Source: an uncultured Candidatus Saccharibacteria bacterium (GTDB taxonomy: Bacteria; Patescibacteriota; Saccharimonadia; Saccharimonadales; Saccharimonadaceae). Taken from it: a DNA stretch of 64,000 nucleotides. Shown one piece after another: positions 1 through 64,000 of this stretch. Under the pieces are notes generated by a model. That model was not told where the DNA came from. It ran no database searches and was given only the letters and a program-made list of their open reading frames with translations. Each line of letters begins with the position of its first letter. Positions within the stretch are counted from its first letter, which is position 1. Position numbers and translations under genes: made by a program. The stretch is from positions 2,949 through 66,948 of the forward strand of contig CAMVCW010000004.1 in NCBI GenBank assembly GCA_947166125.1, read 5' to 3'.

Positions 1-9
1 GTAATAGGG

Positions 10-1584
10 GTGCTAAAACGAATGTTTGGCGACTCTTGGGGGCCGCGTTTGGAGCACATATTGCGTTATACCCTGCTAGCCTTGTTGGATAGGCCGGAGG
101 CTACTTTGCTAGATATTTCTAGATTATTAACAGATAAAGAGTTCCGGAAAGAAACTTTGGATTATTGTAAAGATGTAACGGTGTTGCAATTCTGGAAACA
201 TGAGTTTGGCCAGTGGAACGAAAAGCAAGTAAATGAATCCATCGCACCGGTACTTAATAAGGTAGGTGCGTTTACCGCCAACCCGATTATCCGCAACATC
301 ATCGGGCAGCCAAAATCTTCTTTTGATGTGCGTAAGATTATGGACGAGGGGAAGATTTTAGTAGTTAACCTTTCTAAGGGGTTAATCGGGGAAGATAATG
401 CCGGGATCTTGGGATCTTTTCTGGTCACCAAGGTGCAACTTGCGGCTATGTCGCGCTCCGATATCCCTGACGTAGCGGACCGGCGGCCATTCTACCTATA
501 TGTGGATGAGTTCCAGAACTTTGCTACAGATTCGTTTGCGGTAATTCTCTCTGAGGCACGCAAATACGGCTTGAATTTAACCGTGGCAAACCAATATGTC
601 TCCCAGATGACCGATAGCGTACGCGATGCAGTATTTGGCAACGTGGGCACCACGATTAGCTTTAGGGTATCGGCGGACGATGCGCCAGTACTAGTAAAAC
701 AATTTGAGCCGACTTTCGAAGAAGGCGACATTATCCAATTAAACAACCGCCATTTTGTGATTTCTATGATTATTAACGGTGAAAAGGTACCAGCATTCTC
801 CGCTACCACCCTCTCTATTCCAGATACGCCTAAAGACAATTTCGATGCCATCGTAGCACATTCTCGCGAAAATTATGCTAGACCGCGCCTAGAGGTGGAG
901 GCCGAAATTCGTGAGACAATTGAGCAATCCGAGAAGTACAAGAAAAATTTGTCTGATTCTGGCCGGCAAGATGAACCACGTTTGGTAATAAATAGTGCCG
1001 AACAACCAGTATTTAAGCCTGTAACGCGTAACAATAAGGAGTTTTCTACTTCTATTAGAACTTCTGGCCCTAGTTTTTCTTCCGAACAAAAACCGAACTT
1101 AAGATACCGGCCTACTCCGCAAGCGGATTTTCGTAAACAGAATCTTAGCCCAAATGCCGCCGAAGGCAAAGAAAGATTAGGCTTGAAAGATTTGGCAAAA
1201 TTAGTAGCAGAAAACCAGGGAAACAGTGCAGAGAAAAAGGCGGATACTGCGCCAGCTCCTACTAAAAAGGGAAAGACTAACAATAAAAATAAGCGGCGTA
1301 ACGACAGAAAGGGAAAGAAACAGCCTGGAAAGTCGCACAATAATGCAAATACGAATATTACAGAGAGAGATAGAGCAATTCCCCCTGTTAAGCCTAACAT
1401 AAATACTAGCAATAATCAGATTCATTCTACCCCTGTTAAGCCAGAGGTGGAATACCAAGAAAAATCAGTGGTAGATATAAAGCCGTCTCATAATTCTCTA
1501 CCCCTGTCTACTCCTGTTAAGCACACAGAAGATTTTGCCAACAAGGATAACTCTGTAGATGGATTTTTATCTATAAAACATTAA
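10..1584 (+). CDS. VirB4/TraG-like (type IV secretion coupling/HerA-FtsK clade) ATPase, C-terminal part, 5'-truncated by the window; long low-complexity basic tail
   Basis: Walker B region LYVDEFQNFATDSF..ILSEARKYGLNLTVANQ; clearly paralogous to 60101-62914; frame is open at the window edge. Confidence 0.8.
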   Translation: MLKRMFGDSWGPRLEHILRYTLLALLDRPEATLLDISRLLTDKEFRKETLDYCKDVTVLQFWKHEFGQWNEKQVNESIAPVLNKVGAFTANPIIRNIIGQPKSSFDVRKIMDEGKILVVNLSKGLIGEDNAGILGSFLVTKVQLAAMSRSDIPDVADRRPFYLYVDEFQNFATDSFAVILSEARKYGLNLTVANQYVSQMTDSVRDAVFGNVGTTISFRVSADDAPVLVKQFEPTFEEGDIIQLNNRHFVISMIINGEKVPAFSATTLSIPDTPKDNFDAIVAHSRENYARPRLEVEAEIRETIEQSEKYKKNLSDSGRQDEPRLVINSAEQPVFKPVTRNNKEFSTSIRTSGPSFSSEQKPNLRYRPTPQADFRKQNLSPNAAEGKERLGLKDLAKLVAENQGNSAEKKADTAPAPTKKGKTNNKNKRRNDRKGKKQPGKSHNNANTNITERDRAIPPVKPNINTSNNQIHSTPVKPEVEYQEKSVVDIKPSHNSLPLSTPVKHTEDFANKDNSVDGFLSIKH

Positions 1585-1614
1585 ATATAGGGTGAGATCA
1601 AGATATCTTTAAAA

Positions 1615-1650
1615 GATCCGGGTTTAGCCAGAAATAAGCCCGGATTTTTG
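1615..1650 (+). terminator. Intrinsic terminator of the ATPase gene
   Basis: Stem atccgggttta/taagcccggat (one G-U) followed by a T run. Confidence 0.65.
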
Positions 1651-1737
1651 CAGAAAGAAAAGAAAACAAACAAAAATCTGCAACCAACCCGAAAAATAGA
1701 CATTTTTTGGATGGACGAGCAATCGTCTTTTTTATAT

Positions 1738-1765
1738 AGTTTTAATGTCGTACAATATGGAAACC
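1738..1765. repeat. Left prophage junction, dif-like 11-6-11 site
   Basis: AGTTTTAATGT-CGTACA-ATATGGAAACC; partially palindromic arms; right arm resembles the Bacillus dif arm TTATGTAAACT. Confidence 0.65.
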
Positions 1766-1825
1766 CCGACAATAGATATAGGGCGTGTCATAACCCGTTT
1801 TAATAATTAATTTCCATAGGAGGAT

Positions 1826-2059
1826 ATGATGGAAAATACCCTAGCAAAATATTTAGGTAAGGAACTAAAAGCTTCCATAGGTAGTATACAGGTAGTGCAG
1901 GGAACTGCAAAAGATTCTGGAAATATTTATTACTGTTTAGATATTACACTTACTAATGGTTATAAGTATCGCAAGTTTTTGCGTGGATCAGAAGAATTTG
2001 CTTGGTCTAATGCTTTTGACCAATTAGATATTGAAAAACAGGTTGACGCTGCATTTTAA
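1826..2059 (+). CDS. Prophage protein, possibly ssDNA-binding (pV-like)
   Basis: 77 aa, SD AGGAGG, beta-rich; follows rep in the circular map as gV does; function inferred from position only. Confidence 0.5.
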   Translation: MMENTLAKYLGKELKASIGSIQVVQGTAKDSGNIYYCLDITLTNGYKYRKFLRGSEEFAWSNAFDQLDIEKQVDAAF

Positions 2060-2233
2060 CATTTATTGGTGCTTACCATCCTAATCGTTAGATGGCCGAC
2101 AGGTAAGTTAAATGTCGTGAAGAAGAACAGCCAATGGAAACTATATATCAGGGTGGGTTGCCCTGTCCTACGACCTCACATTTATCTTCTTCGTAATCAT
2201 AAAATTGCCTAGGACAGGGATTTAAGGAAAAAT

Positions 2234-2383
2234 ATGAATCGCTACTTTTCATTAAGACAACAAATAGATCGGGAAATTTCTAAGATCCCTAAGAAAAATC
2301 GGCCAAAGTTTCAGGCAGATTATTTAAAATTAATACAATTGGCACAAAAGGAAAATTATGAAAATTTTAACCTCCTCGGATGA
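2234..2383 (+). CDS. Prophage small basic protein, 49 aa (MNRYFSLRQQIDREISKIPKKNRPKFQADYLKLIQLAQKENYENFNLLG)
   Basis: SD AAGGA; below the ORF-track cutoff; overlaps the next ORF. Confidence 0.55.
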   Translation: MNRYFSLRQQIDREISKIPKKNRPKFQADYLKLIQLAQKENYENFNLLG

Positions 2384-2612
2384 TGACTTTCTTTACGAAC
2401 GTCTTTTAGAATTACTTGAGCAGATGAAACTTGTTCAAGGTGGTACTGCTCTTGCTTCTTCACTTCGTCGTCATAATAAAATTAAACTTTATATGATTGA
2501 AAAACAAATTCAGAAAATTAAGCATATTGAAGAAACATATTTTTGTAAAGATGGTTTAGACCAAACTGCTATTGAAGCATATCTTCATAAAATATCTTTA
2601 CAAAATAAATAA
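2358..2612 (+). CDS. Prophage hypothetical protein
   Basis: 84-aa ORF co-oriented with the phage genes. Confidence 0.55.
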   Translation: MKILTSSDDDFLYERLLELLEQMKLVQGGTALASSLRRHNKIKLYMIEKQIQKIKHIEETYFCKDGLDQTAIEAYLHKISLQNK

Positions 2613-2681
2613 TATTTAGTATATTAACATTAGGAGAGTAAATAACTCACAACTTAAGGTGGGAATTCCAAAGAGGAATAT

Positions 2682-2852
2682 ATGGAAGGAAATACTGCGT
2701 TGTTAGATGTTAGCGCCCTTACTTCCGCTCTTACCACTTCGACTTTTGCTGGTGTGATTCAATCACTGCTTCCAATCGTGGCTGTGGCTGTACTTGTAGG
2801 CTTCTTGTTCTACGTTGTACGCTGGGCAATCGGACTATTCCGGGGCATTTAA
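2682..2852 (+). CDS. Major coat protein (pVIII-like), 56 aa
   Basis: MEGNTALLDVSALTSALTTSTFAGVIQSLLPIVAVAVLVGFLFYVVRWAIGLFRGI: amphipathic N-terminus, one TM helix, basic C-terminus; SD GAGG; strong hairpin directly downstream. Confidence 0.8.
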   Translation: MEGNTALLDVSALTSALTTSTFAGVIQSLLPIVAVAVLVGFLFYVVRWAIGLFRGI

Positions 2853-2858
2853 CCAACA

Positions 2859-2887
2859 GCGAGGGCGTGTCTTATTCACGCCCTCGC
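2859..2887 (+). terminator. Hairpin after the coat gene (terminator or processing site)
   Basis: Perfect 11-bp stem gcgagggcgtg/cacgccctcgc; no clear U-tract. Confidence 0.5.
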
Positions 2888-2907
2888 CCATAATATAAGG
2901 AGATTTA

Positions 2908-3012
2908 ATGGTACAATTAGCTCAAGCTTTTGTAGACGTTTTAGCATGGTTTTTAATTCCGTTTGCTACTATTGTAGCTGTTACTTGGGTTGTTTCTCTT
3001 TTTAGGAGATAA
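2908..3012 (+). CDS. Minor coat protein-like (pVII/pIX), 34 aa
   Basis: MVQLAQAFVDVLAWFLIPFATIVAVTWVVSLFRR; SD AAGGAG; single TM helix. Confidence 0.7.
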   Translation: MVQLAQAFVDVLAWFLIPFATIVAVTWVVSLFRR

Positions 3013-3014
3013 TT

Positions 3015-3176
3015 ATGTTTATTTTAATTTTTCTAATTTTAATTATTCATACTGTTTTATTATTTATGATTTATTCAGAAATAGAAAAAACTTTGGATAA
3101 TACTTTTGAAAATGGAAATAATATTATGCAAATTAAAAGATATTTTGTAAGATTTTCTAGAAAGGGAAAGAAATGA
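3015..3176 (+). CDS. Minor coat protein-like, 53 aa
   Basis: N-terminal TM helix (MFILIFLILIIHTVLLFMIY), basic tail; SD AGGAG; ATGA overlap with the next gene. Confidence 0.65.
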   Translation: MFILIFLILIIHTVLLFMIYSEIEKTLDNTFENGNNIMQIKRYFVRFSRKGKK

Positions 3177-3868
3177 AATGTTTCCGGTGCTTCTCTTTTG
3201 TTTTGTTTGCTTTATTGGGTGTCTTTTTTGGCTCATTTATTATAAATCAAAATGATATTTATGCTCTTGATAATATAACTTATACCATTAATTCTTCTAA
3301 TTATACTAATGTTCCGTATTATTTTTGTGATAACTCTGATTCTTCTCTTCCTGATTGTTCTGGTTATAATTATTTAGTTGCTTATAGTAACGATTCGTGT
3401 TCTTTTAGTAATCCTGCTTCCATTTTTTATTTTCAATTTTATAATTCTATGATTACTACCAATCCTACTTTTAATCCTCAATTTTATAGTATGCAATTAT
3501 TTGAATTTCCTGGTTATTATGGTTCTCCTTCTCGTTTAGGCTTTTCTGGTTCTTCTTATGTTTCTTCTTTTTTGACTAATGATTGTGAAATTTCTGTTAT
3601 TGTTTCTGAAAATAATCCGTATGTTTCAGGTATAACTCCATCAGGTTCAATAGAGTTGACAGAAAATGGTACTTATGATGTAAGTCAATATGCCGAAGCT
3701 GTAGTTAATGTACCAGAAACAGATTGTCCGCCTGGTACTGGAGGGAATTATCATGAAGATTTAGTAGCCATTAACAATTCTATTATGATTTGTGCTGCTA
3801 CTTGTCTTGTGATTTATTTCTTCTATTGTATATATCGTATGATAATTAAAAATTCGGGGGTAAAATAA
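3173..3868 (+). CDS. Prophage exported virion/adsorption protein
   Basis: Signal peptide, Ser/Asn-rich body, phage-type motif ELTENGTYDVSQYAEAVVNVP, C-terminal TM helix. Confidence 0.65.
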   Translation: MKCFRCFSFVLFALLGVFFGSFIINQNDIYALDNITYTINSSNYTNVPYYFCDNSDSSLPDCSGYNYLVAYSNDSCSFSNPASIFYFQFYNSMITTNPTFNPQFYSMQLFEFPGYYGSPSRLGFSGSSYVSSFLTNDCEISVIVSENNPYVSGITPSGSIELTENGTYDVSQYAEAVVNVPETDCPPGTGGNYHEDLVAINNSIMICAATCLVIYFFYCIYRMIIKNSGVK

Positions 3869-3869
3869 A

Positions 3870-5321
3870 ATGAAAGGAAAAATATGTGGTCTATTATCAG
3901 CCTTATTCATCACGCTTGGGTTGTCATTAAGTATAAATTTAAACGATTCTAGTGCTTTAAAATATTCTTATAATGCTTTTCCTGTTATTCAAAAATCTTT
4001 AACTGCTGGTTCTTCTTCTATTCCTAATGCTAGTTCTAGCACTTTTTCTGTTACTTTTGATTCTACTTTGACTTCTGATGTTTCTGCCCCTGAAGGTGTT
4101 ATGGAATATAAGCAACTTCAAAATGGTAATTGTGTTAATTTAGGTACTAGTGGTATTTTTGGTCTTGTTTCTATTCAAGATCGTAATCAAATTAATATTA
4201 ATTCTGGTTCTGGTCGTGCAGGTCATTATCGTTATTTTAATGTTCGTCCTCCTTTATCTTCTGATTATTCTAGTGTGTCTTCTTTTCCTACTGATTTTAT
4301 GAACTGTCATAATTCTGGTACTTATGACTATGATTCTATTTATGGTGGTACTATTGATATATCTACTGGTGATTATGATAAATTTATAGATATTTCTCGT
4401 GTTTATGGTGGTTTTCGTTCTGGTGGTCTTAAAATGATTCAAGTTCCTTTAGATATTTCACAATCTAATGTTGGTACTATTTCTTCTGGTACTCCACTTT
4501 CTTGGACTTTTGAAATATTTTCTCTTTCTCCTTTACAAAATATTTCTTCTTCTCCTGATATTAATTTAGATTTAACATATTTTCCTAATAATTTTGATAC
4601 TTGGTCTGGTACTGTTGCTGATTTTGGTTCTTCTCGTATTTCAGCTTCTGCTTCTTGTACTTATGATCCTAATCATGAATTTTTGAAAGTCAATGAAGAT
4701 TTAACTTTTTCTCACATGTATGGTTATAAGGTAGATTGTAGTTATACTGCTTCTACTGATATGTCTAATATTTTTGCTACTTTATTTATTAGTGGTGATT
4801 CTACCGTTAATCCTGTAAATATTTTTACTTTTTCTGATTATCTTTATTTTGGTTCATCTTATCTTGTTACTAATAATGATGATACTTATTCTGGTAAAAA
4901 TGCTAATGAGGAACCTACTGGTGATAATATTGAAAAAGCCCCTGGTTATTCTTCTCTTTATTGTGATAATGCTGCAACTTGTGATCCTCCTGGTGATGGT
5001 ATGTTTGGTCTTACTGAGTTATTTAATTTTACATTTATTAATCCTTTCGAACCTATTTTACATTTATTTACCGATAATGGTTCTTGTGTTCAAATACCTA
5101 CTATTGCTGGTATGATACATAGTGAAGAAACAGGGGTTTGTCCTTGGTTTGATTCTAATGTTCGCAATATTGTTACTCCCGTTCTTGGTCTTTCTTCTAT
5201 GATGTTGGTATTTGGTTTTGCTGTTAGATGGTTAGGTGCAAGGTCTGGTAATATGTTTGAAGATAGTTTTGAAGGAAGTTCTGGTGGTATATCTATTGGT
5301 ACTAAAGGAAGGAGTAAATAG
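3870..5321 (+). CDS. pIII-like adsorption protein
   Basis: 483 aa; signal peptide, S/T/G/D-rich ectodomain with Cys pairs, C-terminal TM anchor; sits before the pVI- and pI-like genes. Confidence 0.7.
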   Translation: MKGKICGLLSALFITLGLSLSINLNDSSALKYSYNAFPVIQKSLTAGSSSIPNASSSTFSVTFDSTLTSDVSAPEGVMEYKQLQNGNCVNLGTSGIFGLVSIQDRNQININSGSGRAGHYRYFNVRPPLSSDYSSVSSFPTDFMNCHNSGTYDYDSIYGGTIDISTGDYDKFIDISRVYGGFRSGGLKMIQVPLDISQSNVGTISSGTPLSWTFEIFSLSPLQNISSSPDINLDLTYFPNNFDTWSGTVADFGSSRISASASCTYDPNHEFLKVNEDLTFSHMYGYKVDCSYTASTDMSNIFATLFISGDSTVNPVNIFTFSDYLYFGSSYLVTNNDDTYSGKNANEEPTGDNIEKAPGYSSLYCDNAATCDPPGDGMFGLTELFNFTFINPFEPILHLFTDNGSCVQIPTIAGMIHSEETGVCPWFDSNVRNIVTPVLGLSSMMLVFGFAVRWLGARSGNMFEDSFEGSSGGISIGTKGRSK

Positions 5322-5593
5322 TGTTAGATACGGTATTTAATTTATTAAAAGTTACTGCTGTTGTTGCTGTTTCTGCTATTTTTATGGTTGCTATAATAAA
5401 CCTTGTTAATCTTATCAATTCTGTTTTATTTGGTAATATCATTGGTGAAATACTTGGTCTTGTATCTATGTATTTACCATTTAATGCTCTTGCTGTATTT
5501 GGTGCCATAGGTACTGCTACTATAGCTATTTTATCTTTCTTAATTGCCAAGAAAATATTTGATTTAACTTCTTGGAGTATTTCTTCTATTTAG
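5321..5593 (+). CDS. pVI-like hydrophobic minor coat protein
   Basis: 90 aa, almost entirely hydrophobic; canonical position between pIII and pI. Confidence 0.65.
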   Translation: MLDTVFNLLKVTAVVAVSAIFMVAIINLVNLINSVLFGNIIGEILGLVSMYLPFNALAVFGAIGTATIAILSFLIAKKIFDLTSWSISSI

Positions 5594-5623
5594 TTATAAT
5601 TTATTTATAATAAAGGAGATAAA

Positions 5624-5827
5624 ATGTTAGAAAATTTAGAACAGATTTATATTATCTTAATTGCTCTTAGTTTGTTTTTATTTATTTTGTTTATTTATTT
5701 AGTTTATTGTATTGCAGAGATTAAAAATCAATTGAAATCATTTGTTGATTTAGAATATAAAAAATATAAGGAGGATAATGTCAAGAACACAATCAGTAGT
5801 CAGCCTGGATCCGATAGACCGGAATAA
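5624..5827 (+). CDS. Single-TM protein preceding pI
   Basis: 67 aa, N-terminal TM helix; SD AAAGGAG. Confidence 0.6.
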   Translation: MLENLEQIYIILIALSLFLFILFIYLVYCIAEIKNQLKSFVDLEYKKYKEDNVKNTISSQPGSDRPE

Positions 5828-6464
5828 TAAACGACGTTCTGGTCCACTAGGTCGGTTTTTTAAAACTAAACATTATCATGGAAAGGGAATTAAAAAAACT
5901 GACCCTTTTGGCCATTATCTTTTTGTCGGTCGTCAACGTTCAGGTAAAACTGTAAGTGCTATTTGGTATTATGAATTTTTAAAAAAACGGTATGAAAAAC
6001 AAGGTAAAAAAGTAGTTTTATATAGTAATATGGGTTTTGGACAACCTGTCTTTAAAATGAATTTGTCCGCAATTATTAGAGAAGTAAAATTTGATAAAAA
6101 TGTTATATATATTTTTATTATAGACGAATTACAGAGTTATTTTCCAAAAGATACTAAAGACCAGACGACATTACGACTCATTGACGAGCTGACGGGTGAA
6201 TTTTCACAATTAGGTAAACGGCAGATCTATGTGCTTTCTACTGCTCAAATTTATGGCCGTGTAAATAAAAATCTCCGAGAACAATGTCTTTATATGGTGA
6301 ATTGCAGAAAATCTAAATTAACAAATCATGTAGTTAATGATTTTATAGATGGTGATGATATTTTGTGTGATGATTTAGGCCGTTGGAGCGGCGAACCGGT
6401 ACGCATTTTGGTTCACGGACTCCCTAGCACTAAATTTGACACGCACCGTATGATTACTGTTTAA
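5778..6464 (+). CDS. Zot/pI-like morphogenesis ATPase (no TM segment)
   Basis: Walker A GRQRSGKT, Walker B IFIIDELQ, downstream STAQ..R..K.LREQ pattern typical of pI; SD AAGGAGG. Confidence 0.85.
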   Translation: MSRTQSVVSLDPIDRNNKRRSGPLGRFFKTKHYHGKGIKKTDPFGHYLFVGRQRSGKTVSAIWYYEFLKKRYEKQGKKVVLYSNMGFGQPVFKMNLSAIIREVKFDKNVIYIFIIDELQSYFPKDTKDQTTLRLIDELTGEFSQLGKRQIYVLSTAQIYGRVNKNLREQCLYMVNCRKSKLTNHVVNDFIDGDDILCDDLGRWSGEPVRILVHGLPSTKFDTHRMITV

Positions 6465-6465
6465 T

Positions 6466-6589
6466 TTCTTTTTTGGCTTAACTGAATAAGAAAATTTCTT
6501 GCGGTTTCTGTCAAGGGCGGGCGAAGCCCGTTCATTTACCCTTGACGGAAATCCGCTGAAATTTTACCCTGTTAAGCGCCAAAAAAGAA
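6466..6589. other. Long nested hairpin (candidate single-strand origin or packaging signal)
   Basis: Nested stems ttcttttttggc..ttaac/gttaa..gccaaaaaagaa, tttctgtcaaggg/cccttgacggaaa, and a gggc-gaa-gccc tip. Confidence 0.55.
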
Positions 6590-6592
6590 AAA

Positions 6593-6656
6593 GTCAAAGT
6601 GGGCATTATATTATCCCTCTACTTGATAATATAATACATAAATTGCCCACTTTGAC
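6593..6656 (+). other. Rolling-circle double-strand origin candidate
   Basis: Stems gtcaaagtgggca/tgcccactttgac and attatattatc/gataatataat; ACTTGATA (6621-6628) at the tip matches the phiX174/pC194 CTTG|ATA nick consensus. Confidence 0.7.
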
Positions 6657-6695
6657 GTAATAGAATAATTATGTTATAATGTTAGGAGTGAGGTT

Positions 6696-7475
6696 ATGCA
6701 GGTACGGTATATTTCTAATATAACTAAGGAATATCCTGATATGATTAAGGTTGTTATTTATAAAGAACCCAAAACTTTTATAAGGTCTGACTTTACAAAA
6801 CGGAATAGGGAAGAAGTAGATGATGTTACTTATACTCCATCTATTTCTTCTCTTAATAGAACTAAAACACTTGTACGTGATTTAGTTCTCTGTAATGAAT
6901 TTGAATTATTTTGTACATTTACTTTTAATCCTGATAAAGTAGATTCGTTTAATTATATTAAGTGTTGGGGTAAAATGTCTCGTTGGCTTCATCATCAATC
7001 TGATCGTAGCAGGGAAGTAGGTAAAGAATTCAAATATTTAATTATTCCCGAAAAACATAAATCTGGCCGTTGGCATTTTCATGCCCTTATTTCTGGCTAT
7101 ATTGGCTCTCTAAGCCCATCTGGCTATAAGACTATTACACTTAGACCTATATATAATATAACTAGCTTTAGAAGCGGTTTCACGACTGCTGTAGGTATAG
7201 ATTCTAAAGAAGGTGTATCTAACTATATAACTAAATACATAACTAAAGATTTTATTAAGTCTTTTAATCAGCGTAGGTTTATGTGTTCACGTAATTTGGT
7301 TCGTCCAGTTAAAACTATTAATTCACCTATCTACAGAAATACATTACCTATTTTTAGAAGAAAAGTAGCAGAAAATAATGAAACTTTTGAATTTCTTATT
7401 GACAAAATTCAAGACATTTATAATAATGTTGATAAGGTTTATTATAGCCCTAACGTCGTACAATATGGATTTTAA
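6696..7475 (+). CDS. HUH rolling-circle replication initiator
   Basis: Motif I FCTFTF, motif II WHFHAL, motif III YITKYITK; own TGTTATAAT promoter and SD. Confidence 0.9.
   Translation: MQVRYISNITKEYPDMIKVVIYKEPKTFIRSDFTKRNREEVDDVTYTPSISSLNRTKTLVRDLVLCNEFELFCTFTFNPDKVDSFNYIKCWGKMSRWLHHQSDRSREVGKEFKYLIIPEKHKSGRWHFHALISGYIGSLSPSGYKTITLRPIYNITSFRSGFTTAVGIDSKEGVSNYITKYITKDFIKSFNQRRFMCSRNLVRPVKTINSPIYRNTLPIFRRKVAENNETFEFLIDKIQDIYNNVDKVYYSPNVVQYGF
7446..7473. repeat. Right prophage junction
   Basis: AGCCCTAACGT-CGTACA-ATATGGATTTT; 18/19 identity with the left junction over 7451-7469 vs 1743-1761. Confidence 0.7.
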
Positions 7476-8104
7476 GACATTACGGTTATGGTTTTTAGAC
7501 GGTTAAGTTATCGTCTTTTGTGGGTAAGTTTTTCCTGGCGGGCGGGAATTACGACTAAAATCGTTTTTCGACTAGCTGCAGTCCTTATTTTAGCTACAGT
7601 CATAATTCTTATTTCAGGAGCCGGACTTGGCAGTTGATAATTTCTGCAAAATCCGGCAGACGCTCGCGTCTTACTCGTCGACTGCAGTATTTTCTATATG
7701 GAGGCTCAATCTGGGGCCCAATATAATGCAATGATTTTTACAAAAATCCTCAGGTTGGACGCTCACGTAACTGGGATTTTGCAGAAATTACAACGGGCCA
7801 AATCAATTTTTATGCTCCTGAAATAGGAATTATGACCATAAAAAGCCTTCCAGTTTGGTGCATTTAGGCTAATTTTATAAGGTTTTGGTGGAATTTTCGG
7901 GTTTTTGGCCGAATTTGGGCTAAATTTGCCAATTTGACAATTCCCTTGGTTTATTTCCCTTTTTTATGATTTTCCCTGTTTTTGGTCGGGGCGTTGGTAT
8001 TATTCGTTATTTTGATTACCATTTTTGCCGAACAAAAACCGAACAGGAATAGGAAATTATAGAATTGCAAATACTAGAACAAAACCCGAACGCTTCCCTA
8101 TCCC

Positions 8105-9934
8105 CTACTCAATAGTCCAGGGGGAGGTGGCGGTGCCAGTACCGCCGGTGACTTGGATGTGATGCATTAAAGAAATCACAGGCCGCACGCCACCATTATT
8201 AGATGAGTAATTATATCCAACACTCCCATCCGTATTTGTAGAATTTATAAAAACACTACCGTCTGTACCTCGTCGCCAGTATGGAGTCATTGTCCAAATC
8301 CTTGAGTTGGAAAAAATATAAAATCTGGTAGAAAAAGTAAGTTCATCGGACGTTAAAAGAGCAATTGGCTTATTGAGCTGCTTATTACCGCCGCTGGCAG
8401 AATTAGTGGAATATAAATCTACGACATTCCGCGAACAAGTAAGCGACGGCGAAGAAACGAGTCCAATTTGATTGCGCAACATCGACCCAAAACGGTATTG
8501 CACTACACCAGACATCGTATCGTTAACATATGGAGCAACAATGCTATCTTGGCTAGTAACGACTGTAGATTCGTTGTAAATACTTCTATCATTGCAATAC
8601 CCAGCGCTAAACTCTAGCCTACTTTCATAACTACTCATCACATTAGGAAACCAAGTATTCTCTAGATAGTCTTTAATGGTAGAATCTGTGCTGTTGCCAG
8701 AATAGTTTTCATTTGTGCCAAATAACACACCATATGAAGTATTCCCATTAGTAGTCTTATAATCACTGTTAAAAGTATAGCCTGTCGTAACAATACTAAA
8801 ACTACCCGTGCCAACATTATTAAAGGCTTTAGTAGTAGTTCGCGCATTCGCTGTTGCATTCGCACAACTCCCAGCTGTAGTAACACCATACATGCCATTG
8901 TAGATCATCTTCACTCCACCAGAGCCAGTGGTTCTCACAATACGCCAACAAGTACCATTGGATAATTTTACGTAGTTTGGCCAAGCATCAGCCTTACCAT
9001 CTGAACCGTAAGTGCCTAGTCCTTCATTTGTGTCTAATATGCCACGGTAAAAATAAATGCTATAGTCATTTGAAGCATCGCTGGCGGCACCGTATACGGT
9101 TGGATCATAAGTATAGACGCCAGAATTAGCTTGGGTGATAGTGTCGGAGAGTTTGACGTTGTTTTCTGCTAGGGTGCCTTTAGTCATATATCTTACTGTA
9201 TCGTATAGCGTAGGTGGCTCTGGATTTGATACGGCATAGAAATTAATAATATTGGTATATTCTCCACTTGGCTGAGTATTGCTAGAATTAGCTGCTATCT
9301 TAAAGTCTATAGTTTTACTATTTGCTGGATTATAGGTAGAGATTAGTTCTGCAGAATGTTCTGTGTCTGAATATACTGGTAAACCACTATATGATTGCCA
9401 AGTAGTGCCATTGTCTTTTGAATAACTATAACCCCAAGTATTAGTGGGGAGATTGTCTTTGTTTGTAATATTAGCACCGTAGGCTAAACTAGCAAATGTT
9501 GCATTGGTGGTAGGAGTAGAAGTGGCGGAAGAAGCGTGAACTAGGTTGGTAGTATTGTAGTTAGTAGTATTACTGCCTACATTAGCCGTGAGGTTATAAC
9601 CATACGCCGTGTTGGCAGCTATGTTTACTGTAATAGTATTACTTTCTACAGCTGTACCTGGTGTAAGATTTGAAATAGTTAAATTATCCGGTGAGATACT
9701 TAGTGAGATGGTAGGGTTAAAAGTAAAACCAATACTAACGTCAGTAGAATAACTTAAAGCGGAAGTATCTAAAACGTTAGATAAACACAAAGTTATGTTT
9801 GCGAAACTTAATATTATGATTGTTAAGCTTAATGTTATGATTTCTTTCTTCCCTGTAAAATGGCTAGTTATGTTCTTTAAATTCAATGTTATGTTTCTAA
9901 CATTTGAACTTATGTTATTTTGATATTGCCGCAT
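8105..9934 (-). CDS. Surface protein: type-alpha N-terminal domain plus DUF6273-like C-terminal domain
   Basis: N-terminal TM/signal; N-domain similar to 51659-53122; C-domain motifs CWRIVRTTGSGGVKMIY, IALLTSDE, GGVRPVISL. Confidence 0.65.
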   Translation of the reverse strand: MRQYQNNISSNVRNITLNLKNITSHFTGKKEIITLSLTIIILSFANITLCLSNVLDTSALSYSTDVSIGFTFNPTISLSISPDNLTISNLTPGTAVESNTITVNIAANTAYGYNLTANVGSNTTNYNTTNLVHASSATSTPTTNATFASLAYGANITNKDNLPTNTWGYSYSKDNGTTWQSYSGLPVYSDTEHSAELISTYNPANSKTIDFKIAANSSNTQPSGEYTNIINFYAVSNPEPPTLYDTVRYMTKGTLAENNVKLSDTITQANSGVYTYDPTVYGAASDASNDYSIYFYRGILDTNEGLGTYGSDGKADAWPNYVKLSNGTCWRIVRTTGSGGVKMIYNGMYGVTTAGSCANATANARTTTKAFNNVGTGSFSIVTTGYTFNSDYKTTNGNTSYGVLFGTNENYSGNSTDSTIKDYLENTWFPNVMSSYESRLEFSAGYCNDRSIYNESTVVTSQDSIVAPYVNDTMSGVVQYRFGSMLRNQIGLVSSPSLTCSRNVVDLYSTNSASGGNKQLNKPIALLTSDELTFSTRFYIFSNSRIWTMTPYWRRGTDGSVFINSTNTDGSVGYNYSSNNGGVRPVISLMHHIQVTGGTGTATSPWTIE

Positions 9935-9974
9935 CCTGTTTTACCTTTTGCCTCGCTTAAAGTTTTATCTCGGT

Positions 9975-10172
9975 TGCGGTGCCATCTTTGTAATATATGA
10001 AAAGGCGTATACAAAAAATGGCACCGCAAGGGGTGCAATAACAAGTCATATACCAGCTTACGCCTACACAGAACTTGGTCCTTACGGTACCATTTAAACT
10101 GTGTAAACGCATATTTAAAAAATGCGGCTGGTTTTTCACCATATGTCTTGTTATTGCATTTTTAGTATAGCA
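9975..10172 (-). ncRNA. Structured 5' leader, copy 1 (undescribed motif)
   Basis: -10 TGCTATACT 10164-10172; P1 10141-10158/10034-10051; box A 10080-10095; box B 10016-10031; box C 9975-9985. Confidence 0.8.
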
Positions 10173-10200
10173 CAATTATTTTGCTTTGTGTGAAAATTGG

Positions 10201-10905
10201 TTATTTCCAAAAAGCTTTGTGGGGGAGGCGGACGTCTATATACTGGAATTCAGTAATTCCCTGGTCCGATAGATAGCGGAGCATACGGTCGGCATCTTCT
10301 ACCGAAACGGCCGTGGGGCGATCTATAAACATTTTTATATAGCCACTGTAGCCATCGAGGTAAAAATCTATTTCACGGACGGCGCCGGCCGGTAATACTG
10401 CCCTGGTTGGTTGATAGCCAAGCGCACGAAAGTCTACTTCGGCCTGGCCGATATAATCTTTCATGCGACTAGTGATTTTACCACTGGTGGCGGCAGCATC
10501 TTCGTCTACCACTTCGATAGTGGGTTGATAGGTAGGCTCTGGCTCTTCTACTATAAGCTGATCTTCCCCGCTCCGAAAGAAAACAAAATATATTGCCGCC
10601 AGAATAGCTACCAAAACAATAAAACCGAAACTCACGAAAAAAACTCGTAGATGACTTTTGCGCTTATCTTTCTGGCGGGCAAGTTCGCGTTCGTTGGCGG
10701 TCTCGAGTTTTTCCCTTTGTTCGCCGATGGTGCGGCCAGCACGCAAAGTAGAGTGGCGATTAGCGCTACGCCTAGCTAATACAAGCTCATTTTCACTAGA
10801 AAACGGGGCGCGCCCGTCCGGCCCGTCGCCACGGGCGGACGACGCTACTCCTCGGCTTGCCAGCCTCCGGACCCCCTTTTTTCTAGTAAAAATTTGCTTG
10901 CCCAC
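10201..10905 (-). CDS. ftsQ: FtsQ/DivIB-like cell division protein
   Basis: Last gene of the dcw cluster; single TM helix; C-terminal YIDVRLPHKAFWK motif; GTG start with SD AAAGGAG. Confidence 0.65.
   Translation of the reverse strand: MGKQIFTRKKGVRRLASRGVASSARGDGPDGRAPFSSENELVLARRSANRHSTLRAGRTIGEQREKLETANERELARQKDKRKSHLRVFFVSFGFIVLVAILAAIYFVFFRSGEDQLIVEEPEPTYQPTIEVVDEDAAATSGKITSRMKDYIGQAEVDFRALGYQPTRAVLPAGAVREIDFYLDGYSGYIKMFIDRPTAVSVEDADRMLRYLSDQGITEFQYIDVRLPHKAFWK
10790..10891. repeat. Palindromic repeat element inside the ftsQ coding sequence
   Basis: Terminal stem ttttcactagaaaa/ttttctagtaaaa; inner hairpin gtccggcccgtcgccacgggcggac homologous to the elements at 19322 and 59983. Confidence 0.55.
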
Positions 10906-10915
10906 CTAAACTCCT

Positions 10916-12151
10916 TTACGCCTCTTCCAAAATTATTTCGGCTAGGCGCTTGGCTGCATCAGAACGAGCTTCTTTGGCGAGGTAATCGGCCATATCAGCG
11001 CGAAGACGTGGAGATTTAACTAGGTGACGAATTTCTTCCAATAACTTATTAGGGTCAGCCATCATGTCGGCATCTTTGATGACCAGGGCGGCCTTAGCCT
11101 GTTCTAATCTCTCGGCGTTTTTGACTTGGTGACCGCCGGGCAAACGCTCAAATGGTACTAAAATGGTAGCTTTTTTGAGCGAGGCCATTTCTGCAATAGT
11201 AGTAGCGCCGGCGCGAGAAACCACTACATCGGCAGCGCCCATTAGTTCATTCATGGTGGTATTGAATTCCCACATACGAAAATTGGATTCTAGACTAGCT
11301 TTTTCCCAGTTTTCATATTTTTTGAGATCGACCATATTTTCGTAATGTTTGCGACCGGCAACCAAGCCAACGGAAGTAAATTTTAATAATTCTGGTAAGA
11401 TTTGGCGAGTGGCTTCGTTAAGGTTTTCTGAACCTTGGGAGCCGCCAGTAATTACCACTAAAGGTTTTTCAGCATTGAAAGAAAAGGCTTTTTTGAGCGA
11501 AAGTTGCTTGGCTGGGCTGACCGGCTTGAACTCTGAGCCAACTGGTATGCCGGTCCAGACGTAATTTGGATGCTTTTCTAGCATCTCTTTGGATAAAGGC
11601 ATTCCGAAGGCGACTTTTTTGGCCTTGCGCATGAGTAAGCGATTAGCTAGGCCTGCTACTACATCAGATTCGTGGATAATGTAAGGGATACGGAAAAGGC
11701 GTGCAATCAGGCCAACTGGCAAGCAAACATATCCACCTTTAAGAAAAATAATGTCAGGCCGGGAGGATTTCCTGATGAGCCGGAAAAATGCAGTAAAAAT
11801 GCCAAAAATAAAACCGAAGAAGCCAATAATATTGCCAAAGATTAAATCTTTTAGCGTGATATCTAGATGTACGAAATAATCTTTAAAAGACCAACCCGAA
11901 TAACGATGGAATTTCCCTGCCGGGATGCGGCGCACGCGAATGTATGGGCCCTTGCCGCGGTGTTCGGATTTGTTTTCTTCGCCCCAAGAAACACCGATTT
12001 CGGTGGTGAGTTTGGTGACGTTTTTATAATATTTGAAATCAGTCCAAAATTCTACACCTGTACGGGGTTTTTGACTGATAATTTCACGAACTACGGCGAC
12101 CGCTGGAGTGATGTGCCCCCCGGACCCCCCGCCGACTACTAATATCTTCAT
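10916..12151 (-). CDS. murG: UDP-GlcNAc:lipid I GlcNAc transferase
   Basis: GGGSGGHITP, GGSQGS and SRAGATT motifs; dcw context. Confidence 0.95.
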   Translation of the reverse strand: MKILVVGGGSGGHITPAVAVVREIISQKPRTGVEFWTDFKYYKNVTKLTTEIGVSWGEENKSEHRGKGPYIRVRRIPAGKFHRYSGWSFKDYFVHLDITLKDLIFGNIIGFFGFIFGIFTAFFRLIRKSSRPDIIFLKGGYVCLPVGLIARLFRIPYIIHESDVVAGLANRLLMRKAKKVAFGMPLSKEMLEKHPNYVWTGIPVGSEFKPVSPAKQLSLKKAFSFNAEKPLVVITGGSQGSENLNEATRQILPELLKFTSVGLVAGRKHYENMVDLKKYENWEKASLESNFRMWEFNTTMNELMGAADVVVSRAGATTIAEMASLKKATILVPFERLPGGHQVKNAERLEQAKAALVIKDADMMADPNKLLEEIRHLVKSPRLRADMADYLAKEARSDAAKRLAEIILEEA

Positions 12152-13316
12152 TTCTAGTTACCTCTCTACTAGTATAACATGAAAGTTGGCAAACTTCACC
12201 AATAGCAAAAGCAATAAAGATCATGCTGGTGCCACCATATGAAAGAAGCGGTAGGGTGATACCAGTAACCGGCACGAGACTGGTCATTGCCATGATATTA
12301 ACTACTACCTGTGCTAAAGTCCAAGAGAAAACACCAATGACAAGTAGGCGATTATCGAAATCGGCAGTGCCTTCGGCGACTTTGAGCATGCGAAGCAGTA
12401 TGACGCCAAAAATAGCGATAATAATAAATAGCCCGATGAAACCAAAGGTTTCGCCCATGATAGCAAAAACGGAGTCGTTGATAGATTCTGGCAAATAGCC
12501 GGTAGCCTGAACAGAATTTCCTACTCCCACGCCGAACATACCGCCAGTACCAATAGCTAACATGGCGTTTTCTACGTGGTAGGTAGAGTCGGTACTTTCT
12601 CCGCCAGTGAGAGTAGTGAGCCAAGCATCTACACGCTGCATACGGTGAGAAGACGTAATGACAGAACCAACTGCTACAGCCAACACTACGGCTAGCATAA
12701 TGAGATATTGCCGAGCTGGTACGCCAGAAATAAGTAGAGTGCCAAAAATGATAGAGATAAGGGCTACGCCGGTACCGAGATCACCCTGGGCAATCACAAC
12801 AAGAAATAGCGATAGGCCACAGACGATAAGTAGCGGTAGCCAAAATTCACGCCATTTGCCAATTACGCCCTCTTCCCTCTTGCGGGAAAGAAAATCTGCC
12901 AGATATATCACCATGGCAAGCTTTAAAAGTTCTGCTGGCTGAAAACTGAGCCCACCAAAATTGAACCAACGACATTCGCCAAGCTCACATTTGACGAGTG
13001 ATGAATGCATCATAGCCAAAATCCAAAGCAAACCAGATAGAATTAGCGAAATAATCATCAAGGGTTTAGCAAATTTCTTGACATATCTGTATGGTATCCA
13101 TTTGAAAGCGGCAAAAAAAGCTAAAAGCGAAAGACCAACAGAACGAAGCTGCCCGATAAAGAAGAAGTTTGGATCATAATCTGTACCGTAGGTATTATTT
13201 AAAACGTTGGCGCGCATGGGGCCGATGGCGTAAATCACAATGAGGCCAAGCGCCATTAATCCTAACGTGGCAAATAAAATCACGAGATCAGATTTGTGTT
13301 TTCTGATAGTGGGCAT
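12084..13316 (-). CDS. ftsW: SEDS peptidoglycan polymerase FtsW
   Basis: SFQPAELLK, DLGT, TGITLPLLSYGGTS; start placed at the TAATG overlap with mraY. Confidence 0.9.
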   Translation of the reverse strand: MPTIRKHKSDLVILFATLGLMALGLIVIYAIGPMRANVLNNTYGTDYDPNFFFIGQLRSVGLSLLAFFAAFKWIPYRYVKKFAKPLMIISLILSGLLWILAMMHSSLVKCELGECRWFNFGGLSFQPAELLKLAMVIYLADFLSRKREEGVIGKWREFWLPLLIVCGLSLFLVVIAQGDLGTGVALISIIFGTLLISGVPARQYLIMLAVVLAVAVGSVITSSHRMQRVDAWLTTLTGGESTDSTYHVENAMLAIGTGGMFGVGVGNSVQATGYLPESINDSVFAIMGETFGFIGLFIIIAIFGVILLRMLKVAEGTADFDNRLLVIGVFSWTLAQVVVNIMAMTSLVPVTGITLPLLSYGGTSMIFIAFAIGEVCQLSCYTSREVTRNEDISSRRGVRGAHHSSGRRSS

Positions 13317-14341
13317 TAAATAGCGCCTCCGGTGGCTGCGATAAACACGCCCAAGATAGCACAGACGCCAGCCACAATCCAAAAGCGCATCACGATTTTA
13401 GCCTCGCCCCAACCTAGAGCTTCTAGATGGTGATGGAGTGGTGCAGAGATAAAGATTTTCTTATGAAAGACTTTTTTGGAGAAAAGCTGAATTAAGCTAG
13501 AGCCAGCCTCTACTACGAAAGGCAAGCCGATCACTGGCAAGAGTAAGAACGAATTTGTCATCATAGAAACAACGCCAAGGCCTGCGCCCAAAGCAAAAGA
13601 GCCGGTATCTCCCATCATGAAACGAGCAGGTGGCACATTGAACCAGATGTAGCTGAGTAGCCACCCTACTACCGTAAGACAAAAGCCAAAGAGCATAATA
13701 TTACCCTGGAAAAGCGCAATAACGCCATAAGCGCCGTAGGCCATCATAGCGAGTCCACCAGAAAGACCGTCTAAGCCATCTGAAATATTAACCGCATTGG
13801 AAGTGGCTACCACGGCAAAAGCGAAAATTAGCATCACCCATACGGCGCCGATTTGGAAATCACCCACAAATGGTACTAGAATGTCTGTCCAACCGAGCTT
13901 GAAGGTAAAAAACCAACCGAGTGCTAGACCGACAGCTGAAATTAGGAAGAATTTCACTGGACCACGAAGGCCCGCCGCGCCTTTACCAGAACCAAAAACA
14001 TTAATCAAATCATCGATCATGCCAACCGCAGCACCACCCAAAAAACCGGCTAACGGCAACCAAGTTTGACCACGATCCAAATTAAAAATACAGGTAACCG
14101 CCGTGACTGCAACTATACCAATAAGCCCCGCCATGGTCGGAAAAACACGTTGAAACTTGTGTGCATGGAGCTTGGTCATGATTGGCAATTCCTTGCCGTC
14201 CACGGTGGTTTGTTTTTGCTTTTTCCAGAATTTATATTTGTAAGCAAAGTGGGTATAAATTGGTGTCAAAAACATGGCGAAGAAGAATCCCGCTACTGCC
14301 AGTAATAATCCATAAAATACTTCGTTATCTATTTGGTTCAT
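13316..14341 (-). CDS. mraY: Phospho-MurNAc-pentapeptide translocase
   Basis: NAVNISDGLDGL, FMMGDTGS, APLHHHLE motifs. Confidence 0.95.
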   Translation of the reverse strand: MNQIDNEVFYGLLLAVAGFFFAMFLTPIYTHFAYKYKFWKKQKQTTVDGKELPIMTKLHAHKFQRVFPTMAGLIGIVAVTAVTCIFNLDRGQTWLPLAGFLGGAAVGMIDDLINVFGSGKGAAGLRGPVKFFLISAVGLALGWFFTFKLGWTDILVPFVGDFQIGAVWVMLIFAFAVVATSNAVNISDGLDGLSGGLAMMAYGAYGVIALFQGNIMLFGFCLTVVGWLLSYIWFNVPPARFMMGDTGSFALGAGLGVVSMMTNSFLLLPVIGLPFVVEAGSSLIQLFSKKVFHKKIFISAPLHHHLEALGWGEAKIVMRFWIVAGVCAILGVFIAATGGAI

Positions 14342-14347
14342 AAAATA

Positions 14348-16132
14348 TTATGCCTTTGGTGGTATCTTTAAATAATTAATCGCGTAATTTGATATTTTAT
14401 CAAACAAATTCATCGCATCGCCACTTTCGATGCTTTGACCCTCTCCCCACATTTTAACCATTATCACGTATTTTGGCAACTCCCCCTCCGGACCGACAAA
14501 GCCAATATAGGAGCCAATAAGTTCGGCAAAAGTATCGTCATAGGCACCGTTTCGTACCACCTGAGCCGTACCAGATTTGCCACCTATGGCGTAGCCTGGT
14601 TTATCTATACCGCCACGCACTTTATAATTACGATTATAAATAAGCATATCACGCATAGCGGCACTAGTTTCATCGGAAAGGATTTTATCTTCTATGGCTT
14701 CGGTGTGGGACTTTTCAACTAGTTCCCCATTTTCCATGGTGCCTTTTACGATAAATGGCGTACGATAATAGCCACCGTTGACTACCGCTGAAAAAGCCGT
14801 AGCCGTCTGAATCATGGTGATACCAAGGTTCTGGCCAAAGGTCATATTGGCATAGACCGAATCACGGCCCCAACCCTCGTTGGGATCCGGGATAAAACCT
14901 TCGGCTTCAATAAGCTCAATGCCGCTAATTTGGCCTAGACGAAACTTATTGTAATAGTAATCGTAAAGTTTTTCACGGCCCTGCTGGGTGATTTCGCTAG
15001 CACTCCCGCCAAGCAACCTGAGAGCCTGAATCGATCCAGTATTAAGTGACCAATAAAGGGCGGTCTTCATGTTGATAGTGCCGTAAATTGAGGCGCGCTG
15101 TTCGGCATTTTGGATTTTCCAACCGTCTACCGTAGTGTAGCCTTCATTAAAATATGTAGTATCGGCCGTCATGGCGCCTTCGTTAAGGGCGGCTGAAAAA
15201 GCAAAACTTTTACAAATAGAGGCTGGTTCGTATGGCACCTCGGTGGTGTAATTAATATAAGCCGATGCATCTTTGACATTGCCATAATCGCTAGGATTAT
15301 AATTTGGCAAATTTGCCATAGTGAGGACCTCACCAGTATTTGGATCCATAATAAGTACAGACGCATTGGTAGCGGCAGTATTATTAATGGCGTCTACGGC
15401 GATTTCTTCTACACCTTTTTGCAAACCGCGATCTACGGATAATACTACATTTTTACCATCTTCCGCAGGGATTTTAACGTTATCTTTGCCGATGGAGAGA
15501 GCTACTTTATTGACATCGGCGGTAGCCTTAAGCAAACCATCTTTACCAGATAGTGCGTCGTTAAGTGAACCTTCTACGCCATACTGACCAAGACCATCCG
15601 CGTTAACAAAGCCAAGCAAACCAGAAGCTAAATCGCCCTCCGGATAAACGCGTTGGTTGTTTTTCTTAAACCAAACTGCGCCAAGATTTTCTGCCGCAAT
15701 TTTATCGGCGGCCTCGCGCGGCACGTTCTTAGCAACAATAGAATAGCGCAAACCTTCAGTATTATATATATCGTCTATATTCACTGCAATATAATCCTTG
15801 GCATAGGTTTCTAAGGCGTGCTTAATTCCCTCTTTTTCTGTAACGGCTGGGTCGATAATGATTTGGTAGGTGGTTTGGTTGAGCGCTACCGCTACCGGCT
15901 CGTCTTCGTCCATCATATAAATTTCGCCACGTTTAGCTGTAATGGTCTCTAGCAAAGTGTGAGCCTCATCGGCTTTGGCTACCCAGGCGTTGTGTTCGAT
16001 AATTTGGATAAAAAATAGCCGTAGCAAAATAATACCTAAGGCTATCAAAACGACATTTTTCAAAATTTTAATCCGGTGAGAAGTAGAAGCAGCCGGATTG
16101 GTCACCAAATGTTGGTAATTAGTCCGCGACAT
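14348..16132 (-). CDS. ftsI: Class B penicillin-binding protein (FtsI/PBP2-like)
   Basis: YEPASICK (SxxK), SLN (SxN), GGKSGTAQ (KS/TG); start inferred at the Met at 16132. Confidence 0.85.
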   Translation of the reverse strand: MSRTNYQHLVTNPAASTSHRIKILKNVVLIALGIILLRLFFIQIIEHNAWVAKADEAHTLLETITAKRGEIYMMDEDEPVAVALNQTTYQIIIDPAVTEKEGIKHALETYAKDYIAVNIDDIYNTEGLRYSIVAKNVPREAADKIAAENLGAVWFKKNNQRVYPEGDLASGLLGFVNADGLGQYGVEGSLNDALSGKDGLLKATADVNKVALSIGKDNVKIPAEDGKNVVLSVDRGLQKGVEEIAVDAINNTAATNASVLIMDPNTGEVLTMANLPNYNPSDYGNVKDASAYINYTTEVPYEPASICKSFAFSAALNEGAMTADTTYFNEGYTTVDGWKIQNAEQRASIYGTINMKTALYWSLNTGSIQALRLLGGSASEITQQGREKLYDYYYNKFRLGQISGIELIEAEGFIPDPNEGWGRDSVYANMTFGQNLGITMIQTATAFSAVVNGGYYRTPFIVKGTMENGELVEKSHTEAIEDKILSDETSAAMRDMLIYNRNYKVRGGIDKPGYAIGGKSGTAQVVRNGAYDDTFAELIGSYIGFVGPEGELPKYVIMVKMWGEGQSIESGDAMNLFDKISNYAINYLKIPPKA

Positions 16133-16460
16133 ACCCCGCAACCGTGGCATCTTCCATAGCCGCAGCAACGGTGCTGTTTTTCGCCGTAGCAACAGAGTTT
16201 AGACGCGCTTTTTCTACTGCAAGATCATCTTTTTTTGCATTCATTTCAGTAATTTCATCTTCAACTTTAGAGATTTCGTAATCAAAACTGGTAGCCTTAG
16301 TGCTTTCGGCTACATAAATAAGTCCAAAAATGAGGGTAAGCATGCTAACTATTACAATTTGAGAAATTGAGCCTAGGCTCCTTTTGGTGTGACGAACGGT
16401 ATTGTGATTACGGGCAAAACTGTTTCCTGCATTTCGCCTAGTTGTATATGTTTGGTGCAT
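16119..16460 (-). CDS. ftsL: FtsL-like protein
   Basis: Basic N-terminus, one TM helix, coiled coil; between rsmH and ftsI; SD GCGAGG. Confidence 0.7.
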   Translation of the reverse strand: MHQTYTTRRNAGNSFARNHNTVRHTKRSLGSISQIVIVSMLTLIFGLIYVAESTKATSFDYEISKVEDEITEMNAKKDDLAVEKARLNSVATAKNSTVAAAMEDATVAGYVAD

Positions 16461-16685
16461 TTTTCCTCGCTGATGTTTGTTTTTGTTTTATTTTCTAACT
16501 CTTTAACCTTGTCTTAGTCCGGGAACTTCTTGGCCAGGCAGAGCTATAAGTAACCTGGTAAGAGTTCCCGGGAAGGTCATACACTTCACACTCTCTGTGA
16601 AACTCTATTTTGGCGGGCTTTTATCGCCCATAGCGCTAATCACGGAATCCGGGTAGAGGTTAAGCACTCTACCCGGGAAGGGAGA

Positions 16686-16751
16686 CTAGCGGAAATTTAC
16701 CTTAACTTTTTGAGCGCGAGATTTGTTCGCGACGATGATTTGTTTTGGCAT
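16686..16751 (-). CDS. Unannotated 21-aa basic peptide MPKQIIVANKSRAQKVKVNFR
   Basis: Strong SD AAAAAAGGAGG directly upstream of the ATG, inside the rsmH-ftsL gap. Confidence 0.5.
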   Translation of the reverse strand: MPKQIIVANKSRAQKVKVNFR

Positions 16752-16781
16752 GTTGCCTCCTTTTTTATGTTTTTATTTTTA

Positions 16782-17654
16782 TCAATTCCGCTGAGCTATT
16801 CGCAACTTGGCACTTCTAGCTCGCGGGTTGATAACTAACTCCTGATTTTCCGCAACGATTGGCTTTCTGGTAATAATTTTTAGTTCGGACTCTTCGCCAA
16901 AGCTGGAAGCTTCTTTGAAATAATCTTTTACCAATCGATCCTCTAGACTATGAAAAGTGATGATACCCAAGCGACCATTTTTGTTGAGTAGCTTAGGTAA
17001 AAGCGGTAAGGTTTTTTCGATTTCGCCGAGTTCGTCATTGACGGCGATACGAATAGCCTGGAACACTCTAGCTGCGGGATGAGTCTTGCTATACCTAGAT
17101 TTACCGAGGATAATATCGGCGAGTTCTTTGGTAGTTTTTACCGGACGGTGATGAACGATTTCGCGAGCAAGCATTTTAGCGCGGCCCGGCTTTTCTTCGC
17201 CAAATTTGACGAAAATTTCGGCCAATTCCCTTTCGCTATAATGATTCACGATTTCATCCGCCGTGAGGGATTGATTTTGATCCATCCGCATGTCGAGCGG
17301 GCCATCGTGCTTAAACGAAAAACCTCTCTCTTCCATGTCTATTTGCGGAGAAGAAACTCCAAAATCTGCCAGTATCATATCAAAAGTTTCTCCACACTCG
17401 GTAAGCTGTAGCACCGCACTGTAAAAATCCGTATGTTTTAGGGTGATTTCGTGTGGAAATTTGCGCTTTAAATAATTTATAGCAAATTCATCACGATCAA
17501 CCAAAACAGAACCTTTAAATTGCTGTGTTACATCCAAAATTTCGCTAGCGTGCCCACCGTAGCCCGCGGTTAAATCCAAATATGTTTCGCCCGGCTGCGG
17601 ATGAAGCCCTGCTAGAACTTCTGATAGTAATACAGGTATATGTAGTTTCTCCAT
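16782..17654 (-). CDS. rsmH: 16S rRNA m4C1402 methyltransferase
   Basis: HIPVLL, DLTAGYGGH, DFGVSSPQ, LDMRMD, ITFHSLEDR, NPRARSAKLR. Confidence 0.95.
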   Translation of the reverse strand: MEKLHIPVLLSEVLAGLHPQPGETYLDLTAGYGGHASEILDVTQQFKGSVLVDRDEFAINYLKRKFPHEITLKHTDFYSAVLQLTECGETFDMILADFGVSSPQIDMEERGFSFKHDGPLDMRMDQNQSLTADEIVNHYSERELAEIFVKFGEEKPGRAKMLAREIVHHRPVKTTKELADIILGKSRYSKTHPAARVFQAIRIAVNDELGEIEKTLPLLPKLLNKNGRLGIITFHSLEDRLVKDYFKEASSFGEESELKIITRKPIVAENQELVINPRARSAKLRIAQRN

Positions 17655-18295
17655 GTATCTATTATACATTGTTTGAGATCGTTCAACTAGAAACTTCGGC
17701 GGTTTTGTTTTTGTTCGATTTTTATTTATTTCACAATATATCCACCACAATTTGATTTACGCGAAGTAAATTATATATTATGGCCGTTGAGAGACTTATT
17801 GTGTTATGGTTTTGCAACCAATTATAGAGTTTTATTGGGAGGTGTGTTTTAAGGAAAGAGCGCACGATTTTGGTTTCGCATCTCGCTATCATTTAATGCG
17901 CGCCAAAACTCCTAGTTGGTCGATCTCAAACTTTTTTAATGTACGACTTTTTATTTAGCGTTTTTGTTTATTTATTCGCTGATTTAAGTTTATGATAATT
18001 TTTCACAAAATGCAAGAGCTTTTTTGGACTTTTTTATTTTGGGAGTTTTTCGCAAATGTGGAAAACTTCCCTGTTAATTTCCCGAACAAAGATGGTTGAA
18101 ATTCTGTGGTTTTATGGTGTAATAACCGAACAATTCTCTGTTCTATGGCTTGGCTTTCTCTGTTATATTCTGTTATGCTTGATTTTTTAGCTTAAGTGTG
18201 ATATAATTAGGTTATGGTGGGGATTTTGTGGCCCTAATCGCTTCTGGCGATTATTTTTTATATGGTATAATGTAGGAAATAAGTGGAGATAATAC

Positions 18296-19303
18296 ATGGA
18301 AAATACCGATCTTATAAAGGAAAGTAATGCGACCGAACCGTTTGATGTCTTTCTCTGGGCGAACGAGATTGATGAAGTAAAAAACAACGTTTCGGCGGAG
18401 CTGTTTTTATTTAACAAAAATTACACACCGTACAAGATTAAATATTCAGATAAACTGACCGGTGCAGTGAAATCGATGTTCATGCAAGAGGCGGTGCATT
18501 ATATTATAGAGGAAGCGGACAAAGGCCTAGAGGTACGCGATTATGAAAAGGCAGACGGCGAGGAAAAAGTAATTTACCGTACTTTCCTTTCCAAGGTTGG
18601 CCGCGCCGAAACTTTAATCCACTTGATTGAAAATGAGTATAAAGATATAGATTATTTCTCTGAAAACGAGTATGATTTTAAGAAGGTCAAGGGCATTATT
18701 GCTAAGTTTACTTACCCGGGCGAAGACGGGATGAAGACTTTCTATATTGCAAAGATTTTGCCGGCTTCGGCAGCGCTGAAGGGGGCGACATCTTGGGAGA
18801 TTAACGGCGAGAGTTTTGAACCGTTCTCTGCCGAGATTGCACTCAAGATGCCAGAAGATAACCAGGTGGCGATAGTGGATGGCACGATTATCGTGTTTAA
18901 CCAAGCTAAGTTTGAGAATTTGTTCCAATACGATTATAAATCTCAGGTGATTGCTGAGGCGAAGGCAAAAGAGTTAACCGAAAAATATAAACTATCTTTT
19001 GCGGAAGGGTTGACTCTAGATGCACTGTTAGCAGATAAAAAGCCAATCCTTAAAAAAGTACAGGCGATGGATATTGCTGAAGAAATGCCACAGGATAAAT
19101 TGCTAGATTACGCGGATGAGATGCAATTAGAGTTAATGACGGACGATGATGGCTCTATTATTATCATGGATGATAAAGATCTCACAATGTTTGTGAATTT
19201 ATTGAACGAAGATTATTATGTATCGCCGGTAAATGGTAAGCGATATGAGATTAAGTCTAAGAAATTACTCGGCGAGCCAGACGGTGAACCACCGAGAGGA
19301 TAA
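18296..19303 (+). CDS. DUF4868 / Kiwa KwaB-like protein
   Basis: Acidic 335-aa protein ending FVNLLNEDYYVSPVNGKRYEIKSKK, the C-terminal pattern recalled for DUF4868; recognition only. Confidence 0.55.
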   Translation: MENTDLIKESNATEPFDVFLWANEIDEVKNNVSAELFLFNKNYTPYKIKYSDKLTGAVKSMFMQEAVHYIIEEADKGLEVRDYEKADGEEKVIYRTFLSKVGRAETLIHLIENEYKDIDYFSENEYDFKKVKGIIAKFTYPGEDGMKTFYIAKILPASAALKGATSWEINGESFEPFSAEIALKMPEDNQVAIVDGTIIVFNQAKFENLFQYDYKSQVIAEAKAKELTEKYKLSFAEGLTLDALLADKKPILKKVQAMDIAEEMPQDKLLDYADEMQLELMTDDDGSIIIMDDKDLTMFVNLLNEDYYVSPVNGKRYEIKSKKLLGEPDGEPPRG

Positions 19304-19321
19304 AACCCATTAGGCTATCTA

Positions 19322-19436
19322 GCAATTAAAACTACCTTTTCGGACTCGCTTGCTTCGGCCCGTCGTTACGGGCGAAGCTTCGCTCATTCCGCTCCTCGTT
19401 AGTCGCGTACGGTCCTTAAAGGTAGTTTTTAATTGC
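19322..19436. repeat. Palindromic repeat element between convergent genes
   Basis: Terminal inverted repeat gcaattaaaactaccttt/aaaggtagtttttaattgc; core nearly identical to 59983-60092. Confidence 0.85.
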
Positions 19437-19437
19437 C

Positions 19438-19968
19438 CTATAGTTCGAAGTAGCTATTTTCTATAAAGTTGGATTCGCCGAGGGTTTCGAAGGTTTTTTG
19501 TAAATCTGATTTTGCGGCGGCGACAGAGTCGTTGGCGGCAAGATTGGATTCTATTTTGGCATAGTAGCCTGGTTGGGTTTCGATTTTGTCTAGATAAATA
19601 TAGGTGCCTTCGCCCATCTTGAGATCTTGACGGCGGCGCGATACTTCCCCGGCTGGCTTAAAGCCAAGTTGCAAAATAATATTTACAGTGTTTTCGTAAT
19701 CTTTAATACTGGTTTCTTCTACTACGTCTATACCGGAATCTTCGATGTGGCGGCGCAGAATGAGCGAGTATTTGGGTGGCTTATCTACGGCTTTCATTTC
19801 GGTACGCATCACTAGGCGTGGCAAATTCATTCCCCGCTTGTAGCCGCGCGGCACGTATACGCGATCGTGCTGCCAATAGATGCTCGAAAAATCTAGATCG
19901 ATATCGGAAAGTTTATCTTCGAACCTCTCCCGGCTGGAGAGTTTACATTTTAAGATTACCTTTTTCAT
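19438..19968 (-). CDS. CYTH-domain protein
   Basis: N-terminal K-x-K strand, QHDRVY, RLVMR, YLDKIE..GYYAKIE layout of the CYTH fold. Confidence 0.75.
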   Translation of the reverse strand: MKKVILKCKLSSRERFEDKLSDIDLDFSSIYWQHDRVYVPRGYKRGMNLPRLVMRTEMKAVDKPPKYSLILRRHIEDSGIDVVEETSIKDYENTVNIILQLGFKPAGEVSRRRQDLKMGEGTYIYLDKIETQPGYYAKIESNLAANDSVAAAKSDLQKTFETLGESNFIENSYFEL

Positions 19969-20021
19969 AGGTTAATTATAACACATTGTCTCCTCAAACT
20001 ATGGGCGGGTTCTATCCGAAA

Positions 20022-21653
20022 TTATTTCGCCACACATCGCACAGATTTTCCAGCACTCCTGTAGCCATACGTGCCGCCATAGGGAGTTTCTGGACTGATT
20101 TTACCTAAACTGAAAGATAAGTTATAAGCGGTATTTCCACTATTAATGGTGCTAGAGTAATAAAAGCCATTAGAAGAATCTTCAAGAACTGAGTTATTAT
20201 ATATGTAACCAGGTCTTGCGAAATATAAAGGTGCTTCAGTTAATGCAATACCAGTATCGTACAAGTTGTTATTGTATAAAAAATTCAATCTAGTAAACTC
20301 ATTAGTAGAACCAAGCGTAGATCCAGACTGGTTAGATATAGTAGGTAATCTCCATCCTTTAGGACATATAGAGTTCTTGGGATTCTTAGATATATCACTT
20401 AATGTATTTTGTGTTAGTGAAGAAGAATTATTAGAGGCTATAGCTGCAGTCCAGTTATAGTAATTGCCTAGTGAGAAATGTCCTGTTTCTGTACTATCCG
20501 TCTTGTTAGCGGTATATGATGCAGTATTACTATTCTGCCAACCGGTAATAGGGCCTGTATTCTGAAAACCTATCGTAGTAGCACTGCCAGCTGGAGTATA
20601 ATATGTTATTCCATTGTCTTCTGTATATCCATCATTATATTCCGCGTATTGTCCAGTGCTAGAATCGTAGACCACATTTAAGTCTGTAGTTTGGGAATTT
20701 AGTGTAGTGTTGGCTGCTATATCAAAATCTAGATTTTGCGTCATCCAACAATGTCCATCTTTAAGTTTGGTTACCCAGTAGAGTTTATTGTCCCTAATGT
20801 CTACTAATTGGGTAGAGGTCCTTTCGTCGTTATTTGATACAGAATTACATATGTCACTAGTCATATCTTGCATAGCAAAATATGATCCATTTTCATCGCT
20901 ATAAACTTTTTGCTTACCGGCTAACCAGAAAGCAGCGTCTATGTCGTTCATAGTTGAAGCATTACTATTTGGATGTGTCAGCATATACTTCACCTGCCCA
21001 TTATAAGTACCTGCATATTGTGATGATGATGTATATACGGCATAGGTAGTAGTAAAAGATGAACCTTTAATCATATCAGTGGCTCTTGCTGGAAGTGATG
21101 CTACTTTAGTCCACCTATCTGGGACTATGCCGTATATACCATCATAGTCTAATGTAATAGTAGGTGGAGTAAGTGATGGATCATCTTTTAGGTTATTTAG
21201 ACTCATAGCCCAGTTAGATGTATTACCTGACTCTGCTGTTCCTGATACTATATTAAAGTTAGAACTTTCTGCATTAACTAGTCTATTATTACCTTCTTCA
21301 TTATTACTATACCCTACTGCATATACACTATACCCATTACCATCATTACATAGTGTAGTAATGGTAGTCTTTCCTATACCATTAGTATAAGTACCATTAA
21401 TCAATTCTGCTGTATGACTACTATCTACTACACTACTTAATGTACAGGATGATGAGATAGAAAAGGATAAACTATCTGTGGAGGAAGTAGAGCCACTACT
21501 AGAACTAGCAGCAGAGCTATGAAATGATAAATGAGATAAAACAACACCAGAAACCACAAGAAGAGGAATAGAAACTAACAATACATTACGGAAAGCATAG
21601 TAGAAGAAATCTATTCTACTACTCATTAAAGATTGTTTTACTTTGTGGCCCAT
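20022..21653 (-). CDS. Surface protein, type-beta N-domain plus FISUMP (Fib_succ_major)-like C-domain
   Basis: GHCWMTQNL, GNYYNWTAA, SICPKGWRLP, SVRC motifs; N-terminal TM helix. Confidence 0.8.
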   Translation of the reverse strand: MGHKVKQSLMSSRIDFFYYAFRNVLLVSIPLLVVSGVVLSHLSFHSSAASSSSGSTSSTDSLSFSISSSCTLSSVVDSSHTAELINGTYTNGIGKTTITTLCNDGNGYSVYAVGYSNNEEGNNRLVNAESSNFNIVSGTAESGNTSNWAMSLNNLKDDPSLTPPTITLDYDGIYGIVPDRWTKVASLPARATDMIKGSSFTTTYAVYTSSSQYAGTYNGQVKYMLTHPNSNASTMNDIDAAFWLAGKQKVYSDENGSYFAMQDMTSDICNSVSNNDERTSTQLVDIRDNKLYWVTKLKDGHCWMTQNLDFDIAANTTLNSQTTDLNVVYDSSTGQYAEYNDGYTEDNGITYYTPAGSATTIGFQNTGPITGWQNSNTASYTANKTDSTETGHFSLGNYYNWTAAIASNNSSSLTQNTLSDISKNPKNSICPKGWRLPTISNQSGSTLGSTNEFTRLNFLYNNNLYDTGIALTEAPLYFARPGYIYNNSVLEDSSNGFYYSSTINSGNTAYNLSFSLGKISPETPYGGTYGYRSAGKSVRCVAK

Positions 21654-21694
21654 CTTTTACCTCATTTATATATATGATTACTACTACTCCCCCA

Positions 21695-21886
21695 TGTGGT
21701 GCCACTATATTAATGGGGATTAACAAAAATGGCACCGCAAGGGGTGCAAAACACTATTATCGTCCATAGCAAGTATGCAACGCCAATAGGTACCTTGCGG
21801 CGCCATTTCTTTAGCGTTGCTTAATGAGTTACATTAAAATGTGCTACGGAACGTCGATAAAAGTGTTTTGCTCTTTCATTATAGCA
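21695..21886 (-). ncRNA. Structured 5' leader, copy 2
   Basis: -10 TGCTATAAT 21878-21886; P1 21855-21871/21746-21762; box A 21793-21808; box B 21727-21742; box C 21695-21705. Confidence 0.8.
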
Positions 21887-22202
21887 TATAAATTTCTATG
21901 CAGAATTAAAAATCAAAAAATTAGAAAATTGTACATTTTACTAGTGCTTAAAATAAGCAAGGCACAATGAAATTTAAGCCTAGGCGGTTTGTGATAAAAT
22001 TGTTGTTCGCGCGACAAAATATTTTTGTGCGGGTGGGGGTTGAAATTATGAATAGAGTGTGCATATACTATAGGCGGGTTGGCTTCGGGGTTTAATGAGC
22101 TAGAGTTCACAAGCTTAAAATGTATTTAGGTTTGCGGTTGTGTGAGGGTCCATTAAACGGTTATTCTAGGTAAACTAGGATCCCTAGGAAGGAGATGGTT
22201 AA

Positions 22203-22277
22203 ATGACCATACAGATCAATCTGTTATGCATCATCTTTCCAAATCGGAAACGCCGAAGTAAAAAAGTTAGGCCGTAA
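22203..22277 (+). CDS. Type I toxin-like peptide, copy 1 (MTIQINLLCIIFPNRKRRSKKVRP)
   Basis: SD AAGGAGA; conserved in a second copy with a synonymous change; upstream TTGAAA-N18-TATACT promoter and long leader. Confidence 0.65.
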   Translation: MTIQINLLCIIFPNRKRRSKKVRP

Positions 22278-22330
22278 AGCCTAACCTACCAACCTACAGA
22301 GAAGTCGTCCTAGAGGGCTTCTCTTTTGTG
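22260..22330 (-). ncRNA. Convergent antisense sRNA, copy 1
   Basis: -10 TGATACAAT at 22336-22344; hairpin with a CUCUAGGA loop; terminator gttaggc/gcctaac plus U6. Confidence 0.6.
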
Positions 22331-22341
22331 CTTTGATTGTA

Positions 22342-23964
22342 TCACGAAATTATCTCTATGTCCACAATACGAGCCTCGGCAGATTTTACACCGTTGAAAT
22401 CATTCTCCATTAGTTTAATCAGTGGTACTATCTTGTCTTCCGAGGTAAGACTTAGCCACTGCTCTGGAGCATAGAAGGCAACGAGTTTTAGATTATTACC
22501 TTTTCTATCCCTGATATCTAGGCGGAGGTGATTTTGTTCGGTGCCCATGTGAGAAATATTAACGATATCTACTTCTGGCAAGCGGAAAATCGGCTCTTCG
22601 TTCCCTGCACCGAAGGGCTCTAGGGATTTTAGTTCTTCTAGAAATTGCAGAGATAAATCAGAAAGGTTCGCGACATCTAGGTCGGCTCGCTGCTTGAGAT
22701 ATTTTGTTTGATCTACTAGATGCAAGCTTTTATAATATTCATTGATTTTCTCGCGAAATGCATAGAGCTGCTTGCCATCTACCCGTACACCGGCGGCGCC
22801 AGCATGGCCACCACCACCAATGATAGAATCCTTGGCATAGTCTAGAGCTTTGGCCAAGCTAAAATCACCAAAGCTACGGCCAGAGCCCTTAAAAATACCA
22901 TTTTCTACCTCTGATAATACAAAGGCTGGACGCTGATATTCTTCTACTAAACGGCCGGCAATAATCCCCAAGATGCCTTCGTGCCAAGAGCCAGTCTCTA
23001 TAATGACTGGATCATCCGAAACGCCGCGGGTGGAGATTTCTTTGATAGCGGCTTGCTGTTCAGTTTTGCGTTTTTTATTGAGGTCTTCTAGCTGTTCGGC
23101 GAGAGCGGCGGCATCAGTAGGAGAAGCGGCGCGAAGTAAATCTAGTGAAAGATGAGCAGACTTCAGCCGGCCGGCGGCGTTTAACCGTGGGCCAATCTGA
23201 AAACCGATGCTTTCGGCAGTTAAATTTTTTACTCGGGCACGAGACATTAATTCTTTTAGGCCAGCGCGGCGAGTTTTTTCTAAGACCTTGATGCCGTAAT
23301 AACCAAGAATACGGTTTTCGCCAGTGAGAAGCATATTGTCGCAGATGGTGCCGATCAGCACTAAATCTAGCAGCCACTTCTCTTGGCCGGCCGGGATGAG
23401 ACTTTTTTGCACTAAGCCTTGCGCCACCTTAAAGGCTACGCCCACACCGGCAAGATCCCTCAGGCCATTTACGGCGGCAAAATCTGGGCGCTTGGGATTT
23501 ACTACAGCCAGAGCCTCTGGTAATTCGTCGCCACATTCATGATGATCTGTGACGACGGTATCTATATCTAAGGTATTTAGCTCGTCTATAATGGCGTGAT
23601 TGCGTGAGCCGCAGTCTACCGTAATTACTAGTTTAGTCCCCTGTTTTTTGACGCGAGTAATTAGACGCGGACTCATGCCGTAGCCATCCGCAAAACGGTC
23701 CGGCAACATAATATCTATATTTTCAGGATTGGCGCCGGCCAGAGCAAGCGCATCCGCCATTACAGTACTAGCGGTGACGCCATCTACATCGTAATCACCA
23801 TAGATTAAAATCTTCTCGTTCTCTGCTATAGCTTGATTAATTCTGTCTGCCGCCTTATCTAAATCCGGTAAAATGAATGGATCAGTGAGATTTTCGTATC
23901 TAGGGGCCAAAAAACTACGGTCTAGCCCACGCGCTTCTAATAAGCGTTCAAATAATTTACTCAT
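22342..23964 (-). CDS. recJ: ssDNA exonuclease RecJ
   Basis: YGDYDVDG, ITVDCG, TDHH (DHH), GPRLNAAGR, GGGHAGAAG. Confidence 0.95.
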   Translation of the reverse strand: MSKLFERLLEARGLDRSFLAPRYENLTDPFILPDLDKAADRINQAIAENEKILIYGDYDVDGVTASTVMADALALAGANPENIDIMLPDRFADGYGMSPRLITRVKKQGTKLVITVDCGSRNHAIIDELNTLDIDTVVTDHHECGDELPEALAVVNPKRPDFAAVNGLRDLAGVGVAFKVAQGLVQKSLIPAGQEKWLLDLVLIGTICDNMLLTGENRILGYYGIKVLEKTRRAGLKELMSRARVKNLTAESIGFQIGPRLNAAGRLKSAHLSLDLLRAASPTDAAALAEQLEDLNKKRKTEQQAAIKEISTRGVSDDPVIIETGSWHEGILGIIAGRLVEEYQRPAFVLSEVENGIFKGSGRSFGDFSLAKALDYAKDSIIGGGGHAGAAGVRVDGKQLYAFREKINEYYKSLHLVDQTKYLKQRADLDVANLSDLSLQFLEELKSLEPFGAGNEEPIFRLPEVDIVNISHMGTEQNHLRLDIRDRKGNNLKLVAFYAPEQWLSLTSEDKIVPLIKLMENDFNGVKSAEARIVDIEIIS

Positions 23965-23965
23965 T

Positions 23966-24256
23966 TTAGCCTATGGTTTTGCTCGGCTTGCTGCCCTTTT
24001 GGCTTTTAATGACAATACTTTGAAGCTCTTTTAAGATTGGGAATTGTTTGTTGGTCTGGTAGATTTTGGTTTTACCCTTTTTAGTAACGATAAGGAACTT
24101 ACCTTCGGCCATGCGGTTTAGTTCTCTTTGGATATTGCCTGGATCTTCTTTGATGAGCTTAGCCAAGCCACGAACGTGGGTCTTAAAGTCTGGATATTTA
24201 GCAAAAACCACGATAATTTTGCGGCGCACCCGAGAAGTGACAAATATATCTAACAT
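23966..24256 (-). CDS. Winged-helix DNA-binding protein
   Basis: SRVRRKII..HVRGLAKLIKEDPGNIQRELNRM pattern of ArsR-like wHTH proteins. Confidence 0.65.
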   Translation of the reverse strand: MLDIFVTSRVRRKIIVVFAKYPDFKTHVRGLAKLIKEDPGNIQRELNRMAEGKFLIVTKKGKTKIYQTNKQFPILKELQSIVIKSQKGSKPSKTIG

Positions 24257-24370
24257 ATTACCTCGCTTAATCTCTCACTATTATAGCACGTAAAGTGTAA
24301 AAAATACAACAATTCAGTAATGCGATCTAATAATACCTTCAGGACCGCGCCTGATGTTATAATTATATAT

Positions 24371-26317
24371 ATGTTTTATGAGGTAATACCGGGGAAAGTG
24401 TTTGGTAAGGCTGGCGGTGTGCTAACCTATGAGTCTGATAATTCCCTGGTGCCGGGGCAGATTGTAGTGGTGCCGCTAGGGCGAGGTAAGGCAGTAGGCG
24501 TAGTTAGTAAAAAAGTTGCACAACCGAATTTTGCTACGAAAAAGATTTTGCAAGTTTTGTATTCAACGCCGCTGCCGGCACATTTAATTGCTACGGCGAA
24601 GTTCGTAGCAGAATATTACCAAGTGCCGCTAGCTAGCACTCTGGGGCTAATACTGCCAAATGGAGTAGATAAGAGGCGGCGAAAAACCGAACAAATGTTC
24701 GGGGACATAGCAAAAACCGAACAGGCCGCTGCTAATGCGGAAATCCCGCTTAACCAGGCTCAGAAAAATGCGCTAGAAGCCCTAAAAAAGGCCACAGGAG
24801 CCACGAAACTACTGCATGGCGTGACCGGAAGCGGTAAAACTAATATATACCTCAAAATGGCTAAAAATGCTCTTTTAGCGCAAAAATCTACTATACTTTT
24901 GGTGCCGGAAATAGCTTTAACAGGGCAACTTGTTCGGGTTTTTGAGAAATATTTTGGCGACAAGGTAGTGTTAATCCATTCCCGACAGACAGAGGCTGAG
25001 CGACATTTAATCTTTAATTCCCTCCTAGAAACAGATGAAACTAAGATAATAATAGGGCCAAGATCCGCCCTGTTTGCACCTTTAAAAAACCTGGGGCTAA
25101 TTATTATAGATGAGGCACATGAGGGCACTTACCGCCAAGAGAACGCGCCAAAATACTCGGCGATACGGGTAGCAAGCTATATGGCTGGAAAGCTAGGGAT
25201 TGACCTGATTTTGGGGTCGGCTACCCCTACGGTGGAAGATTATTACCTAGCAAAGAAGAAGGGGGCCTTGGCAATATTAAAAGAAAAGGCCAAAACCACC
25301 GCAGTGAGGCCAGAAATTAAGATTATAGACCTAAAAAACAGAGATAATTTTAGTAAAAACCGGTATTTTTCCAATTCCCTACTTGCGGCGATCAAAAACA
25401 ACTTAGAACAGGGGCAACAGACGCTGATTTTCCATAATCGTAGGGGATCCGCACCGTTGACGATTTGTGAGGATTGTGGCGAAGAGATGCTGTGCCCAAA
25501 CTGTTTTTTGCCTTTAACCTTACACGCTGATAGCTACGAGCTGGTGTGTCACACTTGCGGGCATACTGAGCGAGTGCCACTAAATTGCCCCAAATGTGGT
25601 GCGCCGGGGATAATTCACAAAGGGTTTGGTACTAAATTATTAGAGAGTGAGTTAAAAAAACTCTTCCCTAGTGCGCGAGTACAGAGGTTTGATGCGGACA
25701 ACAAGAAAAATGAGGGATTAGATGCCACATACACAGAGGTGCACGATGGCAAAGTGGATATATTAGTGGGGACACAAACTTTAGCAAAGGGGCTAGATCT
25801 GCCGCGATTGGCCACCGTGGGGGTGGCGCAGGCCGATGCTGGGCTAGCCTTACCAGATTATATGGCGGAAGAACGGACTTTTCAACTGATTACCCAGGTG
25901 ATAGGCCGAGTGGGGCGGGGGCATAGCGACAAAGCAGAGGTGTTTATCCAGACATTTCGGCCGGAAAGCCCTGTGATAAATATGGCAGCAGAGTCTGATT
26001 ATCTGGGGTTTTATGAATATACAGTGAAAAAGCGACGCAAGGCCGGGTTTCCGCCGTTTATGTTTGTGGCGAAGCTAGAAATCACAATGAAAACAGAGGC
26101 GACAGTGCTAAAGAAAGTACGTGCGACGGTGGTAAGCCTTACCCGAGATAAGCGACTACTGGTTTCCCCGCCAATGCCGGCGTTTCACGAGTATACTAGC
26201 CGGGGCTATACCTGGCAGATTATCGTGCGAGCTAAATCTCGTAAAGTACTGATAGAGACGTGTAAAGATTTAGACCCTAATTTCCGCGTAACCTTTGACC
26301 CGGTGGGGCTGTTATAA
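24371..26317 (+). CDS. priA: Primosomal protein N'
   Basis: HGVTGSGKT, IIIDEAHE, tandem CxxC zinc motifs, LVGTQTLAKGLD, QVIGRVGR. Confidence 0.95.
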   Translation: MFYEVIPGKVFGKAGGVLTYESDNSLVPGQIVVVPLGRGKAVGVVSKKVAQPNFATKKILQVLYSTPLPAHLIATAKFVAEYYQVPLASTLGLILPNGVDKRRRKTEQMFGDIAKTEQAAANAEIPLNQAQKNALEALKKATGATKLLHGVTGSGKTNIYLKMAKNALLAQKSTILLVPEIALTGQLVRVFEKYFGDKVVLIHSRQTEAERHLIFNSLLETDETKIIIGPRSALFAPLKNLGLIIIDEAHEGTYRQENAPKYSAIRVASYMAGKLGIDLILGSATPTVEDYYLAKKKGALAILKEKAKTTAVRPEIKIIDLKNRDNFSKNRYFSNSLLAAIKNNLEQGQQTLIFHNRRGSAPLTICEDCGEEMLCPNCFLPLTLHADSYELVCHTCGHTERVPLNCPKCGAPGIIHKGFGTKLLESELKKLFPSARVQRFDADNKKNEGLDATYTEVHDGKVDILVGTQTLAKGLDLPRLATVGVAQADAGLALPDYMAEERTFQLITQVIGRVGRGHSDKAEVFIQTFRPESPVINMAAESDYLGFYEYTVKKRRKAGFPPFMFVAKLEITMKTEATVLKKVRATVVSLTRDKRLLVSPPMPAFHEYTSRGYTWQIIVRAKSRKVLIETCKDLDPNFRVTFDPVGLL

Positions 26318-26374
26318 ATTGACTTTTAGATAAAAATGCATGCAGTTTATGTATGATCTAAAGAGGTAAATTCA

Positions 26375-28090
26375 TCACCGGGCGAGACAGCGGATAGACA
26401 AACCAGCCATTTTTTGTAAACTTTTATTGGCTAAATTGACCCCACCCGTGTAAAGATGCAAAAAATAGGCTGAAGAATAATCAAGAGTATTGGACCAGTA
26501 GTAACCGCCCCTGTATAGTGTTCCAGCGTTTATGCCACCGGGTAGTACGAAATATAGAGGCTCAGAACGCAGGGCATTAAAACCATTTGATTGATAGTTT
26601 ACTGGATTAGTACCATTAGATGGTGACGTAACTATATCGTATCCATAATCACGGTAGAGTAATCTACCAAATTCATTATATTCATTGTCTGTAGTAGAAG
26701 CATTAGGTAGTCTCCAGCCTTTAGGACAAATAGAGCTGGCAGCTCTGGTGCTGTCTACTGAAATGCTAGCAGAATTATTAGACGCTATAGCTGCAGTCCA
26801 GTTATAGTAATTACCAGCATGATAATGTTTACATTCTCCCTCTGTATGACCTGCGGTAATACAGGCAGACAACGAGGTGTATTTTATATCATCTGACGTA
26901 GAGTTTGATGTATAGTAATATACATCACCTGGATCTGCAGAATATGGATAGTTATTTTGATTAGACCAACCAGGAACAGAAGTACCGTTTACTGGTAGGT
27001 TATATTTACCATTAGTGGTGTCTGGTGTCCAGGTGGCATTAGCATCAAAGTTATTTGTGTCCCAGCCTAGGTCTGTATCATTATGGGTATAGGTTCTGGT
27101 GGCGTCTATCTCTAAATCCAAGTTTTGTGTCATCCAACAATGGCCATCTGCTAACTTTGCTACCCAGTAAAGCCTACTATCTCGCAAATCTACTAGTTGT
27201 GTAGCGGTAACCTCCCCGCTGTTACCTACAAGACTACATATTTGAGAGTCCATATCCTGCATAGCATAATATGAATTGCCGCCCTCTTCATAGGCTTTTA
27301 TTTTACCCGCCATAGCGAAGGTAGTGTCTAAGTCTGGAATAGTGTTATTATTACTATTTGGATGCACTATAACATATTTTACTTTACCATTATAAGTACC
27401 TGCAGGTTGATATGAATTAGCATAAATCTGGTAAGTAGTGTTTAGGTATGAACCTGAAGCATCACTGTCTGTTATCATACTAGTACCTGATGTTCTTTTA
27501 GCTACTTGAGTATAGACATTTGGTATAGCACTATAGTTATCAAAGCCATTAATGATAGTAGGTGGAGTGGTAGGTACTGAGCCTCCTGTAGTTGGGTCTA
27601 TACCAGTACCAGTACCGGCAGTTAGTTTCATAGCCCAGGAAGAAGGATTGGTTTGAGCAGAGTCATCATATACTCCAGTATGGATATTATAGCTTTCATT
27701 TACTGTATTAATTAAGTCTGTGTTACCATCCGTGTCTCCACTACTACCTACGGCATAGATACTATAGCCATTATTGTCATTACAAAAGGCACTGAGTTTA
27801 GTATTGCCTACATTATCATCCTTTTGGCCACCATGGAGGCTGGTTTCATGTGCTTCTGTAACTACGGCATTTACTGTACAGGAAGTAGATAAGACTAATT
27901 GAATATTGTCTGTACCACTACTTATTTCTGCAGACGAATGAGGAATAGTGAAAACAAAGATAGAAAAGATAAGAAGAGGAACAGAAACCAACAATACATT
28001 GCGGAAAGCATAGTAGAAGAAATCTGTTCTACATGACACAGTTTTATGCACCTTTACTTTATGATTAGCTTTAGTGGTTCTATGGCCCAT
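26375..28090 (-). CDS. Surface protein, type-beta N-domain plus FISUMP-like C-domain
   Basis: GHCWMTQNL, GNYYNWTAA, SICPKGWRLP, SIRC; N-terminus shares RxDFFYYAFRNVLLVS with 20022-21653. Confidence 0.8.
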   Translation of the reverse strand: MGHRTTKANHKVKVHKTVSCRTDFFYYAFRNVLLVSVPLLIFSIFVFTIPHSSAEISSGTDNIQLVLSTSCTVNAVVTEAHETSLHGGQKDDNVGNTKLSAFCNDNNGYSIYAVGSSGDTDGNTDLINTVNESYNIHTGVYDDSAQTNPSSWAMKLTAGTGTGIDPTTGGSVPTTPPTIINGFDNYSAIPNVYTQVAKRTSGTSMITDSDASGSYLNTTYQIYANSYQPAGTYNGKVKYVIVHPNSNNNTIPDLDTTFAMAGKIKAYEEGGNSYYAMQDMDSQICSLVGNSGEVTATQLVDLRDSRLYWVAKLADGHCWMTQNLDLEIDATRTYTHNDTDLGWDTNNFDANATWTPDTTNGKYNLPVNGTSVPGWSNQNNYPYSADPGDVYYYTSNSTSDDIKYTSLSACITAGHTEGECKHYHAGNYYNWTAAIASNNSASISVDSTRAASSICPKGWRLPNASTTDNEYNEFGRLLYRDYGYDIVTSPSNGTNPVNYQSNGFNALRSEPLYFVLPGGINAGTLYRGGYYWSNTLDYSSAYFLHLYTGGVNLANKSLQKMAGLSIRCLAR

Positions 28091-28131
28091 CTTTTACCTC
28101 ACTTATATATATGATTACTACTATTCCCCCA

Positions 28132-28321
28132 TGTGGTGCCACTATATTAATGGGGATTAACAAAAATGGCACCGCAAGGGGTGCTATAACCTAATCAAAG
28201 TAATCGTGCGAACACATGTACTCGACGGTAACCCTGCGGTGCCGTTTGTAAGTACATATACTCGCCTATAAAATAGGCACGATTTTATTAATGATTAAGT
28301 TATAGCATCTTCATTATAGCA
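28132..28321 (-). ncRNA. Structured 5' leader, copy 3
   Basis: -10 TGCTATAAT 28313-28321; P1 28292-28307/28182-28197; box A 28232-28247; box B 28164-28179; box C 28132-28142. Confidence 0.8.
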
Positions 28322-28399
28322 CGAATAAAAAATATATTTCAAGGGCTTTTTTCTTCCCTGTTATTTTACGGATTATTCATTCTGTGATATAATAGGCTT

Positions 28400-28972
28400 A
28401 TGAAAATAATTACCACGCCAGATCCAAGGTTACGTGAAAAATCGGAAAAAGTGCACGAAATTAACGATGAAATTTTGGATATTATCGAGAATATGCGGAA
28501 ACTTTCCTTAGATTGGGAAAAAGAACACCCATATGAACTATCTGCAGCGATGGCTGCACCACAGATGGGCGTAAATAAACGCATTATCATAGTGCGTGAC
28601 GATATGGCAGATAAAAAGAACGCCACTTTTACGGCATTGATTAATCCAGAAGTGATTAAGGCGGATGGTAAGGTAAAGACTGATTTTGAAGGGTGCTTAT
28701 CTGTACCGTTTATCTATGGTAAAGTACCACGGGCGAGCAAGGTGCGCGTAAAGGCCAAATTAGAGGATGGAACAGAGGTGCGGATTAAAGCTACAGACGA
28801 GCTAGCGCGCACACTACTACACGAGATAGACCATCTAGATGGAGTGCTGTTTATAGACCATATCAAGGGGGTGAAAGATGCGTTTTACGAGATGGATGAT
28901 AAAGGTGATTTACAGCCGATAGATTATGACGAAAAAATCGCCAACAATAAAGAGCTATTCCCTGATGAATAA
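28400..28972 (+). CDS. def: Peptide deformylase
   Basis: AAPQMG, EGCLS, HEIDHLDG. Confidence 0.95.
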   Translation: MKIITTPDPRLREKSEKVHEINDEILDIIENMRKLSLDWEKEHPYELSAAMAAPQMGVNKRIIIVRDDMADKKNATFTALINPEVIKADGKVKTDFEGCLSVPFIYGKVPRASKVRVKAKLEDGTEVRIKATDELARTLLHEIDHLDGVLFIDHIKGVKDAFYEMDDKGDLQPIDYDEKIANNKELFPDE

Positions 28973-29741
28973 GATTATCTTTTTTGGGAATGGACCGCTA
29001 GCTGAGGCGGCGCTAGAGGTACTAAAAAAGCACTTTGAGGTGATATTTCGTGCGCGTACGAAGGAAGATTTGGCGCAGGTGATAGAGCTAAAACGTGAGT
29101 TTCCAGAGGCGCACGGGGTGTTGGCGAGCTTTGGAGTAATGATAAAATCCAATGTGCTAGAAGTGTTTGAGCCAGAGGGGATTTTAAATATTCATCCTTC
29201 CCTACTTCCTAAATACAGGGGTGCTTCACCAATAGAAAGCGCGATTTTGGCTGGAGATACGGAGTTTTCGGTATCTATAATGAAACTCGCAAAAGCGATG
29301 GATGCGGGGCCGGTATTCTATCAGACTACTTTGAAAGACTTGCCACTAGATAAAGTGGTAATTTATAGAGAATTAGCTGAAGCTGGCGCAAAGTGGATAT
29401 GTGGTAATATAGACCATTTACCCACCCCTGTACCACAAGATGAAAAAAAGGCGACTTTTTGTGGGAAATTCGATAAATCTATGAGCGTTTTACATCCCGA
29501 AACAGAGAGCGCAGCAGAAATTTACCGGAAAATTGTGGCATTTCAGGGATTCCCGAAGGCGAAATATACGTTCTACGACAAAAATTGCGCTATTTTAGAG
29601 GCACACATACTAAAGCCGGGTGAGACGGCGGTTTTACCACTGAAATGTGCTGACGGCCAAATTTTAAGCATAGACAGATTGCAGCCAGATGGTAAAAAAC
29701 CGATGGATGCAAAAAGTTTTATTAATGGGTATAAGAAATAA
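28965..29741 (+). CDS. fmt: Methionyl-tRNA formyltransferase
   Basis: NIHPSLLPKYRGASPI, MDAG; follows def. Confidence 0.9.
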   Translation: MNKIIFFGNGPLAEAALEVLKKHFEVIFRARTKEDLAQVIELKREFPEAHGVLASFGVMIKSNVLEVFEPEGILNIHPSLLPKYRGASPIESAILAGDTEFSVSIMKLAKAMDAGPVFYQTTLKDLPLDKVVIYRELAEAGAKWICGNIDHLPTPVPQDEKKATFCGKFDKSMSVLHPETESAAEIYRKIVAFQGFPKAKYTFYDKNCAILEAHILKPGETAVLPLKCADGQILSIDRLQPDGKKPMDAKSFINGYKK

Positions 29742-29756
29742 AAAAGCTATTATATT

Positions 29757-30185
29757 TTATATGGATGTTGTTGGCGTATGCTGCATAATAATCGATAAGA
29801 GCAATAATAAAAGTATCGGCAGCAGTATAATTAATAATACAATAAGAATAGTAATGATATTTGGATGTTTAACTTTCTTCCATTCAAGAATGTTATAAAT
29901 CGTAAATACGAGACCGGTAAGAGCTAATGGAATAAAAGTAAGAGCCAGTATCATATATCCCTCAAATATCATCTGTTCAAGAGCTGGGCTATCACCCCAG
30001 TTTCCTAGACTTCCTACCCTAAAATGATTGATTTCTATTATTTTCTTTGGTATGAAAACAAAAATTATAAAAATAGTAGCATAAACAATAAGTAGTGATA
30101 TCCCTACCCACATACGAATCTTATTCTTTTTGGGCATTTTCTCTTTGATAAGACTGGGTTGCTCTGTTATGGTTTGCTGATTCAT
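29757..30185 (-). CDS. Hypothetical membrane protein (about 3 TM)
   Basis: Three hydrophobic segments; SD GAGG-like. Confidence 0.6.
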   Translation of the reverse strand: MNQQTITEQPSLIKEKMPKKNKIRMWVGISLLIVYATIFIIFVFIPKKIIEINHFRVGSLGNWGDSPALEQMIFEGYMILALTFIPLALTGLVFTIYNILEWKKVKHPNIITILIVLLIILLPILLLLLLSIIMQHTPTTSI

Positions 30186-30199
30186 ATTAATTAGCCTAT

Positions 30200-30493
30200 C
30201 TAGGCGCCGACGAGGCGGGCGCGATTAGCGCGGATTTCTTCTTTCATCTCATTGATGGTGCGAGCGACAATCTCGCGATAATCTGGGCGATTGATTTCTA
30301 ACCACTTAGTAGCTTCGGCTTGGTCGGTGATCATATCAAATTGATTGAGTTGGACTTCGGTAAGGCCACGCGAAATACGTTCACCGATACGAACTTCCAA
30401 TTCTTCTTGGATATAATCTAGAAATTTCTGTTTTTCGTCCTCTGGCATAGCTGAAAGACCCATTTCTTGTAGAAATTGTTCATTAAATTCCAT
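30200..30493 (-). CDS. DUF5663-like small acidic protein
   Basis: FLQEMGLSAMPEDEK..LEVRIGERIS pattern common in Patescibacteria. Confidence 0.6.
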   Translation of the reverse strand: MEFNEQFLQEMGLSAMPEDEKQKFLDYIQEELEVRIGERISRGLTEVQLNQFDMITDQAEATKWLEINRPDYREIVARTINEMKEEIRANRARLVGA

Positions 30494-30548
30494 GCTATTT
30501 GTATTGTACTACATTTATGCTTATTTTTCGAGACCGTTTATTACAGGA

Positions 30549-31331
30549 TTAACGGGGTTGTTTGTACTTGAGATCTTGATAAGGGTGGCTAGTACTATCG
30601 ACCATTCTTCTGCTGTAGAAGCGGGCAAGGGTCCTAGTTATATAATGAATGATGAGTATATTCGCGAAAACGGATATGGTGGAAAGAAAAGGATCGCCGT
30701 CAAAAGTAAAATTATAAAAATCTTCCCAATCACCGATAAAGAGAACGTGTACACCATAGACCGTGGAATAGATAGCCATTGGTAGATAGCAGAGGAGCTC
30801 ACTTAATCTATTTACCGCGGCGCCGTTAAATAGGAATAGCGCACAGGTGGCGGCAATTGGATTTATCAGGTGGAAGAAGAGCATATCCCCCATAAACATA
30901 CTGGCGCCGTTTTGACCGTGCATTAAACGAAGTGGTGCAAGAAAAAGCGTAACAACAACGAAGGTCAAATCGATAGAAACAACGGATAGGAAATAGAAAT
31001 TAGTAAATTTAGTTCCAAACGGCCTCATAAATGAAGCGTTGTTCTTACGAGCGGTAACTATGCTGTGTCGCAAAGTCTTAATAAGGGCAATAGCCGCAGC
31101 GATAGCCATAAGAATATTACTATCTATGGTAAACGGTCTAAGAAAATCCCAACCGCTAACGCTGGCCCCGTCTTGGCCGTCGCTGGTGCCATATTTGATA
31201 TCTATGGCTGCAACCACGATCGTGGACACTAAAATAATTAAATTAAAGAGTATAAATAAGGACTCCTTTTTTTGGGGGGTTTTGAAATACGGGCGTTTTA
31301 AGCGCCCAGATGTATAAAATTTTTTGGACAT
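30549..31331 (-). CDS. Multi-pass membrane protein
   Basis: About 6 TM segments; FTIDSN and FFHLINP motifs. Confidence 0.6.
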   Translation of the reverse strand: MSKKFYTSGRLKRPYFKTPQKKESLFILFNLIILVSTIVVAAIDIKYGTSDGQDGASVSGWDFLRPFTIDSNILMAIAAAIALIKTLRHSIVTARKNNASFMRPFGTKFTNFYFLSVVSIDLTFVVVTLFLAPLRLMHGQNGASMFMGDMLFFHLINPIAATCALFLFNGAAVNRLSELLCYLPMAIYSTVYGVHVLFIGDWEDFYNFTFDGDPFLSTISVFANILIIHYITRTLARFYSRRMVDSTSHPYQDLKYKQPR

Positions 31332-31497
31332 TTATCTAAAATATCACGTAAAAAGCATTAGCGCAATAGTTTTTTTGACAATTTTTCGGTTTTAACTGTT
31401 TTTCATCTGTTTTTTTGACATTTTAGGCTAAACCCCCTAATTATTTGAGGAGGGGTCATAATAAGACTTTTTCAAAATGAGGTGTTTTATAAGTATA

Positions 31498-33264
31498 TTA
31501 AAGAGTGCGTTTTTTGGATTCGCGGGTGAAGAATTTGAGACGATCACCGATCTGGAGATCAATCTTGGAGGCAGTCTTAAGGGCAAGGCCACCGGTTTCG
31601 CCAGCGGTGAGTTCTTTGACGTCGATTTTTTCTTTTTGCACGGAAGTAACTTCGGCTTCGCCGAGATATTCTTTGCCGCGAACTACACGGGCAAGGAACT
31701 CTGGCTTGGCGTCGCCTTTTAGCACTTCCCCACCGGCAATGATGCTAGTTTTTTCTGTACGGAATACGCCAAGAACTTTCATTTCGCCCTTGTCTTCCTC
31801 AATAATTTCGGCATCTAGGAGATTTTCCATCTCATGTTTGGCGTCATCCAGGAGCTCGTAAATAACGCGGTAAGTCCGGATAGATACACCATCGCGTGCG
31901 GCCATTTTAGAGATATTGATAGGGACAGAGACGTTAAAACCATAAATTACCGTATTACCGCCGGCGGCCATGTAAACATCGTTTTCGTTGATATCACCTA
32001 CGCCGGTAGAGACAATATTAAGAGTAACCCCACCTTTAGTATCTATCATCTTGAGGCTATCCACTACAGAGGTAACAGAGCCCAAAACGTCGCCTTTAAC
32101 GATAACGTTGAAAGTCTTGGAATTATCGGCTACGTTCATCATGCGCAGGAGATCTGAACTGGTAACATTGGCGCTAGCAGTTTCGTTAGCTGCAGCCTGC
32201 GCATTAAGAAGAGCCATTTTGCGGGCGGTTTTTTCGTCTTTGACCTCTATAAAGCGATCGCCGAAGTTCGGAAGTTCCTTGAAGCCAGTAATAGTAACTG
32301 GGGTAGAAGGAGTGGCTTTGCCCTTGGGTTTGCCTTTCCAGTCTAGCATAGTGCGAATTTTGGCATAGGTAGAGCCTGCCACGATAAACTCGCCAGTTTT
32401 TAGTTCCCCACCAGTAACTAAAAGGTTTACTACCGAGCCTTTGCCAGTCTCCATGTGGGATTCAATGACGAGACCTTCGGCAGGGATATCCACATCGGCT
32501 TTAAGCTCTTCAATATCGGCGGTAAGGAGAATCATATCTAAGAGTTTGTCGAGATTTTGATTCATTTTGGCGGAAATTGGCACCATGGTGATATCACCAC
32601 CCCATTCTTCTGGCTGGAGACCGTGCTGGCTAAGATCTGCCTTGGTGCGGTCGATATCAGCACCTTCACGATCTATTTTATTGATAGCAACGATAATCTT
32701 AGCATTAGCAGATTTGGCGAAGTTGATAGCTTCTACCGTCTGCGGTTTAACGCCATCATCTGCGGCCACCACTATAACTACGATATCGGTAAGCATAGCG
32801 CCGTGCTGACGGATAGCGGCGAAAGCCTCATGGCCAGGAGTATCTAGAAAAGTGATGATACGATCATCGTGCTTAAGCTGATAAGCAGAAATATGCTGGG
32901 TGATACCGCCAGCCTCAGCTTCTACGGTTTTTTTGTGAAGAAGAGTGTCTAGAAGGGTAGTTTTACCATGATCTACGTGGCCCATAACAGCCACCACCGG
33001 AGGGCGCGTAATGGCCTTATCTGATAGTTCCCGATGAAAATCTGAGGTTTGAGTAGAAGTGTTTTTGCGTTCTAGCTTGACATTTTCGAGGCCTAGCTCA
33101 TCTATAATGATGCTAGCGGTTTCGTAATCTAGGCGTTGATTGATGGTGGCGACGATACCGTTTTTAAAAAGTGTACCGATTAACTCGGTCACAGAAAGGC
33201 CAAGTGCGGTAGCCAACTCATCCACAGTAATAGAACCGGCAATTTGAATTGTTTTTTCTTCCAT
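31498..33264 (-). CDS. infB: Translation initiation factor IF-2 (short N-terminus)
   Basis: GHVDHGKT, DTPGH, NKID GTPase motifs; GGITQHISAY. Confidence 0.95.
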   Translation of the reverse strand: MEEKTIQIAGSITVDELATALGLSVTELIGTLFKNGIVATINQRLDYETASIIIDELGLENVKLERKNTSTQTSDFHRELSDKAITRPPVVAVMGHVDHGKTTLLDTLLHKKTVEAEAGGITQHISAYQLKHDDRIITFLDTPGHEAFAAIRQHGAMLTDIVVIVVAADDGVKPQTVEAINFAKSANAKIIVAINKIDREGADIDRTKADLSQHGLQPEEWGGDITMVPISAKMNQNLDKLLDMILLTADIEELKADVDIPAEGLVIESHMETGKGSVVNLLVTGGELKTGEFIVAGSTYAKIRTMLDWKGKPKGKATPSTPVTITGFKELPNFGDRFIEVKDEKTARKMALLNAQAAANETASANVTSSDLLRMMNVADNSKTFNVIVKGDVLGSVTSVVDSLKMIDTKGGVTLNIVSTGVGDINENDVYMAAGGNTVIYGFNVSVPINISKMAARDGVSIRTYRVIYELLDDAKHEMENLLDAEIIEEDKGEMKVLGVFRTEKTSIIAGGEVLKGDAKPEFLARVVRGKEYLGEAEVTSVQKEKIDVKELTAGETGGLALKTASKIDLQIGDRLKFFTRESKKRTL

Positions 33265-33356
33265 AACTCTCCTTTCTGTTTTAGTAATACACAAAAAATA
33301 TAAATAGCTTCTTTAATTTTACCACATTTTGAGAAAATATGCTATAATAGAGGTAT

Positions 33357-33431
33357 TCCCCTGTAGCTCAATGGTGGAGCAAGAAGCTGTTAACTTCGAG
33401 GTTGCCAGTTCGAGTCTGGCCGGGGGAGCCA
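33357..33431 (+). tRNA. tRNA-Asn(GTT)
   Basis: Cloverleaf, anticodon loop CTGTTAA, encoded CCA; TGCTATAAT promoter upstream. Confidence 0.95.
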
Positions 33432-33470
33432 AAATGAGCAGATAAACCCCCCTTTATCTGCTCATTTTTG
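33431..33470 (+). terminator. Terminator after tRNA-Asn
   Basis: Perfect stem aaaatgagcagataaa/tttatctgctcatttt. Confidence 0.8.
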
Positions 33471-33645
33471 TTTGGTTAAGTGGCTCGGGCTCATAGTGTG
33501 AGTCTAGACGACGAGTGACGATAAGACTTTTGGTTTAAATGGAATAGTTGAAATAACGCTGCTCTTTCTTCTGTTTGTTATAGTTCATATGCTTCTCCTA
33601 TTTATAGTTTCATAATAGCAGGCGAAGCTTAAGCTAAACTAAAAA

Positions 33646-34134
33646 TTATCCGCCAAAAATAATTTTGAATAAGCCAAGCGAAACAGCGAGCATAATTAGA
33701 CCAGCCACCAATACACCAGACATAATAGCAATCATAGTCTTCTTAAAGTCTAGATTCAAAATACTGGCCGCAAGAGTGCCCGTCCAGGCACCGGTACCAG
33801 GGATTGGCACAGCCACAAAGAGAAAGAGAGCAAAATACGTACCATAGTTTCCAGCTTTCTTAAGCAGTTTGTTGCCCGCCTTTTCGCCTTTTTTGATACA
33901 GAAACTACAAAATTGCTTGAGAGGCTTCCACTTGCGTTTGGCGCCCCATTCTAGAAACTTTCGTGCAAAGAAATAAATAATTGGTACCGGGATAATATTA
34001 CCGATGATGGCCACGATTAATACTAGCCATTCTGGCAGGCCTAGATCCATGCCTACAGCTACTGGGATGGCACCACGAAGTTCTACTAGTGGCACCATAG
34101 AAATAAGTAATACTACGAGAATTTTCCAAAGCAT
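33646..34134 (-). CDS. COG2426 small multidrug-export-like membrane protein
   Basis: SMVPLVELRGAIP and FVAVPIPGTGAWTG motifs. Confidence 0.8.
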   Translation of the reverse strand: MLWKILVVLLISMVPLVELRGAIPVAVGMDLGLPEWLVLIVAIIGNIIPVPIIYFFARKFLEWGAKRKWKPLKQFCSFCIKKGEKAGNKLLKKAGNYGTYFALFLFVAVPIPGTGAWTGTLAASILNLDFKKTMIAIMSGVLVAGLIMLAVSLGLFKIIFGG

Positions 34135-34136
34135 AC

Positions 34137-35858
34137 TTATTTTTTAGCCTTTTCCTCTTCTTCTAGTTTTTTGAACGCAACTTTACCGACTTTGGTTTGA
34201 GGTAGTTTATCGCGAAATTCGTAAGCTACTGGGAGGGCATAAATTGGGACATTGCGTTCTAGCAGAGCACGAATTTCTCGCTCTATTTTCTTCCCCGCCT
34301 TATAGCCTGGTTTCAAAACAATAAACGCTTTCGGAACCTGACCTTTGTAATGGTGATCTATGCCAATAACGGTAGAGGTCAGTACACCCTCATGAGAATT
34401 AATGATAGATTCTAGATGGGTCGGGTAAATATTATAACCAGAAGAAACGATAATACGCTTGAGGCGTTGAGCAAAATAGATGAAGCCGTCTTTGCCGAGA
34501 TAACCGATATCTCCGGTGTGCAGCCACAATTTGCCGTCTGGGTGGATACGAAGCGCCTGCGCGGTTTCAGCATCGTCGCCAAGATAGCCCATCATTATTA
34601 ATGGTCCAGAGATGCAGACTTCGCCTTCCCCGCCAACCGGAAGTTCATCAAAAGTGTCGTTTTTGACGATTTTAAGATATGTATCCGGAAATGGGGCGCC
34701 GATGATACCGTCGGCGAAAGCGTCTTCTGGAGACAAACAGACTGCGCCGGAACCCTCTGTTAAGCCATAGCCGACGCGGATTTTGGCACTGGAACCGTGA
34801 GCCTTGAGATAGTCATTGACTTTGTCGCGTAAAGTTTGATTGAGTGCATCGCCACCACAAATTACGGCAGTAACGGATTTAAGATCGTCGCGCTTGAGTT
34901 TAGTATTAACCAGTGCTTCAAATAGGGTTGGTACACCCACGATAAAATTGGGGCTGTTTTTCTTGATGATATCCGCAAATTGTTTGTGCGAAAAGGCTGG
35001 TATCAGTATACAACCCATGCCTCTACAAAGCGGAGTATGAATACAAACCCCCAAACCAAAACAGTGGAAGAGCGGCAAGATGGAAAGCACTGTAGCCCCC
35101 GGGACAACTTGACGTATCATGGTGGCGTCACAGATGGATTCGGCATTGATATTAAGATTAGAAAGCATTACAGCTTTGGGGGCGCCAGTGGTACCGCCAG
35201 AATACATAATCACAGCGAGATCTTCCCCGCCACGTTCTTCGTGATAATTGCCCTGATAGAAATACGAATTAGCGATAAAGTCTTCCCAAAGTACTACACG
35301 GTTATCGTTGGCTGGAAGCCGGACCTTTTTAATGTGTAAAGTATTGTAGAGCTTTTTCTTCAAAAAGCCTAAGCCATCTGAGGGGCGCACCACAATAATG
35401 CGCTCTAGTTGCGCAGTATCGCGCAGACGGTAGATTTTGTCAAACACCGCGTCAATAACTAAAACGTATTTGGAATCAGCTACCTTAATGTAATACTCTA
35501 GTTCCTTCTCTGATGATAGAGGATGGACCATATTACATACTGCGCCAACCATATTTACGGCATACACCATCGTGATGCCCTCTGGTGTATTGGGCATGCA
35601 TATGGTAACGCGATCGCCTTCTTTAACGCCGTAATTTTTAAGTGCACGGGCGGCTTTTTCTATCTTGCGGATAAAGTTTTTGTAAGTAACTTTGTGGCCA
35701 TAGTAAGAATAGGCTACATTATCTGGCCATTTTTCGGCAGATTGCATAATCATGTCCACCATAGAACAATCTGGATATTCTATACTACTGGGAATGTTTT
35801 CTTCGTCATAATATTCGAGCCAAGGACGTGCTTGGTAAGCTTTATTAGTTTTTTTCAC
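34137..35858 (-). CDS. AMP-forming acyl-CoA/acyl-ACP ligase (long-chain fatty acid ligase-like)
   Basis: YSGGTTGAPK P-loop, GYGLTE, HTGDIG, SSGYNIYP, LPQTKVGK. Confidence 0.85.
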   Translation of the reverse strand: MKKTNKAYQARPWLEYYDEENIPSSIEYPDCSMVDMIMQSAEKWPDNVAYSYYGHKVTYKNFIRKIEKAARALKNYGVKEGDRVTICMPNTPEGITMVYAVNMVGAVCNMVHPLSSEKELEYYIKVADSKYVLVIDAVFDKIYRLRDTAQLERIIVVRPSDGLGFLKKKLYNTLHIKKVRLPANDNRVVLWEDFIANSYFYQGNYHEERGGEDLAVIMYSGGTTGAPKAVMLSNLNINAESICDATMIRQVVPGATVLSILPLFHCFGLGVCIHTPLCRGMGCILIPAFSHKQFADIIKKNSPNFIVGVPTLFEALVNTKLKRDDLKSVTAVICGGDALNQTLRDKVNDYLKAHGSSAKIRVGYGLTEGSGAVCLSPEDAFADGIIGAPFPDTYLKIVKNDTFDELPVGGEGEVCISGPLIMMGYLGDDAETAQALRIHPDGKLWLHTGDIGYLGKDGFIYFAQRLKRIIVSSGYNIYPTHLESIINSHEGVLTSTVIGIDHHYKGQVPKAFIVLKPGYKAGKKIEREIRALLERNVPIYALPVAYEFRDKLPQTKVGKVAFKKLEEEEKAKK

Positions 35859-35921
35859 AAAAATCTCCTTACGCTAATTATACCACGAGCGTGACTAAAA
35901 ACCAATTTTAACTCTAAATGC

Positions 35922-38900
35922 CTATCTCTCAATATGTCCATTAAGTTGTAGCCAACTTCTCAGCATAGTCCCGTACGGATGATATTCTCTTTCAAAATCA
36001 ATCACGGCATCTTTGGCCTCTTGATTAAGACTATTCCACCATTGCGAGATACCTGTGGCAGTATTATTATCGTTGATATTGCCAGACATATAATTAACAC
36101 CATCTTCTCCGACCAAATTGCCAAAATCTCTTCTTATGCGCTCGGTGAACTCGGCTTTTGCCGTATCTGCTTGTTCCGCTGATTGCGCGGGCGGAGTATT
36201 CCGTCCTAATGTGGCCTCCTGATTCATGTTATTATTTTCTACAGTATTAGCAGTACGTGGGCCACCCAATCCGACTCGTGAAGTCTGAGCCGTCGCTATG
36301 CCACCGTATGATATATCGCGCGGAATTTCCGTAACTGTAGTTTTGACAAAATCATACATTGCAGGATGTTCTACAGTAGTTTCTGCTACTTGCTGAATCT
36401 TGCCAGAGAAAGAATCCGGGCCTAAGTCTGTGGCAAATGGTATGATGTGGGATATACCGTTAGCATCTTTGCCATTGTCTAACACGATTTCGGCGTATTT
36501 ATAGAGTTTCTCCCCGTTGTTGCTAACTGCCTGAATAGTTTCACCGGTAGTCGTAGTAAATAATCCGTTCTCCCCCCACGCAAGCTCTCCGGCGGAATTG
36601 ACCTTTGATGCTATTTCAAATTTACTATCACCGATAGTCAAATAAAGCTTGACTCGCCCTGCAGCTGCGGCCGCATCATAGTCTAACGCTTCCCCTCCCA
36701 TCGTTGATACGCCATGCATACCAGAAGTAATTTGACCGTTATTGAGATAAAGTCTCAATTCATTACCATCAGAAACAGACGTGCCATTATTGGCCCAGCC
36801 GTCATATTCAACCTTAACTTGGGCAGTAGACTGAGATGGATCAACTTCGACTAAATCTTTCTTGGTTTCTGTCCAGGCAGCAGTTTTTTCGACTTTGGTA
36901 TACCCGGCCTGTTCATATTGATTTATTTCCGTTTGTCTATCGCCACTTATATCTTCGATCGTATCAACATGTGTTTCAGTACGAACGCTAGGCCCAGCTA
37001 AACTTGCAAGAATGGTTTCTTGCGCATTTTCGTTATTTTGAGTCTTAAGAAGACCAGCTTTTTCAAATAAACCAACTTTGTTTGGATCGATAGCCGCCAT
37101 GATCTCTTGAGAAGCAAAGAATACTGCAGAACCAATCAATACGGTTTTACCAGCCTGCTTTACGGCTTGAGCCGCGCGTACTTTGCGAAAATCTTGATCA
37201 TTTTCGTTTACGTCGTTATTAATTTCTTTACGGACTACTGTTTTTAAAATTTCCAATCTTTGTTTTTCTTCTCCGGATAGGCTCTTTTCGGCACGAATGA
37301 CAGCCATGTCCAATCTAGTCCTCTCGTCCCCCATTTTATCCGCAGACGAATAGGAAATTAAATCTTTTTGCTCAGAATCGGAGTAGCCAATTCTAACTCT
37401 GGCCTCAGCAATAGCTCTCAGTTTAGCTTCGCCATCGCCAGAGTTCAACGCCTGAGCAATATTGGAAGTCAACTCACTAGCTGGCCTTAAGTCATAAAGG
37501 GTTCCACCGATCCTGGCTTCATATTTAGCACGCTTTTTAGCACGGCGACCTCTAATTTCTTCGTCAGACATACCATCATACTCTAAACCGACAGCAGCGT
37601 CTCTCATCATACGCGCACGGTCTTCCGTGACACGGTTGCGTTCTCTCAACCCCGCCAGAGCGCCGGATACGGCTATGCCGCCCACGGGAGCCGCAATTCG
37701 AGCTGCGCTCCTAGCGCCAGTTTGGATAAGCGACCAAGCTGTTCCCACCGCCATAGCAAGAGCTTCAGCTGGGATAACTGATCCAATTTTACTACTTTCT
37801 ATTCTGTTGACTATTTTATCTATGTTATCGCGATGGGCTTCGGTGCGCATGTTATTACGAACATCGGCATTGAAAACCCTAAAACCTTCCATCACTCTGT
37901 CCATAGCTATGCCATGTTCCACTCTTTGCCTAGCTTGCATGGCGACTTCTAAATAATTATCAATCGTTGTCGCGTCTATATTTTGGCCTTGGTCCCTAGC
38001 CTCTGCCTTAATACGTTTGATGTCATTTCCAAAAATCCTTTTCAAGTCCTCGATCGAGCCCCCTTCTGGAATTTTGGTGCTAGCAAATTTTTCAATAGCA
38101 CCACGTACAGCATTAGTGGTCTCGGCGTCGGCTTCGGTTAGTTTTTCGCCGTCGTACGTACCATCTTTACGTTCTTTACCGATCTTTTCGTGAATATATT
38201 GCATATCCTCTGTGGCGCCTAGCACAAAACGTCGAATAGCGCTACCACTACGATCTCTAATTATGTCGTCCAGCATAATGTCTTTGCCGTCATCGCCGGT
38301 GCCGGCCGCACGCTCGCCAGACAACAGTTGGCGTTCGTATTTTTTCTGATAGTACTTCCTAGCTATACTACCTTTCCAGATGCGCTTAATTAAATTAGAT
38401 TTTGCTTGCTCTTCATTTAATTGTTGTTCGGCTATATCGTGAGCTAGCTCTTTCTTATCGTGGGTAAAATCAGCATTAATTGCCGCCAAAGGCCCTAGCT
38501 CCTCATCAATTTGTTTTAATCGTGCTTCGAGCCTTTTTTTCTCTTCTTCGTTTTTAACTAATTCTTCTAATTGTCTCTTTTTTTCTTCTTCTAACTTAGT
38601 TTTTTCTTCTTCCTCTACTTTAAGTTTTTCTTGTTCTTCGTGTTTTTCCTGCTCCTCCCCGACACCCTCTTCCGAAGTCTCTTTACGAGCTTCGAGATTT
38701 TTTTTATTCTCTTCATCGTGATTGCTTAGCCATTTATTATAAGCTTCTTGCTCTTCTGGAGTTCCAACGGATTGACGATCTACATAATCTTGCCTAATGC
38801 CATCGATCACATTAGTGGCTTTATCTAGCTGCTTTTCTAGCAATACCTTGGCATGTTCTTCTGTAATCTTGCCGTCTTTTATGGCTTGTTCTATTTTTTC

Positions 38901-39245
38901 AGAAATACGATCAAAATTGGCTTCCGCCTGAAGCTCTTGTTTACCTTGCTCTGATTCGAGATAGTTATTAGTCCTCAGATCATTTTTATCCGTAATCGCT
39001 CTAGCTTCAGCTTCCCTAGCCGCCTCTTCCGCTTGGTATTCTGCAGTTTTTTGGTGCATGAATTTTAACCTAGCCCCATACTCCTCATTGGTTTCACCAG
39101 GTTGTTTAGGATAAAGATCAAACTCCGTAAATGTTCGTCTTTTGCCGGTTTTATCATTGATATTCTTCTCGCCTGCATAATTAGATAAACTATCCCATTG
39201 GCTGGTCGCTGTAGCTTCGTTGTTGGGTCTTGGTGCGCTTTCCAT
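35922..39245 (-). CDS. Large hypothetical protein (coiled coil plus two hydrophobic Gly/Ala-rich segments)
   Basis: 1107-aa ORF; E/K-rich N-terminus; AAPVGGIAVSGALAG segment. Confidence 0.8.
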   Translation of the reverse strand: MESAPRPNNEATATSQWDSLSNYAGEKNINDKTGKRRTFTEFDLYPKQPGETNEEYGARLKFMHQKTAEYQAEEAAREAEARAITDKNDLRTNNYLESEQGKQELQAEANFDRISEKIEQAIKDGKITEEHAKVLLEKQLDKATNVIDGIRQDYVDRQSVGTPEEQEAYNKWLSNHDEENKKNLEARKETSEEGVGEEQEKHEEQEKLKVEEEEKTKLEEEKKRQLEELVKNEEEKKRLEARLKQIDEELGPLAAINADFTHDKKELAHDIAEQQLNEEQAKSNLIKRIWKGSIARKYYQKKYERQLLSGERAAGTGDDGKDIMLDDIIRDRSGSAIRRFVLGATEDMQYIHEKIGKERKDGTYDGEKLTEADAETTNAVRGAIEKFASTKIPEGGSIEDLKRIFGNDIKRIKAEARDQGQNIDATTIDNYLEVAMQARQRVEHGIAMDRVMEGFRVFNADVRNNMRTEAHRDNIDKIVNRIESSKIGSVIPAEALAMAVGTAWSLIQTGARSAARIAAPVGGIAVSGALAGLRERNRVTEDRARMMRDAAVGLEYDGMSDEEIRGRRAKKRAKYEARIGGTLYDLRPASELTSNIAQALNSGDGEAKLRAIAEARVRIGYSDSEQKDLISYSSADKMGDERTRLDMAVIRAEKSLSGEEKQRLEILKTVVRKEINNDVNENDQDFRKVRAAQAVKQAGKTVLIGSAVFFASQEIMAAIDPNKVGLFEKAGLLKTQNNENAQETILASLAGPSVRTETHVDTIEDISGDRQTEINQYEQAGYTKVEKTAAWTETKKDLVEVDPSQSTAQVKVEYDGWANNGTSVSDGNELRLYLNNGQITSGMHGVSTMGGEALDYDAAAAAGRVKLYLTIGDSKFEIASKVNSAGELAWGENGLFTTTTGETIQAVSNNGEKLYKYAEIVLDNGKDANGISHIIPFATDLGPDSFSGKIQQVAETTVEHPAMYDFVKTTVTEIPRDISYGGIATAQTSRVGLGGPRTANTVENNNMNQEATLGRNTPPAQSAEQADTAKAEFTERIRRDFGNLVGEDGVNYMSGNINDNNTATGISQWWNSLNQEAKDAVIDFEREYHPYGTMLRSWLQLNGHIER

Positions 39246-39247
39246 TT

Positions 39248-39559
39248 TTATTGCTCCGAAGAAAGGTAAAAGTTACGGAACTGAAGCATGGTCTCAAGCG
39301 CCACTTCGGCCAAATTAACACCAGAGGTTTGCATAAATTCAGTCATTTTTTCGTTAGTAAAATTTGGGTCATCCACCATGGAAGCAAGTTCTGCAGCTTT
39401 TTCTTCACTGAGCTGCATAATGGCGGCCTTATTGATCTGATCTAGCAATCTAGTTTTCATTTCCTGAGATAATTCTGCTTTGATTTCTGGTTCAATGTCT
39501 GTAATTCCTTTATCAACTAGTAGTGACTCGATAAATTCGTCAACACTTTGCATTTCCAT
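39248..39559 (-). CDS. DUF5663-like small acidic protein
   Basis: Similar size and composition to 30200-30493. Confidence 0.5.
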   Translation of the reverse strand: MEMQSVDEFIESLLVDKGITDIEPEIKAELSQEMKTRLLDQINKAAIMQLSEEKAAELASMVDDPNFTNEKMTEFMQTSGVNLAEVALETMLQFRNFYLSSEQ

Positions 39560-39632
39560 TTTTGTATGACCTTTCTATTAAGTTTAAGCGCTTTTCTTCA
39601 TTATAACGTTTATTGTTTAATAAGTAAAGAGC

Positions 39633-39662
39633 AAAAAATGACCCCTTTCGGGGTCATTTTTT
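39633..39662 (-). terminator. rpsA terminator
   Basis: aaaaaatgacccc-tttc-ggggtcatttttt. Confidence 0.85.
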
Positions 39663-39667
39663 TAAAT

Positions 39668-40735
39668 TTATTTAGCGATTGATAAAGAGATTTTGCGACC
39701 TTCTTTATCAATGTCTAGCACCTTGAAGTCTTTGCGTTCGTTTAGGGTAAAGATTTTTTCTGGATCGACATCAGAGCCTTCGCCAAGCTCGGATACATGA
39801 ACCAAGGCTTCCACTGCTGGAGAAATCTGTACGAATGCACCAAACGGAGTAATACGAGTAATGGTACCCTCTACTTTGGAGCCTTTTTTCAGACCTTCTA
39901 CCTCAGAAATCCATGGATCTTCTACGAGTTGCTTCATAGAGAGAGATAAGCGTTCCTTATCGATGGCGATAATTTTAGCTTCGATAGTGTCACCTACCTT
40001 GACATAATCAGATGGATTATTGACGCGCTCCCAAGAAATCTCAGAAATGTGGACTAGGCCTTCGATACCGTCTACATTTACAAATACACCGAAATCTACT
40101 ACACCGGTAACTACACCTTTCACTACATCGCCAACATTTAGTTCAGCGAAGCGAGCAGCGAGACCGTCACGGATGGCTTCTTTTTCGGAGAAGATAAGCT
40201 TATTTTCTTTCTTGTTAGCATCTAGGATGCGAACCTTAATTGCCTTCCCTACTAGAGAATTTAGGCGCTGCAAGATTTCATCCTTATCTGCGGAACCTAC
40301 GCGTGGATAATGTTCGGCAGAAAGTTGCGAAACCGGCAAGAAGCCGCGGATACCTTCGTATTCCACAAGCAAGCCACCGCGATTAGCGTCAAACGGAGTA
40401 ACCTCCACGGTTTCAGCGTTGTCAAGCTTGGCCGTGATTTCATCCCAACCTTTATCTTTGACTGCTTTACGAAGGCTAAGCAATACGTAGCCGTCCTTCA
40501 TCTCAGCCTCCACCACAGATGCAGTCACCTCGTCGCCAACGTTTAGATTACGCGCGAAAGATGCTTCCCTGCGGGGGACTAAACCTACGCCTTGCGGACC
40601 AAGGTCGATTAGTATTTCATGTTTTTTGACAGAGAGCACTGTACCTTTAATAGTGTCTCCTGTGATAACTTTTTTGAACGAATCTTCATTTGCTTTAAGA
40701 AGTTCGTCCATAGTGATTTTTTTGGCATTTGCCAT
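39668..40735 (-). CDS. rpsA: 30S ribosomal protein S1 (4 S1 domains)
   Basis: Repeated S1 motifs: GFLPVSQL, FGVFV..EGLVHISEISW, FGAFV..ALVHVSEL. Confidence 0.9.
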   Translation of the reverse strand: MANAKKITMDELLKANEDSFKKVITGDTIKGTVLSVKKHEILIDLGPQGVGLVPRREASFARNLNVGDEVTASVVEAEMKDGYVLLSLRKAVKDKGWDEITAKLDNAETVEVTPFDANRGGLLVEYEGIRGFLPVSQLSAEHYPRVGSADKDEILQRLNSLVGKAIKVRILDANKKENKLIFSEKEAIRDGLAARFAELNVGDVVKGVVTGVVDFGVFVNVDGIEGLVHISEISWERVNNPSDYVKVGDTIEAKIIAIDKERLSLSMKQLVEDPWISEVEGLKKGSKVEGTITRITPFGAFVQISPAVEALVHVSELGEGSDVDPEKIFTLNERKDFKVLDIDKEGRKISLSIAK

Positions 40736-40753
40736 ATTTAATATTTTCCTTCC

Positions 40754-40803
40754 TTAGGCTCATTAAAAAGTGTCGTTTTTACGGCACTCATGAATGAGCC
40801 TAA
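40754..40803 (-). promoter_or_regulatory. rpsA 5' UTR hairpin (possible autogenous control site)
   Basis: Stem ttaggctcatt/aatgagcctaa with an inner stem, between the TGCTAAAAT promoter and the SD. Confidence 0.5.
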
Positions 40804-40881
40804 AACTCCTATTATTTTAGCAGATTTTATGAAAAAAGTCTAGGGTTTATCTTGAGGTTGGAACGGTGTAGAATTTTAGGT

Positions 40882-41655
40882 ATGGTATACTTAGCAATAG
40901 ATATAGGGGCAACGAAAACATTGATTGCGTTGTTTTCCAAACGTGGCAGAGTGTTAAGGCGAGTAAAATTCCCTACCGCTAGGGGCTCCAAGAAGTTTTT
41001 AGCTGATTTGACGGAAAGTTTGGAGAGCTTTCAGAAATATAAAATTAGCTCAGTAGTAGTAGCTATTCCGGGCATTGTACACAAAAATTACTCAGTTCAT
41101 TTTGGCAATCGTGATTGGGACGATATTGATATTCTTACCCCTATAAAAAATTTGTTCAGTTGCCCGATCTATTTTGAAAATGATGCGAATCTAGCAACCC
41201 TCTATGAAGGCTACGGGCTATCTGGACGCACGGTGTTTTTAACCTTTTCTACTGGTATAGGTGGCGGCGTAGTAGAAAAAAATAGACTTTTACCTAACAT
41301 AAACTTTGAGCCAGGTCACCAAAAATATGAATTTAATAACAAACTATCTGAATGGGAAGACATCGCAGCGGCTAGCGCATTGGAAAAATTTTATCATACA
41401 GATCCGGCCACCGATTTACGCGGTAAAAAAATAATGCAAGACATTGCCGCCAGAATATATCTAGGTTTACCCGACATCATCAAGAGCTATCAGCCCAATA
41501 CTATCGTGCTTGGTGGGCCGATGGGTAAAATCTTTCGGCTATATTCGAAATATCTACCAAAGATAGCGGGGGTAAAATATCGACGACCGAAACGACCATT
41601 AGAATCGGTAATCTATGGATGCTATATCTATGCCAAGCAAAAGGAGCGGGAGTAA
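40882..41655 (+). CDS. ROK family protein (sugar kinase-like)
   Basis: IDIGATK, FENDANLA, TFSTGIGGG, EPGH. Confidence 0.85.
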   Translation: MVYLAIDIGATKTLIALFSKRGRVLRRVKFPTARGSKKFLADLTESLESFQKYKISSVVVAIPGIVHKNYSVHFGNRDWDDIDILTPIKNLFSCPIYFENDANLATLYEGYGLSGRTVFLTFSTGIGGGVVEKNRLLPNINFEPGHQKYEFNNKLSEWEDIAAASALEKFYHTDPATDLRGKKIMQDIAARIYLGLPDIIKSYQPNTIVLGGPMGKIFRLYSKYLPKIAGVKYRRPKRPLESVIYGCYIYAKQKERE

Positions 41656-41669
41656 TTCCCTGTTTTATC

Positions 41670-42071
41670 GTGGACGCTGGATTTTTACAGAGATTAAAGG
41701 AAGATTATCCGGAATTTAGGTTTATTAAAGGCTCTAAATTTGCCTTTAGACCACCTAGAACCATCGTTTTGGGGCCACCAGAGCTATTTTCAGAGCTTTT
41801 AGCGCTGCATGAGGTGTCTCATGCCATTTTAGAACATAAGACCTTTAGAATGGATGTGGAGCGCCTTAGAATGGAAAGTGAGGCCTGGGAGAAGGCGCGA
41901 GAGTTAGCCGATAGATACAGCATAGAGGTTAATGAGAACCTAATACAAGACGAATTGGATACATATAGAGACTGGTTGCATAGCAAATCTAAGTGCAAAA
42001 AATGCGGATTAACGCGTTATCAGACTCCAGACGGTATATATCACTGCCCTAGATGCGAGAATTTGGCGTAA
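41670..42071 (+). CDS. HExxH metallopeptidase-like protein with C-terminal zinc ribbon
   Basis: LHEVSHA; E.EAW; CKKC..CPRC; GTG start inferred. Confidence 0.65.
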   Translation: MDAGFLQRLKEDYPEFRFIKGSKFAFRPPRTIVLGPPELFSELLALHEVSHAILEHKTFRMDVERLRMESEAWEKARELADRYSIEVNENLIQDELDTYRDWLHSKSKCKKCGLTRYQTPDGIYHCPRCENLA

Positions 42072-42106
42072 AAAATCAACCTCTATTGAATTGAGGTTGA
42101 TTTTTT
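42070..42106. terminator. Bidirectional terminator
   Basis: aaaaaatcaacctc/gaggttgatttttt between convergent genes. Confidence 0.8.
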
Positions 42107-42112
42107 GTATTA

Positions 42113-42316
42113 TTAGGCAGCTTTTTTAGCTGGACCACGACGAGAGATGCGGCCACCCTTAGCGCCAGCTACACGAGCTAATGCAGGGTTAGCGGCAAAA
42201 CCGCCAGTGTGACCGTTTTGGCCACCTTTTTTACCGATACGAGCATAAAATTCTTTGCCGTATTTGGCTTTGTTAGTAGCAGCAGCTTTCATGCCACCAG
42301 CCTTAGTTCCAGACAT
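42113..42316 (-). CDS. KGG-repeat general stress-like small protein
   Basis: FYARIGKKGG, AGAKGGRISRR; TTGACA-N17-TATAAT promoter. Confidence 0.8.
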   Translation of the reverse strand: MSGTKAGGMKAAATNKAKYGKEFYARIGKKGGQNGHTGGFAANPALARVAGAKGGRISRRGPAKKAA

Positions 42317-42542
42317 CTAGAACTCCTATTCTGCCCACCAAATTCTTATAAATTAATAAAACAACCACCCTTTTACGAGTGTATATGTACATTATATCAT
42401 ACCGCTTCCGTTTTGTCAATATGCTTTTTCTTAAAATTATGTTGTAATTTATTTAGAAAATCCGAACACTAATTTTAAAAGTTCTGCACAATTTGTGGAA
42501 AAAGCCTGTTGACATTATGCGTTTCGTGAGATAAAATAGAGA

Positions 42543-42630
42543 TAGTTTTGAGTAGAATGAACTGCGAGGCTACTCAAGCTATATGTATGACCTAAGGAAC
42601 TATTTCATGAGAATGGTTCCTTCTTTTTTC
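42543..42630 (+). ncRNA. Candidate stand-alone sRNA
   Basis: TTGACA(42509)-N17-TAAAAT(42532) promoter, one hairpin, then terminator hairpin plus T6. Confidence 0.55.
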
Positions 42631-42684
42631 TCGCTACTATTACCTCTTGCCTTTTTGATGATTTTGGTGTAAAATTAGGATGTT

Positions 42685-42761
42685 GGGGTAATAGCTCAGC
42701 TGTTTAGAGCGCCGCCTTTGCAAGGCGGAGGTCCAGGGTTAGAGTCCCTGTTACTCCACCA
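42685..42761 (+). tRNA. tRNA-Ala(TGC)
   Basis: Cloverleaf, G3:U70 identity pair, anticodon TGC, encoded CCA. Confidence 0.93.
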
Positions 42762-42765
42762 GATC

Positions 42766-42842
42766 GGGGATATAGCTCAGCTGGTTAGAGCGCGTCACTG
42801 ATAATGACGAGGTCTGTGGTTCAAGTCCACATATCCCCACCA
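42766..42842 (+). tRNA. tRNA-Ile(GAT)
   Basis: Cloverleaf, anticodon GAT, encoded CCA. Confidence 0.95.
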
Positions 42843-43081
42843 GTTTTTATACAATTCAGCATTTTCGCCGATTTTTTAATAGTGGATTTTTGTTAAGTAC
42901 CTTGTAGATTCTAGAGTGCTATTTTACATCATTTTTGCACGAAAAATGGGGTAAAAAGTGCCGTTTTGTACCTATAAATTTGTCTGTTAACGCCCTAAAC
43001 AGTCTGGTCTTGTTTTCAAAAAAAAGAAAGCCCCGGCTCTGCCCACACTGGCTGTGTGGAAGTGTCGGGGGTTTGAGTAGA

Positions 43082-43705
43082 TTAGTTGTCGGCCATAGCC
43101 GTGAAGAATCGAGCGATGCGCTCAGAGTTCTTCTGGCCCATGCTGCCAATCTTCGCTTTCAGCTCTTCCGAGCATTCAGCGATGAGCGACAGGGTGGCCT
43201 TTTTGCGGCGACCGATGCCGGCATACAGCTCGTTCACTGCGCCGTCGTCAAGCCAATACGGCTCAACTTCGGCAAAGCCAACGGCGTTGCTGCCAATGAA
43301 TCCACCTTCATGATAGGTCACCTTGGCTGCTTCTGTCGCGAACTCCTCGCAGAGTTCGGGCCCAAGCGCCAGGCAGACCTCCATTGGAAGGTGGTAGCGC
43401 CGGGATGCCTCGCGGCAAGCTGCTCCATAGGAGCGCTGCCTAGCGAAATACCCCTTCTCCACGTGGACGTTATCCCAGTAGATATTATCTACGGGTCCGT
43501 CATTGTGGCGAATTACTAACGCATTATCGCTTCCGCAAATGCGATAGATGCTGTTAGCATATCCGGTGCCCGTCCAGCGGGACTGACGGCAGACGTATTC
43601 TACCTCAGTTTCCGGTGCCAGACCGGTTTCAGAGGCGATGGTGCGACCTTCCGCATAGCGAGCACGGCCGTTTTCTAATTTCATCTCATTGATAGTCATC
43701 TTCAT
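43082..43705 (-). CDS. Hypothetical protein, visibly GC-richer than its flanks
   Basis: 207-aa ORF, SD AAAGGGGA, TTGACA-N17-TATAAT promoter about 180 nt upstream. Confidence 0.7.
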   Translation of the reverse strand: MKMTINEMKLENGRARYAEGRTIASETGLAPETEVEYVCRQSRWTGTGYANSIYRICGSDNALVIRHNDGPVDNIYWDNVHVEKGYFARQRSYGAACREASRRYHLPMEVCLALGPELCEEFATEAAKVTYHEGGFIGSNAVGFAEVEPYWLDDGAVNELYAGIGRRKKATLSLIAECSEELKAKIGSMGQKNSERIARFFTAMADN

Positions 43706-44205
43706 AATGCTATCCCCTTTCGCTCTTTAACGTCTCGCGACGATTTATTAGGTCGCTAGACTGCTCTGCAACCCGTTTTAACTACCATATAGATAATCAA
43801 AACGGGTCACAGATATGCAAAAGGCTTTTACTGACAACTAATCATTTAATGTACTTAGTTGGTCTTTAAGCTTTGCTAACTATAATTGCATTATAGCACA
43901 TATGCTTATTTTTGTCAATACTATAACAATAAAAGAATTATAACATGGGGTAAAATACAGCAATTTTTGTCGAAATAGAATCGACAAAACTGAAGAGCCG
44001 CCCCGATTAATGATATTTGACGTATTCTAAATATTAGTTTGTAGATTGACTAGTTTGTTTTTTATTTCATCTCTATGGATTGTTAATGTCTGAACAATTC
44101 GCCCCCACCAGCTTACATATGACTCGGTATTGTGGCCGATTTTTTAGTGGTGAAGGTCCGTCGACGCTTCGTGGTAAACTTAAGCATTCATGATATAATA
44201 AGGTT

Positions 44206-44439
44206 ATGGATTTTACATTTAGTTTTGGGTGGTTGTTCGGAGGGCTGGCTATCGCTTTAGCCGGTGGATTGATCGTGATATTTTATCGACAAATTGCAGA
44301 CAATCTGGCGAACGGTGTATCTTCTTATGACAAAATAAAGCTATTTGGCGTGATTGCGATAGCGATTGGCTTCTTAATTGCCGCTAATCTGCATATACTG
44401 GTACTAACTTTTATTACAAATATCTTATTTGGTAGATAG
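44206..44439 (+). CDS. Small 2-TM membrane protein
   Basis: 77 aa; -10 box 6 nt before the ATG. Confidence 0.7.
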   Translation: MDFTFSFGWLFGGLAIALAGGLIVIFYRQIADNLANGVSSYDKIKLFGVIAIAIGFLIAANLHILVLTFITNILFGR

Positions 44440-45243
44440 CTAAGGGCGGAAATTATAATAAGCGGTGCCAGATTGGAGATTTACGCCGCGAATTTTGGCG
44501 AGCTCTGGTACCGTGACAAAATCATAGCCATCATTCCTAAGCTCATCTATAATAGTCGGGACGGCGTCTACGGAAGAGTCATAAATATCGTGCATCAAAA
44601 TAACTGCACCATCGTGAATTTGTTCCTTGGTAACTGCCAGAATAGCACTCGGATCCTTACTTTGCCAATCTAGAGTGTCCACTGACCACAAAATCATAGG
44701 GGTACCAACGCTATCGCGCACGGTGTTATTAATGTTGCCATATGGTGGACGAGTAAGCACTGGGGCATGCCCCAGGATATCGCTAAACACGGCCGCAGAT
44801 TCGGCAATATCATTTTTAATAGCTTGGGCCGAAATGCGCACCAGATTTTGATGATACATGGTGTGACTGGCCACGATATGACCTTCCCTCTCAGCGCGTT
44901 TTGCAATATCTGGCACCGCGCGCACCATCTTGCCTAGTGCGAAAAATGTAGCTGGGACATCTTTTTCATACAGAATATCTAGCAACCTAGGCGTAGTTAC
45001 GCTAGAAGGCCCATCATCAAAAGTAAGCGCTACAAGCTTTTTACCAGTAAGGTCGCGCTTAATGCGTACGTGATGTGCCATAGGAGCGATTTTAATCTTG
45101 TTGTATGGATCCATCGTTTTGGATATAGTGAGATCCAATAAATCCAAGATGGCAAGAATGCCTATAGCCAAAACAGCGACGATTTTGAGCCATGGGAAAC
45201 GAATATCTATGCGCCTAAAAAACGAGCTGTCGCGTGTACTCAT
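44440..45243 (-). CDS. NodB/PgdA-type polysaccharide (peptidoglycan) deacetylase, membrane anchored
   Basis: LTFDDGP, HTMYH, RPPYG, LWSVDTLDW, ILMHD. Confidence 0.9.
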   Translation of the reverse strand: MSTRDSSFFRRIDIRFPWLKIVAVLAIGILAILDLLDLTISKTMDPYNKIKIAPMAHHVRIKRDLTGKKLVALTFDDGPSSVTTPRLLDILYEKDVPATFFALGKMVRAVPDIAKRAEREGHIVASHTMYHQNLVRISAQAIKNDIAESAAVFSDILGHAPVLTRPPYGNINNTVRDSVGTPMILWSVDTLDWQSKDPSAILAVTKEQIHDGAVILMHDIYDSSVDAVPTIIDELRNDGYDFVTVPELAKIRGVNLQSGTAYYNFRP

Positions 45244-45736
45244 ACATAGCTATCCCGGCAGCAACGCCTACGTTAACAGAACGAGTAGAGCCGAAGCTCT
45301 CAATATAGCGCACATCGTGGGCTTTTTCTAGCAACTCTGGAGTAATACCGTTATTCTCTGAGCCAAAAATTAAGGTAGTATTTTGAATAAATTTTTTATC
45401 ATGTAGGGGCACGGCACGGGGAGTGTTGTTTTCCATAGCGACTAATTCCCTGCCTTTTTGAGTTTTTAAGAAATCTTCTATGGTAGGGTGATGAATAATT
45501 TCTAGATATTTATCTGTACACATGGCACCGCGGCGGTTGTATTTTTTCTTGCCGATGATATGAACTTTACTAACATTAAAAGAGTTGGCAGAGCGCACAA
45601 TGGTGCCGATGTTAAAATCGTGTTCAACATTTTCTATCGCGACCTCTAATGGTATACGTTTTTTATCTAACGCAGCAAAAACTTGCTCGTTGGGCATACC
45701 TTTGTATTCATCTACGAGATTTCGCGTATCTTCCAT
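45215..45736 (-). CDS. TrmH/SpoU family RNA methyltransferase
   Basis: NIGTIVRS, IFGSENNGI, SVNVGVAAGI SPOUT motifs. Confidence 0.85.
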   Translation of the reverse strand: MEDTRNLVDEYKGMPNEQVFAALDKKRIPLEVAIENVEHDFNIGTIVRSANSFNVSKVHIIGKKKYNRRGAMCTDKYLEIIHHPTIEDFLKTQKGRELVAMENNTPRAVPLHDKKFIQNTTLIFGSENNGITPELLEKAHDVRYIESFGSTRSVNVGVAAGIAMYEYTRQLVF

Positions 45737-45782
45737 ATCTGTATTATATCATGTGATATAATTATTTTAATCAGGAGGTAAG

Positions 45783-46124
45783 ATGAATCTAGACAAATAT
45801 CAGAAAAGGGCGGCAGAGTTTGATCTTTTTGAGAGTTCGGTGGATCTGAAATCTCCAGGTTTTTTGGAGAAGGTACTCGGTATAACAGGAGAAGCAGGTG
45901 AAGTCGCAGATAAAGTTAAGAAAATTATTCGCGATAAAGGTGGATACGCTTCCGATGACGACAAGGCATCTATAGCTAAAGAGCTTGGCGACGTACTGTG
46001 GTACGTGGCAAATGTGGCACGGTATCTGGGTGTGCCTTTGTCAAAGATAGCCGATGGTAATATAGACAAACTGGCTAGCCGTAAAAAAAGAAATAAACTA
46101 CATGGTGAAGGAGATAATAGATGA
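45783..46124 (+). CDS. MazG-like nucleotide pyrophosphohydrolase
   Basis: GEAGEVADK..KELGDVLWY. Confidence 0.85.
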   Translation: MNLDKYQKRAAEFDLFESSVDLKSPGFLEKVLGITGEAGEVADKVKKIIRDKGGYASDDDKASIAKELGDVLWYVANVARYLGVPLSKIADGNIDKLASRKKRNKLHGEGDNR

Positions 46125-46855
46125 GAATATTACAACTAAACGTATGGACAGGGCGAATTAAAGGAGCCTTGCTTGATTTCTTGAGGAATAATGATTTTGA
46201 CGTAATCTGCATACAAGAGGCGGTCTGGAGCAATGGTAAGCAGAAAGAGCTAGAAAATTTCTTTGCAACGGTTGACCAAATTAAAGAAGCTAGCGGACTA
46301 GAATATGAGTCTAGAAGTTCAAACTGGGGCATGCGTATATTTTCCGAAGATAACATTATGGAACAAGGCAACGCTATCTTAAGCAAGAGCGAGATAGCAG
46401 AAGAACGCAATGACTTGGTCCATAATAAGTATGGAATAGTAGAAAGTGTACAAGATTTTTATGAACATGCTTATACTCTACAGGTTGCAAAGCTAAAGAA
46501 TGGGTTAAATGTAATAAATCATCATGGATATTGGAAGCCTACACCTATGGGAGACGAGACAACCGTAGAAGTAATGAAAAAGGTTGCGAATGTGGTGCGT
46601 AGGATTAGTGGGCCCGTGGTAATGTGTGGCGACCTAAATATCGTACACGAAGCTCCAGCGATGCGAGAATTAGGCTTTTTGAGGGATTTAACACATGAAT
46701 ACCATATAGACAATACGCTATCTGGGTTAAAATTTAATGGGAAAGTGGCATGCGATCATATTCTAGTCAATGATGCTGTTAGAGTGAAAAGATTTAGAGT
46801 TTTAGACGACATAGTATCTGACCATAAGGCTCTAGTTGCAGAAGTCGTCATTTAA
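46121..46855 (+). CDS. Endonuclease/exonuclease/phosphatase family protein
   Basis: LNV, CIQE, CGDLN, CDHI, SDH motifs. Confidence 0.85.
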   Translation: MRILQLNVWTGRIKGALLDFLRNNDFDVICIQEAVWSNGKQKELENFFATVDQIKEASGLEYESRSSNWGMRIFSEDNIMEQGNAILSKSEIAEERNDLVHNKYGIVESVQDFYEHAYTLQVAKLKNGLNVINHHGYWKPTPMGDETTVEVMKKVANVVRRISGPVVMCGDLNIVHEAPAMRELGFLRDLTHEYHIDNTLSGLKFNGKVACDHILVNDAVRVKRFRVLDDIVSDHKALVAEVVI

Positions 46856-46894
46856 AATATCCCCGGTTTTTAGCCGGGGATTGGGGGCCAGCGA

Positions 46895-47563
46895 CTATCG
46901 CCGTGAGCAAATTGGCAGATTTTTGGTATAAACCATACCAAGAGTCTCGATATACATCACGCCGTTAGCCATGTATTTGCTCTGAGGATATAGCAGATCC
47001 AGAGAGCTCCTACCGAACCTGTAAACATTCCTAGCCACTACCTCTGACACAATATAAAAGGTGTTATTGGTGGGCGGCGGGAATTTTTGTTCAATACCGC
47101 CATCTGAGAGGACAGTGATTTTTCTTAGGCGGGATGCAACAACGGGAACGTCGTTGATTATGGTGCCGAGGACCTTTGCTGCAACTGGCTGAACTGGATC
47201 ATTGAAACATACATACGCTTTGCCGGCTGGAGGGAGGACGTCGGATTCGCCATTTCTGTCGACAAATACGATTGGCTTGCCGCAGAGATTAACGAGTTTG
47301 ATCTCCGATGTTGCATCTTTGGCTTTAGGGCAAATCTCTGGAATCGCTCCTTTGATAGCTTGCTCATCTTGCCCCTCGTGGGCAACGCCGTCGACGAAGC
47401 CGGCGTACTCTAGAGCAGTTTTCCAATCGCCGAAGTAGCGAAAATATGTACTTCGGCTCGCCATCTCTGGGGTAAGGTCTTTTTGTCTAGGGGCTCTGCC
47501 GAGCTCGTTGCCGAGATTCGCAAGTGCATCTGAGAGGATGCGTTTGTTATAGCATTTGGCCAT
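46895..47563 (-). CDS. Fusion of a homing-endonuclease-associated repeat-like domain and a phage-type domain
   Basis: N: LGRAPRQKDL..SRSTYFRYFGDWKTALEYAGF; C: LVNLCGKPI..LPPAG..FYIVS..DLLYP. Confidence 0.55.
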   Translation of the reverse strand: MAKCYNKRILSDALANLGNELGRAPRQKDLTPEMASRSTYFRYFGDWKTALEYAGFVDGVAHEGQDEQAIKGAIPEICPKAKDATSEIKLVNLCGKPIVFVDRNGESDVLPPAGKAYVCFNDPVQPVAAKVLGTIINDVPVVASRLRKITVLSDGGIEQKFPPPTNNTFYIVSEVVARNVYRFGRSSLDLLYPQSKYMANGVMYIETLGMVYTKNLPICSRR

Positions 47564-47744
47564 TATATCACCTTCTATAAAGAATTTTACAGGCGAAAAG
47601 TGCCTACTTCCCACCTTAGTAATACTTTTCATTATAGTGCTATTTTTAACCAAAAGCAACCTGAAGCATTTTGGAATATGGCAAAGCCCCGACTATGAGG
47701 TCGGGGCAAAGTGACTATGCGGGGTATTTCTGTTTTACTGCACG

Positions 47745-48017
47745 TCAAGGCCAGGCCTTGCTGATGAGCTCGCCTATGGAGCAGAGCTCTGTTCTTGTGA
47801 TGATGTCGCTCTGGCAGATCGCCTTAGCGAGGCTCTTGTACTTCTTGAAGTCGGGTTTTTCCGTGAGGCCCAACTCCTTGAAAAGTCTCGTCGTGTAGGC
47901 GATTGCCAGCGACGTCGGCGTTTCCGCCCTGGTGTCATCATGGATGACCCTTCTGATGCTTTTTCCATTGTCCCCTAAAGGGATGCTTTTTCCATTGTTC
48001 AGCGTAAAAATCAACAT
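47745..48017 (-). CDS. Hypothetical protein with a short NGKSI tandem repeat
   Basis: SD GGAGG; own TTGACT-N17-TACAAT promoter; downstream gccccgac/gtcggggc hairpin. Confidence 0.6.
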   Translation of the reverse strand: MLIFTLNNGKSIPLGDNGKSIRRVIHDDTRAETPTSLAIAYTTRLFKELGLTEKPDFKKYKSLAKAICQSDIITRTELCSIGELISKAWP

Positions 48018-48136
48018 TTGTATACCTCCAATGTCAAATAAAGTACTCGCCCACAATTAATGGGTCAATTTAATTGTAGCATATTATGTGAAAAAAGTCA
48101 AGCTTAAAAGGGTTATCGGTTCCTTGGTAACAAAAA

Positions 48137-48156
48137 TCACCCCTGTAACGGGGTGA
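48137..48156 (-). terminator. Terminator of the 16S transcription unit
   Basis: tcacccc/ggggtga stem followed by a U-tract on the minus strand. Confidence 0.75.
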
Positions 48157-48318
48157 AATTTGTTTAACAACTTAGTTGTGCAATTTCATCTGTAGTTAAA
48201 AGCTTAATGTTACGTCTGGCGGACCAGAAATGTTATGATTCAAGCTTGCATAATCATAACCGTAACCGACCTAGATACATGCGTCCTTACGGATTCATGC
48301 TCATCAATTCCTTCTCAA

Positions 48319-49854
<1,536 letters not shown>

Positions 49855-49977
49855 AGTAATGTTAAATTTGAAAACTCAACATAATAAATAAACTGACGAT
49901 GATTAATTGCACAACTAAATTGTTAAACTATTTTCAAAGACTCTTAAAATAACTTCTCGCAGCTTTGAACTGTTACC

Positions 49978-50006
49978 ATCTTATCGCAGATTATTAGTTT
50001 TGTCAA
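49978..50006 (-). promoter_or_regulatory. 16S promoter
   Basis: TTGACA-N17-TAAGAT. Confidence 0.7.
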
Positions 50007-51108
50007 CACTTTTTTTGGAGATTTTTGGATAATTTTTGCGATTTGGTATAAACCACCAAACAATTAGACCAATCCCAGTCGCAATGAGTGCGATTATCCA
50101 CCATGGCATGTTTATTTCCCTACTATGATTTTCGGTAGGATACGGCTCGGCACCGGTGTTGGGAGCTTTCGTTAAGTTATCTAATGCGGTGCGATTTATC
50201 GGCAATTCTATTGACTCTGGGATATCGCTAGCGGCGCCATAGCCAAGCTCTTCTGTGCGGCCCGGAGTTACATCGCTAGATATTGGTTCTGGCGTGTCCG
50301 GAATATCTGAAGTGGGTTCAGTTTCATCTGGAATACTAGGCGCATCTGGCACGGTAGAGGGTTCTGGTTCTACAATTTCGGCGCGGGGCGGAAAGAATTT
50401 CATCCACTTGTCGCCAGAAATCATTAGTTTACACTCCGCGCCTTCTTCGTAATCTGACGCATTAATACAATCTGAGTAATTTGTATAGCCCATAGAGTTA
50501 AAACCTCTAGTGCCGAATATGGCGTGGTCTAGCTTGCCAGAGGTATTTAGTAGCAGATCTGAACCCGGCACAGGTATTTCTATTTCTTGCCAGGCGGGGA
50601 GATGCGCAACATCTAGACCTTCGGCGATACTGTCATATACCGTATGCAGTCCCTCTATTTCGCCGCTAATAAACTGTGGGCGATAAAAATTATAGATTTG
50701 CCCGCGCCAATCATCAAACCAAGCAAGATAAAAGGAATTAAGGCGAATTTCTTCTTTAATACCCATATGAGTAAGCATTCTGTCTTCGTCGAAAAAGAGG
50801 ATTTTTACCGTTTCTTCCTTGGGATTAATAGAGGTAATCCAAAGTTGCCCTTCTATAAGATTATTGAGTGCGCTATATTTGTTCCCTTTTTCTACCATCG
50901 TCATATCGAATTCTTGCGTGCACTCTACGTCTCCGCCGCAGAGAGCTGCTTTTTCCTGCTCTACCTGATTGTAAAAATCCAACATTTCTGCTACGGACCA
51001 CCAGGTGGTACCATCATATCGCACCGCAGCGGAAGCTTGATTTGGCACTGTGGCAGCTAGAGCGCTAATGGTTAAAGTTAGTATTAGTAGGGGGATTTTT
51101 CTGCCCAT
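49981..51108 (-). CDS. Secreted surface protein with Pro/Glu/Thr-rich stalk, APNTG motif and C-terminal TM anchor
   Basis: Signal peptide; KAPNTG, then a TM helix and basic tail. Confidence 0.75.
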   Translation of the reverse strand: MGRKIPLLILTLTISALAATVPNQASAAVRYDGTTWWSVAEMLDFYNQVEQEKAALCGGDVECTQEFDMTMVEKGNKYSALNNLIEGQLWITSINPKEETVKILFFDEDRMLTHMGIKEEIRLNSFYLAWFDDWRGQIYNFYRPQFISGEIEGLHTVYDSIAEGLDVAHLPAWQEIEIPVPGSDLLLNTSGKLDHAIFGTRGFNSMGYTNYSDCINASDYEEGAECKLMISGDKWMKFFPPRAEIVEPEPSTVPDAPSIPDETEPTSDIPDTPEPISSDVTPGRTEELGYGAASDIPESIELPINRTALDNLTKAPNTGAEPYPTENHSREINMPWWIIALIATGIGLIVWWFIPNRKNYPKISKKSVDKTNNLR

Positions 51109-51319
51109 AAAACTCCTTTTTTAATTTTAGTTAGGGGAGTATAGGCATAGGTAGGAGAAAAATTCAACCCCTAGCGAGAAATTTTGTAAGTATAAACGAG
51201 TTTACCTCTGATATTTTGGGGTTTATGCTTGCGGTTAATGCTAAGCATAGACGGAATGATCAAAGCGAAAAATAGGATTTTGGCTATGAGGATTTGGCGA
51301 AGTGTGGTATAATTTAGCT

Positions 51320-51394
51320 ATAAAAAGAGAAAGTCTCTAGGAAACTTTCTCTTGATTGGTTTATCTAACTAGTGCGGAGCTAGTTAGATTTTTT
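51320..51394 (+). ncRNA. Convergent antisense sRNA, copy 2
   Basis: -10 TGGTATAAT 51305-51313; hairpin with a CUCUAGGA loop; terminator tctaactag/ctagttaga plus T6. Confidence 0.6.
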
Positions 51395-51451
51395 ACTTCG
51401 GCGTTTCCGATTTGGAAAGATGATACATAACAGATTGATCTGTATGGTCAT
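51380..51451 (-). CDS. Type I toxin-like peptide, copy 2 (MTIQINLLCIIFPNRKRRSKKSN)
   Basis: SD AAGGAGA; first 21 aa identical to copy 1. Confidence 0.65.
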   Translation of the reverse strand: MTIQINLLCIIFPNRKRRSKKSN

Positions 51452-51658
51452 TTAATTATCTCCTTCCTAGGATCCTAGTTCGCCTAGAATAACCGTTTAG
51501 TGGACCCTCACACAACCACAAACTCTTTTTAGGGCTTGTGAATTTTGTGTCCACTAAATCCCGAAGCCAACCCGGCGTTATTGTTAGCATAGGTGAGAAA
51601 ATATTTCAACCCCCAGCGGGTGGCTTATGGTTAAGATTATAATGGCTGGGGTTAAATT

Positions 51659-53122
51659 TTAGCGGGCGAGGCAGCGGACTGGAAAACCATAAGATTTGCG
51701 ATCCGCATTAGTCGTACTAAAAATATTCCCATAAAATATAGGTGCATAGGCATTAGAAACGCCAGAAGGTGTACCAAGCCAGTACCAATTATATCCTGCA
51801 TATGCGATCGCTCCATTAAATAAACCGGCTCGCGTAAAATAGATAGGACTAATCCTTAGTTTTGACGTATTAGGCCCGTAAAGGTCATAAGTTTCTGCTA
51901 ACGTAGCGAAATCATTTACTGTTTTAGCCATTGGCAATTTCCAATTGCTCGAGCATACAGAATTAGGCGCATTGTTACTGGTTAGTGTGCTAGTATTGTT
52001 ATTTGCTACAACTGCAGACCAATTGTAATAATTTCCTATGTGATAATGAGTGCAGTCGTCGTGCCCCGCATTGATACATTCTTGTAACGAGGTGTATGTT
52101 GTATCGTTTGCGGTGGAATTTGATGTATATATGTATTTATCTCCAGGATTAGCAGAATACGGCTCAGTATTACTATCAACCCAACCATCCACTGTAGTGC
52201 CAGTAAAGTTTATGGTAGAGTGACCTTCGGTTGGTTTCCAGGTGGCAGTTTCGTCACCTGTAGTCCAACCTAAGTCTGTATCGTAATGGGTATAGGTTCT
52301 AGTATCGTCTATGTCCAAATCTAAGTTCTGTGTCATCCAACAATTATTGTCTGCTAGTTTTGCTATCCAGTAGACTTTATCGTCTCGTATATCTATGACT
52401 TGGAGCTGGGATCCTATATCTTCAGTCTCTTCGCAGATGGTATGCGTCATATCTTGCATTTTGTAGTAGCCATGGTAGAGTTCTTTACCTTCTTTAGTAT
52501 AGGCATCAGCTAGGGTGATGGGAGTTGGTTTAGTAATTGCAGTGAAGTTAATGATATTAGTATAGGTACCGGATGGTTGAGTACTACCTGCTTTAGCTGC
52601 TATTTTGAAGTTAATAGTATCATTGCTTGAACCAGAGTTTTTCTTTAATCTAGTGGGATTATTTGTAGTGTATAATGGTAAACCATTATAGTTAGACCAA
52701 GTAGTACCATGATCTAGTGAGTAGGTATAGCCCCAGGTATTGTCTGTAGTGAGAGCAGAGAGATTGGCAGTGGTGGGGATGCTGGAGAATACATCCGTAT
52801 TGTCAGTATGAGTGAAATTGGTGTTATTGTATGTTTCGTTTCCTACTGTAGCATATAGATTATAGCCATAGACGTTGTTAGTAGCTACATTAACTAAGAT
52901 TTCATTACTAGTGTCTGTGGTGCTGGGAGAGAGATTAGGGATGGTGAGATTATTTGGAGATAGACTAATGGAAAGAGTGGGATTGAAGGTGAAGTTGATG
53001 CCTACATCGCTTTGGTAATTTAATGCAGAAGCGCTGGGAACAGAAACTAAAACTATTGCTAAGCTGAAAAGCATTAATAGTGTGTAGACAATGTATAGCT
53101 TTTTGAATATGATTTGCCGCAT
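51659..53122 (-). CDS. Surface protein, type-alpha N-domain plus FISUMP-like C-domain
   Basis: NNCWMTQNL, GNYYNWSA, SVCSSNWKLP, FPVRC; N-domain similar to 8105-9934. Confidence 0.8.
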   Translation of the reverse strand: MRQIIFKKLYIVYTLLMLFSLAIVLVSVPSASALNYQSDVGINFTFNPTLSISLSPNNLTIPNLSPSTTDTSNEILVNVATNNVYGYNLYATVGNETYNNTNFTHTDNTDVFSSIPTTANLSALTTDNTWGYTYSLDHGTTWSNYNGLPLYTTNNPTRLKKNSGSSNDTINFKIAAKAGSTQPSGTYTNIINFTAITKPTPITLADAYTKEGKELYHGYYKMQDMTHTICEETEDIGSQLQVIDIRDDKVYWIAKLADNNCWMTQNLDLDIDDTRTYTHYDTDLGWTTGDETATWKPTEGHSTINFTGTTVDGWVDSNTEPYSANPGDKYIYTSNSTANDTTYTSLQECINAGHDDCTHYHIGNYYNWSAVVANNNTSTLTSNNAPNSVCSSNWKLPMAKTVNDFATLAETYDLYGPNTSKLRISPIYFTRAGLFNGAIAYAGYNWYWLGTPSGVSNAYAPIFYGNIFSTTNADRKSYGFPVRCLAR

Positions 53123-53164
53123 CTTACCTCGCTTATTCCCTTTGGTTAATAGGTTTACTTAGGA

Positions 53165-53378
53165 TGCGGTGCCATCTTTGTAATATATGAAAAGGCGTAT
53201 ACAAAAATGGCACCGCAAGGTGCTTTATCATCACTATTACTAACCAAAGCTTATTCGCCTAACTTAGAACATTGATGCCTTACGGCGCCATTGATAATTC
53301 TAAGTAAATAATGGCGGACAAGCTTTTAAAAAACTTTGGTCTTGTTAATAATAATGATAAAGCAATTTAATTATAGCA
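53165..53378 (-). ncRNA. Structured 5' leader, copy 4
   Basis: -10 TGCTATAAT 53370-53378; P1 53346-53364/53221-53239; box A 53278-53292; box B 53205-53220; box C 53165-53175. Confidence 0.8.
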
Positions 53379-53424
53379 CGGAAAGTTTGGCAGTAGCAAA
53401 TAAAAATAACAGAGGTACAGCAAA

Positions 53425-53452
53425 AATTAAGCCAGATTTCTCTGGCTTAATT
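53425..53452 (-). terminator. gyrA terminator
   Basis: aattaagccag/ctggcttaatt stem with a U-tract on the minus strand; insulates leader copy 4 from read-through. Confidence 0.7.
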
Positions 53453-53470
53453 CCCTGTCCTTTGCTTTAA

Positions 53471-56089
53471 TTATTTTTTTGATTCTTCGGACTCTGTTTT
53501 ATCTTGTTCTTCTTCGGGAAGAACAATGCCGATAGAGGCTACAGTATCGCCTTCGCCCATCTTCATGATGCGCACACCCTGGGTAGCACGACCAAGGGTT
53601 GGGATTTCTTTCATAGCTACGCGGATAGCTTGCCCCTTGGTAGACATCATGATTACTTCCTTAGCGAGCGGATCTAAGGTGTGAACCGCTACGATAGGAC
53701 CAGTTTTCTCGGTAACGGCGGCAACTTTGATGCCTACGCCACCGCGCTTGTGTGGCGGGAAGTTGGATACCAAAGTGGCTTTACCGTAACCATTGGCAGA
53801 CACCACGATGAGCTTTTGCTTAGGATCTGTTACTACGTCCATACCGACAATCTCGTCTTTCGGGCGGAGACGCATACCACGCACCCCCATAGCGGCGCGA
53901 CCCATGGCGCGGACTTCTTTTTCGTTGAAGCGAGTAGCCTGGCCGGCAGAGGTACTAATGACGATATCGTTCTCTCCTGTCGTTTCTTGTACCCATTTTA
54001 GTTCATCACCTTCATCTAGCTTAATAGCAATGAGGCCGTTGCTGCGGACATTGAAGAAGTCTTTAATAGCGGATTTCTTGATGGTGCCTTTCTTGGTAGC
54101 CATAAAGAGGTAGCCGTTAGCACCAGCATCGCCTTGCTTGATGATGGCGGTGATTTTTTCTTCTGGGTGCATATTGAGCATATTTACAGCGGCGGTACCC
54201 TTGGCAGCTAGAGAGGCCTGTGGTACTTCGTAAGCCTTCATTCTGAATAATCTTCCTTGATTGGTAAAGAAGAGCAAGAAATCGTGCGAATTAGCGGTTA
54301 GGATTTGAGCAATAACATCCTCTTCCTTGGTGGTCATACCGCGCTTGCCCTTGCCGCCACGGTTTTGCTTGCGGAAATCGGTCTGCGGAACGCGCTTCAT
54401 GTAGTTCTCTGAAGTGAGGAGAATAACGCTTTCTTCCTCTGGGATAAGCTCTTCTTCGGAGAATTTGCCAACTTCGTGGTTGATAATCTTAGAGCGGCGC
54501 TCATCACCATATTTAGCTTTTAAGGCAATAAGTTCTTCTTTAATTACCCTTAGAATTTCATTTTCATCGGCCAAGATAGCCTCTAATTTGGCGATAAGTT
54601 CGTGGAGTTGTTTCAATTCTTCTTCGATCTTGTCGCGTTCTAGGCCTTGGAGACGGCGAAGTTGCATTTGCAAGATAGCGTTGGCCTGAATTTCTGACAA
54701 ACCAAAGCGGGACATAAGCTGTTTATCGGCGTCGTCGTAAGAAGAGCGGATAACCTTAATAACTTCATCTATATTATCTAGAGCAATCTTTAAGCCTTCC
54801 AAGATGTGAGCACGTTCTTTGGCTTTCTTTAGTTCAAATTCGGTGCGGCGACGGACTACTACTTGGCGATGCTTGATGAATTCGCCGAGAATCTCTTTGA
54901 GCCCTAAGATGCGTGGCTGGACACCATCCACTAAGGCAAGCATGTTGTAGTGGAAAGAAGTCTGGAGACCTGTCATCTTGTAAAGTTGATTCAGAATCTT
55001 CTTTGGGAAGGCGTCTTTTTTAAGTTCTACTACGATGCGGATTTTACCACGAGCAGACTCATCACGTGCATCAGCAATGTGATCTAATTTTTTACTCAAG
55101 ACAAGTTCGCGAACTTTTTCAATGAAGCCCTCTTTGCTCATGCCATAAGGTACTTCGGTGACTACTATGTTATAGCGACCATTTTTACGCTCTTCTATAT
55201 TGGCAACGGCACGGATTACTACAGAACCCTTACCGGTGGCATAAGCCTGGCGCATTGGTGCGCCACCATAGACTTCGGCGCCGGTTGGAAAATCTGGGCC
55301 CTTGACGTGTTTCATGAGTTCGTCCAAAGTAATATCTGGATTATCTATCTGAGCAACGGTGGCATCTACTAATTCGCCGAGGTTATGTGGCGGGATATTG
55401 GTAGCCATACCCACAGCGATACCCATCTGGCCGTTTAAGAGAATATTCGGGAGGGCGGCCGGGAGCACTACTGGCTCTTGCTCTGTACCATCGAAGTTGT
55501 CGCGGAAATCTACGGTATCTTTTTCGATATCTGTTAGAAGTTCGGCGCCTACTTTATCCATGCGAGCCTCAGTATAACGGTAGGCAGCTGGCTCATCACC
55601 ATCCATGGAACCGAAGTTGCCCTGGCCCTCGATAAGGGTATAGCGCATTTTCCAAGGCTGAGCGAGGTTAACCATCGCCATATAGATAGACGAATCGCCG
55701 TGTGGGTGGTATTTACCCATTACGTCACCTACGATACGGGCAGATTTCACCGTGGCATGAGGAGCCTTCCAGCCGTTTTTATTCATGGTATAGAGAATAC
55801 GGCGATTTACAGGCTTTAAGCCATCGCGTACATCAGGGAGAGCACGGTCAATAATTACGGACATAGAGTACTTGAGGAAGTATTCTTCCATGGTGTTTTC
55901 TACGCCACGCTTCTCGATACCGTCCACAGTGCCATCAGAATTGTCATCTTCGGACACGCCGCCTTCACGCCCGTCGTTACGGGGTTCAGGCGCTCCTTCG
56001 CTCCTCGATAGTCGCGCAAGGTCCTCAGAAGACAATTCTTCCGGCTTTTGCGCTTGGTTATTCTTATCTTTACCTTCGTCTTTTGCCAT
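53471..56089 (-). CDS. gyrA: DNA gyrase subunit A
   Basis: YHPHGDSS, AAYRYTEAR, GyrA-box QNRGGKG. Confidence 0.97.
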   Translation of the reverse strand: MAKDEGKDKNNQAQKPEELSSEDLARLSRSEGAPEPRNDGREGGVSEDDNSDGTVDGIEKRGVENTMEEYFLKYSMSVIIDRALPDVRDGLKPVNRRILYTMNKNGWKAPHATVKSARIVGDVMGKYHPHGDSSIYMAMVNLAQPWKMRYTLIEGQGNFGSMDGDEPAAYRYTEARMDKVGAELLTDIEKDTVDFRDNFDGTEQEPVVLPAALPNILLNGQMGIAVGMATNIPPHNLGELVDATVAQIDNPDITLDELMKHVKGPDFPTGAEVYGGAPMRQAYATGKGSVVIRAVANIEERKNGRYNIVVTEVPYGMSKEGFIEKVRELVLSKKLDHIADARDESARGKIRIVVELKKDAFPKKILNQLYKMTGLQTSFHYNMLALVDGVQPRILGLKEILGEFIKHRQVVVRRRTEFELKKAKERAHILEGLKIALDNIDEVIKVIRSSYDDADKQLMSRFGLSEIQANAILQMQLRRLQGLERDKIEEELKQLHELIAKLEAILADENEILRVIKEELIALKAKYGDERRSKIINHEVGKFSEEELIPEEESVILLTSENYMKRVPQTDFRKQNRGGKGKRGMTTKEEDVIAQILTANSHDFLLFFTNQGRLFRMKAYEVPQASLAAKGTAAVNMLNMHPEEKITAIIKQGDAGANGYLFMATKKGTIKKSAIKDFFNVRSNGLIAIKLDEGDELKWVQETTGENDIVISTSAGQATRFNEKEVRAMGRAAMGVRGMRLRPKDEIVGMDVVTDPKQKLIVVSANGYGKATLVSNFPPHKRGGVGIKVAAVTEKTGPIVAVHTLDPLAKEVIMMSTKGQAIRVAMKEIPTLGRATQGVRIMKMGEGDTVASIGIVLPEEEQDKTESEESKK

Positions 56090-56098
56090 ATTTTCTCC

Positions 56099-58084
56099 TT
56101 AGAAGTCTAGATCATCCAAATCTACGCTAGCGGCGCCGGCTTGGATAAAGTTTTTACGGAGGTCGACCTGGTCTCCCATTAGCTTAGTAAATACTGCATC
56201 GGCTTTTTCGGCATCATCAATATGAACTTGGACAAGGATGCGATTTTCTGGGTCCATGGTGGTTTCCCAGAGTTGTTTGGCGTCCATTTCGCCGAGACCT
56301 TTAAAGCGCTGTTGAGCGGTGTAGCCGGCCTGTTTGAAGCGTTCTTGCGATTCATCTATCTTGGTGCCGTTTTTGCGACGTTCTTCGATTTTTTCAGTAA
56401 GCTTGTTCTCTAGGGCAACTTCGTCGTAGAGGTAATCTATTTTACGAGTACTACCAGTACCCTTAATTAGGCCAAATAGAGGTGGCTTTGCCAAGTAGAC
56501 ATGGCCCGCCTCTATCACTTGTGGCATGTAGCGGAAGAAGAAAGTCATCAGAAGCGTAGCGATATGAAGACCATCTACATCGGCATCGGTCATAAAGATA
56601 ATCTTGTCATATCTGAGACCATCAATATTAAACTGATCACCAATACCCACACCTAGCCCCTTGATTAGGGATACTAATTCTTGATTAGCGAGCATTTTAT
56701 CTAGGCGAGCGCGTTCAGTATTTAATACTTTACCTCTTAGGGGTAGAATAGCCTGGATTTGAGGGTTGCGGCCTTCCTTAGCAGAACCGGCAGCGGAGTT
56801 GCCCTCTACGATGAAGAGTTCACAATCTTCCCTGTTTCTAGAGGAGCAATCAGCAAGCTTGGACGGGAGATTCAGGCCTTCGAAGGCGCCTTTACGAATA
56901 ACATTATCTCTAGCAGCGCGGGCGGCCTTGCGGGCACGGGCAGCTAGAGTGGCTTTGTTGACGATTTTCTTAGCGATGGCGGGGTTTTCTTCTAGGTAAT
57001 AGCCGAAATATTCAGTCATTACCTTATCTACATAACCGCGGACCTCTGGATTGCCTAGCTTATTTTTAGTCTGGCCTTCAAATTGAGGATCAGGGAGCTT
57101 GACCAAGATAACAGCAGTGAGACCTTCCTTAATATCGTCACCCGTTAGGTTATCTTCTTTTTCTTTGAGTAGGCCGTTTTTGCGGGCGTAATCATTGACA
57201 GTACGAGTGAGACCAGTGCGGAAACCTACCACGTGCATGCCGCCATCAGGGGTAAGAACGTTATTAGCAAAAGGTTTCATGGTTTCGGCGTAGCTATCGT
57301 TGTATTGTAAAGCGATTTCTACAGCAGAGTCACCGATTTGTTTATCTACATAGAAGATATCATCAGAGAGGACCTCTTTGCCATTATTGAGACGCTTGAC
57401 ATAGCTTTTAATACCACCTTCGAAATAGAAGGACTCGTGCTCGCCAGTGCGTTCATCCGCAACAGTGATAAGGATGCCCTTGGTAAGGTAAGCTTGGTGA
57501 CGAGCGTAATTAGAAACCCACTTGTAGTCAAAAGTAGTGGTTTCTTTAAAGATCGAAGGGTCAGGATAGAAAGTAATAGAGGTGCCAGATTCGCGCGGGG
57601 TGCCCTTGGTAATCTGTAGCTCCATAGTTGGCTTGCCGACGTCAAATTCAATATGGTGAGACTTACCATCGCGATAGACTTCGGCCACCATGTGGGTAGA
57701 AAGGGCGTTTACCACCGAAGAGCCTACACCGTGGAGGCCAGATGAGACTTTATATCCGCCATCACCGAATTTACCACCGGCATGAAGCACGGTAAGTACT
57801 GTTTCTAGTGTGGATTTTTTAGTTTTAGGGTGGATATCTACCGGAATACCACGGCCGTTATCATCTATACGAACGCCGCCATCTTTTAGTATAGTGATGT
57901 CGATTTTATTTGCGTAGCCTGCAATGGCTTCGTCTATAGAGTTATCGGCGATTTCCTTGATAAGGTGATGTAAACCATCATAACCGGTGGAGCCGATATA
58001 CATACCAGGACGTAACCGAACTGGCTCTAGACCTTCTAGTACCCGAATTTCTGACGAGTCGTAATCTCCCGCTTTGTCAGCCAT
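56099..58084 (-). CDS. gyrB: DNA gyrase subunit B
   Basis: EIADNSIDE, GLHGVGSS, VEGNSAAG, TDADVDG, RFKGLGEM. Confidence 0.97.
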   Translation of the reverse strand: MADKAGDYDSSEIRVLEGLEPVRLRPGMYIGSTGYDGLHHLIKEIADNSIDEAIAGYANKIDITILKDGGVRIDDNGRGIPVDIHPKTKKSTLETVLTVLHAGGKFGDGGYKVSSGLHGVGSSVVNALSTHMVAEVYRDGKSHHIEFDVGKPTMELQITKGTPRESGTSITFYPDPSIFKETTTFDYKWVSNYARHQAYLTKGILITVADERTGEHESFYFEGGIKSYVKRLNNGKEVLSDDIFYVDKQIGDSAVEIALQYNDSYAETMKPFANNVLTPDGGMHVVGFRTGLTRTVNDYARKNGLLKEKEDNLTGDDIKEGLTAVILVKLPDPQFEGQTKNKLGNPEVRGYVDKVMTEYFGYYLEENPAIAKKIVNKATLAARARKAARAARDNVIRKGAFEGLNLPSKLADCSSRNREDCELFIVEGNSAAGSAKEGRNPQIQAILPLRGKVLNTERARLDKMLANQELVSLIKGLGVGIGDQFNIDGLRYDKIIFMTDADVDGLHIATLLMTFFFRYMPQVIEAGHVYLAKPPLFGLIKGTGSTRKIDYLYDEVALENKLTEKIEERRKNGTKIDESQERFKQAGYTAQQRFKGLGEMDAKQLWETTMDPENRILVQVHIDDAEKADAVFTKLMGDQVDLRKNFIQAGAASVDLDDLDF

Positions 58085-58267
58085 TTTTGTTATACCTCTT
58101 CTTAATATACCTCTATATTGTACATTATAAGGAGAAAAAATTCAAGTATTCTCTTGGCGGGTCCTGACCTCGCAGTTTCCCCCACTGTGCTCGGCTGCCG
58201 CCTGCGCGCAGCGGGGGTCCCCCCAGCGAGGCCACCCGCCAGGATGTATGCTATAATCAATGCTAAG

Positions 58268-59407
58268 ATGACATATCTAGACTATGCAGCAACTAGCCCA
58301 TTGCTTCCAGAGGTAAGAGAGGCAATGCGCCAGGCGGAAGAGCGGTTTTTTGCCAATGCGTCAGCCCTACATACCCCTGGACATTTAGCGATGAATGAAA
58401 TAGAGCGCACGCGCGAATTGCTAGCAAAGATGATTGGCGCGGAGCCAGATGAGATTATTTTTACCTCTGGGGCATCAGAGAGCAATAACGCTGTAATTCG
58501 GACTTTTGAAGGACATCAGATTGAGACTTCACCTCTGGAGCATCATTCTATAATAGAGGCAGCACGAGAGTATAAGGGCGATAAGCTGCCAAAATTATAC
58601 TCTTATATGCTGGCAAACAATGAAACTGGGGAGATTTTAGACTTAGCAGAAGTGGTTAGGCGAGCTGCAAAAGATGAATTGGTGGACTGCCCAGAGATGT
58701 TTGACAAGAAAAATGACTGGGACAAACCATTGGTAACTGTAAAGAAAGGCGGGTACGTTCACTCTGATTTAACGCAGACACTAGGCAAAATACCTATAGA
58801 TATAAAGAAATTAGGGGTGGATTATGCGACATTTAGTGCACATAAGATAGGTGGGTCGGTAGGGGTGGGGGCTTTATATGTGCGAAGGGGGGTGCCATTT
58901 AAGCCTCTTATTATTGGAGGCAATCAAGAAAACAAGAGACGTGGTGGCACCTATAACACCGTAGGGATTATAGGGTTTGGTGCGGCACTAGAATATGCTT
59001 TGCGAGAGAAAACTTGGGAAAAGTATGATCATTATGTGCGGGAGCTAAGAGATGAATTAGCTAAGAGGATTTTGACGGAAATACCGGGGAGCTCACTAAA
59101 TACTGACCTTGCCCATGGTGCTTCCCTGCCGAATATTTTAAATGTATCCTTTCGGGCGGCAGAAGGAGAATCTATTCAACTATATCTAGACGCCGAAGGT
59201 ATAGTGGTATCTACCGGTTCGGCCTGTGCGGCGGGAGACACTAAGCCGTCGCATGTACTAATGGCAAAAACTGGTGACGCCGAGGTGGCACATTCATCTA
59301 TAAGATTCTCTTTTGGGCTAGAAAATACGAAAGAGGATATCGATAAGGTGTTGGAAGTATTACCAGGGATTATTAATAGATTGCAGCAGATTAGCACCAT
59401 ATCCTAG
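58268..59407 (+). CDS. iscS: Cysteine desulfurase (IscS/NifS type)
   Basis: YLDYAATS, FSAHKIGG (PLP Lys), STGSAC (catalytic Cys). Confidence 0.9.
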   Translation: MTYLDYAATSPLLPEVREAMRQAEERFFANASALHTPGHLAMNEIERTRELLAKMIGAEPDEIIFTSGASESNNAVIRTFEGHQIETSPLEHHSIIEAAREYKGDKLPKLYSYMLANNETGEILDLAEVVRRAAKDELVDCPEMFDKKNDWDKPLVTVKKGGYVHSDLTQTLGKIPIDIKKLGVDYATFSAHKIGGSVGVGALYVRRGVPFKPLIIGGNQENKRRGGTYNTVGIIGFGAALEYALREKTWEKYDHYVRELRDELAKRILTEIPGSSLNTDLAHGASLPNILNVSFRAAEGESIQLYLDAEGIVVSTGSACAAGDTKPSHVLMAKTGDAEVAHSSIRFSFGLENTKEDIDKVLEVLPGIINRLQQISTIS

Positions 59408-59561
59408 AGATATTGCATAATTCATCATATCTCGGGAGCTTCGCAATGTGATAATCTTAGATTTTATCACATTGCTCCGCCGTACGGGGCCAAGAATCTG
59501 CCTTTGGCAGATTTTGCCTTTATGTCCCTTGATATTGATGAATTATGTACTTATAATGCTC

Positions 59562-59960
59562 TTATTTTCTATAATTCTCTATCGCATCCCTTAAGGCATC
59601 GTGACCCAAGATAGAACAATGGAATTTGTGCTTGGGAAGTTTGCCGAGATAGTTATCGATATCTTCGGCGGAGATTTTGAGAGCTTCGTCCAGGGTTTTA
59701 CCTTTGGCGAGCTCGGAAAGAGCAGAGGTCGAGGCTATAGCCGAAGCGCAGCCGTAAGTTTTCCAGCGGATGTCTATGATTTTATCAGTTTTTTTGTCTA
59801 CTTTAATAAACATTTTCATCTGATCGCCACAGATAGGGTTGCCTACTAGGCCGGTCGCATCGCACTCAAACTTACTTTCGTCGCCCATCAAGAAGTTGCG
59901 AGGGTTCAAAAAGTGGTCTTTCACAATATCAGTATAGATCCAATCTTGGCCCTCGTTCAT
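59562..59960 (-). CDS. iscU: IscU/NifU-N scaffold protein
   Basis: GNPICGD, GCASAIAS, KFHC motifs. Confidence 0.9.
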   Translation of the reverse strand: MNEGQDWIYTDIVKDHFLNPRNFLMGDESKFECDATGLVGNPICGDQMKMFIKVDKKTDKIIDIRWKTYGCASAIASTSALSELAKGKTLDEALKISAEDIDNYLGKLPKHKFHCSILGHDALRDAIENYRK

Positions 59961-59982
59961 AATATGATTATATCACAGCAAG

Positions 59983-60092
59983 TCAGATATCTGCCTTTTC
60001 GGACTCGCTCGCTTCGGCCCATCGTTATGGGCGAAGCTTCGCTCATTCCGCTCCTCGTTAGTCGCGTACGGTCCTTAAAGGCAGATATCTGA
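59983..60092. repeat. Palindromic repeat element
   Basis: Perfect 16-bp terminal inverted repeat tcagatatctgccttt/aaaggcagatatctga; core nearly identical to 19322-19436. Confidence 0.85.
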
Positions 60093-60100
60093 TTGTTAAT

Positions 60101-62914
60101 TTAGCGGATTTTGAACACAGCTTCATCTGGCTGAACCTCTGGAGCTGATGTTGATGATAACGCGGGTGTAGAGTCTGGGGTAGAAGTAGAAGTAGGCTCA
60201 ATAGAGGTTGGTTCTGGGGTTGCAACTGGGGCTAGGCTTTGAGCCTGTTCTGGTGTGATGGGGGTGGATTCCTGGGTGGTAGGTGACGAAATTGGAGTAG
60301 TTTTAGCTTTTTTATCCATCCAGTCATCCAAAAAGCCTTTTTTAGGCGTTTCTGAGACCTTTGGAGCAGTTTTAGGTGCAGAAATGGTATTTTTATCGTC
60401 TTCAATCGGAACGACGTCTACGGAGCTTTTAGACGGCTCTAGCGGCATTTCTGGATTAGTGGCTTTTTTCGCTTTTTCTGCAGCACTCCAGCGATCCTGA
60501 ATTTCTTTCTCCACCTCGGCACGGGTACGGCCGAATTTAGTCGCAGAATAAGCCTTGAGGCTGTCCATCAATTCTTCGTTCGGTTCACCCATAGGCGCAG
60601 GGAGTTTCATGGTGAATGGAGCAGATGGCATATCGAACATCATTACCTTGGCCACAGCGGAGAAATTAGGAGTTTTGGTTAAATCTTCGGCGGTAAAGGT
60701 AGGAGTAAATGCTTTGACCATCAAATCTGCATCTGTCACGCCGATACGACCACAGATAATAGTGCCGACGTTACCAAGGAGTGCTTCCCTAATCTTTTCT
60801 GTGAGCTGAGTCATAAACTGATTAGCCACGATAAGATTGAGGCGGTACTTTCTAGCCTCGGATAAAATAGACTCAAAGCTATCTGTGGCGAAATTCTGGA
60901 ACTCATCCACGTAGAGGCAGAAGTCTTGACGCTGATCTTCGGGAATATCCTGGCGACTCATGGCGGCTTGTTGGAATTTCATTACAAAGATCATACCTAG
61001 AAGATTAGCATTAATATCACCGAGGCGCCCCTTAGAAAGGTTGACAAGGAAAATCTTTTTATTATCCATAATCTCGCGAATATTAAAGCCGGATTTAACC
61101 TGCCCTAAGGTATTTCTCATGATGGTATTAGAGATAAACGGCCCCCATTTACTAGAGAACCAAGTGATGACCTCGCCGGCGTCATTAGATTTCTGGGAAG
61201 CTGGGAATTCTTTAGTCCAGTAATCATAGACGGCCTTATCTGTGACGTACTTGAGCTTAGATTTAACGAATTCCGGATCCGTAAAACACTGCGGAATATC
61301 TATGAAGGTAGCGCCTGCCGGATCACTCATTAAGAGCAGCGCAGCGTTGCGGAACATGTGCTGGCCACGGGGACCAAAGAAACCTTGGTTATTGGGGTCA
61401 AAGAGAGACTGCAGCATGCTAATTCCCTCTTGGACGATAAAATCTTTTTGATCTTGGGTGGTGTATTCAAACATATTCATGCCAACTGGATGTTCAATAT
61501 CGGCGGGGTCAAAATAGATTACATCATCTATGCGTTCCTCTGGTACGCGCTGAAGCAATGCTTCCACGGCATCGCCATGCGGATCAATAAAGGCAAAGCC
61601 GTGACCATCACACATGTCTTGAAAAGCTAGATTTTCCAAGAAAACAGATTTACCCATACCGGTTTGCCCAATTACGTACATGTGGCGACGGCGGTCTTTC
61701 TCTTGGAGATAGATGGCTTTATCGGTGCCACGGAATTGGTTAGTGCCCAGGAATAGTCCCTCGGTGGCCAATCTGGCCGGGCCATCTACTTGTTTGGTAA
61801 GCTGACGTTCTACCTGGGAATTAGGTATGGCGTTTTGTTCTGGTAGATGAAAAATAGAAGCAAGTTCTACACTGTTTAGGATGGTAGAGTGATTTTTGAG
61901 CGGGAAAAATCTAAAGGTGTAGTCAATAGCCAGTTTTTTAGCGTCTTTAAAAGTATTGACTTTGAAACCGTTGAGCTCTGGAGAGTTAAACTGAGAAAAT
62001 GCCGAAACTATGCCCCCTACAATCGCTTCTGAGCGGGGTTTATTTTCAGAGCTGGCTATAATGCGGACAAGAGTTTCAAAGGCCGGAAAACGCATTTTAT
62101 TAGTGATAGCGGTGATTTCGTCTTGCTTAATGTTCGTAATTGTCTCGTGCTCAGACTTTTCGTGTTCTCCTGGGACTTCCCATGGGGCACGGATAAGATC
62201 CATTGCAAAATCGCCAAAACCAGTGCCAATGGTTTTACTAGTTTTGCCTTTTTGCATGTTTTCAATGTATTGTTTGCCGCGTTCCGACCAATTTTTTTGT
62301 GCAGGGCGGAACAAAATTTGAACAGCCGCACCTTCATTGTTGCCCACTCCAGAGAGGGCATTCAGGATCGCCATCTGGGCGTCGCGCTTGGAGTCTTCGT
62401 AGGTAGCAATAGGTAGATAGTATTCTTTATTAAGGGTAAGCTCGGCACCTGCTACGGCATCAACGCCCGTTCCGCCCTTAAAGATGTTCTCCTCACGCCG
62501 TTCTTCTAGACGCGCAGTAGGATAAGCAGACTGCACGGCTTGTTTTACCGTCTCTGTTAGTACGGCAGGCACGATAGCATAATATTTGATAAAGCCGTCT
62601 TTAGCTATAATTTCTAGAGAAAAGTGGCGCTGGCCGTAAAGCTTAGTTTTGAGTCCTTTGGTGATAGTGGAAGAAAGAATAGAGTACATTACTTGAGCCT
62701 TAGAGATGGCCTCGTTAGCGATATCGCGCTTATCGCGGCCACCAGCCTCAATGTCATCTGTGGTAGGAGGAAGATGGATGAGCAGTGGTACCATTTTAAG
62801 GCCGCGCTCATATTTTTTCGCCTTACGGAGTTTAGAGATATAAGTCCCGCCAAAAATCCCCGCAATAATACCTATTGCGGCCACGACAATTAGCGCTACC
62901 ACCCAAGGTTCCAT
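60101..62914 (-). CDS. VirB4/TraG-like ATPase with N-terminal membrane anchor
   Basis: Walker A GQTGMGKS, IDPHGD, LYVDEFQNFAT; Pro/Thr-rich tail. Confidence 0.8.
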   Translation of the reverse strand: MEPWVVALIVVAAIGIIAGIFGGTYISKLRKAKKYERGLKMVPLLIHLPPTTDDIEAGGRDKRDIANEAISKAQVMYSILSSTITKGLKTKLYGQRHFSLEIIAKDGFIKYYAIVPAVLTETVKQAVQSAYPTARLEERREENIFKGGTGVDAVAGAELTLNKEYYLPIATYEDSKRDAQMAILNALSGVGNNEGAAVQILFRPAQKNWSERGKQYIENMQKGKTSKTIGTGFGDFAMDLIRAPWEVPGEHEKSEHETITNIKQDEITAITNKMRFPAFETLVRIIASSENKPRSEAIVGGIVSAFSQFNSPELNGFKVNTFKDAKKLAIDYTFRFFPLKNHSTILNSVELASIFHLPEQNAIPNSQVERQLTKQVDGPARLATEGLFLGTNQFRGTDKAIYLQEKDRRRHMYVIGQTGMGKSVFLENLAFQDMCDGHGFAFIDPHGDAVEALLQRVPEERIDDVIYFDPADIEHPVGMNMFEYTTQDQKDFIVQEGISMLQSLFDPNNQGFFGPRGQHMFRNAALLLMSDPAGATFIDIPQCFTDPEFVKSKLKYVTDKAVYDYWTKEFPASQKSNDAGEVITWFSSKWGPFISNTIMRNTLGQVKSGFNIREIMDNKKIFLVNLSKGRLGDINANLLGMIFVMKFQQAAMSRQDIPEDQRQDFCLYVDEFQNFATDSFESILSEARKYRLNLIVANQFMTQLTEKIREALLGNVGTIICGRIGVTDADLMVKAFTPTFTAEDLTKTPNFSAVAKVMMFDMPSAPFTMKLPAPMGEPNEELMDSLKAYSATKFGRTRAEVEKEIQDRWSAAEKAKKATNPEMPLEPSKSSVDVVPIEDDKNTISAPKTAPKVSETPKKGFLDDWMDKKAKTTPISSPTTQESTPITPEQAQSLAPVATPEPTSIEPTSTSTPDSTPALSSTSAPEVQPDEAVFKIR

Positions 62915-62972
62915 TACCTAGCTCTCCTCTTTGGAAAATTGTTGTAAAAATTACAGAAACAGGGGTTATTAC

Positions 62973-63464
62973 TCATGCGGCCAACTTTCTATTGTATGAA
63001 TTATTAAGATTTGTTTCCATAGCGTCACGCGCCGTCTCATAAAAATCCGCCACATTGCCAGTATGATTTAGCTTGGATATAGCTTTATCTATTTCTTTAA
63101 CACCGGCGGATTCTAGGCGTCCTTCGGTGTTTAGGGCCGACTTATCCAAACTTGCTTCAATGATATCTGTCTTGAGAGGTGGTTGAGTTTGCGTTTCCTC
63201 GGCTACCATTGGTGGCATAGTGGGTTCTATAACACCTAGACGTTCTTTTGCTTCTGTCACAGAGTCTGGGGAGTTTGGGAAATTGATAATTTTGTTGCCA
63301 ATAGCTTGCGGATTTCTCTGCCATGATTCATTAGATTGTAGCCCCCCTTCAGCGTCCAACTTCGCTTGTTCTGGATTTGCCCCAACGCCCTCCGTTAGAC
63401 CACTTGCAAAAAGTGCGTCGCTAGACGGAATATCATTATTTTGCGAGTGCTGACCATAATTCAT
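62973..63464 (-). CDS. Hypothetical protein
   Basis: 163-aa ORF; -10 box 6 nt before the ATG. Confidence 0.7.
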   Translation of the reverse strand: MNYGQHSQNNDIPSSDALFASGLTEGVGANPEQAKLDAEGGLQSNESWQRNPQAIGNKIINFPNSPDSVTEAKERLGVIEPTMPPMVAEETQTQPPLKTDIIEASLDKSALNTEGRLESAGVKEIDKAISKLNHTGNVADFYETARDAMETNLNNSYNRKLAA

Positions 63465-63481
63465 ATGCTTATTTTATCATA

Positions 63482-63835
63482 TTAAACGCGTTTTGCGACG
63501 AGAAATTCAGCCAAAAATATAAAGAGACAAATGAGACCCGAAGTCCAGAGGTTGATGGCGCCAAAAGAGCGCGCCATTAAAAACATGATCGGACCGAAAG
63601 CGAGTATGGCAGAATAGAGATAATCTTTGTTTTTGAATTCTGTTTTCTTGAAGGCCAAACGCATAAAACTCTGCGTGAGCAGAGTAACTATACCAAATGA
63701 TACTACGTAAACTGTTGTAAAAAATAATAAAACACCTAAAGGCCCAATATCCGTTGGCGAAGTAAAAATTAGCATAAAGATTAAGGCTGCGAGTCCAATT
63801 ATGCTAATGATGGCTATAACATGGTTATGCTTCAT
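63482..63835 (-). CDS. Small 4-TM membrane protein
   Basis: Four hydrophobic segments; -10 box 7 nt before the ATG. Confidence 0.75.
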   Translation of the reverse strand: MKHNHVIAIISIIGLAALIFMLIFTSPTDIGPLGVLLFFTTVYVVSFGIVTLLTQSFMRLAFKKTEFKNKDYLYSAILAFGPIMFLMARSFGAINLWTSGLICLFIFLAEFLVAKRV

Positions 63836-64000
63836 ATCATGTATTATAGCACAATGCTGGTAAGCCCCCAAGAATTTTGTTAGTGGGAGAGGCGGAGGGA
63901 TTATCCGGTGCTAAAATCACAACTATTGACCGCAATCCCTAATCCGCTTCCCTATTGACCGCTTCACGCTAGGTGAAGCATTGTCCTTATTAGCGTTTCC

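What the first reader, a model, noticed from the sequence alone, without database searches (positions are those of the whole stretch)
22035..22345. Type I toxin-antitoxin-like locus, copy 1: 24-aa peptide with a fully overlapping convergent sRNA
Seen in sequence: GGGGG-TTGAAA-N18-TATACT promoter; ~125-nt leader with CUAG-rich palindromes next to the SD AAGGAGA; ORF MTIQINLLCIIFPNRKRRSKKVRP (hydrophobic half, basic half). On the opposite strand a TGATACAAT promoter drives a ~70-nt RNA whose terminator overlaps the last codons. The sRNA's 5' hairpin read on the plus strand is the mRNA's own terminator (stem 22298-22324 plus T run). Established knowledge: this convergent 3'-overlap layout is that of TxpA/RatA, BsrG/SR4 and SprA1 systems. 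Inference: a peptide toxin family I do not recognise, in a lineage where I know of no described type I TA system.
Basis: partly seen in the sequence, partly recalled or inferred. Interest (0 to 1): 0.78.

Follow-up and report, generated by a model that had tools for sequence, protein, structure and literature searches.

The report
Type I toxin-antitoxin-like module in Saccharibacteria
A roughly 330-base, multi-copy cassette in gut Saccharibacteria of ruminants encodes a conserved 22-27-residue peptide and a convergent antisense small RNA, the layout of a type I toxin-antitoxin system, which has not been described in this phylum; toxicity is untested.

Summary
The host is a Saccharibacterium close to Candidatus Nanosyncoccus. 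Copy 1 (22035-22345, +) has a second copy at 51305-51614 (-).

I found 36 copies and aligned 31 distinct full-length ones from ruminant-gut Saccharibacteria MAGs.
- **The ORF is coding.** Entropy over codons 2-12 is 0.56, 0.04 and 0.83 at positions 1, 2 and 3. pN/pS is 0.26 in frame, against 0.90 and 1.98 out of frame.
- **The antisense gene belongs to the cassette.** A -10 box on the opposite strand sits in the same aligned columns in 31/31 copies, with a TG extension in 27/31, whatever gene lies next door.
- **Both 3' hairpins are real.** They covary (7/7 and 9/11 pairs change on both sides), and the CUAG in the loop is invariant.
- **The cassette comes and goes.** The recJ site is filled in some relatives and empty in others, and two copies have a dead or rewritten ORF.

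No Rfam, Pfam or NCBIfam family matches. No held paper reports type I systems in this phylum.

The main caveats are four:
- Toxicity is untested.
- No strand-specific RNA data were available.
- The hydrophobic core is too short to span a membrane.
- The 5'-3' lock is conserved but does not covary.

Verdict: a new member of a known kind; about 0.6 that it is a true type I TA.

The parts
22035..22069 (+). Promoter of the peptide mRNA: G-run 22035-22039, -35 TTGAAA 22040-22045, 18-nt spacer, -10 TATACT 22064-22069
   Evidence: TTG of the -35 is invariant and a TATAAT-like -10 is kept in the 31-copy alignment. A DNA contig in run X1 joins other sequence directly to 22034/22035, which marks the cassette's 5' edge.
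22075..22330 (+). Predicted peptide mRNA, about 255 nt, from the inferred start to the end of the terminator T-run
   Evidence: Ends are inferred from promoter and terminator positions. MFE z = -4.75. Metatranscriptome contigs in X28 and X29 lie wholly inside this span while the flanks have depth 0.
22075..22088 (+). Conserved 5' box CGGGTTGGCTTCGG. It is predicted to pair with CCGAAG (22253-22258) and CCAACC (22289-22294), closing the mRNA 5' to 3'
   Evidence: Nearly invariant in 31 copies. Present in the MFE of both window copies. CUUCGG/CCGAAG is 90% paired across copies but both sides are invariant, so there is no covariation.
22144..22185 (+). Leader helix GAGGGTCC / GGATCCCT enclosing the invariant CATTAAAC and TTCTAGG motifs; its 3' arm abuts the SD
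   Evidence: 4 of 7 pairs change on both sides; 98% of cells paired (helix 4).
22186..22196 (+). Shine-Dalgarno AGGAAGGAGAT, 6 nt before the ATG; predicted to pair with codons 10-13 (ATCATCTTTCC, 22230-22240)
   Evidence: The helix is 83.5% paired across copies, mostly with one-sided (wobble) changes. SD unpaired probability is 0.04 here; the family mean is 0.26 against 0.40 in shuffled context.
22203..22277 (+). ORF of 24 codons plus stop: MTIQINLLCIIFPNRKRRSKKVRP
   Evidence: Intact in 29 of 31 copies. Codon periodicity and pN/pS of 0.26 in frame against 0.90 and 1.98 out of frame.
22260..22287 (-). Terminator of the antisense RNA: hairpin 22287..22264 followed by T6 (A-run 22260-22265 on the + strand). 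It overlaps codons 20-24 and the stop, and also terminates recJ transcripts at this site
   Evidence: 7 of 7 stem pairs change on both sides across copies (helix 6). The A-run is AAAAAA in 28 of 31 copies and is kept where the reading frame differs.
22288..22297 (.). Linker ACCAACCTAC between the two hairpins. It is CAACC on the mRNA and GGUUG on the antisense RNA, the same letters as the mRNA 5' end
   Evidence: CAACC is nearly invariant. It pairs with the 5' GGGUUGG in the MFE.
22298..22330 (+). Terminator of the peptide mRNA: stem 22298-22324 with loop TCCTAGAGG, then TTTTGTG. Read on the minus strand it is the 5' hairpin of the antisense RNA
   Evidence: 9 of 11 pairs change on both sides; 98% paired. 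CTAG in the loop is invariant in 31 copies.
22336..22344 (-). Extended -10 promoter TGATACAAT of the antisense RNA; its TGA is the recJ stop codon
   Evidence: At the same aligned columns (A3 372-380) 31 of 31 copies have at least 5 of 6 matches to TATAAT, and 27 of 31 have the TG extension, whatever the flanking gene.
22258..22329 (-). Predicted antisense RNA of about 70 nt: two hairpins, fully complementary to the last codons and the 3' UTR of the mRNA
   Evidence: Ends are inferred from the promoter and terminator. There is no strand-specific transcript evidence.
51305..51614 (-). Copy 2 of the cassette: -35 at 51604-51609; 5' box 51561-51574; SD 51458-51468; ORF 51451..51380 (MTIQINLLCIIFPNRKRRSKKSN); hairpin 1 at 51364-51388; hairpin 2 at 51318-51352; antisense -10 TGGTATAAT at 51305-51313 (+ strand)
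   Evidence: 86.5% identity over the core, while both hairpins have different sequence but the same structure. No convergent gene lies here, so the antisense promoter and terminator are not borrowed from a neighbour.

Best explanation
This is a self-contained two-gene cassette of about 330 bp, most likely a type I toxin-antitoxin system of the 3'-overlap kind.

**What the sequence comparison shows**
- A sigma-70-type promoter drives an mRNA of about 255 nt, with a 127-nt structured leader and a 22-27-codon ORF.
- The peptide has the motif M-T-I-x-[IVL]-N-[LIV]-L-C-I-[IV]-[FIV] followed by a basic tail, with net charge +5 to +8.
- From the other side, an extended -10 promoter drives an RNA of about 70 nt. 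It is the exact complement of the last codons and the 3' UTR.
- The same two hairpins serve as the terminator of one RNA and the body of the other.

**What I infer about the mechanism**
- The full-length mRNA is poorly translatable, for two reasons. The SD pairs with codons 10-13, and the 5' end (GGGUUGRCUUCGG) pairs with CCGAAG and CAACC on either side of hairpin 1.
- The antisense RNA first contacts the mRNA through the complementary hairpin-2 loops. Each loop carries the invariant CUAG, which fits the YUNR U-turn pattern.
- The contact extends to a duplex of about 70 bp, which leads to cleavage or decay of the mRNA, or keeps it untranslated.
- If the antisense RNA is lost, the peptide is made and harms the cell.

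The peptide's target is unknown. It is too short to span a membrane. It could act at the membrane surface or on nucleic acids or the ribosome through its basic tail.
For: - **Coding.** Entropy over codons 2-12 is 0.555, 0.038 and 0.830 at positions 1, 2 and 3. pN/pS is 0.26 in frame, against 0.90 and 1.98 in the other frames. The ORF is intact in 29 of 31 copies, with an SD 6-9 nt upstream. The family-wide 3-nt indel inside the ORF keeps the frame.
- **Antisense gene.** The -10 box is kept in 31 of 31 copies, with TG in 27 of 31, at one aligned position in at least 10 different genomic contexts. The terminator hairpin covaries at 7 of 7 pairs, and its U-tract is kept in 28 of 31 copies even where the frame differs.
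- **Shared hairpin 2.** It covaries at 9 of 11 pairs and has an invariant CUAG loop.
- **Whole structure.** 96.5% of cells are paired, against 84.9% in shuffles and 33-45% in slid registers.
- **SD sequestration.** Unpaired probability is 0.04 in both window copies. The family mean is 0.26 against 0.40 in shuffled context. The helix is kept by wobble changes.
- **RNA-level constraint.** CCGAAG is kept in L007 and L025 although it is read in another frame there.
- **Selfish-module behaviour.** The recJ site is filled in the window, L002, L004, L005 and L007, and empty in L006, L008 and L009. Up to 3 copies per MAG were detected. Contig depth is 6-12 times that of recJ in a DNA run. One copy has lost its start codon and one has a rewritten ORF, both with the RNA elements kept.
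- **Transcription.** In RNA runs X28 and X29, contigs of 165 and 193 nt lie inside the mRNA body at depth 5.2 and 22.8. recJ has depth 0 there. So does the neighbouring leader, which is 5-10 times more abundant than the cassette in DNA. This argues against DNA carry-over.
- **Resemblance.** From my own knowledge, the layout is that of par (Fst/RNA I-RNA II), TxpA/RatA and BsrG/SR4.
Against: - No test of toxicity or of rescue by the antisense RNA is possible here.
- No strand-specific reads were available, so neither transcript end nor the existence of the antisense RNA is shown directly.
- The peptide lacks the roughly 18-20-residue hydrophobic helix typical of type I toxins. Its longest apolar run is 6 residues, and its longest uncharged run is 8-14.
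- The 5'-3' closing helix is conserved but shows no covariation. Its conservation could have another cause, for example a need in the antisense RNA linker.
- The SD helix has only one pair with two-sided changes.
- No complementarity beyond the overlap was found between the antisense RNA and the leader.
- The genome scan pattern required the 5' box, TTCTAGG and AAATG, so conservation of those three motifs is partly ascertainment.
Confidence: 0.6

Rival explanations
1. This is a small-protein gene under cis-antisense control that is not a toxin. The peptide has a benign role, for example as a regulatory, membrane-associated or nucleic-acid-binding micro-protein. The antisense RNA merely tunes its expression.
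For: - The coding signal and antisense architecture fit this reading equally well.
- The peptide has no transmembrane-length hydrophobic segment.
- It matches no toxin family.
Against: - Housekeeping micro-proteins are usually single-copy at a fixed locus. Here there are several copies per genome and empty orthologous sites.
- Some copies have an inactivated ORF with the RNA elements kept.
- SD sequestration plus a 5'-3' closure plus a dedicated antisense RNA is heavy repression for a harmless 24-residue peptide.
Confidence: 0.25
2. This is a miniature mobile or recombining cassette whose selected function is to supply outward promoters and bidirectional terminators to neighbouring genes. The ORF would be a passenger.
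For: - The cassette shows presence/absence at the recJ site, and its ends are exactly placed. It supplies the recJ stop codon and preserves the next gene's TGCTATAAT promoter.
- In 13 copies it sits just downstream of a large gene on the same strand, where its hairpins could act as that gene's terminator.
Against: - A passenger ORF would not show pN/pS of 0.26 with second codon positions frozen across the family.
- No terminal inverted repeats or target-site duplication longer than about 2-3 nt were seen at the filled recJ sites.
- No transposase or other mobility gene lies inside the cassette, which is only about 330 bp.
Confidence: 0.07
3. No antisense RNA exists. The minus-strand hairpin and T-run are only the recJ terminator, and the TGATACAAT is a chance match at the end of recJ.
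For: - At copy 1, recJ ends at 22342 and has no other terminator before 22264.
- Promoter-like hits in this region are no more frequent than in shuffles.
Against: - Copy 2 and many other copies have no convergent gene, yet they keep both the -10 box and the hairpin plus U-tract.
- 31 of 31 copies keep the -10 box in one aligned position.
- In genomes with an empty site, recJ does without this terminator.
Confidence: 0.05
4. This is a structured non-coding RNA, and the ORF is incidental.
For: - The leader is as conserved as the ORF, with covarying helices and strong MFE z-scores.
- The tail of the ORF (CCGAAG and the A-run) is constrained at the RNA level rather than the protein level.
Against: - There is three-base periodicity of variation. 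Synonymous changes occur at I5, N6, L7, L8, C9, I10, I11 and F12.
- pN/pS is lowest in the ORF frame.
- The SD is conserved at the right distance.
- No Rfam family matches.
Confidence: 0.03

Closest known systems
par locus of Enterococcus faecalis plasmid pAD1 (Fst toxin mRNA RNA I / antitoxin RNA II); from my own knowledge
   Same: - Convergent promoters, with a toxin mRNA of about 200-250 nt and an antisense RNA of about 65-70 nt.
- The two RNAs share a bidirectional terminator hairpin.
- The loop carries a U-turn (YUNR) type motif thought to make first contact.
- The toxin mRNA has a 5' structure that limits translation.
- Chromosomal and multi-copy relatives exist.
   Different: - The peptide does not match the Fst family in Pfam or NCBIfam, and Rfam gives no match.
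- Here the overlap covers two hairpins and the last codons.
- I found no second set of complementary repeats near the start codon like DRa/DRb.
- Fst has a full transmembrane helix; this peptide does not.
TxpA/RatA, BsrG/SR4 and related systems of Bacillus subtilis; from my own knowledge and PMC12390103
   Same: - The antisense RNA overlaps the 3' end of the toxin mRNA.
- In those systems the duplex is cut by RNase III, and SR4 also changes the structure around the SD.
- They sit in dispensable or mobile genome regions.
   Different: - Their toxins are 38-59 residues with a transmembrane helix.
- Their antitoxins are longer (about 180-220 nt) and their overlaps are longer.
- There is no sequence or family match here.
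- They are found in a different phylum.
hok/Sok of plasmid R1 and aapA1/IsoA1 of Helicobacter pylori; from my own knowledge and PMC6733600
   Same: The toxin mRNA is locked in an untranslatable form by a long-distance pairing of its 5' and 3' ends, together with SD sequestration. The predicted GGGUUGRCUUCGG / CCGAAG...CAACC closure and the SD/anti-SD helix here resemble this.
   Different: - In those systems the antisense RNA overlaps the 5' part of the mRNA and acts on a 3'-processed form. Here the overlap is at the 3' end.
- The closure here is unproven, because it shows no covariation.
SprA1/SprA1AS of Staphylococcus aureus; from my own knowledge
   Same: A short peptide of about 30 residues, with a convergent antisense RNA overlapping the 3' end.
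   Different: - SprA1AS acts in trans through a non-overlapping 5' domain that covers the SD. I found no such extra complementarity here.
- PepA1 is a membrane-spanning helix.

Membership tests
Type I toxin-antitoxin systems (the class) | A small ORF (usually under 60 codons) that is really translated | tested here: met
   By comparative criteria only. The ORF has 22-27 codons and is intact in 29 of 31 copies. There is codon periodicity, and pN/pS is 0.26 in frame against 0.90 and 1.98 out of frame. The SD is conserved. No ribosome or peptide data were available.
Type I toxin-antitoxin systems (the class) | A cis-encoded antisense RNA gene overlapping the toxin mRNA | tested here: met
   At the level of gene signals. 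The -10 box is conserved in 31 of 31 copies (TG in 27 of 31). The terminator covaries at 7 of 7 pairs and has a conserved U-tract. These hold regardless of neighbouring genes. The transcript itself was not observed, because only unstranded contigs were available.
Type I toxin-antitoxin systems (the class) | The peptide is toxic when expressed, and the antisense RNA prevents its synthesis | not testable with these tools
   This needs expression experiments.
Type I toxin-antitoxin systems (the class) | The toxin is hydrophobic with one transmembrane alpha-helix (typical, not universal: SymE and RalR are exceptions; PMC12390103) | tested here: not met
   The longest apolar run is 6 residues. The longest uncharged run is 8-14 residues. 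Net charge is +5 to +8.
Type I toxin-antitoxin systems (the class) | A highly structured toxin mRNA with an occluded ribosome-binding site | tested here: inconclusive
   MFE z is -4.75 and -6.20. SD unpaired probability averages 0.26 against 0.40 in shuffled context, and is lower in 27 of 30 copies. The SD helix is kept mainly by one-sided changes. These are predictions only.
Known type I toxin protein families (Fst, Ldr, Hok/Gef, Ibs, TisB, ShoB, TxpA/BsrG and others, as far as they are held in Pfam-A and NCBIfam) | A match to the family profile | tested here: not met
   Six representative peptides gave no family at E up to 10, except a spurious DMA motif at E = 0.06.
Known antitoxin or toxin-mRNA RNA families in Rfam 15 | A match to a covariance model | tested here: not met
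   There was no hit at gathering score in the window apart from 16S rRNA and three tRNAs. Across 21600-22420, the hits at E up to 10 were three chance matches.
par / Fst-RNA II type | Convergent genes sharing a bidirectional terminator whose loop is conserved | tested here: met
   Hairpin 2 is the mRNA terminator and the 5' hairpin of the antisense RNA. 9 of 11 pairs covary, and CUAG in the loop is invariant.
par / Fst-RNA II type | Additional complementary repeats near the toxin start codon (DRa/DRb) | tested here: inconclusive
   RNAduplex of the antisense RNA against the non-overlapping 5' part of the mRNA gave energies no better than shuffles. Most z values fell between -2 and +2, and no site was consistent across copies. 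By eye, UUCUAGG in the leader could form 7 pairs, 2 of them G-U, with the antisense loop UCUAGGA. I did not test this.

The most novel reading that the evidence does not exclude
This would be the first type I toxin-antitoxin family in Patescibacteria (CPR), with two unusual traits.
- Its toxin works without a membrane-spanning helix. It is a very short peptide with a hydrophobic head and a polybasic tail, acting at the membrane surface or on RNA or the ribosome.
- Its switch rests on molecular mimicry. The mRNA's own 5' end (GGGUUG...CUUCGG) and the antisense RNA carry the same letters and compete for the same 3' target (CCGAAG...CAACC). Antitoxin binding would therefore unlock the 5' end.

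The cassette may also travel with, or stabilise, the highly repeated surface-protein (Fib_succ_major-like) genes it so often follows.
Probability: 0.25. Interest if true: 0.78.

Novelty: new member of a known kind. Interest (0 to 1): 0.62.

Why it matters
According to a 2025 paper (PMC12390103), type I systems have been reported only from Proteobacteria, Firmicutes and Tenericutes, with one candidate in Cyanobacteria. That narrow range is suspected to reflect homology-based searches rather than biology.

A well-conserved, multi-copy family in Saccharibacteria would extend the class to the Candidate Phyla Radiation. These are tiny, host-dependent cells with genomes of about 1 Mb, in which several copies of a selfish addiction or defence module are unexpected.

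It would also provide three practical things:
- A 31-copy alignment with clear covariation, from which covariance and peptide models can be built to annotate MAGs.
- A possible counter-selection tool for the emerging genetics of Saccharibacteria.
- A test case for how a peptide too short to cross a membrane could be toxic.

If the peptide is not toxic, the locus is still a clean example of a conserved micro-protein under cis-antisense control in an uncultured lineage.

Tried and rejected
- **First pattern scans.** GTTATTCTAGGNNNNACTAGGAT found nothing in genome contigs. In metagenome contigs it found only a chance hit in a eukaryote-like contig, L001.
- **Second genome scan.** It gave one chance hit, Bosea L026, which nhmmer did not confirm.
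- **Viral contigs.** No match, so there is no sign of phage carriage.
- **Rfam.** No family at gathering score or at E up to 10.
- **tmRNA, 6S, SRP or RNase P RNA.** I considered these because of the GGGG start and the strong structure. I rejected them: ARAGORN and Rfam found nothing, there are two or more copies, and the ORF is coding.
- **Leader peptide or attenuator for a downstream gene.** Rejected, because in many copies the next gene is convergent.
- **Lipoprotein signal (LLC).** Rejected. It has no small residue at position -1 and no positively charged n-region (read from the sequence).
- **RNAalifold on the MAFFT alignment.** It recovered the two 3' hairpins and two leader helices, but not the long-range closure.
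- **RNAduplex for extra antisense-leader pairing.** Uninformative.
- **Terminal inverted repeats or target-site duplications at filled and empty recJ sites.** Only a 2-3 nt (R)TG is shared. The similarity of the two ends is explained by both being extended -10 promoters.
- **Strand-specific reads.** All runs found are kept only as unstranded contigs.
Full report
**What is at the locus**

The region lies between a 543-residue gene (20022..21653, minus strand) and recJ (22342..23964, minus strand).

On the plus strand:
- GGGGG plus TTGAAA (22035-22045), an 18-nt spacer, and TATACT (22064-22069).
- A leader of about 127 nt.
- The SD AGGAAGGAGAT (22186-22196).
- The ORF 22203-22277, MTIQINLLCIIFPNRKRRSKKVRP.
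- A hairpin plus T-run (22298-22330).

On the minus strand:
- TGATACAAT (22344..22336), whose TGA is the recJ stop codon.
- A hairpin (22287..22264) followed by T6, overlapping the last ORF codons.

Taken alone, the motif hits are no more frequent than in shuffled sequence. The predicted mRNA does fold far better than shuffles, with z = -4.75. Rfam, searched at gathering score and at E up to 10, and ARAGORN find no known RNA here.

**Second copy and organism**

A second copy lies on the minus strand at 51305-51614.
- The core is 86.5% identical to copy 1.
- Both 3' hairpins have different sequences but the same shape.
- The antisense -10 box is kept (TGGTATAAT).
- No convergent gene is present there.

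RecJ is 83% identical to that of Candidatus Nanosyncoccus alces, and all close relatives are Saccharibacteria. Sequencing runs holding the locus come from sheep, cattle and goat gut.

**Collecting relatives**

Two first pattern scans failed. Synteny around recJ then gave loci from seven relatives.
- The cassette lies between recJ and the next gene in L002, L004, L005 and L007.
- In L006, L008 and L009, recJ is followed 8 nt later by that gene, so the site is empty.
- L002 carries a further copy next to priA.

A pattern built from invariant leader positions then found 28 loci among species-representative genomes. Of these, 27 are Saccharibacteria or Nanosyncoccus MAGs from ruminants, with up to 3 copies per MAG, and one is a chance hit. 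nhmmer found 36 copies in all, and 31 distinct full-length ones form alignment A3. The pattern required the 5' box, TTCTAGG and AAATG, so conservation of those motifs is partly built in. The rest of the ORF and the whole 3' half were not part of the pattern.

**The ORF is coding**

- 29 of 31 copies keep an open frame of 22-27 codons. The motif is M-T-[IVL]-x-[IVL]-N-[LIV]-L-C-I-[IV]-[FIV] followed by a basic tail, with an SD 6-9 nt upstream.
- Over codons 2-12, column entropy is 0.555, 0.038 and 0.830 at codon positions 1, 2 and 3.
- pN/pS is 0.26 in frame, against 0.90 and 1.98 in the other frames.
- The variants seen in metatranscriptome and metagenome contigs at 22217, 22224 and 22229 are all synonymous.
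- The tail is constrained differently. CCGAAG and the A-run are kept as nucleotides even where an indel changes their reading frame (L007, L025). This points to RNA-level roles: pairing with the 5' CUUCGG, and the U-tract of the antisense terminator.

**The antisense gene belongs to the cassette**

- At one aligned position (A3 columns 372-380), all 31 copies have at least 5 of 6 matches to TATAAT on the opposite strand. 27 also have the TG extension.
- The flanking genes differ in at least 10 ways.
- The antisense terminator hairpin has two-sided changes at 7 of 7 pairs. The shared hairpin 2 has them at 9 of 11 pairs.
- Overall, 96.5% of cells are paired, against 84.9% in shuffles and 33-45% in slid registers.
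- CUAG in the loop of hairpin 2 is invariant. Because CUAG is its own complement, both RNAs display it. From my own knowledge, it fits the YUNR pattern known from recognition loops of antisense RNAs.

**mRNA structure**

- Two leader helices covary.
- The SD pairs with codons 10-13 in the MFE of both window copies. Across the family this helix is 83.5% paired, kept mostly by wobble changes.
- SD unpaired probability averages 0.26, against 0.40 in shuffled context.
- The 5' end GGGUUGRCUUCGG is predicted to pair with CCGAAG and CAACC on either side of hairpin 1.
- Both partners of that closure are almost invariant, so the pairing is plausible but unproven.
- The antisense RNA carries the same GGGUUG in its linker. 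Its binding would therefore displace the mRNA's 5' end. This is an inference.

**Transcription**

Only unstranded contigs were available.
- In two RNA-seq runs, contigs of 165 nt (X28, depth 5.2) and 193 nt (X29, depth 22.8) lie inside the mRNA body.
- In those runs recJ has depth 0. So does the neighbouring surface-protein leader, which in a DNA run is 5-10 times more abundant than the cassette.
- DNA carry-over is therefore unlikely for these two runs.
- Other 'metatranscriptomic' runs include promoter sequence, and may contain DNA or read-through transcripts.
- The antisense RNA itself has not been seen.

**Behaviour as a module**

- Orthologous sites are filled or empty, and not in step with RecJ divergence: filled at 76% identity, empty at 81%.
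- Copy number is high. Depth is 430-913 against 74.6 for recJ in DNA run X1, which is an upper bound of 6-12 copies.
- At the priA site, the three orthologous copies are intact (L002b), lacking the start codon (L030b, ATG to ATA) and rewritten (L032b, MFQIALIIVNRNKDDKPKKKIRLLA). All three keep the RNA elements.
- This pattern suits an addiction or defence module better than a housekeeping micro-protein.

**Comparison with what is known**

From my own knowledge, the layout is that of par (Fst/RNA I-RNA II), TxpA/RatA and BsrG/SR4. The predicted 5'-3' lock recalls hok and aapA1.

Membership in any of those families fails. No Pfam or NCBIfam profile matches the peptide, and no Rfam model matches the RNAs.

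The peptide is also atypical. Its longest apolar run is 6 residues, its longest uncharged run is 8-14, and its net charge is +5 to +8. It cannot span a membrane as a helix.

No held paper links type I systems with Saccharibacteria or Patescibacteria. A 2025 paper states that type I systems are known only from Proteobacteria, Firmicutes and Tenericutes (PMC12390103).

**Verdict**

The architecture is supported by strong comparative evidence. The toxin-antitoxin function is the best explanation, at about 0.6, but is inferred.

The main rival is a non-toxic micro-protein under antisense control, at about 0.25.

In kind, this is a new member of the type I toxin-antitoxin class, in a new phylum and with an unusual peptide.

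Noticed in passing
window 10014-10036, 21725-21747, 28162-28184 (minus strand); 21654-21747 = 28091-28184: An identical 23-nt hairpin plus T-run, GCACCCCTTGCGGTGCCATTTTT, lies 70-80 nt upstream of the start of three large minus-strand genes of 609, 543 and 571 residues. Two of these give weak Fib_succ_major hits. 0 copies are expected by chance. The 94 nt upstream of two of them are 98% identical. In DNA run X1 this leader plus the gene 5' end has summed depth 3000-7800, against 74.6 for recJ. It is therefore extremely repeated in the community. It could be a shared leader or attenuator of a large paralogous surface-protein family.
   Followed up: partly
window 51659-53122, 20022-21653, 26375-28090; loci L002, L020, L025, L030, L032, L036: The cassette often sits immediately downstream, on the same strand, of a large (400-830 residue) and often Fib_succ_major-like gene. 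This holds for 13 of 31 copies. At the recJ site of this genome, such a gene has been inserted next to it. It may be a linked cassette, or the hairpins may be used as a terminator.
   Followed up: partly
window 21743/22034: A DNA contig in run X1 joins 21743 directly to 22034, skipping 290 nt. In another genome the repeated leader hairpin therefore abuts the cassette's G-run.
   Followed up: no
window 48320-49854 (minus strand): The 16S rRNA gene has a 72-nt insertion near model position 80. No 23S gene was reported in the window. tRNA-Ala and tRNA-Ile lie at 42685-42842 on the other strand.
   Followed up: no
window 18296-19303 (+): A 335-residue gene matches the KwaB-like Kiwa defence domain (E = 2e-08). 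It is conserved beside the CYTH-like gene in all relatives examined, including those without the cassette. I did not look for a KwaA partner.
   Followed up: no
L004 1752-2876; L005 1756-2919: Reverse-transcriptase (RVT_1) genes with an adjacent 250-residue gene occur in two relatives, about 8 kb from recJ. These may be a retron, a DGR or a defence-associated RT.
   Followed up: no
window 21986-22002 (+): TGTGATAAAAT, an extended -10-like box, lies about 40 nt upstream of the cassette's -35. It is an imperfect inverted copy of the antisense promoter at 22336-22344. It is conserved in the recJ-site copies that share this flank. It may be a second promoter or a remnant of an insertion.
   Followed up: no

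What the first reader, a model, noticed from the sequence alone, without database searches (positions are those of the whole stretch)
51305..51615. Type I TA-like locus, copy 2 (inverted, 29 kb away), with conserved peptide and conserved CUCUAGGA loop
Seen in sequence: the first 21 codons give the same peptide, with one synonymous change (TGC/TGT). Terminator and sRNA stem sequences have diverged but stay paired, and the sRNA hairpin loop CUCUAGGA is kept. That loop can pair with UUCUAGG or UCCUAG just upstream of the SD. Both copies lie directly beside a FISUMP-like gene. Inference: purifying selection on peptide and RNA structure; the module may stabilise variable surface-protein cassettes.
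Basis: partly seen in the sequence, partly recalled or inferred. Interest (0 to 1): 0.65.

Follow-up and report, generated by a model that had tools for sequence, protein, structure and literature searches.

The report
Small toxin-like gene with antisense RNA
A 260-base module, present in several copies in rumen Saccharibacteria, encodes a conserved 23-residue peptide and, on the opposite strand, a predicted 75-base RNA overlapping its 3' end; this is the layout of a type I toxin-antitoxin pair, which the papers searched here do not report for this phylum, but neither transcript nor any toxicity has been shown.

Summary
Window 51305-51615 (minus strand) and 22030-22370 (plus strand) are two copies of one module. 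I found 12 more copies in three Saccharibacteria MAG species and four metagenome contigs: 14 copies at about 7 loci.

- **Conserved block:** it runs from a sense promoter (GGGGGTTGAAA...TATACT) to an antisense extended -10 box (TGnTAYAAT, 14/14 copies).
- **Peptide:** the ORF (MTIQINLLCIIF-PN/SG-RKRRSKK plus 2-3 variable residues) shows about 11 synonymous differences against 5 replaced codons, and no frameshift or premature stop.
- **Decayed copies:** two copies at one locus independently lost translation signals (5'UTR+SD deleted; ATG>ATA) but kept the antisense part.
- **RNA structure:** the two 3' hairpins covary strongly (12 of 20 pairs changed on both sides; 0/500 shuffles). The loop YUCUAGRA stays fixed.
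- **Predicted mRNA fold:** the SD is buried in codons 9-13 and the 5' end pairs with codons 17-19. These helices barely vary, so they are unproven.

Best reading: a new type I toxin-antitoxin-like family of the 3'-overlap kind. Transcripts and toxicity are not demonstrated.

The loop/5'UTR pairing is short and no better than chance. The link to FISUMP surface-protein genes holds at only 3 of about 7 loci.

The parts
51580..51614 (-). Copy 2 sense promoter: GGGGG, then -35 TTGAAA (51609-51604), an 18-nt spacer, and -10 AACAAT/TAACAAT ending at 51580
   Evidence: Consensus scan. The same block with a variable spacer is present in 13 of 14 copies.
51452..51575 (-). Copy 2 5'UTR (about 124 nt), highly conserved and structured. 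It contains three CUAGG elements (51489-51483, 51478-51472, 51472-51466).
   Evidence: Helix 18-31/78-89 has one compensatory pair (A-U to G-C). CTAG density is 5-6 per 260 nt against a window mean of 1.09.
51460..51467 (-). Copy 2 Shine-Dalgarno GGAAGGAG, 8 nt before the ATG. It is predicted to pair with codons 9-13.
   Evidence: Sequence. Helix 8: 97.7% of cells paired, but mostly invariant.
51380..51451 (-). Copy 2 ORF, 23 aa plus stop: MTIQINLLCIIFPNRKRRSKKSN
   Evidence: Differences among copies are mostly synonymous.
51414..51425 (-). Predicted anti-SD UAUCAUCUUUCC inside the ORF (codons 9-13)
   Evidence: No synonymous change at codons 11-18 in 14 copies, although the search pattern allowed them.
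51395..51401 (-). CCGAAGU (codons 17-19), predicted partner of the mRNA 5' end GGCUUCGG (51568-51561). AACC (51361-51358) pairs with GGUU (51572-51569).
   Evidence: helices 1 and 2. Only wobble-compatible one-sided changes are seen.
51363..51389 (.). Hairpin A. On the + strand it is followed by TTTTTT (to about 51395), which makes it the terminator of the antisense RNA. It overlaps the last codons and the stop of the ORF.
   Evidence: Terminator scan. 7 of 11 pairs have changes on both sides.
51325..51353 (.). Hairpin B. On the - strand it is followed by UUUUU, which makes it the sense terminator. On the + strand it is the 5' hairpin of the antisense RNA and displays the loop CUCUAGGA (51335-51342).
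   Evidence: 5 of 9 pairs compensatory. The loop is invariant in 12 of 14 copies (UUCUAGGA in L007, CUCUAGAA in L010).
51305..51313 (+). Copy 2 antisense promoter, extended -10 TGGTATAAT
   Evidence: TGnTAYAAT is present in 14/14 copies at a fixed distance from hairpin B. The 7-nt spacer and the outer flank differ between loci.
51320..51395 (+). Copy 2 predicted antisense sRNA, about 75 nt, fully complementary to the mRNA 3'UTR and the last 5 codons
   Evidence: Covariance model R1 scores 85.3 bits at 51321-51394. Fold -24.9 kcal/mol, z -3.7. The transcript itself is not shown.
22036..22069 (+). Copy 1 sense promoter: GGGGG-TTGAAA, 18-nt spacer, TATACT
   Evidence: 10 of 12 matches
22076..22202 (+). 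Copy 1 5'UTR with SD GGAAGGAG at 22187-22194
22203..22277 (+). Copy 1 ORF, 24 aa plus stop: MTIQINLLCIIFPNRKRRSKKVRP
22264..22287 (.). Copy 1 hairpin A. On the - strand it is followed by TTTTTT, the antisense terminator.
22298..22325 (.). Copy 1 hairpin B (sense terminator / antisense 5' hairpin). Loop octamer at 22308-22315.
22336..22364 (-). Copy 1 antisense promoter TGGACA-17-TGaTACAAT. It overlaps the recJ stop codon (22342).
   Evidence: 10 of 12 matches, TG present
22259..22329 (-). Copy 1 predicted antisense sRNA, about 70 nt
   Evidence: R1 scores 60.9 bits at 22260-22329

Best explanation
This is a self-contained, two-promoter module of the type I toxin-antitoxin kind, in the 3'-overlap arrangement.

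**The mRNA.** A sigma-70-like promoter drives a transcript of about 255 nt. It has a 125-nt structured leader, a strong SD and a 23-24-codon ORF. The peptide has a 12-residue hydrophobic N-terminus, a PN or SG hinge, and a basic tail RKRRSKK.

**The antisense RNA.** From the other strand, an extended -10 promoter drives an RNA of about 75 nt made of two hairpins and a U6 tail. It is perfectly complementary to the mRNA 3'UTR and the last codons.

**Inferred mechanism.** The full-length mRNA is folded shut: the SD pairs with codons 9-13, and the 5' end pairs with codons 17-19 plus AACC in the 3'UTR. The antisense RNA docks through the exposed, sequence-fixed loop of its 5' hairpin and zips up with the 3'UTR. 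This leads to cleavage of the duplex (RNase III type) and/or locks the closed fold, so the peptide is made only when the short RNA runs out. The two copies in this genome have drifted apart in the overlap region, so each antisense RNA fits mainly its own mRNA.

**Shown here:** the conserved block and its limits, selection on the peptide, compensatory evolution of the two 3' hairpins, conserved promoter and terminator signals on both strands, several copies per genome, and copies with killed translation.

**Inferred, not shown:** both transcripts, the closed mRNA fold, toxicity of the peptide, and neutralisation by the RNA.
For: **Distribution.** There are 14 copies at about 7 loci, in the window, three Saccharibacteria MAG species and four metagenome contigs. 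The two MAGs whose loci hold a third copy (CAYOTX, CAMVDR) have 3 copies each. Conservation starts at the sense -35 and stops at the antisense -10; the flanks are unrelated between loci.

**Peptide.** About 11 synonymous differences are seen (codons 2, 4, 5, 6, 7, 8 twice, 9, 10, 19) against 5 replaced codons (T2A, Q4R, P13S+N14G as a frame-keeping block, S19R). One variant has an in-frame 3-nt-longer basic tail. There is no frameshift or premature stop. Copies found through the 5'UTR, so not selected for the peptide, show the same pattern (L008-L011, L006b).

**Antisense RNA.** TGnTAYAAT is present in 14/14 copies with a variable spacer. A hairpin plus U6-7 on the antisense strand is detected as a terminator in both window copies. 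12 of 20 pairs changed on both sides and 93.5% of cells are paired, against 36-48% when the partners are slid; 0/500 shuffles reach this.

**Loop.** The loop stays fixed while the stems drift. A cis-antisense pair changes both partners at once, so this implies a constraint beyond mutual complementarity.

**Decayed copies.** Two independent lesions at locus E remove translation only: L001 deletes the whole 5'UTR and SD, and L006b has ATG>ATA. The antisense part still scores 81-84 bits.

**mRNA fold.** MFE is -85.9 and -85.5 kcal/mol (z -5.6 and -3.8), with the SD and the 5' end sequestered in both copies and in the 12-sequence consensus.

**Copy specificity.** Cognate sRNA/3'UTR duplexes are -136 and -126 kcal/mol; cross duplexes are -47 and -45.

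**RNA libraries.** Module sequences appear in contigs of at least 9 rumen/gut runs labelled RNA or probably RNA (X22-X27, X35-X37), where neighbouring genes are mostly absent.
Against: - There is no strand-resolved RNA evidence. The RNA-run contigs are unstranded, some include the promoter (so DNA or read-through), and a multi-copy conserved core is easier to assemble.
- Toxicity is untested.
- The hydrophobic stretch is only about 12 residues. By the Fozo et al. 2010 rule (at least 10 of 15 residues from IVLFCMA; PMC2887945) the common peptide scores 9/15 and only the L010 variant scores 10/15. It is too short for a classical membrane-spanning helix.
- The SD/anti-SD and 5'-3' helices are nearly invariant, so covariation neither supports nor refutes them (helices 1, 2, 8).
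- In loci A, E and C a convergent gene (recJ, priA, tRNA-Pro) runs into the antisense side, so hairpin A plus U6 could also be that gene's terminator.
- There is no similarity to any Pfam, NCBIfam, PADLOC, PDB or Rfam family.
Confidence: 0.55

Rival explanations
1. This is a non-toxic small protein gene, for example a small membrane-associated or nucleic-acid-binding regulator. It has an ordinary structured mRNA. The antisense signals are a back-to-back terminator region shared with convergent genes, or give simple antisense fine-tuning.
For: The peptide is clearly selected. But it is shorter and less hydrophobic than known type I toxins (9/15 by the rule quoted). recJ, priA and the tRNA-Pro genes converge on the antisense side at three loci. 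No homology to any toxin family was found.
Against: At locus B (the copy under review) nothing converges on the antisense side, yet the antisense -10 box and U6 terminator are kept. The extended -10 is conserved in 14/14 copies with a variable spacer. There are several dispersed copies in small genomes. Two independent translation-killing lesions leave the antisense part intact. The copies are insulated from each other by divergence of the overlap region. All of this is typical of toxin/antitoxin pairs.
Confidence: 0.25
2. The short two-hairpin RNA is the main product. It would be a trans-acting regulatory sRNA whose fixed loop YUCUAGRA is a seed for targets elsewhere. The peptide mRNA would be a secondary target, a sponge or a decoy.
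For: The loop is invariant while the stems drift. The sRNA part survives in copies where peptide translation is lost. The octamer is more exposed in the antisense fold than in the sense fold (mean unpaired probability 0.44-0.66 against 0.38-0.52 in 8 copies).
Against: The full 8-nt complement has only one further match in the 64-kb window (59402), which is no more than chance (3 found, 1.6 expected). Pairing with the 5'UTR is not above shuffled controls. Strong selection on the peptide is not explained by this reading.
Confidence: 0.12
3. It is a dispersed repeat or mobile element with no cellular function. The ORF and hairpins would be by-products of recent copying or gene conversion.
For: Copies are dispersed and show presence/absence polymorphism: the module is absent from the window at locus E and present there in three other genomes. 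Core identity within one genome is high (96%).
Against: No terminal inverted repeats or target-site duplications are seen at a filled-versus-empty site. The module is absent from 2.9 million viral contigs. The excess of synonymous changes and the compensatory stem changes require selection. The block edges coincide with promoters, not with repeat termini.
Confidence: 0.05

Closest known systems
bsrG/SR4, txpA/RatA and yonT/SR6 of Bacillus subtilis (type I TA with 3' overlap)
   Same: The small toxin mRNA and the antitoxin RNA are transcribed convergently, each from its own promoter, and overlap at the 3' ends. RatA and SR6 act by RNase III cleavage of the duplex. SR4 in addition changes the fold around the ribosome-binding site (as summarised in PMC12390103; PMC3531473). 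Here the antisense RNA likewise covers the 3'UTR and the last codons, and the SD is predicted to be buried.
   Different: There is no sequence or Rfam/Pfam similarity. The peptide is 23-24 aa with about 12 hydrophobic residues, against 38-59 aa with a full transmembrane helix (my own knowledge). The overlap is about 75 nt. The phylum is different. RNase III dependence is untested.
par locus Fst/RNA II of Enterococcus faecalis (Fst/Ldr superfamily)
   Same: Transcripts are convergent with terminator hairpins in the overlap. The antitoxin also contacts the toxin's translation initiation region through short repeats (my own knowledge). The toxin is hydrophobic with a charged C-terminal cluster (PMC2887945).
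   Different: The second-site pairing here is only 6-7 bp and not above chance. The conserved tryptophan after the helix, which marks Fst/Ldr, is absent. There is no homology.
hok/Sok and aapA1/IsoA1 (type I TA whose primary mRNA is translationally inert)
   Same: A long-distance 5'-3' pairing and SD sequestration keep the full-length mRNA closed (my own knowledge). The same two features are predicted here in both copies and in the 12-sequence consensus.
   Different: In those systems the antisense RNA targets the 5' leader, not the 3'UTR. 3' processing as an activation step is unknown here. The helices are unproven by covariation.
ibs/Sib and ldr/Rdl multi-copy loci of E. coli
   Same: There are several paralogous copies per genome, with very short toxins (Ibs is 18-19 aa). 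Each antisense RNA discriminates its cognate mRNA (my own knowledge; multi-copy feature in PMC2887945). Here cognate duplexes are about 80-90 kcal/mol more stable than cross duplexes.
   Different: Copies are dispersed, not tandem. Ibs is wholly hydrophobic and Sib covers the whole ORF.

Membership tests
Type I toxin-antitoxin systems (class, not a homology family) | Short ORF (under about 70 aa) that is really translated or selected | tested here: met
   23-24 aa. About 11 synonymous differences against 5 replaced codons. The frame is kept through a 6-nt block change and a 3-nt insertion. No internal stop in 14 copies.
Type I toxin-antitoxin systems (class, not a homology family) | Hydrophobic, putatively membrane-spanning segment (Fozo 2010 rule: at least 10 of 15 residues from I, V, L, F, C, M, A) | tested here: inconclusive
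   MTIQINLLCIIFPNR scores 9/15 and the L010 variant MAIQINLLCIIFSGR scores 10/15 (rule from PMC2887945). The stretch is only about 12 residues.
Type I toxin-antitoxin systems (class, not a homology family) | Cluster of charged or polar residues at the C-terminus | tested here: met
   RKRRSKK is invariant apart from S19R and one in-frame longer basic variant.
Type I toxin-antitoxin systems (class, not a homology family) | Cis-encoded antisense RNA gene overlapping the toxin mRNA: sequence signals | tested here: met
   Extended -10 TGnTAYAAT in 14/14 copies; two covarying hairpins; U6-7 tail on the antisense strand.
Type I toxin-antitoxin systems (class, not a homology family) | Both transcripts exist in the cell | tested here: inconclusive
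   Module sequences occur in contigs of at least 9 gut/rumen runs labelled RNA or probably RNA. These contigs are unstranded and partly include the promoter. No raw stranded reads were available.
Type I toxin-antitoxin systems (class, not a homology family) | The peptide is toxic when overproduced, and the RNA neutralises it | not testable with these tools
   The only indirect hint is two independent losses of translation signals with the antisense part retained.
Type I toxin-antitoxin systems (class, not a homology family) | Toxin mRNA folded so that the SD is sequestered | tested here: inconclusive
   Predicted in both copies and in the consensus. The helices are 97.7-98.8% paired but almost invariant, so there is no covariation test.
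Known type I families (Hok, Ldr/Fst, Ibs, TxpA, BsrG, ShoB, TisB and others; Sok, RatA, SR4 and other RNAs) | Sequence or profile similarity of the peptide or the RNA | tested here: not met
   No Rfam match except a chance miRNA hit (18 bits against 70). No Pfam, NCBIfam, PADLOC or PDB hit. The peptide is absent from a collection of 15 billion proteins.
FISUMP (TIGR02145 / PF09603) neighbours | The neighbouring gene carries the FISUMP domain | tested here: met
   20022-21653 scores 44.3 bits and 26375-28090 scores 48.0 bits, against a cut-off of 41.65. 51659-53122 does not reach the model cut-off but is a paralog (33% identity over 554 aa, 2e-75).
FISUMP (TIGR02145 / PF09603) neighbours | The module is consistently linked to FISUMP-like genes | tested here: not met
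   3 of about 7 loci are linked. Locus A keeps the module without FISUMP in two species. Two of the four FISUMP-like genes in the window have no module.

The most novel reading that the evidence does not exclude
This would be the first RNA-antitoxin (type I) system, and the first cis-antisense small-RNA regulator, described in Patescibacteria/CPR. Its toxin is too short to span a membrane, so it may act in another way, for example through its basic tail on nucleic acids or ribosomes. The sequence-fixed loop shared by otherwise insulated paralogs would be a common docking or second-site element.
Probability: 0.3. Interest if true: 0.65.

Novelty: new member of a known kind. Interest (0 to 1): 0.5.

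Why it matters
According to a 2025 paper, type I toxin-antitoxin systems are known only from Proteobacteria, Firmicutes and Tenericutes, with one cyanobacterial candidate (PMC12390103). Their narrow range is suspected to be a search artefact (PMC5367252, PMC12390103). Full-text searches found no paper combining type I TA with Saccharibacteria, and none of the top CPR papers listed mentions type I toxins.

A conserved, multi-copy module of this architecture in ultra-small, host-dependent Saccharibacteria would extend the class to a new phylum. It would also give a first concrete small-RNA regulator to test in organisms where post-transcriptional control is essentially unexplored, now that genetic tools exist for Saccharibacteria (PMC10633639). 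Gene callers miss the ORF entirely: it is absent from 15 billion predicted proteins. This shows how such genes escape annotation.

Tried and rejected
- **Rfam.** The whole window at gathering threshold gives only 16S rRNA and tRNAs. The locus at E up to 10 gives only a chance miRNA hit.
- **Peptide searches.** Pfam, NCBIfam, PADLOC and PDB return nothing credible; the one hit is the DMA motif at 13 bits against a cut-off of 23. Exact look-up of 7 peptide variants in the large protein collection finds none, so I did not spend a homology search there.
- **Viral contigs.** Two patterns, 0 hits. I dropped the phage-borne idea.
- **Loop/5'UTR pairing.** RNAduplex against 200 dinucleotide shuffles per copy shows no excess. 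I kept it only as an untested possibility.
- **Trans targets of the loop in the window.** TCCTAGAG occurs once outside the modules, at chance level.
- **Mobile-element signature.** Filled and empty versions of locus E show no direct or inverted repeats at the edges.
- **Further copies in the window.** nhmmer and the covariance model find none beyond the two.
- **RNA evidence.** Only Logan contigs were available, with no strand or end information. Their ends cannot be read as transcript ends.
- **Antisense ORFs.** None is conserved across copies.
- **Reach of the scans.** The genome and metagenome scans need exact matches to one pattern each. The distribution reported is therefore a lower bound, and the seven genome-scan loci were selected for an unchanged peptide in codons 1-17.
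Full report
**1. What is at the coordinates**

The region 51305-51615 holds, on the minus strand, the following elements in order:
- a sigma-70-like promoter: GGGGG, then TTGAAA at 51609-51604, an 18-nt spacer, and a -10 box ending at 51580;
- a leader of about 124 nt;
- a strong SD, GGAAGGAG, at 51467-51460;
- a 23-codon ORF at 51451-51380, MTIQINLLCIIFPNRKRRSKKSN;
- hairpin A at 51389-51363, which overlaps the last codons;
- hairpin B at 51353-51325, followed by a U-run.

The plus strand carries an extended -10 box TGGTATAAT (51305-51313). About 7 nt downstream comes the complement of hairpin B, with CUCUAGGA (51335-51342) in its loop. Then comes the complement of hairpin A, followed by TTTTTT. 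The scan calls this last element an intrinsic terminator on the plus strand.

The second copy lies on the plus strand at 22036-22364 with the same parts. These include an antisense promoter TGGACA-17-TGaTACAAT and an antisense-strand terminator.

The two copies are 96% and 93% identical over 83 and 54 nt of leader and ORF, but only 56% identical in the 3' part. Codons 1-21 differ only by TGT/TGC.

**2. Relatives elsewhere**

The organism is a Saccharibacterium from ruminant gut. The window carries a lone 16S rRNA gene, and near-identical DNA is held by sheep, goat and bovine gut runs.

- A degenerate back-translation of the peptide found seven loci in three Saccharibacteria MAG species.
- A pattern taken from the 5'UTR, which does not constrain the ORF, found four metagenome contigs.
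- A profile of the mRNA found one more copy, in L006.

None of these loci is identical to the window. By shared flanks, the 14 copies fall into about seven loci:

| Locus | Copies | Neighbours |
|---|---|---|
| A | W_c1, L006, L007 | between a cyaB-like gene and recJ |
| B | W_c2, L002 | after a FISUMP-like gene, before the 375-aa gene |
| C | L003, L005 | PEGA-domain protein, tRNA-Pro genes, ftsH |
| D | L004, L011 | tRNA-Gln, PP2C phosphatase, SPOUT methyltransferase |
| E | L001, L006b, L008 | between a FISUMP-like gene and priA |
| - | L009 | AAA-ATPase-like gene |
| - | L010 | FemAB / DUF308 |

Similarity begins at the sense -35 and ends at the antisense -10; outside these points the flanks are unrelated between loci. 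The unit of conservation is thus exactly the two transcription units. No copy was found in viral contigs.

**3. The peptide is selected**

Across the copies and the metagenome/metatranscriptome contigs laid on the window, I count the following:
- Synonymous differences at codons 2 (third position), 4, 5, 6, 7, 8 (two kinds), 9, 10 and 19.
- Replacements at T2A, Q4R, S19R and the block P13-N14 to S-G. This block changes 5 of 6 bases but keeps the frame.
- One variant with three extra bases in the basic tail, also in frame.
- No frameshift or internal stop in any copy.

The residues after KK vary (SN, SS, SD, VRP, STR, SAK), because they lie inside the drifting hairpin A.

Seven loci were found with a pattern that fixed the peptide. 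The unbiased copies (both window copies, L006b, L008-L011 and the laid contigs) show the same excess of silent change.

Codons 11-18 show no silent change at all, although the search pattern allowed it. This fits an additional RNA-level constraint there.

The peptide matches no family or structure, and no gene caller has predicted it.

**4. The 3' hairpins and the antisense gene**

On an alignment of the 13 antisense segments, the two-hairpin structure has these properties:
- 93.5% of cells are paired, against 36-48% when the partners are slid by 1-3 columns.
- 12 of 20 pairs changed on both sides.
- No shuffle in 500 reaches the observed values.

The loop octamer is unchanged in 12 of 14 copies (UUCUAGGA in L007, CUCUAGAA in L010), while 5 of the 9 stem pairs around it vary.

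Every copy has TGnTAYAAT at a fixed distance from hairpin B. The 7-nt spacer and everything beyond it differ. Every copy also has U6-7 after hairpin A on the antisense strand.

These are the marks of a real promoter and terminator for an RNA of about 70-77 nt. A covariance model of this RNA finds all 14 copies (61-87 bits) and nothing else in the window.

One caveat applies. At loci A, E and C a convergent gene (recJ, priA, tRNA-Pro) runs into this side, so the terminator may serve that gene too. At locus B, the copy under review, nothing converges.

**5. The mRNA fold**

Both copies fold well below shuffled controls: -85.9 kcal/mol (z -5.6) and -85.5 kcal/mol (z -3.8). The 12-sequence consensus has four main features:
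- the 5' end GGUU-GCUUCGG pairs with CCGAAG(U) in codons 17-19 and with AACC in the 3'UTR;
- a leader helix carries one compensatory pair;
- a UUCUAGG/CUAGGAU hairpin forms in the leader;
- the SD GGAAGGAGAUA pairs with UAUCAUCUUUCC in codons 9-13.

The one-sided changes are wobble-compatible. However, these helices hardly vary, so covariation cannot confirm them. Nearly all compensatory signal comes from hairpins A and B.

**6. Decayed copies**

At locus E three states exist:
- L008 is intact.
- L001 has the promoter's -10 region fused directly to AGATGGTTAAATG, so the whole leader and SD are deleted.
- L006b has ATG changed to ATA.

Both damaged copies keep the rest of the ORF and a full-scoring antisense segment. 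The window has no module at this locus at all.

Independent loss of translation with the antisense part retained is what one expects of a harmful peptide gene. Two cases do not prove it.

**7. Insulation of paralogs and the loop**

Cognate sRNA/3'UTR duplexes are -136 and -126 kcal/mol, against -47 and -45 for the cross pairs. The two copies in this genome are therefore probably separate regulatory pairs.

In a cis-antisense pair any mutation changes both partners together, so mutual complementarity cannot hold the loop fixed. Something else must: a shared docking geometry, a second target, or a protein. I note from my own knowledge that CUAG fits the YUNR U-turn motif.

These are present, and CTAG is 5-6 times denser here than the window mean. 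But the pairing is 6-7 bp including wobbles, and it is not better than with shuffled leaders. It remains a hypothesis.

**8. RNA libraries**

Contigs of at least 9 rumen/gut runs labelled RNA or probably RNA (X22-X27, X35-X37) contain the module. These are 125-689-nt contigs with depth up to 22.8. In those runs the adjacent recJ, gyrA and FISUMP genes give no long matches or only short ones.

This is weak evidence. The contigs are unstranded, some run through the promoter, and a conserved multi-copy core is easier to assemble. I take it as compatible with expression and no more.

**9. FISUMP association**

Two of the four FISUMP-like genes in the window have a module beside them. In two other MAG species, locus B or locus E also pairs a FISUMP-like gene with a downstream, co-oriented module. 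The junction sequence between the FISUMP stop and the module is shared between locus B of the window and locus E of L006.

Against a general link:
- At locus A the 2-kb FISUMP gene and its leader are present only in the window's genome, while the module is present in all three genomes.
- Four other loci have unrelated neighbours.

There is some co-location in variable regions. There is no evidence that the module depends on, or stabilises, these genes.

**10. Comparison and verdict**

In architecture the module works like the 3'-overlap type I systems of Bacillus (txpA/RatA, bsrG/SR4, yonT/SR6; PMC12390103, PMC3531473). It adds a closed mRNA fold like hok or aapA1, and multi-copy insulation like ibs/Sib.

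It is not a member of any known family by sequence, and its peptide is unusually short and only marginally hydrophobic. Type I systems are reported only from Proteobacteria, Firmicutes and Tenericutes, with one cyanobacterial candidate (PMC12390103). I found no paper combining type I TA with Saccharibacteria, and none of the top CPR papers listed mentions type I toxins.

I rate it a new member of a known kind. My confidence is:
- 0.55 that it is a type I TA-like pair;
- about 0.9 that the ORF is a real gene;
- about 0.75 that the antisense RNA gene is real.

Noticed in passing
window 19332-19425 and 59991-60084: A 94-nt intergenic repeat, two copies 95% identical, closed by an 8-bp terminal stem CUACCUUU/AAAGGUAG. 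The minus strand folds at -42.5 kcal/mol (z -5.8). There is no Rfam match. It may be an unannotated structured RNA or a small repeat element.
   Followed up: partly
window 9961-10042, 21712-21753, 28149-28190, 53151-53231: A conserved leader upstream of the four FISUMP-like paralogs. On the gene strand it forms a long hairpin, UGCGGUGCCAU...AUGGCACCGCA (-26 to -29 kcal/mol, z about -5.6). It could be a shared regulatory element of this surface-protein family.
   Followed up: partly
window 51138-51171 (-): A third copy of the module's promoter block (GGGGTTGAAT, 18-nt spacer, TATACT) sits in front of the 375-aa gene 49981-51108. GGGGTTGAA occurs only at these three places in the window.
   Followed up: partly
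window 20022-22000 compared with L006 and L007: The 543-aa FISUMP gene and its leader (about 2 kb) are present in this genome between the cyaB-like gene and the module. They are absent at the orthologous site of two other MAG species. This is an indel of a surface-protein cassette.
   Followed up: partly
window 26317-26375 compared with L001, L006 2622-2874 and L008: The module shows presence/absence polymorphism between priA and a FISUMP-like gene. It is absent here, intact in L008, lacks its leader in L001, and has a mutated start codon in L006. No repeats mark the edges.
   Followed up: yes
window 48154-48185 and 49905-49936: A 32-nt inverted repeat (91%) brackets the lone 16S rRNA gene (48320-49854, -), like an rRNA processing stalk. 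No 23S gene is adjacent. tRNA-Ala and tRNA-Ile lie 5.5 kb away on the other strand.
   Followed up: no
L003 707-1160; L005 3-179; L004 2685-2759; L011 3484-3558: Two of the module loci lie beside tRNA genes: a cluster of three tRNA-Pro genes, and tRNA-Gln.
   Followed up: no
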